Origin: Candidatus Bathyarchaeota archaeon
Lineage (GTDB): Archaea; Thermoproteota; Bathyarchaeia; Bathyarchaeales; Bathycorpusculaceae
DNA: 37,045 nucleotides
Assembly: GCA_963775895.1 (NCBI GenBank)
Contig: CAVZKL010000005.1
Span: 1 to 37,045, forward strand
Reading direction: 5' to 3'
In this document: positions 1-37,045 of the stretch, in pieces
How the letters are laid out: every line of letters begins with the position of its first letter
How positions within the stretch are numbered: position 1 is the stretch's first letter
Position numbers and translations under genes: made by a program
The notes under the pieces: generated by a model
Databases searched by the model: none
Told to the model about the DNA's origin: nothing
What the model saw: only the letters and a program-made list of their open reading frames with translations

Positions 1-82
1 TCCTATTCCGCAAATAAGAATAAGAGGCAACATACAATAAAAGGCAGACTTTACCAGACGAAATGAGGGAGGTGGGACTACT

Positions 83-232
83 TTGGCTAAGGATCCTGTC
101 TGCGGAATGATGGTTGACGAGAATACCGCGAAATTCAAGTCACAGTTCAGGGGCAAGACCTACTATTTCTGCGCACAATCGTGCAAGGTGACGTTTGACA
201 AGAACCCGACGAGGTATCTTGACGAAAAATAG
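83..232 (+). CDS. YHS/TRASH-domain small metal-binding protein (putative copper chaperone), 49 aa
   Basis: Not in the ORF track. Hand translation from TTG83 gives MAKDPVCGMMVDENTAKFKSQFRGKTYYFCAQSCKVTFDKNPTRYLDEK, with the DPVCGM...YYFCxxxC signature. SD GGAGGTG lies at 68-74. Convergent with copA. Confidence 0.9.
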   Translation: MAKDPVCGMMVDENTAKFKSQFRGKTYYFCAQSCKVTFDKNPTRYLDEK

Positions 233-305
233 AGACGACGCTCAACGGCAACGCCGAAACATCGCAATAGGGCTCGTTCTTTTCTTGAGCCGTGCCCTTC
301 AGGCT

Positions 306-2471
306 TCACGCTTTGAATCTTCGCAACAAGAAGGAGTTGCCGACAACGGTGATGTCACTGAGTATCATCGAAGCCGCGGCGGCTTCAGGTGGAATCAGAA
401 CGCCAAGAAAGCGATACGCCACGCCTGCGGCTAGCGGAATCATTATGATGTTGTAGAAGAACGCCCAGAACAGGTTCTGTCTGATTTTGCCCAGAGTGCT
501 TCTGCTGAGCTTTATGCTCGTCGCCACACTGCGCGGATCGTCCTTGAGCAGCACGATGTCCCCTGAATCGACTGCGATATCAGTGCCGCCTCCGATAGCA
601 ATGCCCACGTTTGCTTGTGTGATGGCAGGGGCATCATTTATGCCGTCGCCGACCATGGCGACAAACCTTCCCTCGCTCTGCAGCTTCTTTATTTCTTCAA
701 CTTTCTGGGCTGGGACAACCTCGGAGAGCACGTCGTTTATGCCCAATTGTTTGGCTATCGCTTCAGCGGTTCTCTTCGTGTCGCCGGTGAGCATGATGAC
801 TTTCAAACCCATCTCTTGCAGGCTGCTGACGGCTTCTTTGAGTGTTCCTTCGCGGTATCTGACACCGCGATGGCCCCCATGGCTTTGCCTTCGACGGCGA
901 GAATTAAAACGGTTTTCGCCTGGTTTTCAAGCGTCTCGATTTCGTTTTCTAAGGGGCCGATGGAGATTCTGTTGTTACTCATCAAAGCGCGATTTCCGAT
1001 CAAAACTTTCTTGGCTTTGACGACTGCGGTCACTCCGAAACCAGGCAGAGCCTCGAAAGATTCAGGATCCTCAACATGGAACTCCCTCGTTCTCAGCTTG
1101 TTTAACGATGGCTTGACCGATCGGGTGCTCAGACCATTTTTCTGCTACGGCGGCTGTCTCAAGAAGCTGCTTTCTGTTTTTGGCAATGACATCCGTGACT
1201 TCAAGTTTGCCCTTGGTTAGCGTTCCCGTCTTGTCAAAAACAACCGTGTCAAGATTCTTGATCACCTCGAGCGAGGCACTGTTCTTTATCAGGATTCCGT
1301 TTTCCGCTCCTTTTCCCACACCGATCATTATCGCAGCGGGCGTCGCGATTCCCAACGCACAAGGACACGAGATTGCTAACACGGCGACAGTTGTCGTCAG
1401 GGCGAGCGCTTGATCTTTGAAAACAAAAAACCATGTCGCGAATGTCAGTATAGAAATCGCTACAACCACGGGCACAAAAACGTTGACGACTTTGTCAGCA
1501 AGTCTCTGTATCGGTGCCTTGCTAGCCTGAACGTCGCGAGCGAGGCGCACTATCTGAGACAGAGTCGTTTCTAAGCCGATTTTCTCAGCTTGAAACTTCA
1601 CCGTTCCAGTCTTGTTGATGGTCCCACTGAAAAGCGTGTCTCCGACCGTCTTTTCTACTGGAACCGATTCGCCTGTGATCATGGATTCGTCGATGAACGT
1701 GTGTCCTTCGGTGACTGTGCCGTCAACAGGAATTCGGGCTCCCGGTCTCACGACGATCGTGTCGCCGACCTGAACCTCGTCAGCTGAGATTTCTTTCTCC
1801 TGTCCCTCTTGAATCACGATGGCTGTTTTGGGTTGAAGCGCCATGAGTTTCTTGATGGCGTCCCCCGTGCGCTCCACGGCCATATCCTCAAGAAGCATGC
1901 CCAACGTTATGGTGGTTATGACGATGGCGGCTGCTTCGAAATAGCCCATGCTTCCAGGGACAAAAAAAGTCACGTAGGCCGAATAAACGTAAGCAACTGA
2001 AGAACTGAGCGCGACCAGCACGTTCATGTCCGCGAAACGGTTTCTGATGGAGCTGTAAGCGCCTCGGTAAAAGTGCCAGCCTACGATAAACTGCACGGGC
2101 GTTGCCAATGCTAGAAGCACGTAGTTTTTGTCGGGAAACATCGTGAAAAAGGTGATGAAAACGATCGGGATAGTCAGTGCCAAACCGATTGAGAAGAGCA
2201 GGATTCTTTCCTTGACTTCCTTCTTTCGCTTCTCGCTTACGTCTTCAACTCTCTCTACAGCCTCGTACCCACCTCTCTTTATCGTTGCTTTTATCTTGTC
2301 TAGAGTGACCTTGTCCTCGTCAAACTTCACCAAGGCTTCTTTGCTGGCGAAGTTCACTCTGGCATCCACTATGCCGTCAAGTCTTTTCAGACCTGACTCG
2401 ATGCCCGTTGCGCAAGCAGCGCAGTGCATGCCCAGAATCTGAAGAACTATCTCTTTTTCTTTCACGACCAT
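306..2471 (-). CDS. copA: Cu(I)-translocating P1B-type ATPase, split by two frameshifts (~1080 and ~835)
   Basis: N-terminal GMHCAAC metal-binding domain, TGES, CPC, DKTGT and SEHP in 1071-2471. The N/P-domain continues in 803-1033. MVGDGINDAP and YN..IP are in 306-812. The three pieces join into one typical CopA. Confidence 0.92.
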
Positions 2472-2500
2472 TCTCTTCTTGGTCTATCCTCAGAAATCCG

Positions 2501-3145
2501 TTATCTAGTGCCTAGCAGAACCTGCTCCAAGAACATGTTCTCTGGAACAGCTCCCACGAACTCGACCTTTTCGTTGACCACTATTTTCGGCACGCCCATC
2601 ACTCCGTACTTCACGGCCAGTTGTGGGAACTCACCGGCGTCGATCACGTCGGTCCTTATCAAGTCGTTTTCGAGCGCAAACATGTGAGCCATGCTTGCAG
2701 CGGTTGGACAGTGTGGACACGTCAGCGTGACGAAAACCTGAATGTGGACTGGAGTGGTTATGGCTCTGAGTTTTGCCTTCGTTTCCTCCGACAGCTCGGT
2801 CCTCCCTTTCGAAACTGTGGACAATGCTGACAGCAAAGTCTGAAATTCGTAACCATACGGAAGCCCGTAGAATCTGATTCCGTAGTCCTTTGCCCCGAGA
2901 AGAACTATCGCGGGAACCTTGTCTACACCGTACTGTTTGGCAAGTTCTGCATCAGCAACAAAATCGCGAACTTCGGCTTGGATCTTGTCGTTCAATGCGG
3001 CAAGCTCGTACACCAGCTGCTTAGTCTGAGCACAATACCCACATTCCAATTCTTGAGTAAACATGATCAGCCTCACGGGGTTGACCAGACTCTCGGCAAG
3101 CTGACCCTTTATGTGTTCTTTATGTTCATCAGGTATCAAACTCAT
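2501..3145 (-). CDS. pdo: Protein disulfide oxidoreductase (PDO, two thioredoxin folds)
   Basis: Two CxxC motifs (CGYC, CPHC), DKVP and GVP cis-Pro loops, RFYGLPYGYEF motif, 214 aa. Confidence 0.88.
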   Translation of the reverse strand: MSLIPDEHKEHIKGQLAESLVNPVRLIMFTQELECGYCAQTKQLVYELAALNDKIQAEVRDFVADAELAKQYGVDKVPAIVLLGAKDYGIRFYGLPYGYEFQTLLSALSTVSKGRTELSEETKAKLRAITTPVHIQVFVTLTCPHCPTAASMAHMFALENDLIRTDVIDAGEFPQLAVKYGVMGVPKIVVNEKVEFVGAVPENMFLEQVLLGTR

Positions 3146-3164
3146 TTCTTTTCACCGTTCCATG

Positions 3165-3599
3165 CTAGTCTTTGAGTTTTTCTAAAATCAAAGCAGGGCA
3201 GATCTTTTTTACTCCATCTATTTTAGCGATTTTCTCGGATATTAATTTGCTGAGTTCTTTTCCGCTTCTGGCCCATACTTCAAGCATTATCATATGATCG
3301 CCGCTTGATGTCGCTACACATTTTACTTCCCTATGGTTGCAAAGGAGCTGTGCAATTTCAAGCATCTTGTCAGATTCCACGTCGATTCCAACTATTGCAA
3401 CAGTGTTCAGACCCATTTTCACGTTATCGACTCTGATCGTGAACTTCTTTATGACACCCGTTGACAGAAGAGTCGAAACACGTTTTCGAATCGCTGATTC
3501 ACTCACCTTCAGTTTCTCAGCTATCTCAGTGAATGACCTTCTTCCATCTTCTTCAAGCATCTCCAGTATTTTCACGTCGGTTTCATCAAGTGTTGACAT
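3165..3599 (-). CDS. Lrp/AsnC family transcriptional regulator (LrpA-like)
   Basis: LDETDVKILEMLEEDGRRSFTEIAEKLKVSESAIRKRV HTH followed by a RAM domain with SSGDHMIM. Confidence 0.9.
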   Translation of the reverse strand: MSTLDETDVKILEMLEEDGRRSFTEIAEKLKVSESAIRKRVSTLLSTGVIKKFTIRVDNVKMGLNTVAIVGIDVESDKMLEIAQLLCNHREVKCVATSSGDHMIMLEVWARSGKELSKLISEKIAKIDGVKKICPALILEKLKD

Positions 3600-3650
3600 T
3601 CTTTCATTTCCGATTTTCGTGCAAATCAGTGCGATTTGCGGATGATTTTA

Positions 3651-3695
3651 GACGAAAAGTATATCAAGGACCCGAAGCATAAAAGCCTTTTCGTC
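3651..3695. promoter_or_regulatory. Face-to-face BRE/TATA promoters for osmC (+) and lrp-pdo-copA (-)
   Basis: + strand GACGAAAAGTATATC at 3651; - strand GACGAAAAGGCTTTTATG starting at 3695. Both share the 9-mer GACGAAAAG. Confidence 0.55.
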
Positions 3696-3712
3696 AAAGG
3701 AGAACAAGAACC

Positions 3713-4129
3713 TTGACAAAACTTCACTCGAAAGCCAAACTGGTTGAAAACTTCAGGATAGATGTCGACGATCAGAGAACACATGCGGTGGCTCTTGATT
3801 TGTCGCCGCCAGACGGAACCGACATGGGCCCGTCAGCTCTGGATCTGTGTTTGATGAGCTTCGCCGGCTGCTATGCGACTATCTTTGTCCTAACCGCCCA
3901 GAAGATGCGGTTTAAGGTGAAGAACTTGGAAGTCAAAGTGGATGCAACAAAGTCCGAACAAGTTGGCACGCTAACAGAGGCCACTGTAAACGTTCTCGTA
4001 GAAGCGGACATGCCTAAAGACAGAATTCAGAGAGCACACGAACTGACCGTGAAAGACTGTCCCGTGGGCAAACTCTTCGAAAAAGCGGGCGTCAAGATAA
4101 GCTACAACGTGCGCACCGGAAAAGAATAG
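3713..4129 (+). CDS. OsmC/Ohr family protein
   Basis: GTDMGPSALDLCLMSFAGCY and a distal CPV; SD AAGGAG before the TTG start. Confidence 0.85.
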   Translation: MTKLHSKAKLVENFRIDVDDQRTHAVALDLSPPDGTDMGPSALDLCLMSFAGCYATIFVLTAQKMRFKVKNLEVKVDATKSEQVGTLTEATVNVLVEADMPKDRIQRAHELTVKDCPVGKLFEKAGVKISYNVRTGKE

Positions 4130-4186
4130 CTTCCCTCTGTTCCCCTTTTGCTCACAAGCCTCGTGTCTTCTTCACCAGTTTGCGTA

Positions 4187-6280
4187 CTAGCTCGGGAAAG
4201 GACAGTTCTGTGTCGGACAGCCCCCAGCATATTCTGGGTCAAGAGCGACGAATTTTCCTTTCTCGGTCTTTATCTCACCTATGTACAGCACTTGTTCGGG
4301 TTTGCTTCCATACCTGAAAACGGTGACTCCTTTGCACTTCAGCTTCCAAGCCATGTCATAGATCTTCCTTACATCATCAACAGTTGCTTCTCTCGGCAGG
4401 TTGACAGTCTTAGAAACCGCGTTGTCAGTGTACTTCTGGAAGGCAGCCTGCATTCTTACGTGCCACTCAGGATCTATGTCGAGCGCAGTCACAAACAGCC
4501 TCTTCACATCATCTGGGACGCCCTGAATCTTCTGAACACTGCCCGTCTTGGCTATTTCTTCAAGCAACTGTGCACTGTAGAAACCCTTCTCTTTAGCTAT
4601 CATCTCGAAAAGCGGGTTGGTCTCAAACAGTCTCGTTCCACTAAGCACGTTCCTAATGAACGAGATTGCGAAGATGGGTTCGATACCCGAAGAGCACCCT
4701 GCTATTATGCTGATGGTTCCTGTTGGAGCCACGGTTGTGACCGTCGCGTTTCTCATCGCGGGATACTTGTTTTGCCAGATGCTTCCTTCAAAGTTCTTGA
4801 ATGATCCTCGTTCTTCGCCTAGTTCAACAGATCGTCTGTGTCCTTCCTCTTCGATGAACTTCATTATCTTCTCGCCGACCTGCAAAGCTTGCTCAGAGTC
4901 GTATGGGACTCCCAGTCTTATCAGCATGTCAGCGAAACCCATAACTCCCAAACCGATCTTCCTGTTAGCCCTCGTTATCTCATCGGTCTCTTTCAGAGGA
5001 TACTTGTTCGCTTCGACCACGTTGTCAAGGAAGTGAACGGCGTTTCGCACCGTGCTCTTGAGTTTTTCCCAGTTGACTTTTCCGTCCTCAACCATTCGTG
5101 AAAGGTTGATCGAGCCCAGGTTGCATGACTCATACGGAAGCAAAGGCTGCTCACCGCAGGGGTTCGTTGACTCCATTCTTCCAACTTGGGGCGTAGGGTT
5201 GTATCTGTTTATTTCATCGATGAAAACGACGCCGGGGTCTCCGCTGGCCCACGCGGATCGAGCCATCAGGTTCCAAACGTCTTTGGCCTTGAGCTTTCCT
5301 GTTTTTTCTTTGTTCCTGGGATTGACTAGCGAGTATTCTCCATCATCTTCGACGGCTTTCATGAACTCGTCAGTAGCCGCGACGGAAATGTTGAAGTTGG
5401 ACAGGAAGCCCGGAGTCTGTTTCGAAGTTATGAATTCAAGAACATCAGGATGATCCACTCGGAGAATTGCCATCATGGCTCCGCGTCTCTTGCCCCCGGC
5501 TTTTATCACCTCAGTGCTCGTGTCGAAAATTCTCATGAAACTCAGAGGACCCGATGCCACCCCCTTGGTTGATTGCACGATGTCGCCCTTTGGCCGAAGT
5601 CTGGAAAAATCAAAGCCCACCCCGCCACCGCTCTTCTCTATTATTGCCATGTCCTTTGCAGCGTCGAAAATACCTTCCAACGAGTCTTCGACGGGCAAGA
5701 CGAAACACGCGGAAAGCTGTCCGAGCGGCGTTCCAGCGTTGAACAGAGTTGGCGTGTTGGGAACGAACTCGAGCTTGGTAATCATGTCATCGAAGGTTCT
5801 CTCGCTCTTTTCCGGGTTGCCACCGAATTTTCTGTCGGGCTGTGCCACAGCTCTCGCGACTCTCTTGAAGAGTGCCGTGGGCGTTTCTATGATATTTTCG
5901 TTCTCGTCTCTGAGAAGGTATCTCTGTCTCAAAACCTCTGAGGCGTTGACTGTCAGTTTCGGTTCTCCGATGTCCAGTTTCTCCCTGAGCTTTCTTATCT
6001 CAAGCTTCTTCTGTCGGTACGCTTGGTATTCCTGAGCAACCTTTTCGTAGCCTTCTTTTCTCAAAACCGCTACGACAAGATCCTGAGCATCCTCAACCGA
6101 CGGTGCCTTTTCCTTGAACTTCTCTTCGAGAAGTCGCACCACTTCCTGGGTTACCTTTCCCGCTTTCTCGCCGTCCTGAAGTTCGACAGCTATGAAAGCC
6201 TTGTAGATTGCGTCTCTGATTCGGTTAGAATCGAAATCAACTACTCTACCGTTTCTCTTAATTATCTTCTTGATAGTCAT
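4187..6280 (-). CDS. nrdJ: Class II adenosylcobalamin-dependent ribonucleotide reductase with N-terminal ATP cone
   Basis: IIKRNGR ATP cone, [23 protein letters not shown] (thiyl radical Cys), [15 protein letters not shown] and a C-terminal Cys pair (CPTQNC). No NrdB nearby. Confidence 0.93.
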
Positions 6281-6309
6281 ACCTGACCAACTTGAATGTG
6301 CTCTTGTTT

Positions 6310-6372
6310 CGAGTATAAATCCTTTAATCTCAGCACTCTAGAGGGCACAGAGTCGAGAAACTCTTTTATAAC
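6310..6372. promoter_or_regulatory. Divergent TATA promoters for nrdJ (-) and mce (+)
   Basis: - strand AAAGGATTTATAC (~6313-6325); + strand GAAACTCTTTTATAA (6357-6371). Confidence 0.5.
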
Positions 6373-6416
6373 GTGACTGACAAGCCGTTCAATATCTTGA
6401 AAAGGACGGACAAACG

Positions 6417-6821
6417 TTGATTGAAACGATAGATCACGTCGGAATTGCAGTGAAAAACTTGGATGAAGCAATCGCTCTCTACCGAGACGTCTTGGGTTTC
6501 AGGCTTGAAGGAGTTTACACGCTGAATGAGCGCAAGATCAAACTGGCATCCTTCAGAGGCGGCAACGAAACCCACGTTGAGCTTGTACAACCCCTGAGCG
6601 ACGACAGCACGGTTGCAAAGTTTCTTGAAACTCGAGGCGAAGGTATCCACCACATCGCCGTGAAGGTCAAGGACGTCAAAGCCGTGCTTGGAGAGTACAA
6701 ACGGAAGGGTCTCGCCCTGATTGACGAAGAACCGAAACCAGGCGCTGGAGGTTCAAGAGTAGCTTTTGTTCATCCGAAGAGCACTCGCGGCGTCCTTCTG
6801 GAACTTGTCGAAAGACCATAA
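6417..6821 (+). CDS. mce: Methylmalonyl-CoA epimerase
   Basis: VOC fold with metal ligands IDHVGIAV, ELVQP, GEGIHHIA, FVHPKSTRGVLLELVE; consistent gene context. Confidence 0.93.
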   Translation: MIETIDHVGIAVKNLDEAIALYRDVLGFRLEGVYTLNERKIKLASFRGGNETHVELVQPLSDDSTVAKFLETRGEGIHHIAVKVKDVKAVLGEYKRKGLALIDEEPKPGAGGSRVAFVHPKSTRGVLLELVERP

Positions 6822-6892
6822 GCCCAGTCGACGCGTTGTCCACATGTTCTAAATATCTGCAATAGTTATAGACAAATCGTGAGTGAAGAAAT

Positions 6893-8458
6893 ATGGGCTC
6901 AAAAGAGTCGACGGTAGATGACAAAATCAAGCGCTTGAAAGAGTTAAACGAAGAGGCTAAGCTCGGCGGAGGAAAGAAACGGATCGATGAACAGCATAAA
7001 AAAGGCAAATTGACGGCTCGAGAACGCATCGAACTCTTGCTTGATCAAGGCAGCTTCAACGAACTGGACCGGTTCGTGGTTCACCAGTGCACGGACTTCG
7101 GCATGGCGGACAAGAAGACACTCGGCGATGGCGTCGTCACGGGTTACGGCACGATTGACGGTCGCTTGGTCTACGTGTTTTCCCAGGACTTCACGGTTTT
7201 CGGCGGCTCTCTAGGCGAAATGTTCGCGAAGAAAGTTTGCAAGATCATGGACCTTGCCGTGAAGGCAGGTGCGCCAGTAATAGGCTTGAACGACAGCGGC
7301 GGTGCGCGAATACAGGAAGGCGTAGCGAGCCTGGCAGGTTATGGAGACATCTTCTTCAGGAACGTCACAAGCTCGGGTGTGGTGCCTCAAATCTCAGCGG
7401 TCTTGGGACCGTGCGCGGGTGGAGCCGTGTATTCGCCGGCTCTTACTGATTTCATAATTATGGTGGACAAGACGAGTCACATGTTCATCACGGGCCCAGA
7501 CGTCGTCAAGACCGTTCTGGGACAGGAAGTTGATTTCGAGGAATTGGGCGGTGCGATGGTTCATGGCACGACGAGCGGTGTAATTCATTTCATAGCCAAG
7601 GACGAACAGAACTGCATGCAGATAATCAAGAAACTGCTGAGTTTCCTGCCCAGCAACTACCTAGAAGATCCACCTGTTGTCGAGACCGGTGACGACCCAA
7701 ACCGTACTGACCAGACTCTGGTAAAGATCTTGCCCGACGATCCTGACAAGCCCTACGACGTGAAGGAGGTCATCCACCGCATCGTTGACAAAGATGATTT
7801 CTTCGAGGTTCAACCTCTCTGGGCACAAAACATAGTAGTAGGTTTCGCCCGTTTGAACGGCAAAACTGTCGGAATCGTTGCCAACCAGCCTGCATATTAC
7901 TCAGGAGCCTTGGACATCAACAGCTCCATGAAAGCGGCAAGGTTCGTGCGTTTCTGTGACGCCTTCAACATTCCGATAGTCACTTTTGTCGACGTACCAG
8001 GTTTCCTCCCAGGCATTGAGCAAGAGCACGGCGGCATAATCAAACACGGCTCAAAACTTCTGTACGCTTACTGCGAAGCAACCGTGCCCAAAATCACCGT
8101 GATTTTGAGAAAAGACTACGGCGGAGCGTACGACGTTATGGGCTCTAAGCACAGCGGAGCTGACATAAACTACGCGTGGCCCACGGCTGAAATTGCAGTG
8201 ATGGGACCCCACGGAGCGATAAACATCATCTTCAGAAAAGAAATAGCCGAAGCAAAGGATCCGAAACAGAAACACAGCGAATTGGTCACTGAATACCGCC
8301 AAAAGTTTGCGAGCCCTTACATAGCGGCACAGAAGGGTTACATCGATGAAGTCATCGAGCCAGCTGAAACCCGTCCCAAACTCATAAGCGCCTTAGAAAG
8401 TTTGGCCACAAAACGTGAAATCAGACCTTCGAGAAAACATTCGAACCTCCCGTTGTAG
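6893..8458 (+). CDS. Methylmalonyl-/propionyl-CoA carboxyltransferase (PccB/MmdA/transcarboxylase 12S type)
   Basis: [49 protein letters not shown] and a C-terminal KHSNLPL; 521 aa. Confidence 0.93.
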
Positions 8459-8585
8459 CGGAACAAGCGAGTGGAAGACGAAGCGGCACGTACTCAAAGG
8501 ACCACTCAAGATGATAATAGATTAATAGACCTTCACCTCAATTTTCAAGTTCCCAGACTCGGAGCATTGCTAAGAGCAGGTCAGG

Positions 8586-10131
8586 TTGGCTTTGAAACAC
8601 GTCAAGATAACAGACACCACCTTCAGGGATGCACATCAGAGTCTGATCGCCACGAGAATGCGAACTGACACGATGCTTCCCATTGCAGAGAAGATGGATC
8701 AAGTTGGCTTTTTTTCGCTAGAAGCATGGGGAGGCGCCACATTCGACGTAGCGATACGCTACCTCGCAGAAGATCCATGGGAACGGATTCGCCAACTGAA
8801 AAAACACGTCAAGAACACACCGCTCCAGATGCTCCTGCGCGGTCAGAACGTCGTCGGTTACCGCAATTACCCTGACGATGTGGTTGAGAAGTTCATAGAG
8901 AAAGCCGCTGAGAACGGAATAGACATCTTCCGAGTCTTCGACGCTTTGAACGACGTAAGAAACATGGAAGTCGCCATAAAGACCGTGAAGAAAAACGGCA
9001 GACATGCTCAAGGCACGATCAGCTACACCATCAGCCCCTTTCACACTGTCGAGTATTTCGTGAAATTCGCCATGAAGCTGGCCGAGCTCGACTGCGATTC
9101 AATATGCGTAAAAGACATGGCTGGCATGCTGGCGCCACAGCCCGCGTTCGAGCTTATATCCGCTCTAAAAAAGAAAGTTGGCCTGCCCGTCCATCTGCAC
9201 AGCCACAGCACGAGCGGGATGGCCATGATGACTTACTTTCACGCCTGCGAAGCCGGTGTGGACATTTTGGACACTGCGTTCTCACCGTTGGCGTGGGGTA
9301 CGTCGCAGCCTCCTGTCGAGTCGGTCGTTGCGGCTTTGAAGGGAACGCCCTACGACACATGCTTGGACAGTGAATTGCTCAACGAAATCGCGCAGTACTT
9401 CCGTGAACTGCGTGAGAAGTATTACGACCCCTTGAGGTTGGTGGACCCGAAGTCCGAGCGAGTTGATCCGTCAATAATCGTGCATCAGATTCCAGGCGGT
9501 ATGTTTTCAAACCTGTTGGAACAGCTGAGGGAGCAGAAAGCGTCGGACAAGCTCGGTGAAGTGCTTGAAGAAGTGCCCAAAGTGAGAAAAGAACTGGGTT
9601 ATCCGCCTCTCGTCACACCGACCAGCCAGCTTGTGGGTATTCAAGCGGTTCTGAACGTCATCTCAGGAAAAAGGTACAGCATCGTGCCCAAGGAGATCAA
9701 GGACTACGTGAAAGGGTTGTACGGAAGACCACCCGCACCCATCGATGAGAAGATTAGGAAGAAGATCATAGGCGACGAGGAACCGATCACGTGTCGCCCC
9801 GCTGACTTGCTTGAGCCGATGCTTGACAAGATTCCAGACGATGTGAAGCCTTACATTGAATCCGATGAAGATCGACTCACTTACGTGCTGTTTCCACAGA
9901 CGGCACTGGAATTCTTCAAGAAGAGAAAGATCAACCGCCAAGATATCAACGCTGGTATTTCGCCTGAAAGACTTGCGGAACTTGAAGAAGCCGCAGCCCT
10001 TTCGATGGCAGTAGTGAACTACTTGCAGAATCAGTCATCCGTCAAGGCGCTCACCCTGTCGAAGAGGAAAGACAGAATCGTCTTACTGGGTCTTAGCGGC
10101 TCGTCAAAACCAAGTTGAACGTGGTGCCTGA
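8586..10131 (+). CDS. Pyruvate/oxaloacetate carboxyltransferase (PycB/OadA/transcarboxylase 5S type) with no biotinyl domain and a C-terminal docking tail
   Basis: DTTFRDAHQSL, EAWGGATFD, MLLRGQN, CVKDMAG, HLHSH, HQIPGGM and GYPPLVTPTSQ. The as-read stop is at 10118. Removing one A near 10068-10070 gives ...KRKTESSYWVLAARQNQVERGA* ending at 10131, 2 nt before the next ATG. Confidence 0.9.
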
Positions 10132-10133
10132 AC

Positions 10134-10688
10134 ATGCCAGAGTACGAGGTCTTCGTCGACGGAAAGAACAGAAAAGTGGAACTTACCAGAAACGCAGAAA
10201 ACTCCTTCACTGCCAAGATCGACGGCAAAGAGCACGCGCTCGGCATTGACACTGATTCTTTGAATGTTGAAAACCCTTTCACTGTGAGAATAGACAACAA
10301 ATCCTACCACATCGAACTGCCCAGAGCAGACAGGACAAGAGAATTTTCAGTGAAGGTGGATGAAGCCGTCTTCAAAGCTGAGATAAGAACTCCTACCAGA
10401 AAGAGCACGTTCACGACCTTTGAGCCCGCAACAACTGCAACGTCAAGAAGAGCGACTAGGAACAGGCAAGTCATGGAAGGAAGTGTTACAGCTCCCATGA
10501 CCGGCAAGGTGGTGCGGGTGAAAGTGAAAGAGGGAGAGCAGGTGAAGACGGGTCAAGTCCTGTGCGTCGTTGAGGCGATGAAGATGGAAAACGAAATCGT
10601 TGCACCTAAAACGGGCACGGTCAAGGAAGTATGCGTAGCAGAAGGTTCGTCAGTGAGCGAAGGCGAGCCTCTTGTCACGATCGGCTAG
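10134..10688 (+). CDS. Biotin carboxyl carrier protein with extended N-terminal beta-hairpin domain
   Basis: APMTGKV...[10 protein letters not shown] biotinylation motif and a Thr/Arg-rich linker. Confidence 0.93.
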
Positions 10689-12364
10689 AAAAGTGTCAGC
10701 GGCTTGTACTCGCCGAAGACTGCTCTGAGCGTGTCGCATATTTCACCCAACGTTGCGTATTCTTTCACGGCTTGAAGTATGAAGGGCATCAGACTTTCGT
10801 TTTCTTTTGCTGCTGCGTCGTGCAATTTTTCGAGGGCTTCTTTGGTCTTGGCTTGGTCTCTCTTCTTCTTTATCATGTTTAACTGATCGACAAGAGTCTT
10901 CTCCACTATTGGGTCCACCTTCAAGGTTTTGATCGGAGTCTTTTCTTCGCTGACGTAATCGTTTACGCCTACGATGACGTGTTTCTTTGCTTCGACCTCT
11001 CTCTGGAAACGGTAGGAGCTTTCGATTATCTCGCGCTGCATGAAGCCTTTCTCTATGGCGGCAACTGCTCCGCCCCTTTCGTCGATTTGTTCAATGTACT
11101 TGAGGGCTTTCTCCTCAATTTCGTTTGTTAAGTATTCAACGTAGTATGATCCGGCCATTGGGTCCACGCTGTCGATGGTACCGCTTTCGTAGGCTATGAT
11201 TTGCTGAGTTCTCAGGGCCACTGTTACGGCTTGTTCCGTTGGCAGGGCGTAGGCTTCATCGAAAGAGTTCGTGTGCAGAGATTGAGTTCCGCCGAGAACA
11301 GCCGATAGGGCCTGCAATGCCACGCGGACAATGTTGTTGTACGGTTGCTGAGCCGTGAGCGAGACTCCCGATGTTTGGGTGTGGAATCGCAGCATCTGCG
11401 AGTTGGGGTTCTTGGCTTTGAACCTGTCACGCATGATTTTGGCCCAGAGTCTGCGAGCAGCCCTGAACTTGCCGATCTCTTCGAAGAAGTTGTTGTGAGC
11501 TGCGAAGAAGAAGGACAGTCTGCCCGCGAACCTATCAACGTCGAGGCCACTGTCAATCGCTGCTTGCACGTAGGCAATCGCGTTTGCCAGAGTGAAGGCC
11601 ACTTCTTGCACCGCTGTTGAACCGGCTTCGCGTATGTGGTAGCCACTTATGCTTATCGTGTTCCACTGCGGCATGTTCTTGCTGCAGTAGGTGAAGACGT
11701 CTGTTATCATGCGCATAGAGGGTTTCGGCGGAAAAATGTACATGCCTCGGGCCACGTATTCCTTCAGAACATCGTTCTGAACAGTTCCGCCCAAACGAGA
11801 CTGATCGACGCCTTGCTTCTGTCCCACAGCAACGTACATGCTCAGTAGGACGTTTGCGGGAGCGTTAATCGTCATGGAAGTCGTGACTTTTTCAAGCGGA
11901 ATCCCGTCGAACAGGACTTCCATGTCCTTGAGAGTGCTTGCGCTGACCCCGACCTTTCCAACTTCGCCGAGAGCCAAGGGATGGTCGCAGTCGTATCCGA
12001 CCTGAGTGGGAAAATCGAAGGCCACGCTCAAACCGGTCTGCCCGTGTTCGAGCAGATACTTGAAACGTTTGTTGGTTTGTTCAGCGGTTCCGAAGCCGGC
12101 GTACTGACGCATCGTCCAAGGACGCGCGCGGTACATGGTGGGGTAGACGCCTCGTGTGAACGGGTATTCGCCCGGGAAACCGAGATGATTCAGGTAGTCA
12201 AAACCCGAGACTTCAACAGGAGTGTAAAGTCTCTCTACAGGGATGTACGAGCTGGTGGAAAACTCTCCCTTCTCGGGCAGCTTGTCGAAGCTTCTTGCAA
12301 CGGTGCCGGCTTCCCACTTCTGCTTCTGATCTCGTATCTCTCGCAGTTTTTGTTCGTCAAACAT
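10685..12364 (-). CDS. mcmA: Methylmalonyl-CoA mutase, substrate-binding (large) subunit, 559 aa
   Basis: The start is re-called at ATG12364 ([10 protein letters not shown]); the upstream 150 codons of the track ORF overlap another gene. Motifs [35 protein letters not shown] and [11 protein letters not shown]. The Tyr and Arg specificity residues are those of MCM, not isobutyryl-CoA mutase. No B12-binding DxHxxG domain. Confidence 0.92.
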
Positions 12365-12485
12365 GGTTGAAGTCGCCTGGAAACAAGACTGTTCTGGCAA
12401 AGATAAAAGAATTGTCAACCGACCAACAGGCGTGAAAAGAGTTGGTGTGCACTGCATCAGAAATGAACTGGCGTTCAATGAGAGC

Positions 12486-12500
12486 ATAAAAAAAGGAAGG
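12486..12500 (-). terminator. Pyrimidine/oligo-T terminator after the DUF996-like gene
   Basis: The - strand reads CCTTCCTTTTTTT about 17 nt after the stop at 12517. Confidence 0.5.
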
Positions 12501-12516
12501 ATGTAGAGTTTCGCTT

Positions 12517-13140
12517 TCACTGTTGAGTCGGGGGCGGCGCGGGCGTTTGCTGCGGAGGTTGTGAAGGTATCTGGAAGAAGGCGATCGCCAGTAGCAACAT
12601 AGCAATCCATATCAGTGCTAAACCGATAATGATTATCGTCAGAAAGGCGCCTATCAGGAACAGTAAGCCCGCCGTCGCGAACAAGTGGACAGTCGTTTTC
12701 TGAGAGAGTCCGTTCAAGGATCTTCTTAGGAAAAAGGCTGAGACCACGATGAACACGACGAACAACACGAAGCTCAGAAGAATCTGTGCCACGTACGGCG
12801 CTACCGTATCCCAAGTTACGTTCGTCATGATTTGCTGGGCATTGCTCAGATTGCTCAAATCGATACCCAAAGCTTTGAGCAGATTCAACGCTGCTACGAC
12901 AACTAGCACGGCTGTAATCACTCCGCCGATGATGGTGATCACGAGCGAGTAGAGCGCATTGTTGAATATGCGTGAGTCTTTGTAATAATCCGAAAATCCT
13001 TTCAACCCAATGAAGAGGAGTATTACGCCTATGAGGTCAATTATCCAACCGTAGATACCTGCAAAAAAAGGTACCAGAGTACCTACGACCAACAGTATGG
13101 CTCCGATTCCGCCCATGTTCTTGCTCGATTCAAATGTCAT
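12517..13140 (-). CDS. DUF996-like multi-pass membrane protein
   Basis: K..GGIGAILL start, [19 protein letters not shown] and [21 protein letters not shown] pattern, with a Pro/Gln tail. Confidence 0.75.
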
Positions 13141-13213
13141 TTTCCATTTCCTCGCAGAACGATTTTTGGGCTTCTCGGATAAAAAACTTTCCTATCCGCG
13201 CCCTTTCGGCTGC

Positions 13214-14293
13214 TCAGCCTTGCGTTCTTGCCCAAATCCTGCAGGTTCCTTCGACGCTCACCATGCAGGCGCCGACCGGTCTTTCTGGAGTGCAGGTTTT
13301 CATGAACAGGGGGCATCCTGTCGGTCTTATTTTGCCCACCACGACTAGGTGGCACATGCAGCCGTGTTGCACGTCGACGCCTCTTTCGATTCTTACTCCG
13401 TGCTTCAAGTGAGCGTCGTACGCCGAGTACTGTTTTTCAAGCAAAAACTTTGACGCGGGTATGATGCCTAAGCCGCGCCACGCACCGTCGACCGTGGAAA
13501 ACACTTGGCTCATGAGTTCTTGTGCCTTCGTGTTTCCATCGTAGTCAACGGCTCGTACGTACTCGTTTTCCAGTCTTGGTTTTCCTTCCTGTAGCTGTCT
13601 GAGGATCATGTAGATTCCGAACATCAGGTCTAACGGTTCAAACCCAGCGACCACAACGGGCATCCCGTAACGCTCGGGAAAGATTTCGTAAGGCTTGAGC
13701 CCTATGATGGTGCTCACGTGTCCTGGCGCTATGAAACCGTTCAGGCTCAGATCCTTCATCTCCACCAGCAGCCTCATCGCCGGCGGGATCGTTCGATGAG
13801 AAACCAGAAAGCTGATGTTCGATGGCGGTTTTCCAGCGATTTCCACCGCCGTCGACGGGGACGTGGTTTCGAAGCCCACGGCGAAAAACACGAATTCTTT
13901 GTGAGGCTCAGCCTTCGCCATGCTCACCGCGTCACCTATGCCGTAGACCACGCGAACGTCAGCGCCTTCGGCTTTGGCTTCCAGCAAAGACATCTTTGAG
14001 CCTGGAACACGGAAGAGGTCTCCGAAGCAAGTTATGACGATTCCTTTGAGACCCAGTTGGACGGCTTCGTCTATCTCCGAAGCTGGCACGATGCACACCG
14101 GGCAGCCTGGACCGGCTATCACCTCCACGTTTTGCGGCAACAGGCTTCGCAGGCCATAGTGATTTATGGTCCATTCGTGTGTGCCGCAGACGTGACAAAT
14201 CTTGACCGTGCCTTTTTTCGGTGCGGCTTCCAGCATCTTTGCTGCTAGGCGTTTCATCAGATTTGGATCTCTGAACCTCAGACTCTCAGTCAT
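13214..14293 (-). CDS. hypD: [NiFe]-hydrogenase maturation protein HypD
   Basis: CGTH, GPGCPVC, GFETT, PGHVS and a C-terminal Fe-S Cys cluster ending GACMVSVEGTC. Confidence 0.95.
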   Translation of the reverse strand: MTESLRFRDPNLMKRLAAKMLEAAPKKGTVKICHVCGTHEWTINHYGLRSLLPQNVEVIAGPGCPVCIVPASEIDEAVQLGLKGIVITCFGDLFRVPGSKMSLLEAKAEGADVRVVYGIGDAVSMAKAEPHKEFVFFAVGFETTSPSTAVEIAGKPPSNISFLVSHRTIPPAMRLLVEMKDLSLNGFIAPGHVSTIIGLKPYEIFPERYGMPVVVAGFEPLDLMFGIYMILRQLQEGKPRLENEYVRAVDYDGNTKAQELMSQVFSTVDGAWRGLGIIPASKFLLEKQYSAYDAHLKHGVRIERGVDVQHGCMCHLVVVGKIRPTGCPLFMKTCTPERPVGACMVSVEGTCRIWARTQG

Positions 14294-14309
14294 TCCGCAT
14301 CCGACTTTG

Positions 14310-14546
14310 CTACGTGGTCTTTGCTTTGGGTTCAGCCTTCAGAATCTCGTTCCACAGGTTCAGGGTTTCTTGAGCTTCTTTCTCGTCCAGAACCTGGATC
14401 GCATAACCAGCGTGGACCAAGACGTAGTCGCCCACTTTGGCGTCGACCAGTGTCACGTTTATTTCTCTCAAGACTCCTTCGCCGAAGTCCACTTGGGCAA
14501 GGTCTTGTTTGCGCGTGATGACTTTAGCAGGTATGGCAAGGCACAT
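14310..14546 (-). CDS. hypC: Hydrogenase assembly chaperone HypC
   Basis: MCLAIP N-terminus and GDYVLVHAGYAI. Confidence 0.95.
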   Translation of the reverse strand: MCLAIPAKVITRKQDLAQVDFGEGVLREINVTLVDAKVGDYVLVHAGYAIQVLDEKEAQETLNLWNEILKAEPKAKTT

Positions 14547-14596
14547 ACTTGTACCACTATGTATGCGATCAGACGGGTTGATAAATCGGTTATGGT

Positions 14597-16886
14597 TCAG
14601 AGTTTGAAAAAGCCCGATGCCACTGCCTGACCGAAGGATAAGCCACCGTCACCCGGGGGAACAGTCTCATGCACCAAGAACCGGATGTTGGCATCCTCAA
14701 CGATTCTCCGCATCTCGCCGGTCAGAAGTTCGTTGCATGCCACTCCACCCGTAAAACCGATCGCCTCAACCCTGTTTTCCTCTGCACTTTGCAACGCAAG
14801 CTTCGCCAACCCTTTGGCGAGGTAGATGTGTGCCGAATAAGCCAAGTCTCGTTTTCTGCACTTGGTTCTTTTCTCGAAAATCTCCTGCAGCAGGGGAGTC
14901 GTTTCAAGGGTGTTACCATTGATTATCGGTTCCAGTTTCGGAACATTTTTTCCTCCTGTTGCCGCTGACTCAAGTTTCATTGAAGGCTCGCCTTCGTAGG
15001 TGCGTTCGTGGCACACGCCGAGAATAGCTGACACAGCGTCGAGGACTCTTCCGCAGCTCGTGGTCTTCGTGACGTTGCCGCGGTTCCTGAGTTGTTGAAG
15101 GATTATCTCGATTTCTTTTTCTCCGTGGGGGAAGTGCCGCTTGTTTTCCTGGAGAAACTCTTCAACGTCCACTTTGCCGTAGAGTATTCCTGCAGCTACT
15201 CTTAATGGATAACGAGTTGCCAAGTCTCCGCCCACTAGTGGCTGTTCTTCAAGGTGGGCTAAACGTTTGAAGCCGCGGTTGTTCTTTGTTGCAGAGGAGG
15301 ATTTCTCCTCCCCAGGCTTCACCGTCCAATCCGTATCCGTAGCCGTCGCAGCATACGCCGATGATTTCGTTGACGCTGTGTTCTTCCATCAAGGCGGTGA
15401 CGTGGGCGTGGTGATGCTGGATTTGCTGAAGTTGCCAGTTGTTTTCCTCGGCCAGTTGGTGCGCCAGCGCCGTCGTGGTGAATTTCGGATGCAGGTCACA
15501 CGCGACCGTGTCTATTCGGCTGTTCGTCAGGCCGACTAAATGTTTTGAGGCTGTTTCGAGGAAATCTCTTGTTTCTATGTTTTCTACGTCTCCTATGTGC
15601 TGTGAGATGAAGGCTTTGTCGCCGTTCAGTATGCACGCAGTGTTGTTCAGTTCTCCGCCTAGGGCGAGAATGCAGTGTTTTGCGTGATGTTTGAGCAGTA
15701 CAGGAGCTGGCGCGTAGCCTCTTGATCGTCTGATGAAAACGGTGTGTTCGCCGTGAGTGCGGAGTACCGAGTCGTCGCATCTGTGGGCTATTCGACGGTC
15801 ATGGAACAGGAAGTAATCAACGGTGCTGCCGAGGGTTTTGAGAGCTTCATCGTTGTCGTTTATTATTGGCTGGTTCGGTGGGTTGGCGCTCGTCATCACG
15901 AACGAGGCGTCGGTGACCTTGTCGAAGAGCATGTAATGCAGGCCTGTGTAGGGCAGCATGACGCCGATGTTGTGCAGTAGCGGTGCCACGAGAGCCGACA
16001 GGTAGTAATCACTCTTCTTGTTCAGCAAGACAATTGGGCGGGTGAAGGAGGTTAGTAGTTTTTCCTCTTCTTCGCTCACTTCGGCGAATGTTCTGGTTGC
16101 CTCCAAGCTTCGGGCCATTATCGCGAAGGGTTTTTGACTTCGGTGTTTGACTTCTCGGAGTTTGGCTAGCGGCTTGTCCTTGGTCGTTGATGTTGCAACG
16201 TGGAAACCGCCGTAGCCTTTTATTGCCAGCGTGCTGCCTTCCGACAGGAGTCGGCCTGCTTCGCGGACGGGGTCTTTGTGCCGTACCGCTTCTCCGTTGG
16301 CTGTTGTGAGGTACACTTTTGGCCCGCACTTGGGACAGGCTACTGTTTGGGCGTGAAATCTTCTGTTGAGTGGGTCTCTGTACTCTTTCAAACAGTAGCC
16401 GCACATGGGAAATTCGCGCATGGTCGTGTTTTCACGATCGTAGGGCAGTTTTTCGATTATCGTGAATCGTGGGCCACAGTTTGTGCAGGTGATGAAGAAG
16501 TAGTCGAATCTTGGGTCTTCGGGGTTTCGAAGTTCTCTCAGACACTCGTCGCATATCGCCACGTCTGGCGGTATGACCGAGCCTGAGAGTTCGGTTTCGC
16601 TTGAACTCTTTTCTACGGTGAAACTTCGATATTGGTTTTTTCCTTCGAGCTTCGAAGTGATTACGTCGTAGATTTGGGCAAGAGGCGGCTTCTTTCCTCG
16701 AAGATCTTTCATGAAGTCTTGAATGTCCTGTTCTTTTCCTTCAAGAAGAATTTCTACTCCGGCATCGCCTCGGTTCTTGACGTATCCGTTCAGTCGGTGC
16801 TGGACTGCGGTGCGGTAGATGAAGGGACGGAAGCCCACCCCTTGAACTATGCCGGTAACCTTGACTTTTAGCCGCACTGCAGCCAT
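14597..16886 (-). CDS. hypF: Carbamoyltransferase HypF, split by one frameshift (~15285)
   Basis: GIVQGVGFRPF acylphosphatase domain, CxxC zinc fingers, QHHHAH and DGYGYG..WGGE. The second frame supplies TTSCGRVLDA, GGVACN and PPGDGGLSFGQA. Confidence 0.93.
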
Positions 16887-17080
16887 CTCTTGAGTCTAGT
16901 GCGAAGGAACACTTTCATATACATTTTGACCGAAAAAACAGGCTTTGGACTCTCCTTCACGAGTTAGGCTCTGGCAGGGCGCGCGTTCAGACTCGGCATG
17001 ACAATTTGACTCTTACAGTGCGGAATCTGGGAAAACCTTATCTGAAGAGTCGGCCGAGCAAGGGAAATGGTTTCGGTACG

Positions 17081-18049
17081 ATGAAATCCGTGCGGAATCT
17101 GAAGTTCTCAACTGCAATGAAGTTCAAGGCGATTCCACCCTACGACTTTGAACTCACGGTTCACAAGCCAGCTGGATGGTCGTTGCTGACACCGCTTGAA
17201 ACCTTTGAGAGTGGCGTGCTATGGACTGCTGTGCGAGTTCCTCAGAGGGGATTGTTCGGATTGAAGTTGAAGTCCGTTGGAACCGTTGAAGACCCTGAAA
17301 TAAGCTGTCAGTTGTTTTCGGAGCGACAACTGGGAAAAGGGGAGAAGGCGAGGTTGTCTGAAACCGTTGCGTTCTTGCTGAACCTCAACGAGAACGTCAG
17401 ACAGTTTTACGCACTCGGTCGTCGCGATCCTCTCGTGAAGGTTTTGGTAGAAGATCTTTACGGAATGAGGAACACGAAGACGTGTGACATCTTCTCAAGA
17501 CTTATCTTGGCTGTAACCCTGCAGATGGCTCCGATAACCAGAAGTGATCAGATGATGAATTTGTTGATCGAGGAATACGGCGAGACCTTGAGGTTTGACG
17601 GAAGAGAAGTTGCATATTGGCCTTCTGCTGAAAAGATCGCGAAGGCTCAGGTCATGGAACTTAAGAAGAAGTGCAAACTCGGCTACAGGGCGAAGGCTCT
17701 CAGGAGCATCGCACAAACTGTTGCTAGGGGATTTTCGTCGCTCCAAGAGCTTGAAATGATGTCGACTGACGATGCGAAGGCGAGGTTAATGGAATTGAGG
17801 GGGATAGGCGACTACTCTGCGGACATAGTCTCTCCGCATTTCGGGTTCGCTCTGGACGTGTGGAGCGCCAAAATATTCAGTATGCTCATGTTTGGAAAGA
17901 AACCTGAATCGCCGCGTGATATGATTCCGAAACTCAAGAAGGCGGCAGAGGAAAGATGGGGACGATGGAGAGGTTACGTCTTCATGTACGTGCTTCACGA
18001 TCTAGAGAACTTGTCGAGAAAATACAACTTCAACCTCACAGACGTCTGA
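17081..18049 (+). CDS. HhH-GPD DNA glycosylase (AlkA/Ogg-like)
   Basis: LGYRAK, HhH motif LMELRGIGDYSA, catalytic-Asp motif ALDVW and WGRWRGY. The start is probably ATG17081 rather than TTG17006. Confidence 0.82.
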   Translation: MKSVRNLKFSTAMKFKAIPPYDFELTVHKPAGWSLLTPLETFESGVLWTAVRVPQRGLFGLKLKSVGTVEDPEISCQLFSERQLGKGEKARLSETVAFLLNLNENVRQFYALGRRDPLVKVLVEDLYGMRNTKTCDIFSRLILAVTLQMAPITRSDQMMNLLIEEYGETLRFDGREVAYWPSAEKIAKAQVMELKKKCKLGYRAKALRSIAQTVARGFSSLQELEMMSTDDAKARLMELRGIGDYSADIVSPHFGFALDVWSAKIFSMLMFGKKPESPRDMIPKLKKAAEERWGRWRGYVFMYVLHDLENLSRKYNFNLTDV

Positions 18050-18211
18050 AAACTGCTGGCTTGGCACTAGAACGCAGATCAGTTGACACCTGACTGCTAG
18101 AGAGAAACTTTCATGACGTGCACGTTTTCTTCCCTCTCCAGAGAAGACGAAGTAACATGTTGTGATTATCCGACGTGAGTTTTCCTTTTTAAGCTCGGCT
18201 GACTTACTGCA

Positions 18212-19487
18212 GTGAAAAATGAAAAGCATGAAAGGGAGTCGGATGGAGGTTTGAGCAACGGTTTCAACTACCGATCCAAGGTCTTCCTCGTTCTGTGGGC
18301 TGTGAACTTTCTTTTCACTTTTTCCACCAATCTGATTCCTCACGTCGAGGGCTTACCTGACGAAAGCTTTCGTCGGAGGTTCCGAAACGGCGACCATGGA
18401 AGCCTTGGGCATAACGCTTTCTCTGGGATCCGCGGCCGCCACGATAGGCTACTTTGTTGGAGGCTTCGCCGCTGACCACATGGGCAGAAAAAGAGTGGTG
18501 ATCCTCTCATTCGCTGTCCTAGCTCTAGGCTGCGGATTATTCGTTGCCGCGCCGAACCTCTACTGGCTCTACCTGGCCAATTTCATCGAGTTCTTCGCCG
18601 CAGGTTTTTCCAGTCCAGCAATCTCAGTCTTGGTTGCGGGCTGCAGCGAGCAGTGTTCCAGGGGGATGGCCTTTGGTGTCTTCAACCTCTCATGGATAAC
18701 GGCCGGTGTCGCAGGTCCGTTACTGGCCGGGGTCATCGCTCAGTACGTCAACCTGTACATGCCCTTCATACTCGCGTTATTAGTGAGTGTGGCAGGCTTG
18801 TTCGTGGCCTATCTGCTAAAAGAAAAGAGCACTGATGAAGAAACGAAAACCTTGCAGAACGGGGGAGAAGTTGAGAAAAACGGATCACCAACGTATTCGA
18901 ATCTCAGACGCATCATACTCATCTTCAGCGTCACTAACATACTGAACGGCTTGCTCAACGGTTTCATAAACCCTGTGTTGAACGGGATGCTGCTGTTCAA
19001 GTTGGCCGCCGCTCCAGCAGAATACGGGCTTGTGCTGTCCCTGTCATCGAGTCTGGTCACTGGGCTCGTTCAGATACCAGGCGGAAAGCTCGCCGACAAG
19101 TTCGGCAGGAAGCCGTTGGTTCTTTTCAGTTTTCTAGGGGTACCTCTAGCTTTTCTATTGGGTTTCAGCGGCTCGCTCCTAGAATTTTCATTGATAATGG
19201 GTGGAATCAGCGCCGTCGGAAACATCAGTTCGCCAGCTATTTCAGCGTGGCTTATGGACCTTCTCCCCGAACAGAGGCGGGCAAGCGTTTCTGGGATAAC
19301 TCAAGCTCTCAGCGGGATCGGGTTGACCGTCGGACCGAACGTTGGAAGCTACGTTTGGAACGCCACGAAACCCGACGCCGTGATTCCGTGCGGAATCGCA
19401 GCGTTGATATTTGCAGCGGCATTTCCGTTCTATGTGATGTTGAAAGAGCCTGAAAAAACGATGGCTCAAAGCCTAGATGTCTCTTAG
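18212..19487 (+). CDS. MFS transporter, frameshifted near 18338
   Basis: MFS motif A in both halves (GGFAADHMGRKRV, GGKLADKFGRKP). The first TM helix lies in the 18212 frame and the rest in the 18396 frame. Confidence 0.85.
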
Positions 19488-19532
19488 CTGACCAGTTCCT
19501 CGACGGGTACTAGGTGTGCGACGGCTCACTTC

Positions 19533-19586
19533 ATGCTTTATAAACGGCTTCATTGTCTACGTAGTAAACGTGGAAATCTGAGGTGG
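19533..19586 (+). promoter_or_regulatory. TATA box and SD for tes
   Basis: TTTATAAA at 19537-19544; GAGGTGG at 19580-19586 before ATG19593. Confidence 0.55.
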
Positions 19587-19592
19587 AAGGCT

Positions 19593-21122
19593 ATGTTGAA
19601 GACTCAGGTTCAAGAAAAGTTTGAGACTCACTCGACCAGTCTCTGCCCCGAATGCTTGCAGAGAATTCCTATGAGGATTTACGAGGAAGACGGCGTTATC
19701 TACTTGGAGAAGACTTGTCCGGAGCATGGAAAGTTTGAGGACATATACTGGGGAGACGCCGAACTTTTCAGATGGTTCTACGACAACTGGTACAATGCCA
19801 AGTACTGGGGCAACGGCCTGGAGAAACCGCATTCCAAGACCGTCAAGGGTTGCCCCTTCGATTGTGGCGTGTGTCCACAGCACAAGACCCCCACGATTCT
19901 GGGGATCATCGATGTCACGAACAGGTGCAACATGGCTTGCCCAGTCTGTTTTGCCTACGTGGGAGCAACCAACTACGTTTACGAACCCACGTACGACCAG
20001 ATCGTTGAAATGATCAGAGTATTACGGTCCAACAGTCCGTGGGCGTGCAACGCCCTGCAGTTCAGCGGGGGAGAACCCACCTTAAGGAACGATCTGCCTG
20101 ATCTGATAAAGGAAGCGACGAAGGCGGGGATAACTCATGTGGAAGTCAACACCAACGGTATCCGCGTCTCTGAAGACCTCGACTATTTCAAGAAACTGCT
20201 TGACGCCGGTCTAAGCACGCTTTACCTTCAGTTCGACGGTTTGAGAGAAGAGATTTACAAGAAAACCCGCGCGCGCGGAGACATGATTCCGATCAAGATG
20301 AAGGTTCTGGAAAACGCAAGAAAACTCGGGTTGCATTCCATCGTTCTCGTGGTCACCTACGCTAAAGGAGTGAACGACAAGGACATCGGGGAGATCATCG
20401 ATTTTGCCGTGAAGAATCATGATGTCGTGCGCTGCGTTAACATTCAGCCGGTCTCTATGGCGGGAAAGGCGCGGAAAGAGGAAATGCGCAAGATGAGAAT
20501 AACGATTCCTGACACGATCAACGAGATTGAGAAACAGACGAACGGTGCGGTCGGACGTTTCGACTGGCGCCCCGTCAATTGGCCCGTTCCGATTTCAAAG
20601 GGCATGGGCCAGGTTAAGGGCAGGGTTTATCCAGAGTTTACCATGCATCCCATGTGCGGTGCAGCGACTTTTCTGGTCGTCGACAAGGATGGTTCTTACA
20701 AGCCGATCATGAACTACGTGGACGTTGACAAGTTTGCGAACGTGTTCTGGGACGTATACTATACGGGTGCCAAGGGCAAGAAGACAATGGCCAAGATAAA
20801 GATGGTGAAGCTCCTGCCCATGGCGAACAACGACTTCGTGCGAAGCTTGATCACTGGCGTCGTTACAAAAGGAAGCTACAAAGCGCTCGGGGAACTGATG
20901 CGTCGAATCGTCATGGTCGGCATAATGCACTTTCAGGACGTCTGGAACATTGACCTTGACAGGGTTCAGAAGTGCGCGATCCACTACGTCACACCTGACG
21001 GAAAGGTCCGATGCTTCTGCACCTACAATAGCATCCACAGGCCCGAAGTTGAGAAGCAATTCGCCGTGTCAATTCCAGAGTGGACGAAGAAGACTGGAAA
21101 GAAAATCAACGAACCGTTCTGA
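19593..21122 (+). CDS. tes: Tetraether lipid synthase (GDGT/macrocyclic archaeol synthase, MJ0619-type radical SAM)
   Basis: Rubredoxin-like CPEC...CPEH; auxiliary cluster GCPFDCGVCPQH; radical SAM CNMACPVC; SGGEPT; C-terminal cluster ligands HPMCG...MHFQD...KCAIHY...FCTYN. Confidence 0.88.
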   Translation: MLKTQVQEKFETHSTSLCPECLQRIPMRIYEEDGVIYLEKTCPEHGKFEDIYWGDAELFRWFYDNWYNAKYWGNGLEKPHSKTVKGCPFDCGVCPQHKTPTILGIIDVTNRCNMACPVCFAYVGATNYVYEPTYDQIVEMIRVLRSNSPWACNALQFSGGEPTLRNDLPDLIKEATKAGITHVEVNTNGIRVSEDLDYFKKLLDAGLSTLYLQFDGLREEIYKKTRARGDMIPIKMKVLENARKLGLHSIVLVVTYAKGVNDKDIGEIIDFAVKNHDVVRCVNIQPVSMAGKARKEEMRKMRITIPDTINEIEKQTNGAVGRFDWRPVNWPVPISKGMGQVKGRVYPEFTMHPMCGAATFLVVDKDGSYKPIMNYVDVDKFANVFWDVYYTGAKGKKTMAKIKMVKLLPMANNDFVRSLITGVVTKGSYKALGELMRRIVMVGIMHFQDVWNIDLDRVQKCAIHYVTPDGKVRCFCTYNSIHRPEVEKQFAVSIPEWTKKTGKKINEPF

Positions 21123-21236
21123 CAGAAAGATCTCATCAACGTCGCTATTTTCTGTCAAAACCGGCGAACAACATCTAGTGGATAAACGGAAGGTATTGTT
21201 GAGTTTGATATGAACGAAAAAGAACGGGTGCTTTGG

Positions 21237-23045
21237 TTAGGCTTGCTGGGCTTTTTTCCTTTCTTCTTCTTGCAGGACTCTTCTGAGCACCTTGCCCACC
21301 AGCGTCATTGGCAGTTCTGTCCTGAATTCGATTTCTCTGATGGCTTTGTAGGGCGCTAGTTTGCTGTTGACGAATTGCTTGATTTCTTCTGCCGTTGCGG
21401 TTTTTCCCTCTTTGAGCACAACGAAGGCTTTGGGAATCTCGCTTGCCACGGGGTCGGGTTTGCCCACGACTGCGCAGAGTTTCACGGCTGGGTGTTCATA
21501 AATGACATCCTCGATTTCTCTCGGGTAGACGCTGTAACCTTTGTACTTGATCAAGTCTTTCTTGCGGTCCGTTATGTAGAAGTAACCGTCTTCATCCATT
21601 TTTCCGATGTCCCCAGTGTAGAGCCAACCGCCGCGAAGCACGTCCCTTGAATCTTCAGGCATCTTCCAGTAGCCCTTCATCACCTGAGGCCCCTTGACCA
21701 CGAGTTCGCCGGTTTCGCCTGGAGGCAGTTCAGTGTTTCCTGTTTCCATGTCCATTATCTTGGCATCCGTGTCAGGCCAGGGCAGGCCTATGGAGCCGAT
21801 TTTCACGGTTTTTAAAGACTTGTCCAGCGGGTTGCAGTGAGTGACCGGTGAGGATTCTGTGAGTCCATACCCCTCCACGAGCACGCCGCCCGTTGCCTTC
21901 ATCCATTTCTTTTGGATTTCCGGCGGCAACGGTGCCGACCCTGAGATGCAGAAGCGTACTGATTTCAAGTTGTATTTTCCACAATCTGGGCTGTTCAGCA
22001 GGTACGAGTACATGGTAGGTGCTCCGCAGAAAACGGTCGCGTGGTGTTTCTGTATAGCCTCGAAAGTGCTTTTTGCATCAAACCCGCGCTTGCTCCCCGG
22101 GAGCGTAATCATTTTTCCAGCCAGATAGATTGGCGCGTTCATTCCCGTGGTCATGCCGTAAATGTGGAAGAGCGGCAGAACCGTCAGGAAGGTTTCCACG
22201 CCCTTTGTTCCCTTCAGCCATTCCGCGCATGCGACCGCGTTTGAGACCAAGTTCATGTGAGTCAGCATCGCACCTTTGGCCAGTCCGGTTGTGCCGCCCG
22301 TGTACTGAAGTGCTACCAGATCTTCTCGTGGGTTGATGCTGACTTCGGGCGGATTGGCCTCGTACTTGTTGAGCAGTTCTTGATAGAAATGGATGTTCGA
22401 TGCGCGTTCAACTTTATGAGAAGGAATCCTGCCAAGGAGAGATCCTAGAAAAGCTATCGTTGAGGGCATGTATTCTTTCAAGCTGGTTACGATTATGTTT
22501 TTCACTTTGGTTTTCGGCAAGACCTTTTCCAGAACTGGATAAAGCGCATCCATCACGACGATGGTTTCGGCTTCGCGAGTCGTTTAGTTGGTGTTCAACT
22601 CTCACGTTCTTTGTAGAGCGGGCTGATAGCGGTCACGATGCGCGCCCATTTTTATTGCGCCGTAGTAAGAGATCACGAATTGAGGAATGTTAGGTAGGAA
22701 GAGCGCGACCTTGTCGCCTTGTTTGACGCCTAAGTCCCACAAGTGCCGTTGCAAACTTGTCCGAGAGACGGTCCAGTTCTCTTGTACGTCATCGTCTTGT
22801 CGAAATAGACTATGGAAACGTGGTCTGGATACTCCTTGGCTGTTCTTCTGAGTAATTCAAAGAGTGGAACTTCGGGGTAGTCAATGTGTCTAGGAACCCC
22901 TTCGGGCCAGAACTTGTACCATGGTTTTTCCTTCGGCGCAGGTGCAGGCTGTATTTTGGCTGGTTCCTCTTTTGCCGGCTCCTTTCCAGGTTTCCTCTGG
23001 GGCGGGAGCAGGCTGCGCTCTAACCTTCCTTTTCCTGACAGACAC
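21237..23045 (-). CDS. fadD: Long-chain acyl-CoA synthetase (AMP-forming), N-terminal part broken by several frameshifts
   Basis: QYTGGTTGLAKG, VEGYGLTE, TGDIG, DRKKD and terminal GK motifs. Upstream frames supply KPWYKFWP..VP..IDYP, GVKQGDKVALFLPNIPQF and ISPLYKERE. Confidence 0.85.
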
Positions 23046-23194
23046 GAGCATCCCTTCTGTTCAGTATAGACGATCGAAGAGGTAATAACATTTTTCCAAA
23101 GAGCATGAATCGTTTTCGGCTCGCGTTCGTAAGACGAGTGACTGAAATTGATTAAAGTAGTGCTTATAAGTGATGTCGTTGACATTGATTTTCA

Positions 23195-23530
23195 ATGACT
23201 CCCGAGAAGAAACTGAAGCCTTCTTTCAAGTTTTGGATAGAGTACGAAGGAAAGCCGGCTTTGGGCGAAGGCGGAGCCGAGATCCTGGAAACAATCGAAA
23301 GTGAGAAGTCCATCTCGAAAGCCGCAGAGAAACTGGGCATGTCTTATCGTTACGTTTGGAACTATCTGGACAGAGTTGAGAAAGTCATAGGCGAACCCGT
23401 TGCGGAGAGGCATCGAGGCGGCAAATCAGGTGGAGGACGCACATCCCTGAATGAGACGGGAAGATATTTGCTGGCTGAGTATAAGCGTCTGAAGCAGAAG
23501 ATTTCGACCAGTAGCAACGAAGAAGAGTAG
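23195..23530 (+). CDS. ModE-type winged-helix regulator (DNA-binding domain only)
   Basis: GEGGAEILETIESEKSISKAAEKLGMSYRYVW...RGGKSGGGRTSL; no molybdate-binding MOP domain. Confidence 0.85.
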   Translation: MTPEKKLKPSFKFWIEYEGKPALGEGGAEILETIESEKSISKAAEKLGMSYRYVWNYLDRVEKVIGEPVAERHRGGKSGGGRTSLNETGRYLLAEYKRLKQKISTSSNEEE

Positions 23531-23695
23531 TCTGCTAGCAGCTAGATTGAGCATTGCAGAATGTTGATGAGCCGCAACAACATCCTTGATCTTTTATGGT
23601 GCGGACACTGGAAAATCCTTTTACAGAGAAGCGTGATGGATACGTAGAGGAAGACGCCCACTCGCTCTGTAGCAAACAAGAAACAAAGATCTTTC

Positions 23696-24526
23696 ATGGA
23701 TGGTCAGTGCTTGAAAATCGAAGAAACATGGATCCAGTGCGGAGACGTGAAACTTTACGGTGAAGTGTACGTCCCGAAGACCATCCCTGCGCCTGCAATT
23801 CTGATATGCCACGGTATGAATGCAAGGGGGTTCCACCTTCTCAAGATTTACAATCAACTCGCAAGAACCGCGTGCGAGAACGGTTATGTCGCCCTTCTGT
23901 TCGATTTTCGCGGGGTCGGCAGAAGCATGGGGAAGTACGATTATGGTTTTGGAGAGCAAGAAGATGTGAAGTGCACCTTAAACTATCTTGAAGGGCGCCC
24001 AGACGTTATGCGGAACAAGGTTTTTGTCGTGGGACATAGTCTGGGCGGTGCCGTTTCGCTTTACGCCCTGCAGGGCGAGAAAAGGGTTAAGGGGCTTGTC
24101 CTGTGGTCTGTTCCGAAGAACCATGACTACAACGTTAGAAAGTTCATAAGAAACAAGGAGGGCAAGTTTCGTCTGCAGCTATTCCTTGCGTTGTCAAGAG
24201 TTGACAGCGTACTGAGAGTCGGAAAGTTGTTCGACATGGAGGTTTACGGCATAATGTTGCGACCGAAGCATGTTCGGGAGAAGCTTATGAAGCTGAATGA
24301 GTGCGAGGCTGCTTCAAGGTTGAAGGGGATTCCCTTGCTCATCGTGAACGGTCGGAGCGATGAGATCGTGGGCGTTGATGAGGCAGAGGCGGTCTATGGA
24401 TCAGCAAACGAACCCAAGAGCCTGATTATAATCGAGTCGGCGGATCACACTTTCACCAGGAAAGAGGACGAACTGGTTCAGAAAACGATGGAGTGGATAG
24501 AACATCTTAACGCGGACAAGACGTAA
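23696..24526 (+). CDS. Alpha/beta hydrolase (serine aminopeptidase S33-like)
   Basis: CHG oxyanion region, FDFRGVGRS, GHSLG nucleophile, G.SDEIV and ADHTF completing the triad. Confidence 0.88.
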   Translation: MDGQCLKIEETWIQCGDVKLYGEVYVPKTIPAPAILICHGMNARGFHLLKIYNQLARTACENGYVALLFDFRGVGRSMGKYDYGFGEQEDVKCTLNYLEGRPDVMRNKVFVVGHSLGGAVSLYALQGEKRVKGLVLWSVPKNHDYNVRKFIRNKEGKFRLQLFLALSRVDSVLRVGKLFDMEVYGIMLRPKHVREKLMKLNECEAASRLKGIPLLIVNGRSDEIVGVDEAEAVYGSANEPKSLIIIESADHTFTRKEDELVQKTMEWIEHLNADKT

Positions 24527-24563
24527 GAAGCCTTTTAAAACGAAAAAAGACAGTGCTACTGCG

Positions 24564-25115
24564 GTGTTCCCCGTGTTTGACGAGTCGGAAATAGAAACAT
24601 TGCAGAAGTTACAGGATCCAGGTTTGTTGTTGGTTGGCGCAAAGAAGAATGGCAAGAGTAACGTGATGGCATTCGGATGGGGGTTCATCGGGGTCATGTG
24701 GGGTTTGAAGGTCTTCATCGTTCTGGTGCGTCCTTCGAGGTTCACTCACGAGTTCATCGAAGATGGCGACGAGTTCACCGTCAACGTGCCCACGCGAAGA
24801 ATGGATAAGAAGGTTGCCCACTGCGGCGAGGTCAGTGGCAGAGAGCATGACAAATTCAAGGAATGTAAGCTCACCTTGATGAAAGGCAAGAAGGTCAAGG
24901 CACCTGTAATCAAGGAGTGCAAGATTCATTATGAGTGCAGAGTTGTTCACAAGCTTAAAGTAAATCCAGAACTGGTGCCTGACAAGGTGAAGAAGAAATT
25001 CTACAGGAAGGATGATTTTCACACGGTGTATTTTGGCGAGATTCTGGCTTCTTACAAGAAATGCTCGTTGGAGAGGTCAGTAAAACTGGAAGGTTCACGT
25101 CGCAGAGCAATTTAA
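24564..25115 (+). CDS. Flavin reductase-like FMN-binding protein (flavoredoxin family)
   Basis: NVMAFGW, VRPSRFT, CGEVSGREHDKF, YECRV and HTVYFGEI. Confidence 0.85.
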   Translation: MFPVFDESEIETLQKLQDPGLLLVGAKKNGKSNVMAFGWGFIGVMWGLKVFIVLVRPSRFTHEFIEDGDEFTVNVPTRRMDKKVAHCGEVSGREHDKFKECKLTLMKGKKVKAPVIKECKIHYECRVVHKLKVNPELVPDKVKKKFYRKDDFHTVYFGEILASYKKCSLERSVKLEGSRRRAI

Positions 25116-25139
25116 CCCATGTCGAACGTTCCAACGATT

Positions 25140-26618
25140 TCAGGACGCTTTCTCGGAATTTTCGGTGTTAGCCTGTGGTTGCTTCCTGCGTCTTGTTCTT
25201 CTGTAAAGATGCTTCACGTGCCGCAGAACGTTTGCCAGGAATCTTTGCTCCTGTCTCTCTGCTCTTTTCATGACCGATTCAGAGGAAAGTAAGACTGACT
25301 TGAGTTCTGTGATCTCTTTCTTTGGCGAATACTTGATGTACATCGGTATTCCTGCCACAAGTAAAACGAGTCCCAAGCCAATCTGCAGCAGAGTGCACTG
25401 AGTAATCAGGTAAACAGAGAAGATTATCCCTAAGATCGGAAGGATCATTCCTCCTCTCAGAGTGAACTGGGCTTTCAGCCCCCTTCGCTTAAGGACGTAA
25501 GTCGATGCACAGGTGGCCACGTAGGCGATTGCGAGGAAAAACACGGAAGTAGCTATGAGCGTGTCCAGGTTGCCGACAACTGAGGCTATCAATGCGGTGA
25601 TCGCTTGAACCAGTATTCCAAGGTAGGGCGTCTTGTATTTTGGATGTATCTTGGCGAAAATCCGTGGAAAAAGACCATCAGCCGCCAAGGCGTATCCTAA
25701 TCGTGAGGTCCCGATCATTCCTGATTCATCAGAGCCTGCCACAGAGATCAAAGCTCCAACTCCGACAATCAGTCCGCCTACGAATGCAAGCGTTGGAATT
25801 GAATTCAAAGCACCGGTTGTGGCCTTGACGAGAGGAGTTGTGTCGTTTAACAGTAGCTTGTAATTTCGCACTCCGAAAAGCACGAAGTTTGTTAGCAGGT
25901 AGAAGAAGGTCACGATTGACATTCCGAGCACTATTGCTTTCGGAATCGTCCGGCCTGGATCTTTAATCTCTTCAGCAGGAATCGTTGAGAGTTCAAAACC
26001 CGCGTAGGCCCAGAAAATCAGCACTAACGCCAGACCAAAATTGCTAAAACCAAACGGGGAAAAAGGTGAAAAATTGCCTGCGGCAACCGTGGCGTTTGTG
26101 AACAAATAGCTCAAACCGATGACCGCAAAGAAAATCAGGGGAGCCATCTTCACGATGGTGAGCACGTCATTCGTTCTTCCTGCAGCTCTCACTCCGATCA
26201 CGTTAGTTGTTATGAGGAAAGCGACGAACAACACCTTGACCACGATCTGCAGAATCCAGTTGAGGCCCATGAAGACCATGAGATATTGAGTGAAAGCCAC
26301 TGGGAAGACTGCAAGCGACATCCATTCAGCCAACCAGAGTGCCCAGCCAACGATGAAACCCGCAAACGATCCCCAGGCTGCGTGAGCGTACGCGTATGGG
26401 CCACCCACTTTTGGAAGAAGCGAAGCACACTGAGCAAAACACAGTGCGAGGACTATTGCCATGAATCCTGCCACGACCCATACCACGAGTGAAAATGGCC
26501 CGAGGAGACCAGCTCCGAATGATGAGGCAACGTAAATGTCCGCGCCTATTATGGCACCCACTACCAAGTTTGTGACATCGAAAAGCGTGAGCTGTGATTT
26601 GAGCTTGGTCTCGGACAT
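25140..26618 (-). CDS. APC family amino acid permease
   Basis: GAIIGADIY in TM1, PKVGGPYAY, FWAYAGFE in TM6, DGLFP..FAKIHPKYKTP; about 12 TM segments. Confidence 0.9.
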   Translation of the reverse strand: MSETKLKSQLTLFDVTNLVVGAIIGADIYVASSFGAGLLGPFSLVVWVVAGFMAIVLALCFAQCASLLPKVGGPYAYAHAAWGSFAGFIVGWALWLAEWMSLAVFPVAFTQYLMVFMGLNWILQIVVKVLFVAFLITTNVIGVRAAGRTNDVLTIVKMAPLIFFAVIGLSYLFTNATVAAGNFSPFSPFGFSNFGLALVLIFWAYAGFELSTIPAEEIKDPGRTIPKAIVLGMSIVTFFYLLTNFVLFGVRNYKLLLNDTTPLVKATTGALNSIPTLAFVGGLIVGVGALISVAGSDESGMIGTSRLGYALAADGLFPRIFAKIHPKYKTPYLGILVQAITALIASVVGNLDTLIATSVFFLAIAYVATCASTYVLKRRGLKAQFTLRGGMILPILGIIFSVYLITQCTLLQIGLGLVLLVAGIPMYIKYSPKKEITELKSVLLSSESVMKRAERQEQRFLANVLRHVKHLYRRTRRRKQPQANTENSEKAS

Positions 26619-26933
26619 TAGAACGACTCATTAGTAGGCTTCGCATAAAAAATATTCCATTCAGTCAGCGGAAACCCGCGCGCGCTCGACATTCCTCATT
26701 ATATACGTATAATGGGCTATTTGCGTAAGTACCGCGAACGAAGTGACACAGTGATGCAGATTGAATTGGCCATGCATGGATACGAATATGATCCGCGCCA
26801 GCAATCATTGTTCTCTTCAATGTGTACAATAGTTGAACACAGTTACCAGAACACTTATCTGTACGCGTCAGGTTTCAAATGAACTACATATGTTATAGTA
26901 GGTCATAATATAACATATATCGCTGGGACAGGG

Positions 26934-27602
26934 TTGGTGAGGTTGATAATGCCAAGAGCTTTTGTTGTCATCGCATCTGTCCTTCTCATAGCAAGTCTGC
27001 TGTTTTTGCCGACCAGTAGTAGCACGCGCGCTGAGTCGACTTTTACAAAAATTGGCGCTTGGAGCGATGGTTCCACAGAGACAGTCAACCTCGACAGTCG
27101 AGGACAGATTTCTTTGAACGGAAAGAAAACTGTTGCCTTCGGTCTGAACATAGTCACTATTAGAGCGACAGATGCAGATGTTACTTCGAATAAAGTATTA
27201 GACACTTTGGAAGAAGGTGGGATCAGATTTATGGCCTTAGACATTTCAAGTTGGTTGTCTGTAAACGAAGGGCTTGCTTGGGTAAATTTTTGGATGTCAA
27301 AGCTTTACGAACATAAGATGTGGGTCGCTCTTTACATTCAGCAAAGCCCTAATGACCCACCAATCCTAAATGTGATGTCAGCGTTTGCCAGAATATCCAG
27401 TATAATTGACGGAATCAATAATCAGACTTGGGCAAACATAATTTTCGCAATTGGATATAATTGGGAGCTAGACCTAAGTAGTTGGAATCTTACCGATGCA
27501 CAGGTTGAAACGTTTTTGTCCAGTCTTTATCCTCTCGTGAGAGAAAAAGTTGATTCAAGTATAATTGGAGCAGACGAGAAAACACGTGCTAAAGAACAAT
27601 AA
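26934..27602 (+). CDS. Hypothetical secreted protein, possibly the N-terminal part of a glycoside hydrolase-like barrel
   Basis: Signal peptide-like N-terminus; GQISLNGKKTVAFGLN, alternating beta/alpha pattern and IFAIGYNWELD. Lies in an AT-richer patch. Confidence 0.55.
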   Translation: MVRLIMPRAFVVIASVLLIASLLFLPTSSSTRAESTFTKIGAWSDGSTETVNLDSRGQISLNGKKTVAFGLNIVTIRATDADVTSNKVLDTLEEGGIRFMALDISSWLSVNEGLAWVNFWMSKLYEHKMWVALYIQQSPNDPPILNVMSAFARISSIIDGINNQTWANIIFAIGYNWELDLSSWNLTDAQVETFLSSLYPLVREKVDSSIIGADEKTRAKEQ

Positions 27603-27902
27603 AACCTTACCTTCCCCTATCTATCCCTCTCCTTTCTCGAACTGTGCAAGACAGAATAATCAATCGCCTGCTAAATAAGCCTAACTGAAACATTTCTTTA
27701 TACAGCATAACGCTTTTTTCTCTGTTATACTATCTAATTTTATCAAACAATTCACGGAACAAGTGAGTTGGACCTCCCAAAAGTTTAAATTAAAAGAATC
27801 CGTTCATGTTGTTGCGGCTGTTCGTTTCACCTGATACATTCTGTACTGAGGATTTTCAGGCATTCCTGTAAGTGAGGCGTAGCAGAAATTCATATTGCAG
27901 AT

Positions 27903-27995
27903 TCATAAGCGACTTAACCGCGCGCGTGCAACCGCGTGCGCCATCTTCTCCGTGTTACCCGTTCCAGAATCGTAAACAACCAAGACTCTTGCCAT
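27903..27995 (-). pseudogene. Flavodoxin/WrbA-like 5' fragment
   Basis: MARVLVVYDSGTGNTEKMAHAVARARLSRL*: a clear FMN-phosphate loop, then a stop after 30 aa. Confidence 0.75.
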
Positions 27996-28171
27996 TTCCA
28001 GTCACACTCGATCGTTAATTCGCAACCCTCAGTATCACACGTCGCACGTTTTTATGGTTTTCCAACGCGCGAACAAGGTAGAATCCCCGTGCTCTCAGGC
28101 CAAACTTTTTGAAGGAAAGCATACGGTTTTCTAGCCGACATGACTCTTGTTATGATAAGAGGGTGAGCAGC

Positions 28172-28489
28172 ATGTTCTCGTCTCGAAAAAAGTTGAAAGT
28201 GGATTTGAGCGAATTGGATGATCAAAAGGAACAGCTATCCAGTTACTTACGGCAGACCTTCAACCTAGAGGTCGCTTCCGATGGCCACAACCTGTCGATA
28301 GATTCGGAGCTGCCAGCACAAGAGCTACAGAGACAAGTGAACAAATTCATCTACCATCAACATCTGAACAACAAATATTGGGTTGCACTCGAACATGGAG
28401 CTGTCAGAATCCACAGGTTCAAGGAAAAGAAGATTGAAAAACAGAAAAAGCGAACCACTCCACCCACAACAATCAAACACGGCTGGTAA
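28172..28489 (+). CDS. Small basic protein, probably a divergent ribosomal protein eL22-like
   Basis: Start re-called at ATG28172 after GGGTGA; 105 aa. LKVDLSEL...LSSYLRQ...ELQRQVNKFIYHQHL..YWV follows the eL22 pattern as I recall it; Lys-rich tail. Confidence 0.5.
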   Translation: MFSSRKKLKVDLSELDDQKEQLSSYLRQTFNLEVASDGHNLSIDSELPAQELQRQVNKFIYHQHLNNKYWVALEHGAVRIHRFKEKKIEKQKKRTTPPTTIKHGW

Positions 28490-28507
28490 CGTGCGCTATA
28501 GCGCGCG
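28490..28507. terminator. GC-rich hairpin immediately after the eL22-like stop
   Basis: CGTGCGC-TATA-GCGCGCG, a 7-bp stem with one G-U pair. Confidence 0.4.
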
Positions 28508-28593
28508 CTCTAAACTCAATCCAGAAACTCCTCCCGCCTTTCTCTAGAAGCGAATAGAACATTGTTCCACAAGCTATAAGTGGTCAAAGCGCT

Positions 28594-28691
28594 GCAAACG
28601 TCAATGAGGGAGAATGGTAGTTTCATTCTCGAGGGGAGAAAGGAGAGAAGGGAGTAAAAACTAAACCTACCATTTCCCTCATTCACTTCGC
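28594..28691 (-). ncRNA. Putative unannotated long-hairpin RNA with CU-rich loop
   Basis: Imperfect ~30-bp inverted repeat. BRE/TATA (GCGAAAAATTTAAAAG, 28711-28726 on -) lies ~20-25 nt upstream of the 5' arm. Confidence 0.5.
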
Positions 28692-28885
28692 ATAATTCCA
28701 TCACATCTTGCTTTTAAATTTTTCGCCCAATTTCTGATTCTTTTCTTAAAAAAGCTGCGGAAAAATGTGCTTTTAGCCCAAGAGTCCCCCTACTTCTTGC
28801 TCGAATTCAACCTTGGCACCGAAACCCGTTTCCCAGCTCGATCTGTCGTTTTCAGCTTTTCTTCAATTCCGCGCGCACAGCACTT

Positions 28886-29446
28886 TTAACCAAGTTCTTT
28901 CATTATTTTGTCAACATTCATTATTTTCGCGTTGTAAACGTCTTTCAGGTATCTCAAGCCTTGCTCCTGATCCTCTTTCGTGAAGGCTTCAACGCCGTCT
29001 TCTGCGATTATGATTTTGTAGCCTCGGAAGAAAGCGTCAGCCGACGTATGTCTTATGCAGATGTTCGTGTGAAGCCCGGTGAGGATGACGGTTTTGACTC
29101 CTTCGCCCTTGTAGAGTGCGCGTAAGAGCATGTCGAGGCCCGTTTCGTAGAAGGAACTGTACGTTCTTTTCTCGACGATGTAGTCTTGCTTGGTTGGTTT
29201 CAGTTCCGGGATTACTTCTGCTCCCTTTGTGCCTCTTATCGCGTGTTTTCCCCATTTTGCGACGACCTCTTCGTCGACTGGCAGATGAGCATCGTTGACG
29301 TAGATGACGGGCACCTTACATTTGCGCGCGGCAGCTACGAGTTTTTTGATGTTGGGGATTATGCGGTTAGCTCTTTCGCACTTCAGGCCGCCAGTCACGA
29401 AGTCGTTCAGCATGTCAATGACCAACACGGCTTTTCGGTCCGACAT
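28886..29446 (-). CDS. Isochorismatase/nicotinamidase family cysteine hydrolase
   Basis: Asp-Lys-Cys triad in VIDMLNDF, VEKRTYSSF and GLHTNICI; metal ligands DAH...H. Alternative start at 29452. Confidence 0.9.
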   Translation of the reverse strand: MSDRKAVLVIDMLNDFVTGGLKCERANRIIPNIKKLVAAARKCKVPVIYVNDAHLPVDEEVVAKWGKHAIRGTKGAEVIPELKPTKQDYIVEKRTYSSFYETGLDMLLRALYKGEGVKTVILTGLHTNICIRHTSADAFFRGYKIIIAEDGVEAFTKEDQEQGLRYLKDVYNAKIMNVDKIMKELG

Positions 29447-29501
29447 GATCACATCTCTGATTGAGACTCAGAATGGAAGGGGAAATATAGTTTACGGTCT
29501 T

Positions 29502-30584
29502 CTATTTCGCGGTTTCAAGGCTGTAGAATCCGTCGGTCAATTTTTCTGACACGCGTTTTCTGACTAGCACGGTGTCTTCTATCCTAAAGCCTCCGTAGCC
29601 TATGAAGTATATGCCCGGTTCGTTTGACACGACGTTCCCAGCAGCTAACCTGTCTTTGCTGATGGGACCCAGCACGGGCGGTTCATGTATCTCCAGCCCC
29701 ACACCGTGGCCCAGACCGTGATTGAAGTTTTCGCCGTAGCCCGCATCTTCTATCACTTTGCGCGCTACGTGGTCAACGTCTCTTCCGTTTGCCTTGGCCT
29801 TTATTGAGTGGTAGGCTTTTTCTTGCGCAACCTTAACGACGTTGTAGAGTTTGTTCTGTTTTTCTGTGGGTTTGCCTGCGACGAAAGTGCGTGTCATGTC
29901 GGAACAGTAGTGTTCTCGTTTGGCGCCTATGTCCACGACGACCAGGTCTCCTTCGTGTATTTGTCGGAGTGCACAGCCGCCGTGCGGGTAGGCCGAGCGA
30001 ATGCCCGAGGCGACTATCGTTTCGAACGCTGTTCCGTAGCCTCCTTTCTTGCGCATTGCATATTCGATTTCGGCTCCGACGTCAATTTCGGTCACACCGG
30101 GTCTGATGGTTTCGTACGCTGCCTTCATGCCCGCAACGGTTATTTCACCGGCTTTTCGCATCAGCTCCTGTTCCTCTTCATCCTTCACCTTGCGCAGCTG
30201 CGACACCAGGACTCCCTGCACTTTCATTCTTGCCTTTCCCCGCAAGGCTTTGGACAGAAGTCTATAAACATCATAACTGAGCGCGTCTACAGCTAGTTTT
30301 TTGATCTTCAAGGCTTTGATCTGTGGCCCGATCTTTTCTGTTATTTTTTCGTTGCGTTTGATCAGTTCGACGTTGAAGTTTTTTGCTTCAGCCTTCGTCT
30401 GTTCGTAGTTGACCCCATACGAGTACAGTTTGTTTTCGCCTTTCTTGGGAATGAGCAGGCACGTTGCACCAGGTGTTCCTGTGAGGTAGTGTAGGTTGAA
30501 TTCGTTGACAATCAAAAAGGCGTCGAAGTGCTTCTTTTCAAAAGCCAATTCTTTTAATGCCTGTATCCTTTTCAATGGTTTCAC
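29502..30584 (-). CDS. pepQ: Xaa-Pro dipeptidase/aminopeptidase (M24B)
   Basis: Creatinase-type N-terminal domain; AYPHG, VDIGA, SDMTRT, HGLGHGVGLEIHE, EPGIY and RIED. Confidence 0.9.
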   Translation of the reverse strand: MKPLKRIQALKELAFEKKHFDAFLIVNEFNLHYLTGTPGATCLLIPKKGENKLYSYGVNYEQTKAEAKNFNVELIKRNEKITEKIGPQIKALKIKKLAVDALSYDVYRLLSKALRGKARMKVQGVLVSQLRKVKDEEEQELMRKAGEITVAGMKAAYETIRPGVTEIDVGAEIEYAMRKKGGYGTAFETIVASGIRSAYPHGGCALRQIHEGDLVVVDIGAKREHYCSDMTRTFVAGKPTEKQNKLYNVVKVAQEKAYHSIKAKANGRDVDHVARKVIEDAGYGENFNHGLGHGVGLEIHEPPVLGPISKDRLAAGNVVSNEPGIYFIGYGGFRIEDTVLVRKRVSEKLTDGFYSLETAK

Positions 30585-30635
30585 CGCTGTGGAAGAATGT
30601 TTTACTGTGTCGTCTGCGCTAAAATGCTTTGCTGT

Positions 30636-30926
30636 TCAGCCGCCGCTGACGACGGGCATCAGGGTAACGTGATCTCCGCCTTTAAGTTTTGTTTCAACGC
30701 CTTTCAACTGGTTTAGAAGGTATCCGTTGACGGTGGCCATGAAGTTTGATTTGACGTCTTTTCCGCCTGACTCGTAGACGGCTTTTTTGAACGGGTCTCC
30801 GTATTTTCTGGACAGCTTGACGAGTAGGTCGGCGACTGAGGCGTTTTCTTCAATATCGATTTCCTCTTGTCTCTTGCTGCCAACGATGTTTCGAATGTGG
30901 CCCAAGTATTCTACTGTGACTTTCAA
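30636..30926 (-). CDS. MoaD/SAMP ubiquitin-like beta-grasp protein
   Basis: 96 aa, VNG motif, ends in MPVVSGG (di-glycine). Confidence 0.9.
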   Translation of the reverse strand: MKVTVEYLGHIRNIVGSKRQEEIDIEENASVADLLVKLSRKYGDPFKKAVYESGGKDVKSNFMATVNGYLLNQLKGVETKLKGGDHVTLMPVVSGG

Positions 30927-30979
30927 TCCGTAGGCACCTGTCTAACAATTACATGAATTAGTGTTCGTATTTATTCATT

Positions 30980-31327
30980 TCAGTCTATATCCGCAGAGTT
31001 TGCTTTGAGCGTCCGATGTCCCTCGCCATATTGATATTCTCTGTTCTTGTTTTTTTGAAGCTTCTTCTCAAAAGCCTCGTCCATGTTGATGGACGGACAT
31101 GCAAGTCGGCTTGTATCCAAGACGTAGAAGATCACGTCGACTAGTTCTTCGGCTATGTTTTCTTCGTTCGCGCCTTTCTTCCAAGCATCGCTTGCTTCTC
31201 CGAGTTCAATGAAGGCGAAAAGCAGCTTCTTCGGAATATCCTCTTTTTCGTTGTAGAATCCTTTCTGAATAACCAGTCGTTCAATCTCTTTCTTCATCTC
31301 TTCTAAGTGCAAGGACTTGATCTCCAA
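30980..31327 (-). CDS. MazG-like all-alpha NTP pyrophosphohydrolase
   Basis: ELGEASDAWKK...AEELVDVIFY (ExxE...ExxD) and KKLQKNKNR.Y. Confidence 0.85.
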   Translation of the reverse strand: MEIKSLHLEEMKKEIERLVIQKGFYNEKEDIPKKLLFAFIELGEASDAWKKGANEENIAEELVDVIFYVLDTSRLACPSINMDEAFEKKLQKNKNREYQYGEGHRTLKANSADID

Positions 31328-31565
31328 GGTTTTTGTGCAAGTTACTCGTTATTTGGGTTTCTATTTGGAGAGTTGGTTTGGATCTCATAAACTTGATGAG
31401 CGCGTGCATTTCGTTTCGCAGCGCACGCAAACGACAGGGCAATTTTCGATTCTGAAGCGGCACTCGGGAAAAAGGTTTCTGCGACTCTGCTGCTGAAAGA
31501 AGATGAGCTGAAACAGGGCGATTATGAGATGAAGTTTCAAGAGTTCTCCGAGGCCGTCTAAAAGC

Positions 31566-31964
31566 TCACAGAGTCTCAGCCAGTTTCTTGACTTTCTCTT
31601 CGATTTCTCTGTAGATCTCTTCTGCGTCACTGGGCGTCATGGAGTAAGGGTCTTCGATGTTCCAGACGACCGTTTTGTCCTCGCACGATGGGCACATGAT
31701 GGTGACTGCGATTTTGTGTCGTTGCTGCATTGCAATGATCAGGTCGTAGTCTTCGAGCTGTTTCGAAGCCAGAGGTTCAGGAAGCGGTTTGAGATATTGC
31801 TCGGCGTTTTCTCTCGCCAAGTAGGCTCGCACTTCCTCTGCAATCGGGATGACGACGCGTATTCCCGCAGAATCTACGGTCAAATCAGGTCTGAGCTTCT
31901 TTAACAACGCTTCGGCTAACGGACTGCGATGTGCGTTGCCGGAACATACGAACAGGACTTTCAT
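31566..31964 (-). CDS. Low-molecular-weight phosphatase/ArsC family protein
   Basis: P-loop VCSGNAHRS, DSAG, DLIIAM and WNIEDPY. Confidence 0.88.
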   Translation of the reverse strand: MKVLFVCSGNAHRSPLAEALLKKLRPDLTVDSAGIRVVIPIAEEVRAYLARENAEQYLKPLPEPLASKQLEDYDLIIAMQQRHKIAVTIMCPSCEDKTVVWNIEDPYSMTPSDAEEIYREIEEKVKKLAETL

Positions 31965-32001
31965 TGAGAGTCTGTACGCCTGTACTTGGTTTGATGATTG
32001 G

Positions 32002-32090
32002 TGGCGCCGGGAGTGGGACTCGAACCCGCGCGGCCCAGAAGGGCCGACTGGCTCTCAAGGCCAGCGCATTATCCACTCTGCCATCCCGGC
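32002..32090 (-). tRNA. tRNA-Ser(TGA), intronless, CCA encoded
   Basis: Acceptor stem GCCGGGA/TCCCGGC, G73 and CCA; anticodon arm CTGGC-CTTGAGA-GCCAG; long variable arm CGGCCC-TTCT-GGGCCG; T loop TTCGAGT. Confidence 0.95.
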
Positions 32091-32117
32091 TCGCTTTAGC
32101 AGTTTACTTTGGGGTTT

Positions 32118-32131
32118 CTTAAAATCTTTTC
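32118..32131 (-). promoter_or_regulatory. BRE/TATA promoter of tRNA-Ser
   Basis: The - strand reads GAAAAGATTTTAAG ~28 nt upstream of the mature 5' end. Confidence 0.55.
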
Positions 32132-32223
32132 ATTTCGTTCTGAGGCAAGTTTGTTTGGGTGGTTGTGGGGCGTCAAGCATTAATAGTGCTTTTCTGGGTA
32201 TTTGGTGGTGTCTGGTGGGTTGC

Positions 32224-32922
32224 GTGGACGGTTACTTGGTGTATGCTTCGTCGGCTCTGGTTGTGATGGGCGTTGTGGCTTTGGTGTTGTCGTTTGTTTT
32301 TCGGTTGAGGCGGAACAGGTTGGAGGCTGTTGCGGAGGGTTCGGTGGCGACGGTTTTTGATAGGACGTTTGCGGTTTTTGATCCTTACGGTGGGAAGAGG
32401 ACGATTTTTCACAGGTTTTTGGCTCTTATGGCTTTTGTTCCTCTGGTGGGTGGTGTGGGACTGTCGCTGCTTGTGTTCGTTATGATTGGTTCGGGTTTGT
32501 TCTTGACGCTTCTGGTGGTGATTTTGGCTCTGGGTCTGATCGTTGTGGAGGAATCGTCTGAGGCTTACTCTGAGTCTAGAGCGCTTGTGAGGGCGGTCGA
32601 GGGCAGGAGCAGACTGGGAGTGGGTGACGTGAAGCTTCTTAAGGTGACGAGGATGATGTTGACGCGGTTGACGTTCTATTATTTGGGGTTGGGGGTGGCT
32701 CTTTTTGCGTTGGCGGCGGTTTTGCCGTACGTGTGGTCTGGGGCTTTGCTCTATTTTGCGGTGGTTTTGAGTTACGTGTTTAGGTTGAGCGCGATGTTTG
32801 GGCCGGCTGGGTGGATGTTGACGCTAGTTCTCTTCGTGGTCATGATGGGCGGTTTCATTGCCGTGGTTTCGTTTGTCAAGAACCGGCTGTTTGGTTATCA
32901 CCTAGAAGGCGTGATCGTTTAG
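32224..32922 (+). CDS. Hypothetical multi-pass membrane protein
   Basis: About 5-6 hydrophobic segments. The start is re-called at about GTG32224 because the track ORF runs through the tRNA and its promoter. Confidence 0.65.
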   Translation: MDGYLVYASSALVVMGVVALVLSFVFRLRRNRLEAVAEGSVATVFDRTFAVFDPYGGKRTIFHRFLALMAFVPLVGGVGLSLLVFVMIGSGLFLTLLVVILALGLIVVEESSEAYSESRALVRAVEGRSRLGVGDVKLLKVTRMMLTRLTFYYLGLGVALFALAAVLPYVWSGALLYFAVVLSYVFRLSAMFGPAGWMLTLVLFVVMMGGFIAVVSFVKNRLFGYHLEGVIV

Positions 32923-33328
32923 GTCACAGCCGCGTTATGGGCTTATTCGCTGAAAAAAAGCTTATTGTGCACCTCCCCTCCTCGGTTTCAATGTATCATG
33001 AATATTAGGATCCAAATATGCAGGTGCTCAGGCTGTTTTGGTTGAGTGGATGCGGCGGTTTTTTCGAAAACGGAGATGGAATTGAACTTTGTCTTCAAAC
33101 TTGAACGTTGGGATGATCAGAAAGTCTTTGAACGCGATCTAGCGGGGGGCAACGGGTGGCGCGTGAGTTCGTCAGAGGTTTCGTTCGGAATTTTGAAGGG
33201 ATATGTTGAGAGGTTGATGTTGCTGGGAAAGCATAAATACTCATCGAGTTATTTTCTATTCGTCATTTGAACCTTTGTGGTGCGTAGTTAGGGGTTCATT
33301 AGAAGAAATCTTGAATTGGGTGTGTTGT

Positions 33329-34268
33329 TTGGCGTCCCAGTCGGTCTTGAACGTTTCGAACTTGACTAAGTATTATGGTAAGTTCAAGGCTTTGGACTCG
33401 GTTTCTTTCAGAGTGGATAAGGGTTGGGTGTACGGCTATCTGGGGCCTAACGGGGCGGGCAAAACAACTACCATAAGACTGATGCTGGGTCTTCTCAAAC
33501 CGAATGAAGGAGAAGTCCAGATAACTGGAATAAACCCGTCGAAAGACGCCGTTCACGCTCTTGAGCTCGTTGGGTATGCTTCGGAGCTTCCGACGCTTCA
33601 GACCTTTTTCACGGCAGAGCAATTGCTTGACTTCATGGGCAGAATGTTCGGGCTGCCTGTTCAGGCAAGGAAGGAAAAGATTAGGCAGCTCTTGGACCTT
33701 GTGGGTTTGACAGAATGGGGCAAGAGAAGAATTGGAAAATACAGTAAGGGTATGGTTCAGAGGCTGTCAGTCGCGGTTGCCCTCGTCAATGATCCCATGG
33801 TTCTGATCATGGATGAGCCCACCATAGGTATGGACCCAGAGGCCACGGCGCACTTCAGAGACCTCTTCACGAATCTCTCAAAGGAAGGCAAGACCATTTT
33901 TATTTCGTCTCATCTCTTGGACGAGGTTCAGCGAATTTGCACTCACGTCGGAATGATAAACAAGGGAAAAATCGTGTTCACGGGTGCGATCGATCAGATG
34001 TTGGAAGCTTTTACTCAACAGTGGGTCGTGGAAGCTGAACTGGAAAAAGTAACGGAAGACATAGTGTCAAGTCTCAAAGAACTTGACTTCGTGAGCGCTG
34101 TGACAGTAGAAGGAAAACAAGCTGATGATACAGCTGAAGGAGAAGAAAGACGTCAGGGGCGAAATCTCCTCAGAAATCTTCAAGCAAAAAGGAGTCCTGC
34201 TTGCCCTGAACCTCAGAAAGATCACGCTGGAAGACGCTTATCTTCAAGCTCTGAAAGGAGGCCAATAA
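33329..34268 (+). CDS. ABC-2 type exporter ATP-binding protein, frameshift near 34115
   Basis: Walker A GPNGAGKT, signature YSKGM, Walker B MDEP and SSH. The corrected C-terminus reads NKLMIQL...TLEDAYLQALKGGQ* and ends at 34268. Confidence 0.9.
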
Positions 34269-34269
34269 C

Positions 34270-35086
34270 ACGGGCGCCCTAGGCAGAGTCGGAGTGATCG
34301 CTGGATATGAATGGAGGCGAGCCCTGGCTAAAAAGAAAATTCTCGCTCTCGTAATTCTTGTCGTAGCATTTCAAACGTTAGTGATGGTGGCGCTTTCGCG
34401 CGTGAGCTTCATGACGAACGGCGCTGGATCCTTCATGTGGATTTTCGGGGTGCTGGAAGGCCAGAGTTTCTTCCTTCCGTTGATAGCCATCATAATTGCT
34501 GGCGGTTCAATGTCTGAAGAATACGAGCACGGAACAGCTGACATACTGCTCTCCAAACCTATTACGCGAATCGAGTACTTGTCTGGCAAATTCTTGGGCG
34601 GATTCTCTGTGTTGGCCATGATTGAAGCCTTGACGACCTTCGTGGGCGTTGTCCTGTCACTCGTGCTTTTTGGTTCACAGAGCAGTCTTCAATTCTCCCC
34701 GTTGATGTTCTTGGCGATCGTGTACTCTTCTCTGGTATTCTTCTGCCTCTCGTTCATGTTAAGCGAAGTTTTCAGAGGAAGTACCCTCGCCATGTTAGGC
34801 TGCGTTAGGGACACTTTTTGCTTCATCGATCATGGGTGGGATCTTGAGTCTGATCGCTGAACCCTCATACATTTACGTGGTCAGAGGTGTTCCAACGTGG
34901 GCGGCTGGAAACTTCCCGTCACTTCTTTTGAGCGAATTGATGACCGCACCAAGCGGCGTGCTTCCCAGCGCTGACCTCACGGCTCTTTACGAGGCGGCTT
35001 CGATAATAGCAGTTTACGCAATCGTCTTGACCGTGATAGCAGCCTACAGACTCCTCAAGTCGGATGTTACGAAGAAGACAGCCTAA
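34270..35086 (+). CDS. ABC-2 type permease, frameshift near 34798
   Basis: SMSEEYEHGTADILLSKPITRIEYLSGKF motif. The 34294 and 34832 ORFs join after removing one G. Confidence 0.85.
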
Positions 35087-35165
35087 CGACAAGCGCGCGC
35101 AGTTTAGATTTGAGAACAAGTTATAATCCACAATTTCAGATCATCGATCCTAAGAGAGTGACGAT

Positions 35166-35668
35166 TTGAGTTCCGAAGAGGAAGAAATCAACAGACTTTT
35201 GAAAAGGGCCGCGGAGGACGCTGGAAAAGACGAGCTTCAAGATGCAGCTGAAGAAATGTCTCGAGCACGACGGATCGCTAAGAGAACTGAGAATGAGAGA
35301 CTGATCAAGCAAGTTGAGGCAAAGGCAAAAGAAATCTTCGGAAAGCACAGACACACGACTGAAACGCAGCCGATCCGGATGGACCCGGTGAAGGCGTACG
35401 GTTTCATATTGGACATCGGGGGAGGAGGAGAAGGAATCATCGGCAAACTTAACGGAAGACAGGTTATTGCCATCGACACGAGTGAAGAGGAACTGCAAGA
35501 AACAAAGATGATGCTTTAAAAGTTGTGATGGACGCTACAGACTTGAAATTTCTGCCGAGGTCCTTCCAAACCGTTACGAACAGTTCACCCTGGAAGTTTC
35601 GAGATCACAAGGCGCGCCTTTTTAGCTCATTCGCATCTGAGCGTATCGTTAGGTCTTTTTTGTGTTGA
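35166..35668 (+). pseudogene. Truncated class I SAM-dependent methyltransferase with helical N-terminal extension
   Basis: Motif I ILDIGGGGEG and IAID. After a frameshift (~35508) it continues DALKVVMDATDLKFLPRSFQTVT, then resemblance is lost at ~35580. Confidence 0.65.
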
Positions 35669-35775
35669 AGAAAACGAAAATCGAAAGCGTCTCGGATTGT
35701 CTTGGTTAAAGTACTAATACAACTTGGAATCACATTAGGGAATTGACATGAAGGAGAATAGGAGGTGATTGTTCT

Positions 35776-36186
35776 ATGGAAGATTCGACCTTGTATAGGG
35801 CAAGGATTTCTGTGCTGTGGCTGTTTGCGGTAGTTGCTTGGTTAGGTTACTTGATATTGAAGCTTATGGAGCCAGGAGTAATAGAGACGATTCTTTCGTT
35901 GGGGGAATACGAAGGCATGAAATTGGGACCTCAAATACTGCTGGCTTACGCATTCGTACTGTTGCTTCTGCTGGTAATGGCTTTTCTGTCCCTGACTTTG
36001 AAGTATTCGATAAATCGCTGGGCAAACATTATCGTGGGTATAGTCGTTACAGTTGTCGACCTCGGCGGTTTAATCGAGGTGCTACCAAAGCCTTCTGCCT
36101 ATGCGATACTGATTTGGGGTTCGAAGGTTGTGGTTGGAGCCTTGATCGTTTGGTACGCGTATAAGTGGCCAAAAGAGAAACCGTGA
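35776..36186 (+). CDS. Four-TM membrane protein (DUF6326-like)
   Basis: ISVLW...MAFLSLTLK...NRWANI...LIVWYAYKWP; strong SD GGAGGTGA. Confidence 0.7.
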   Translation: MEDSTLYRARISVLWLFAVVAWLGYLILKLMEPGVIETILSLGEYEGMKLGPQILLAYAFVLLLLLVMAFLSLTLKYSINRWANIIVGIVVTVVDLGGLIEVLPKPSAYAILIWGSKVVVGALIVWYAYKWPKEKP

Positions 36187-36338
36187 CAAGTCAAGTGCAG
36201 CTTTTCTTATCGTGCTTCCGAGCATCGATCTAGAGCGTGATGTCGAACGGGAAAGCGTAAGCGCCAGCCCGAAATGGTCGAAGAGTATGTTTAACGGTGG
36301 TAAGCCTATTGTAATGATGAATACGGGGAGGCACTCGC

Positions 36339-36839
36339 ATGAAAGGCAAATGGAAAATCCGACACAGTATTGACCCGGGAGATATAGGCTATCTCGTTTA
36401 TCTTCATGGAATCGCATACGCAAAAGAGTGTGGATACAACCAAACATTCGAAGCATACGTTGCGAGTGGACTTTCAGAATTTGTCCAATCATTCAGACCT
36501 GATAGAGATCGGATTTGGCTAGTGGAAACAGAAGGGCGAATTGTCGGTTCCATAGCCATTGTCGAGCATTCAAAAGTGGGCGCCCAACTTCGCTGGTTCC
36601 TAGTTCATCCTGACTACAGAGGGCTTGGTATTGGCAAAGAACTCCTGAAGGAAGCGCTTCGGTTCTGCAAGGAGAGCGAGTACAAAACCATATTTCTATG
36701 GACCACAAGCGAACTAACGGAAGCCGCCCATCTCTACACGCGCTTTGGATTCAGTAAGAGCGCGGAGAAAACGCACGAGATTTGGGGGAAGCAGGTCACA
36801 CAAGAAAGGTACGATCTGTGCTTACAAAACGATTCATGA
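36339..36839 (+). CDS. GNAT acetyltransferase (similar to the GNAT half of MarR-GNAT fusions)
   Basis: AQLRWFLVHPDYRGLGIGKEL acetyl-CoA motif; LWT...AAHLY..FGF. Confidence 0.88.
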   Translation: MKGKWKIRHSIDPGDIGYLVYLHGIAYAKECGYNQTFEAYVASGLSEFVQSFRPDRDRIWLVETEGRIVGSIAIVEHSKVGAQLRWFLVHPDYRGLGIGKELLKEALRFCKESEYKTIFLWTTSELTEAAHLYTRFGFSKSAEKTHEIWGKQVTQERYDLCLQNDS

Positions 36840-36991
36840 AGCCCACGAAACATGGACTTACCCCACCGACTAACTTCCGATTTTGCGGATTAGTTGACAG
36901 AACAAAGCTGCATTACTCAGTGAATTCAATCAAGGATTCCCCCATAATTCATAAAAACTGTGGCAGACAAAGCAGGACATGGTGATGCAGG

Positions 36992-37045
36992 TTGCTCGAA
37001 GGCAAAAATGTGAACTTGAAGATTATCGAGAAAGAGGATTTACCG
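36992..37045 (+). CDS. 5' end of a RimJ/RimL-type GNAT (runs off the window)
   Basis: TTG start after GGTGAT gives MLEGKNVNLKIIEKEDLP, a typical RimJ/RimL N-terminus. Confidence 0.6.
   Translation, partial: MLEGKNVNLKIIEKEDLP

Follow-up and report, generated by a model that had tools for sequence, protein, structure and literature searches.

A gene cluster in a 37,045-nucleotide stretch of DNA from a Candidatus Bathyarchaeota archaeon (the whole stretch analysed, here called the window) probably encodes a biotin-dependent, ATP-independent methylmalonyl-CoA:pyruvate carboxytransferase, with an epimerase and a B12-dependent mutase linking it to succinyl-CoA. The proposed reaction is oxaloacetate + propionyl-CoA <-> pyruvate + (S)-methylmalonyl-CoA. 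Carboxyl transfer without ATP is considered most likely because two transferases are accompanied by a single carrier and by neither an ATP-using nor a sodium-pumping partner. An initial annotation of this DNA had suggested such a transfer between methylmalonyl-CoA and pyruvate; the reading now draws support from the lack of partner modules in 11 genomes of the genus, from synteny and from the pathway genes.

Genes of the cluster and their products

The genes of the cluster are the following:

6417..6821, + strand: methylmalonyl-CoA epimerase, 134 aa (TIGR03081 equivalog, Glyoxalase_4 fold)
6893..8458, + strand: 12S/PccB-type acyl-CoA carboxyltransferase, 521 aa (Carboxyl_trans, PF01039), predicted to serve the propionyl-CoA/methylmalonyl-CoA side
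8586..10118, + strand: 5S/PycB/OadA-type keto-acid carboxyltransferase, 510 aa as assembled (HMGL-like and PYC_OADA, without a biotinyl domain)
10134..10688, + strand: free biotin carboxyl carrier protein, 184 aa (PF00364, Biotin_lipoyl)
10685..12364, - strand: methylmalonyl-CoA mutase, large (substrate-binding) subunit, 559 aa (PF01642, TIGR00641)

Open reading frames and family scans bear out the gene content initially noted, namely an epimerase, a 521-aa acyl-CoA carboxyltransferase, a keto-acid carboxyltransferase and a free carrier. The keto-acid carboxyltransferase had been described as lacking a biotinyl domain, which holds, and as about 515 residues long, which the 510-aa reading frame corrects. 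The carrier and mutase genes are convergent and, as had been noticed, share 4 nt tail to tail (10685-10688). The mutase start, an ATG at 12364, was read directly from the sequence. A longer mutase reading frame of 709 aa was rejected, as it overlaps the neighbouring DUF996 gene.

The order of the cluster is conserved. Among 42 loci of other genomes with a 5S-type orthologue at 66% identity or more, the 12S-type gene lies upstream on the same strand in 35 and the carrier gene immediately downstream in 39; the three loci without a downstream carrier are short contigs (2.3, 6.0 and 1.8 kb). A convergent mutase is present in 29 of these loci and an epimerase orthologue in 26. The arrangement is not due to chance, because the 12S, carrier and mutase genes recur around the 5S orthologues. 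Within the genus, orthologues occur in nine of the ten other genomes (eight intact, that of G003 fragmented), and none was found in G010, which is 63% complete.

The epimerase reaches 151 bits against TIGR03081 (cut-off 115). The 12S-type protein, whose gene is single-copy in the window genome (G000, a 1.77-Mb assembly with a completeness of 88.8%), scores 691 bits against PF01039 and 860 bits against TIGR01117 (mmdA), under the cut-off of 999 of the latter model. Its nearest solved relatives are PccB of T. maritima (736 bits) and of S. coelicolor (706 bits); the PCC beta structures 3n6r_B and 1xnv_A are matched with 698-706 bits and Propionibacterium 12S (1on3) with 623 bits. We infer a specificity for propionyl-/methylmalonyl-CoA on the basis of these relatives and of the neighbouring epimerase and mutase.

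The 5S-type protein scores 791 bits against the PycB domain model NF006761, which is divided here between two genes: its positions 2-486 fall on the 510-aa protein and 459-589 on the carrier. The protein lies above the cut-off of the OadA equivalog NF008985 (734 bits, cut-off 718) and below that of the curated 5S equivalog NF008984 (563 bits, cut-off 827). In the PDB, it matches 5ks8 (541 bits), 2nx9 (512 bits) and 1rqb (458 bits). In sequence, it is closer to the beta subunit of two-subunit pyruvate carboxylases and to OadA than to Propionibacterium 5S, and the combination that it makes with the carrier resembles a split module of the PycB/PCC-alpha type more than a 5S/1.3S pair. Its domain composition and missing biotinyl domain agree with a 5S-type subunit. 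Of the 12S/5S/1.3S layout originally proposed, the combination of two transferases and one carrier is retained. Residues D15, K176, H205 and H207 are unchanged in all 40 aligned sequences.

The keto-acid substrate would be pyruvate, as judged from homology. Carboxylation of 2-oxoglutarate is known from PycB relatives, malonyl-CoA is the presumed substrate of protist transcarboxylases, and the substrates here are assigned from homology and neighbours; a transcarboxylase acting on malonyl-CoA/acetyl-CoA on the CoA side, or on 2-oxoglutarate or another 2-oxo acid, nevertheless appears unlikely in view of the recurrent epimerase (26/42 loci) and mutase (29/42), the Tyr/Arg signature of the mutase and the proximity of the CoA-side enzyme to characterised propionyl-CoA carboxylase beta subunits. 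The mutase large subunit (763 bits against PF01642, 818 bits against TIGR00641) has Tyr (in RQYAGF) and Arg at two aligned positions, which we take to be the substrate-carboxylate-binding sites of methylmalonyl-CoA mutase; in a paralogue encoded on contig C16, these positions are Phe and Gln.

The carrier comprises a BT-type barrel (residues 3-85), a disordered linker (88-113) and a biotinyl domain (117-183, with the Biotin_lipoyl match at 118-183). In an AlphaFold model (mean pLDDT 77), the N-terminal barrel is eight-stranded and has no central helix. The protein scores 85 bits against PF00364 and matches PF18140 (PCC_BT) weakly, over profile positions 33-116 of 126. It contains the biotin-lysine motif EAMKME, and EAMKMENE is unchanged in 37 of 37 sequences. 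Foldseek ranks the BT and BCCP portion of the PCC and MCC alpha subunits highest (7ybu_A, E 1.8e-13, 183 columns). The best solved relative of the biotinyl domain is the gamma chain of P. horikoshii methylmalonyl-CoA decarboxylase (2d5d, 70 bits), and Propionibacterium 1.3S (1dcz) is matched with 55 bits. The Biotin_lipoyl matches in the window genome are the carrier, a lipoyl E2 and GcvH. Profile and tblastn searches found no second biotinyl protein in this 88.8% complete assembly, and therefore both transferases must use the carrier.

The 12S, 5S and carrier genes are all under strong purifying selection. In comparisons within the genus, dN/dS amounts to 0.015-0.031 for the 12S-type gene (7/7 comparisons), 0.035-0.068 for the 5S-type gene (3/8, dS being saturated in the other five) and 0.11-0.14 for the carrier (5/8); the epimerase gives 0.12-0.13 against two relatives. 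Decay of the transferases and the carrier into functionless leftovers of a lost carboxylase system is extremely improbable given these ratios (0.015-0.07 in both transferases, dS being saturated), the invariant catalytic motifs and the intact orthologues. Two observations would fit decay. First, the assembled 5S-type protein ends in 15 residues that are read in the wrong frame; the conserved C-terminus lies in the +1 frame with a stop at 10129-10131, and the assembled docking tail loses its final conserved residues through this frame change. The biotin ligase gene of G000 is likewise split. Second, searches of five genus genomes recognised no gene for biotin uptake or synthesis (BioY 0/5, BioB above cut-off 0/5). 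However, unrelated conserved genes of G000, among them hypF, copA and one for a fatty-acid CoA ligase, are interrupted by frame changes too, and because such genes are split as well, the changes at the 5S tail and in the biotin ligase may be assembly errors.

Biotin carboxylase and OadB/MmdB in related genomes

The window is free of biotin carboxylase and OadB genes, as first reported, and so is the whole 1.77-Mb assembly. The genome-wide profile search proposed with that report found biotin carboxylase (PF02785) and OadB/MmdB (PF03977) in none of the 11 genus genomes (completeness 63-98%; one is a single contig, 97%), whereas the same searches detected PF02785 in 13 and PF03977 in 2 of 14 control genomes. 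In the window genome, tblastn with the biotin carboxylase of a relative (70-93% identity within the family) returned two weak matches on contig C10 (19-21% identity, E ~1e-6).

Among 301 Bathyarchaeia genomes with a completeness of at least 85%, 40 hold an orthologue (identity at least 67%). A biotin carboxylase accompanies it in 24 of the 40, and the other 16 have neither biotin carboxylase nor OadB. Where present, the carboxylase shares the cluster with its own second carrier (12/13 loci). The two are absent together from carboxylase-less loci, in which epi-BirA-12S-5S-carrier-mutase remains, and no such pair was found in the window, the window genome or the genus. In the 5S tree, the genus of the window falls inside a 16-row carboxylase-less clade of 7 genera (SH-aLRT 92), which outside this genus holds eight genomes, among them G013, G100, G193, G252, G285, G293 and G296; the starred branches of the tree force at least six changes of state. 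The gene set thus appears, from these comparisons, to have arisen here through loss of the biotin carboxylase and carrier pair.

This distribution bears on whether the genes are the transferase halves of an ordinary ATP-dependent PCC or two-subunit pyruvate carboxylase, with a carboxylase encoded elsewhere, unassembled or too divergent. The carboxylase in the orthologous cluster of 24/40 related genomes, the proximity of the 5S-type protein to the beta subunit of two-subunit pyruvate carboxylase (5ks8, 541 bits) and the 88.8% completeness of G000 fit such an enzyme. It is nonetheless very improbable: PF02785 is missing from all 11 genus genomes, including the single-contig one, against 13/14 controls, the tblastn search gave weak matches only, the carboxylase has gone together with its own carrier from clusters that are otherwise intact, and the entire 16-row clade is without it.

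A decarboxylase of oxaloacetate or methylmalonyl-CoA that either conserves no energy or relies on a membrane partner not yet recognised in place of OadB/MmdB is quite unlikely. In other Bathyarchaeia families, OadB does adjoin both transferases (loci L151 and L152), the OadA equivalog cut-off is reached (734 bits vs 718), and the best solved relative of the carrier belongs to a methylmalonyl-CoA decarboxylase of P. horikoshii. In these decarboxylases, the release of CO2 from carboxybiotin requires the beta subunit, which was not found in the genus (0/11 genomes), and OadB is likewise missing from all 40 genomes with the orthologue. Furthermore, true OadA copies of the class, which adjoin OadB, are just 54-59% identical and form a separate branch of the 5S tree, and two transferases on one carrier would be superfluous for a simple decarboxylase.

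Proposed assembly and metabolic role

For the favoured transcarboxylase, a mode of assembly is suggested by the C-terminus of the 5S-type protein. Its tail (34 sequences) shares homology with that of the biotin carboxylase of the relatives (12 sequences; hhalign 98%, E 2.3e-13, 52 columns), and in a genus relative it is modelled as a 26-residue helix, with a pLDDT of 87-93 over the best-predicted blocks (model residues 21-40). In these models, the BT domain appears to be split, with the helix on the 5S-type tail and the barrel on the carrier. The PccB-type protein would form the core of the complex. The 5S-type protein and the carrier would imitate PCC alpha, a pyruvate carboxyltransferase taking the place of biotin carboxylase. 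The tail helix would fill the BT-type barrel of the carrier, and the reconstituted BT domain would dock on the core, allowing biotin to swing between the two active sites.

Transcarboxylation may not be the original function of these genes, because 24 of the 40 genomes add a biotin carboxylase, which is compatible with ordinary propionyl-CoA/pyruvate carboxylase roles. We tentatively consider a broader scheme, which we hold to be somewhat less than an even bet, in which a PccB-type core takes two interchangeable alpha-like modules sharing the split BT design, to which the enzyme contributes a helix tail and its own carrier a barrel. The first module would be ATP-driven and consist of biotin carboxylase and carrier 2; the second would be ATP-free and consist of the pyruvate carboxyltransferase and carrier 1. 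In Bathyarchaeia with both modules, a single core would serve a hybrid carboxylase/transcarboxylase, some families would add a sodium pump subunit instead, and the clade of the window would have been pruned to a pure transcarboxylase. If true, this would be a biotin-enzyme build unlike that of Propionibacterium and an independent route to a transcarboxylase.

In a succinate-propionate (Wood-Werkman type) route, the enzyme would shuttle the carboxyl group. The pathway genes named in the initial annotation are in place in five of five genus genomes: the B12 subunit of the mutase, malate dehydrogenase, fumarase (class I) and fumarate reductase (a fumarate reductase or succinate dehydrogenase of TfrAB type). 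MeaB and succinyl-CoA synthetase are present in all five as well. Just one B12-binding subunit was found in each of G000, G001 and G002; in G000, its gene adjoins an isobutyryl-CoA-mutase-like paralogue and not the cluster mutase. An ADP-forming acyl-CoA synthetase is encoded elsewhere in the window genome. As to direction, we lean towards propionate formation, or ATP-free entry of propionyl-CoA into succinyl-CoA, over syntrophic propionate oxidation.

Relation to known biotin enzymes

All three components are homologous to the transcarboxylase of Propionibacterium freudenreichii subsp. shermanii (EC 2.1.3.1; 1on3, 1rqb and 1dcz with 623, 458 and 55 bits), with which the cluster shares the absence of an ATP module and a pump and the succinate-propionate pathway setting. 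The differences concern the keto-acid transferase, here closer to PycB and OadA than to 5S, its helix-containing tail, which it has in common with the relatives' biotin carboxylase, and the archaeal host. Furthermore, the 1.3S subunit of Propionibacterium has a short N-terminal assembly peptide, whereas the carrier described here has 184 residues and an eight-stranded BT-type barrel.

The PCC alpha6beta6 holoenzyme (3n6r, 7ybu, 6ybp) resembles the predicted complex in its PccB-type core and in the match of the carrier to the BT and BCCP of alpha; it differs in that no biotin carboxylase domain or gene was found here and in the apparent split of the BT domain. By sequence, the 5S-type protein matches PycA/PycB (5ks8, 541 bits) and OadA (2nx9, 512 bits) best. 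Unlike in PycA/PycB, the biotinyl domain resides on a separate protein and is not fused, and PycA is found in 0/11 genus genomes. Unlike in the Na+-translocating oxaloacetate/methylmalonyl-CoA decarboxylases, OadB/MmdB is found in 0/11.

The initial annotation knew of no characterised archaeal example, and none was found in the literature for a methylmalonyl-CoA transcarboxylase. The idea of an archaeal transcarboxylase is not new: in Imachi et al. 2020 (PMC7015854), methylmalonyl-CoA transcarboxylase-associated genes are listed among the conserved propionate-fermentation genes of Asgard archaea, on the basis of genomes. That list names a succinate dehydrogenase flavoprotein, a transcarboxylase-associated biotin ligase and a biotin carrier; genes of these three types also border the cluster in the Bathyarchaeia relatives studied here. 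The two cases concern different phyla, rely on the same kind of genomic reasoning and are known from genomes alone. Beyond the Asgard proposal, the present analysis adds the presence or absence of the ATP module in 301 genomes, measures of selection and the homology of the docking tail.

Architecture and integrity of the cluster

The five open reading frames proposed in the initial annotation are all present at the positions it assigned, and the tail-to-tail overlap of 4 nt between the mutase and carrier genes is borne out (10685-10688).

Genes of the cluster (window coordinates)
6417-6821, + strand: methylmalonyl-CoA epimerase, 134 aa; passes the TIGR03081 equivalog with 151 bits (cut-off 115)
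6893-8458, + strand: 12S-type protein (PccB-like acyl-CoA carboxyltransferase), 521 aa; Carboxyl_trans family
8586-10118, + strand: 5S-type protein (PycB/OadA-like keto-acid carboxyltransferase), 510 aa; HMGL-like/PYC_OADA, no biotinyl domain
10134-10688, + strand: carrier, 184 aa; biotinyl domain at residues 118-183
10685-12364, - strand: methylmalonyl-CoA mutase large subunit, on the opposite strand, ATG at 12364

The keto-acid carboxyltransferase had been put at about 515 aa; its domain composition is as claimed, whereas its length is 510 aa. The carrier contains the EAMKME biotinylation motif. Elsewhere in the window, a gene for the tetraether lipid synthase Tes (19533-21122, + strand; NF045702, 600 bits, cut-off 450) is consistent with an archaeal host.

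As assembled, the final 15 residues of the 5S-type reading frame, which stops at 10118, resemble those of no relative. The conserved end of the protein (Ser-x-Trp ... Arg-Gln) lies in the +1 frame, with its stop codon at 10129-10131, 2 nt before the ATG of the carrier. Similar interruptions are found in other genes of the window. The hypF gene (14597-16886, - strand), which is followed by hypD at 13214-14293, falls into two overlapping frames, 15249-16886 (545 aa) and 14597-15322 (241 aa), each with a part of the HypF_C_2 domain, a sign of a frame change. A CopA-type P-type ATPase (306-2471, - strand) is split into 1071-2471 and 306-812. The gene for a long-chain fatty-acid CoA ligase (21237-23185, - strand) is likewise in two parts, 22730-23185 and 21237-22556. 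Outside the window, the biotin ligase on contig C14 and the E2 acyltransferase on C17 are also split. Since several unrelated conserved genes are broken in the same assembly, these splits and the frame change of the 5S-type gene are probably assembly indels; less probably, the strain itself carries a truncated tail.

Comparisons of the window with genus relatives (Nei-Gojobori) gave low dN/dS values, which are rough because dS exceeds 1 throughout: 0.015-0.031 for the 12S-type gene (seven of seven comparisons), 0.035-0.068 for the 5S-type gene (three of eight, dS being too saturated in the other five), 0.11-0.14 for the carrier (five of eight) and 0.12-0.13 for the epimerase (both comparisons). 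Even as rough estimates, these ratios exclude neutral decay since the divergence of the genus. Furthermore, D15, K176, H205 and H207 of the 5S-type protein are invariant in all 40 aligned sequences; we take these residues to be the metal ligands of the family (an aspartate, a carbamylated lysine and two histidines).

The carboxylase and pump modules

The window's assembly (1.77 Mb, 28 contigs, of which the window is C5; 88.8% complete) and ten other genomes of the genus (completeness 63-98%, one of them a single contig at 97%) were searched for the partners that would charge or discharge the carrier. Neither the biotin carboxylase C-terminal domain (PF02785) nor the OadB/MmdB pump subunit (OAD_beta, PF03977) was found in any of these 11 genomes, so the absence of both partners, first noted for the window, holds for the genus. 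Identical searches of control genomes detected PF02785 in 13 of 14 and PF03977 in two of 14. A tblastn search of the window's genome with a family relative's biotin carboxylase yielded only two weak matches, on contig C10 and at 19-21% identity.

The genome encodes one 12S-type protein, one 5S-type protein and one carrier. Besides the carrier, a search for the biotinyl/lipoyl family matched two proteins, a lipoyl E2 on C17 and GcvH on C9. The C17 match is an E2 acyltransferase with a lipoyl-lysine context and with E3-binding and catalytic parts, and neither it nor GcvH is taken for a second biotin protein. With a single carrier and neither carboxylase nor pump found, both carboxyltransferases would be left without anything to charge or discharge it. 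On these gene contents, we consider that the cluster probably encodes an ATP-independent methylmalonyl-CoA:pyruvate transcarboxylase.

A wider survey comprised 301 Bathyarchaeia genomes at least 85% complete. A 5S-type match at E 1e-100 or better is present in 51 of them, biotin carboxylase in 58 and OadB in 26. Forty genomes carry a 5S-type orthologue (identity at least 67%); 24 of these also encode biotin carboxylase, none encodes OadB and 16 have neither. In a further 11 genomes the best 5S-type match is 54-65% identical, and OadB is found in eight, usually adjoining. These OadB-linked copies form a separate branch on the tree and are genuine decarboxylase alpha subunits. In another Bathyarchaeia family, loci L151 (G066:C2) and L152 (G045:C1) show the order carrier-OadB-12S-5S-carrier with two small carriers; here, both carboxyl donors may share a single sodium pump.

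Synteny in relatives, which the initial annotation proposed to examine, is conserved, one arrangement recurring among the 53 fetched loci. The recurrent order is fumarate reductase flavoprotein (reverse), biotin carboxylase, second carrier, epimerase, biotin ligase, 12S-type, 5S-type and carrier (forward), then mutase (reverse), with the flavoprotein reading in the opposite direction to the adjoining carboxylase. The second carrier adjoins biotin carboxylase in 12 of 13 carboxylase-bearing loci. In carboxylase-less genomes the two are jointly absent and the other genes are in place (for example at L115, L121, L129 and L130).

The tree of the 5S-type protein has 54 rows; it excludes three loci on short contigs, loci that lack the gene, and further loci from genomes already represented. 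The window's genus falls inside a carboxylase-less clade of 16 rows and seven genera (SH-aLRT 92). Parsimony places 10 changes between presence and absence of the carboxylase on this tree, at least six of them forced by the starred branches. Outside the 16-row clade, some of the absences may reflect genome incompleteness. At locus L126 (G048:C4:11500-25538), the biotin carboxylase match (12684-14035) is broken into two pieces that overlap and lie in different frames, whereas the cluster beside it is intact; the carboxylase may be in decay, or the break may be an assembly error. Locus L017 (G001:C1:2090000-2109999), in the single-contig genome of the genus, contains a second, exact tandem copy of the 5S-type gene, carrier and mutase, about 6 kb from the first and with identical scores. 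The repeat also takes in the end of the 12S-type gene.

Metabolic surroundings

The initial annotation had suggested looking for the B12 subunit of the mutase, malate dehydrogenase, fumarase and fumarate reductase. All four were found in each of five genus genomes: the mutase B12-binding subunit, malate dehydrogenase, a class I fumarase and a succinate dehydrogenase/fumarate reductase flavoprotein. Succinyl-CoA synthetase, malic enzyme, ADP-forming acyl-CoA synthetase and biotin ligase are likewise present in all five. Together, the genes found predict a complete route between oxaloacetate and propionyl-CoA by way of malate, fumarate, succinate, succinyl-CoA and methylmalonyl-CoA, which may run in either direction. 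PEP carboxylase (archaeal and bacterial) and PEP carboxykinase (GTP- and ATP-dependent) were found in none of the five. The idea that the transcarboxylase is the sole link between C3 and C4 compounds was rejected, because malic enzyme occurs in all of them. BioY, and BioB above cut-off, were found in none of the same five genomes (G000, the window's own, with G001, G002, G005 and G008), though biotin ligase and the biotin enzyme are retained.

In the window's genome, the flavoprotein on C23 is paired with an iron–sulfur/CCG subunit that matches TfrB best, at a score under that model's cut-off. At L106 (G000:C23, 9030-15360), these TfrAB-like genes are followed immediately by those for a tungsten-type aldehyde:ferredoxin oxidoreductase and a polyferredoxin. 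A fumarate reductase flavoprotein gene flanks the transcarboxylase cluster in relatives.

At the two positions that would bind the carboxylate of the substrate in a methylmalonyl-CoA mutase, the window's mutase has Tyr and Arg. A paralogue on C16, 60% identical, has Phe and Gln there, as expected of an isobutyryl-CoA mutase. Its operon (L109, G000:C16:47000-66000, at 7452-10513) also contains MeaB and a B12-binding small subunit, the sole one detected in this genome; close to the operon is a thiolase-like gene.

Relation to known biotin enzymes

In the model of the carrier (mean pLDDT 77), residues 3-85 form eight strands, and a disordered linker (88-113) joins them to the biotinyl domain. Its top Foldseek matches are the alpha subunits of propionyl-CoA and methylcrotonyl-CoA carboxylases, in their BT plus BCCP portion (7ybu_A: E 1.8e-13, 183 columns); pyruvate carboxylases rank lower. 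The Pfam PCC_BT profile is matched weakly, over positions 33-116 of its 126, and the carrier therefore lacks the beginning of this domain.

The C-terminal tail of the 5S-type protein is related to that of the relatives' biotin carboxylase. Profiles were built for the C-terminal 75 residues of proteins from the fetched loci, one from 34 5S-type sequences and one from 12 biotin carboxylases, and the two align with 98% probability (hhalign, E 2.3e-13, 52 columns). The significance comes from the profile comparison only; when the 5S tail of the window and a single biotin carboxylase tail were compared by BLASTP, E was 1.1. In Pfam searches up to E 1, the window's 5S tail had no match, the biotin carboxylase tail had a weak ACC_epsilon match below cut-off (E 0.031), and neither tail matched PF26062 or PCC_BT. 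In the model of a genus relative's tail, a 26-residue helix (best blocks at model residues 21-40, pLDDT 87-93) precedes the short conserved Ser-x-Trp segment. From the carrier fold, the tail homology and the helix, the 5S-type/carrier unit resembles an alpha subunit of propionyl-CoA carboxylase in which biotin carboxylase has been swapped for a pyruvate carboxyltransferase. This unit would be expected to dock onto the PccB-type core, and the shared tail would supply the piece missing from the carrier's BT-type domain.

Taken as a whole, the transcarboxylase reading of the cluster receives fairly good in silico support. If it is true, widespread archaea of sediment, soil and peat link the succinate-propionate route to pyruvate/oxaloacetate at no ATP cost, and models of their energy yield, fermentation products, or propionate and amino-acid turnover need changing. 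The presence and absence of the ATP module (biotin carboxylase and second carrier) within one order also constitutes a natural experiment, with close sequence pairs suited to testing module swaps of biotin enzymes on a common core.

The initial annotation knew of no characterised archaeal transcarboxylase. Our literature searches found no report of one either, and no paper tying a transcarboxylase to Bathyarchaeota or Bathyarchaeia. The survey of archaeal biotin enzymes by Lombard and Moreira (2011; PMC3199775) does not include transcarboxylases. Archaeal transcarboxylase gene sets as such are already known, one having been inferred for Asgard archaea, whose transcarboxylase-associated genes are listed among the conserved genes of propionate fermentation (Imachi et al. 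2020; PMC7015854).

All three subunits of the Propionibacterium transcarboxylase have homologues among the cluster proteins. The 5S-type protein scores 458 bits against Propionibacterium 5S, less than against the beta subunit of two-subunit pyruvate carboxylase (541 bits) or OadA (512 bits). Because it passes the NCBI equivalog for OadA and fails that for 5S, automatic annotation will mislabel it; the expected labels for such proteins (oxaloacetate decarboxylase, pyruvate carboxylase B, propionyl-CoA carboxylase) would falsely suggest ATP-driven CO2 fixation or a sodium pump. The window adds to the known systems a Bathyarchaeia case in which a clade of several genera has visibly lost the ATP module from a conserved cluster.

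Follow-up and report, generated by a model that had tools for sequence, protein, structure and literature searches.

In the biotin-dependent carboxylases PCC, MCC, GCC, and ACC, the BT domain (Pfam PCC_BT and ACCA_BT; structures 7ybu, 3n6r, 3u9s, and 5csa) is an eight-stranded up-and-down barrel located before a linker and BCCP. Before strand 1 come a helix and, after it, a hook, and the whole domain is part of a single chain, the biotin carboxylase-bearing alpha subunit. The C-terminal strand of the hook of GCC and MCC is described as starting with a conserved Trp that is buried in the beta subunit (PMC4673880). In the two-subunit pyruvate carboxylase of Methylobacillus flagellatus (MfPC; 5ks8), a BT-like domain is already known to be formed in trans: the biotin carboxylase subunit is reported to fill, with its Ala-rich C-terminal helix, a barrel built by the CT-BCCP subunits, and deletion of this helix or an A465R substitution to abolish the holoenzyme (PMC5059739). 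In oxaloacetate decarboxylase (OAD), the C-terminal helix of the gamma subunit is reported to pair with an association domain of the alpha subunit (Balsera 2011, via PMC7274780). The assembly of a BT-like domain in trans is thus known, with biotin carboxylase as the helix donor. In the literature that we searched, outside subscription journals, we found no carboxyltransferase acting as helix donor, and no case of a split BT domain in transcarboxylases or in archaeal carboxylases. To our knowledge, how a small carrier joins 5S to 12S is known from a single bacterial enzyme, and by biochemistry alone.

We analyzed a stretch of 37,045 nucleotides from a Candidatus Bathyarchaeota archaeon (contig CAVZKL010000005.1), hereafter the window. 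It contains a gene cluster in the order epimerase, 12S, 5S, and carrier, with a mutase gene on the opposite strand, and the following features:

6417..6821, forward strand: methylmalonyl-CoA epimerase, first gene of the cluster (NCBIfam TIGR03081, 151.4 bits for a cut-off of 114.95; Pfam Glyoxalase_4)
6893..8458, forward strand: 12S-type acyl-CoA carboxyltransferase (Pfam Carboxyl_trans, 690.8 bits)
8586..9980, forward strand: catalytic fold of a 5S-type (pyruvate/oxaloacetate) carboxyltransferase, residues 1–465 (Pfam HMGL-like and PYC_OADA; NCBIfam NF006761, 790.7 bits)
9963..10025, forward strand: candidate tail helix PERLAELEEAAALSMAVVNYL, with abundant small hydrophobic residues (our reading and alignment A1)
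10026..10071, forward strand: linker from helix to hook, QNQSSVKALTLSKRK, with K39 and A40 conserved
10064..10070, forward strand: site of an extra base, where the frame shifts (contigs of related strains, DNA alignment, and profile match in two frames)
10072..10130, forward strand: hook segment in the +1 frame, TESSYWVLAARQNQVERGA and stop, with Trp at 10087–10089 and Arg at 10102–10104
10134..10400, forward strand: N-domain of the carrier, residues 1–89, with four hairpin repeats, modeled as an eight-stranded BT-type barrel
10401..10472, forward strand: flexible linker of the carrier, residues 90–113 (pLDDT below 50 for residues 89–113)
10473..10688, forward strand: biotinyl domain with E-A-M-K-M (Pfam Biotin_lipoyl, 84.9 bits)
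10685..12814, reverse strand: large subunit of methylmalonyl-CoA mutase, convergent neighbor (NCBIfam TIGR00641, 818.2 bits, residues 184–703)

The 12S-type protein scores 859.8 against the NCBIfam mmdA model TIGR01117, under its cut-off of 998.8, and the closest solved relatives of the 5S-type protein are 5ks8_C (the closest, E 1.4e-160), 2nx9, and 1rqb. The biotin lysine of the carrier is K150 (10581–10583), and residues E147 to M151 are invariant in alignment A2. The true start of the mutase is probably internal, because the family match starts only at ORF residue 184.

The predicted elements follow the same order as in the BT domain of PCC, MCC, GCC, and ACC, including the position of the barrel before a linker and BCCP, but they are distributed over two genes, with the gene border between the putative hook and strand 1. 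Unlike in these enzymes, the putative donor of helix and hook is a pyruvate-type carboxyltransferase, and sequence likeness to them stays below threshold in the barrel and is absent in the tail. The window also resembles MfPC, as both combine a C-terminal Ala-rich helix with strands located before the BCCP of another subunit. In MfPC, however, the helix is carried by the biotin carboxylase and ends the protein without a hook, whereas the candidate helix of the window is on the carboxyltransferase and is followed by a hook; moreover, the MfPC barrel is made of two four-stranded sheets contributed by two beta subunits (alpha1:beta2), whereas all eight predicted strands of the window are in one carrier. 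OAD is similar in that the helical tail of a partner binds a small beta domain located between carboxyltransferase and BCCP, but, unlike in the window, this beta domain is short and part of the carboxyltransferase chain, and OAD is a membrane pump whose beta subunit was not found in the genus of the window (six genomes, see below). Finally, the Propionibacterium transcarboxylase 12S/5S/1.3S (1rqb) comprises the same three kinds of subunits and catalyzes the reaction predicted for the window. Its 5S fold aligns with that of the window (E 1.4e-133), but the aligned part of its tail has neither an Ala-rich helix nor a Trp motif, so that the docking mode proposed here would not be general for transcarboxylases. 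The Propionibacterium 1.3S carrier is much shorter and, as far as we know, has no four-hairpin barrel.

As read in the window, the 5S-type ORF extends from 8586 to 10118 and ends, beyond the Pfam domains (PYC_OADA stops at residue 465), with ISPERLAELEEAAALSMAVVNYLQNQSSVKALTLSKRKDRIVLLGLSGSSKPS and a stop. The frame located one base ahead ends with KTESSYWVLAARQNQVERGA and a stop at 10128–10130, and the ATG of the carrier follows three bases further, at 10134. In protein searches, matches to 21 orthologue-bearing relatives break off at query residues 491–498 of 510, and the tail profile matches the window in two frames, at 9936–10073 (profile positions 3–48, E 2.5e-17) and at 10060–10128 (positions 44–66, E 8.7e-7). 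The DNA alignment with five same-genus orthologues displays one extra base in the window, seen as a gap column, and one base is absent at 10064–10066 from the contigs that three other studies obtained for near-identical strains: the only contig of run X2, the only contig of run X3, and two contigs of run X1 (depth 44.9 of 76.8), run X5 having no coverage at this site. Because these contigs omit a base there, we place the extra base in the GG/AAA stretch at 10064–10070. The first-pass annotation of this DNA had proposed a one-base correction near 10069, which would bring the end of the 5S protein right before the next ATG, and had suggested checking reads at 10060–10075; strain contigs, orthologue alignment, and split profile match all agree with this correction. 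The frameshift, which hides the diagnostic end of the 5S protein in the window, most probably arose as an error during sequencing or assembly, the alternative being a lesion confined to this strain.

The restored tail is highly conserved. All 20 aligned orthologue tails end with S-x-W-V-L-A-(A/G)-R-Q...GA; in this alignment (A1), L18, A22, A23, A40, W53, and R58 are invariant, and E17, E19, S25, A27, and S51 are conserved in at least 90% of sequences, so that the SxWxxxxR motif anticipated at the C-termini of homologues does exist, with W and R strictly conserved and S nearly so. The W-x4-R motif is also present in 40/40 tail ORFs from 41 further loci (40 of which gave a tail ORF), and the carrier gene starts between −34 and +13 bases from the 5S stop in 39 of these 40, the contig ending at this point in the remaining one. 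These loci all come from MAGs titled Bathyarchaeia/-ota (genomes partly shared with our set of relatives), a distribution that represents a lower bound because the scan relied on one narrow pattern, ELE[EK][VAI]AA[LVI]S[VA]. A word-based homologue search with the tail region retrieved close relatives only (20 proteins, 67–98% identity). The tail profile had 14 matches, mostly gene fragments, among 1.84 billion representatives, a number that says little on distribution because full-length 5S proteins are probably placed under tail-less cluster heads. Searches of solved chains with the tail profile gave nothing meaningful (best E 0.35, an unrelated membrane protein), and the tail alone matched no Pfam family at E ≤1, PCC_BT included.

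In the carrier, when the four highest-scoring 14-mers without overlap were sought in an unbiased manner within residues 1–90, exactly the four similar hairpin repeats pointed out in the first-pass annotation came out. Their summed BLOSUM62 score is 84, versus 28.3 ± 6.3 (maximum 52) for shuffled sequences, with 0/300 shuffles reaching 84. The AF2 model of the N-domain (pLDDT 80.1) contains eight strands (residues 3–8, 11–21, 24–29, 32–38, 49–53, 56–61, 71–75, and 78–85) and no helix. When this domain was submitted to Foldseek, ranks 1–28 were all BT-bearing carboxylases, another fold appearing first at rank 29, and the best match was human PCC alpha (7ybu_A, E 1.2e-4, TMq 0.77, rmsd 1.6 over 87 columns). 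VIA-align, run against 48,161 chains, placed the BT domain of yeast ACC (5csa_B) on top (Z 7.2, rmsd 2.7, 80 aligned residues), the next one being at 4.7. The whole carrier aligns with the BT and BCCP domains of PCC alpha over 183–184 columns (E 1e-12). In sequence comparisons, carrier residues 3–89 correspond to positions 33–116 of the 126 of Pfam PCC_BT, with a score of 20.2–20.3 bits that stays under the gathering score of 23.5; the same profile was detected at E ≤1 in 18/20 orthologues (best 1.5e-4), all below gathering, and ACCA_BT in 6/20. Positions 1–32 of PCC_BT, which we read as the helix and hook, have no partner in the carrier chain. As judged from the model and its structural neighbors, the N-domain folds as an antiparallel barrel of eight strands, of the BT type and immediately preceding BCCP, in line with the BT-like domain initially suspected. 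Compared with solved chains, the N-domain profile gave matches at chance level only (E of at least 0.13), Shiga toxin B subunits among them, which we discarded as noise from a hairpin motif.

Tails related to that of the 5S protein exist on other enzymes. Using hhalign, the 5S tails (A1) were aligned with those of nine biotin carboxylases (A5) with a probability of 98.5% (E 1.6e-15, 56 columns), the candidate helix being matched to the EE-AAAI-AVL stretch of the latter. The 5S tail profile alone retrieved, from the same 1.84 billion representatives, the C-terminal fragments of biotin carboxylases P0011–P0013 (E 2.5e-7 to 1.1e-4) and the OAD_gamma protein P0014 (E 7.1e-4), whose tail is made of a helix and SSSW...GRQ. 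Because the profile matches both, the initial statement about tails of this type is borne out for biotin carboxylase and, among small subunits, for OAD gamma; ACC epsilon was matched only weakly, below the cut-off (E 0.024). In several related archaea (G016, G018, G024, G029, G030, G031, and G039), a tailed biotin carboxylase is paired with a barrel-carrier through stop/start coupling. These pairs resemble that of the window by their homologous tail, paralogous carrier, architecture, and coupling, and read in the same order as a PCC alpha subunit divided after its hook, but the body of the tailed partner is an ATP-grasp biotin carboxylase, whereas that of the window is a TIM-barrel carboxyltransferase. 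In G018, carrier 2 is 31% identical to carrier 1 over its full length (E 9e-25). Profile comparisons thus indicate homology between the 5S tail and the C-termini of those biotin carboxylases that adjoin paralogous barrel-carriers. Its probable identity with the BT helix and hook is suggested by position and collinearity, not by similarity.

We found biotin carboxylase (PF02785) in 10/41 relatives and in none of 11 genomes of the genus, namely G000 (the genome of the window) and 10 others, one of which is a single closed contig at 97% completeness. The membrane decarboxylase OAD_beta (PF03977) was not found in G000 and five same-genus genomes. Absences in G000 alone carry little weight, as it is 88.8% complete. 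This genome encodes one 12S and one biotin carrier; its other Biotin_lipoyl match, considered as a second carrier, belongs to an E2 acyltransferase, as its lipoyl domain. The 12S, 5S, and carrier are encoded together, as expected of a methylmalonyl-CoA:pyruvate transcarboxylase, and, because neither biotin carboxylase nor the membrane decarboxylase subunit was found in the genus, we predict that they have this activity. As to NCBIfam models, the 5S protein misses the transcarboxylase 5S equivalog NF008984 (562.8 bits for a cut-off of 827) and reaches NF008985 "OadA" (oxaloacetate decarboxylase subunit alpha; 734 vs. 718). Among the relatives, G018, G030, and G025 have one 12S each despite the presence of both biotin carboxylase and 5S, and G025, G026, and G037 possess both kinds of tail, that of biotin carboxylase and that of 5S, yet a single carrier. 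A slot shared by two tails would fit these last three genomes, in accordance with the earlier proposal that the carboxyltransferase took over the docking slot of biotin carboxylase.

Taken together, we consider the likely product of the cluster, in this Bathyarchaeia-type archaeon, to be a biotin-dependent methylmalonyl-CoA:pyruvate transcarboxylase with subunits joined by a BT-like domain split between two genes. The last ~55 residues of 5S would supply an Ala-rich helix and then a hook with the invariant S-x-W-x4-R, and the first ~89 residues of the carrier would supply the eight-stranded barrel, which the 5S helix would fill in trans, as in the two-subunit pyruvate carboxylase. By analogy with PCC, MCC, and GCC, in which the hook also stands directly before strand 1, we infer that the hook Trp docks on the 12S carboxyltransferase; the 12S core would thereby anchor the 5S dimer as well as the swinging biotinyl domain. 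Complex modeling with the tail and N-domain of G006 lends weak support to the predicted helix-in-barrel pairing, with a score of 0.59 versus 0.01 for the best of three controls; the mark for this score is reached by 116/157 solved complexes and 2/215 mismatched pairs, and passing scores of 0.60 or under come from only 18/157 solved complexes and from both passing mismatches. In this model, the pLDDT of the partner is 56 and runs share at least 97% of contacts, and the predictor may have reproduced a like complex that was already solved (5ks8, PCC). Because biotin carboxylase and its paralogous carrier share the tail-plus-barrel pair, 5S and biotin carboxylase may be alternative occupants of one kind of socket, which suggests subunit exchange as a route from carboxylase to transcarboxylase. 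More speculatively, the barrel might be a general socket and the helix-hook a portable plug present on biotin carboxylase, 5S, and OAD-gamma-like anchors, one 12S being able to load any mix of them. Were this tentative extension true, propionyl-CoA carboxylase, transcarboxylase, and pyruvate carboxylase activities could come from one mixed particle, the loss of biotin carboxylase in the genus of the window would leave a pure transcarboxylase, and classes of biotin enzymes would interconvert via tail transfer rather than by changes of catalytic domains.

A simpler arrangement, in which the tail and barrel only tether the carrier to 5S, would replace the covalent CT-BCCP link of PycB/OadA without docking on 12S, the Trp then capping or stabilizing the barrel. 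The NCBIfam PycB model (591 positions) is indeed covered by 5S at 2–486 and then by the carrier at 459–589, like a PycB cut in two, and the helix/sheet module of MfPC and OAD links subunits without any hook on an acyl-CoA carboxyltransferase. We nevertheless regard such a tether as unlikely: the best fold matches of the barrel are the BT domains of PCC, MCC, and ACC, which do dock on the acyl-CoA carboxyltransferase, whereas the sheet of the two-subunit pyruvate carboxylase (5ks8_C) covers residues 22–60 only (Z 4.0). Furthermore, the biotin carboxylase tails have the hook motif too, and these enzymes can only have the single 12S as their partner; the invariant Trp is just before strand 1, like the hook Trp of GCC and MCC. 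The best NCBIfam model of the 5S protein being named "pyruvate carboxylase subunit B" and a tailed biotin carboxylase being present in 10/41 relatives, one may also envisage a split pyruvate carboxylase beta subunit, in which 5S and carrier would serve a biotin carboxylase encoded elsewhere and 12S would be separate. This seems very improbable, given that biotin carboxylase was found in none of the 11 genomes of the genus, the closed one included, and given the location of the genes between 12S/epimerase and mutase.

The frameshift itself may be read in other ways. If real, it would be a fresh lesion by which this strain lost the 5S hook, leaving the module defective here and intact in relatives. 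The extra base is present in the window as given, the X1 depth omitting it is only 44.9 of 76.8, and the highest share of sampled words in any run is 0.56, so that the source sample may be absent from the runs. However, two other genes of this 37-kb stretch, copA (near 812–1071) and hypF (near 15250–15320), are each interrupted by a single frame change, which looks like an error-prone assembly; in addition, the 20 + 40 orthologue tails are all intact and near-identical contigs from three studies lack the extra base, and we hold a true lesion to be unlikely. A programmed +1 ribosomal frameshift in the 5S gene would agree with a hook frame that is open and conserved directly after the shift, but it is needed by no orthologue and the base is simply missing in near-identical strains, which leaves it hardly any credit.

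The architecture of archaeal multi-subunit biotin enzymes has been called unclear in the MfPC report (PMC5059739). With the split BT-like domain that we favor, the locus offers an answer open to testing: the gene border would divide a BT-type domain between its hook and its barrel, with the plug on the carboxyltransferase. Related genomes, in which a biotin carboxylase bears a homologous plug along with one or two carriers, provide a natural comparison that could show module exchange among carboxylases, decarboxylases, and transcarboxylases. The conserved tail marks the enzyme class, where annotation models say pyruvate carboxylase subunit B or oxaloacetate decarboxylase alpha. Relatives with two tails, one carrier, and one 12S fit the socket and plug reading.

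Genes for a 12S-type and a 5S-type carboxyltransferase and for a biotin carrier lie together in the window, and the 5S tail and the N-terminal domain of the carrier look like two parts of one BT-like domain.

Genes of the window that bear on the analysis
306-2471 (-): copper P-type ATPase gene (copA), split; of 542 profile positions, ORF 1071-2471 accounts for just the first ~317
6417-6821 (+): methylmalonyl-CoA epimerase gene, first in cluster order
6893-8458 (+): 12S-type acyl-CoA carboxyltransferase (Carboxyl_trans, 690.8 bits)
8586-10118 as read (+): 5S-type keto-acid carboxyltransferase (HMGL-like, then PYC_OADA, which extends to residue 465)
10134-10688 (+): biotin carrier, 184 residues (Biotin_lipoyl at residues 118-183)
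10685-12814 (-): methylmalonyl-CoA mutase gene, converging on the cluster
14597-16886 (-): hypF, in two ORFs that overlap; TIGR00143 positions 1-521 fall in 15249-16886, positions 519-739 in 14597-15322
19533-21122 (+): tetraether lipid synthase Tes, a radical SAM protein (NF045702, 600.3 bits, cut-off 450)

As read, the 5S protein has the C-terminus ...LSKRKDRIVLLGLSGSSKPS. In the frame one base ahead it ends in ...KTESSYWVLAARQNQVERGA, with a stop at 10128-10130, three bases upstream of the carrier ATG. A frame correction of this kind near 10069, proposed in the first-pass annotation, is borne out by several comparisons. The 5S search gave a match in 39 of 41 related genomes; a clear orthologue was present in 21 relatives, and none of their matches went beyond residue 498 of the 510 in the window query. 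The profile of orthologue tails matched the window twice, in two abutting frames, and DNA alignment with five same-genus orthologues required one gap column against the window. Moreover, one base at 10064-10066 is missing from contigs that three separate studies obtained for strains of 95-99% identity: it is omitted in sequencing runs X2 (1/1 contig), X3 (1/1) and X1 (two contigs, 44.9 of 76.8 depth), the three runs that this comparison covers, X5 having no coverage there. Because copA and hypF are likewise split by single frame changes, the simplest reading is that the extra base is a product of error-prone assembly. The rest of the copper P-type ATPase, including its GDGINDAP motif, continues in a different frame, downstream of position ~1071, and the hypF change is located near 15250-15320. 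The frameshift may also be a real lesion in the window's strain, since each run contained at most 0.56 of the sampled words.

Twenty orthologue C-termini went into an alignment that left aside L016 and L017, in which the search pattern picked no tail, and L022, whose contig stops at residue 393. All 20 continue as S-x-W-V-L-A-(A/G)-R-Q...G-A; L18, A22, A23, A40, W53 and R58 are invariant and S51 occurs in at least 90%, so that the S-x-W-x4-R motif noticed at first pass is real. Tail ORFs were also recovered from 40 of 41 additional loci, partly of the same genomes, with W-x4-R in 40/40 and S/T-x-W in 38/40; the carrier starts -34 to +13 bases from the 5S stop in 39 of these 40, and in the other the contig ends there. 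The closed same-genus genome G001 has two identical 5S tail regions ~6 kb apart (G001:C1:2097202-2098680 and 2103186-2104664; L067, L068), with only one 12S match reported. One protein representative of 140 residues (P0010), in which a 5S-type tail is joined to an unrelated N-terminal part, may reflect a gene call that is chimeric or frameshifted.

The 5S tail has no match in Pfam and none among solved chains. Biotin_carb_C is present in 10 of the 41 relatives, in ORFs of 499-542 residues whose ends resemble EE-AAAI-AVL ... AVIP-R ... S-x-W-K-L-A-G-R. Profile-profile comparison of the 20 5S tails with nine of these biotin carboxylase tails (probability 98.5%, E 1.6e-15, 56 columns) indicates that the two are clearly homologous. 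Among 1.84 billion representatives, the 5S tail profile alone found three fragments in which a Biotin_carb_C domain ends (P0011-P0013, E 2.5e-7 to 1.1e-4) and an OAD_gamma family protein (P0014, E 7.1e-4; PF04277 at 1.2e-11), which has a membrane helix and a tail ...AITAAIAMYL...SSSWVLSGRQ. Pfam ACC_epsilon matched a biotin carboxylase tail weakly (E 0.024, 15.7 bits against 25). In seven of the ten relatives, the biotin carboxylase gene is directly followed by its own carrier with the same hairpin N-domain; the two carriers of G018 share 31% identity over their full length. The biotin carboxylase tail and carrier of the relatives are collinear with PCC alpha (BC, BT helix, hook, barrel, BCCP) cut after the hook, and the 5S tail and carrier have the same layout but another catalytic body. 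In loci L037 (G030:C37) and L041 (G018:C1), a larger cluster comprises a tailed biotin carboxylase, carrier 1, one or two short genes, 12S, 5S and carrier 2; the window's genus has the second half alone. In L038, L039 and L040 (G025, G037, G026), genomes with a single carrier, biotin carboxylase tails without a neighbouring carrier are extended further at the C-terminus, and the extension holds another aromatic motif (for example W-K-W or F-R-W), the second in the tail.

The four hairpins that the first-pass annotation placed in the carrier N-domain are exactly those that come out when the four best 14-mers without mutual overlap are sought in an unbiased way (score 84 vs 28.3 +/- 6.3 for shuffled sequences; 0/300 shuffles reach 84). 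The AlphaFold2 model (20 orthologues) has eight strands within residues 3-85 (the domain by itself reaches pLDDT 80.1), a disordered linker (89-113) and then the biotinyl domain. With the N-domain alone, Foldseek ranks 1-28 were BT-bearing carboxylases, with 7ybu_A, human PCC alpha, at the top (E 1.2e-4, TMq 0.77; 87 columns at rmsd 1.6 A), and another fold first appeared at rank 29. A search independent of Foldseek (48,161 chains) had the BT domain of yeast ACC as its top row (80 aligned at rmsd 2.7, Z 7.2; next row 4.7). The BT+BCCP part of PCC alpha aligns with the whole carrier over 183-184 columns (E 1e-12). Pfam PCC_BT was matched by 18 of the 20 N-domains at E up to 1, all under the gathering score; the match in the window's carrier spans profile positions 33-116 of 126, and by our reading positions 1-32 would be the helix and hook, missing from the carrier chain.

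The BT fold and the principle of trans-assembly are both already known. According to PMC5059739, the C-terminal Ala-rich helix of the biotin carboxylase subunit of Methylobacillus flagellatus two-subunit pyruvate carboxylase is enclosed by the CT-BCCP barrel, and helix deletion or A465R leads to loss of the holoenzyme; the authors there term the architecture of archaeal enzymes unclear. In GCC and MCC, a conserved Trp that opens the C-terminal strand of the hook is buried in the beta subunit (PMC4673880). In OAD, the alpha association domain is bound by the gamma tail helix (PMC7274780, citing Balsera 2011). Propionibacterium 5S aligns with the window's 5S as far as the tail start, but then lacks the Ala-rich helix and the Trp motif. 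In the literature searched, we found no description of a keto-acid carboxyltransferase as helix and hook donor, nor of a transcarboxylase assembled via a split BT-like domain.

By analogy with solved or described carboxylase assemblies, the 5S tail helix would fill the barrel of the carrier N-domain and the S-x-W-x4-R hook would anchor the assembled BT-like domain on 12S. Modelled as a complex (G006 sequences, own alignments), tail and N-domain gave a weak pass, scoring 0.59 vs 0.01 for the best of three controls; the mark was attained by 116/157 solved complexes and 2/215 mismatched pairs, and passes with a score of 0.60 or less comprise only 18 of the 157 solved complexes plus both of the mismatches. 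The runs share at least 97% of their contacts; partner pLDDT was 56. Since like complexes are already solved, the pass may reflect likeness to them. The docking module suggested by the first-pass annotation is thus partly supported: there are good grounds for a split BT-like module and for its relation to the tails of biotin carboxylases, and the seat of the helix in the barrel is weakly modelled; we infer, by analogy, that the hook would bind 12S, and evolution may have run from carboxylase to transcarboxylase.

Current annotation models would name the window's 5S pyruvate carboxylase subunit B or oxaloacetate decarboxylase alpha, and it does not attain the NCBIfam 5S equivalog (562.8 against 827). 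Biotin carboxylase was not found in the window's own genome (88.8% complete) nor in the 10 other genomes of the genus, of which one is closed in a single contig at 97% completeness, and OAD_beta was not found in the window's genome or five genomes of the genus. The window's genome has one 12S and one biotin carrier; a second Biotin_lipoyl match, considered as another carrier, is an E2 lipoyl domain. Given this gene content, 12S, 5S and carrier are predicted to form the sole biotin enzyme buildable in the genus, a transcarboxylase, which fits the flanking epimerase and mutase genes. A single 12S is also found in relatives that have biotin carboxylase (G018, G030, G025); G025, G026 and G037 have both tail kinds and one carrier, and G018 and G030 two carriers. 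It thus appears that one socket and one 12S are used by both tail kinds.

About 180 N-terminal residues of the mutase ORF lie beyond the family match, and its start is probably internal to the listed ORF; the model that it matches represents just the N-terminal (large) domain, and the B12-binding part must therefore have its coding sequence elsewhere. The Tes gene, an archaeal membrane-lipid marker, marks the organism as an archaeon, and each of the 41 related loci from public genomes carries a Bathyarchaeia/Bathyarchaeota MAG title.
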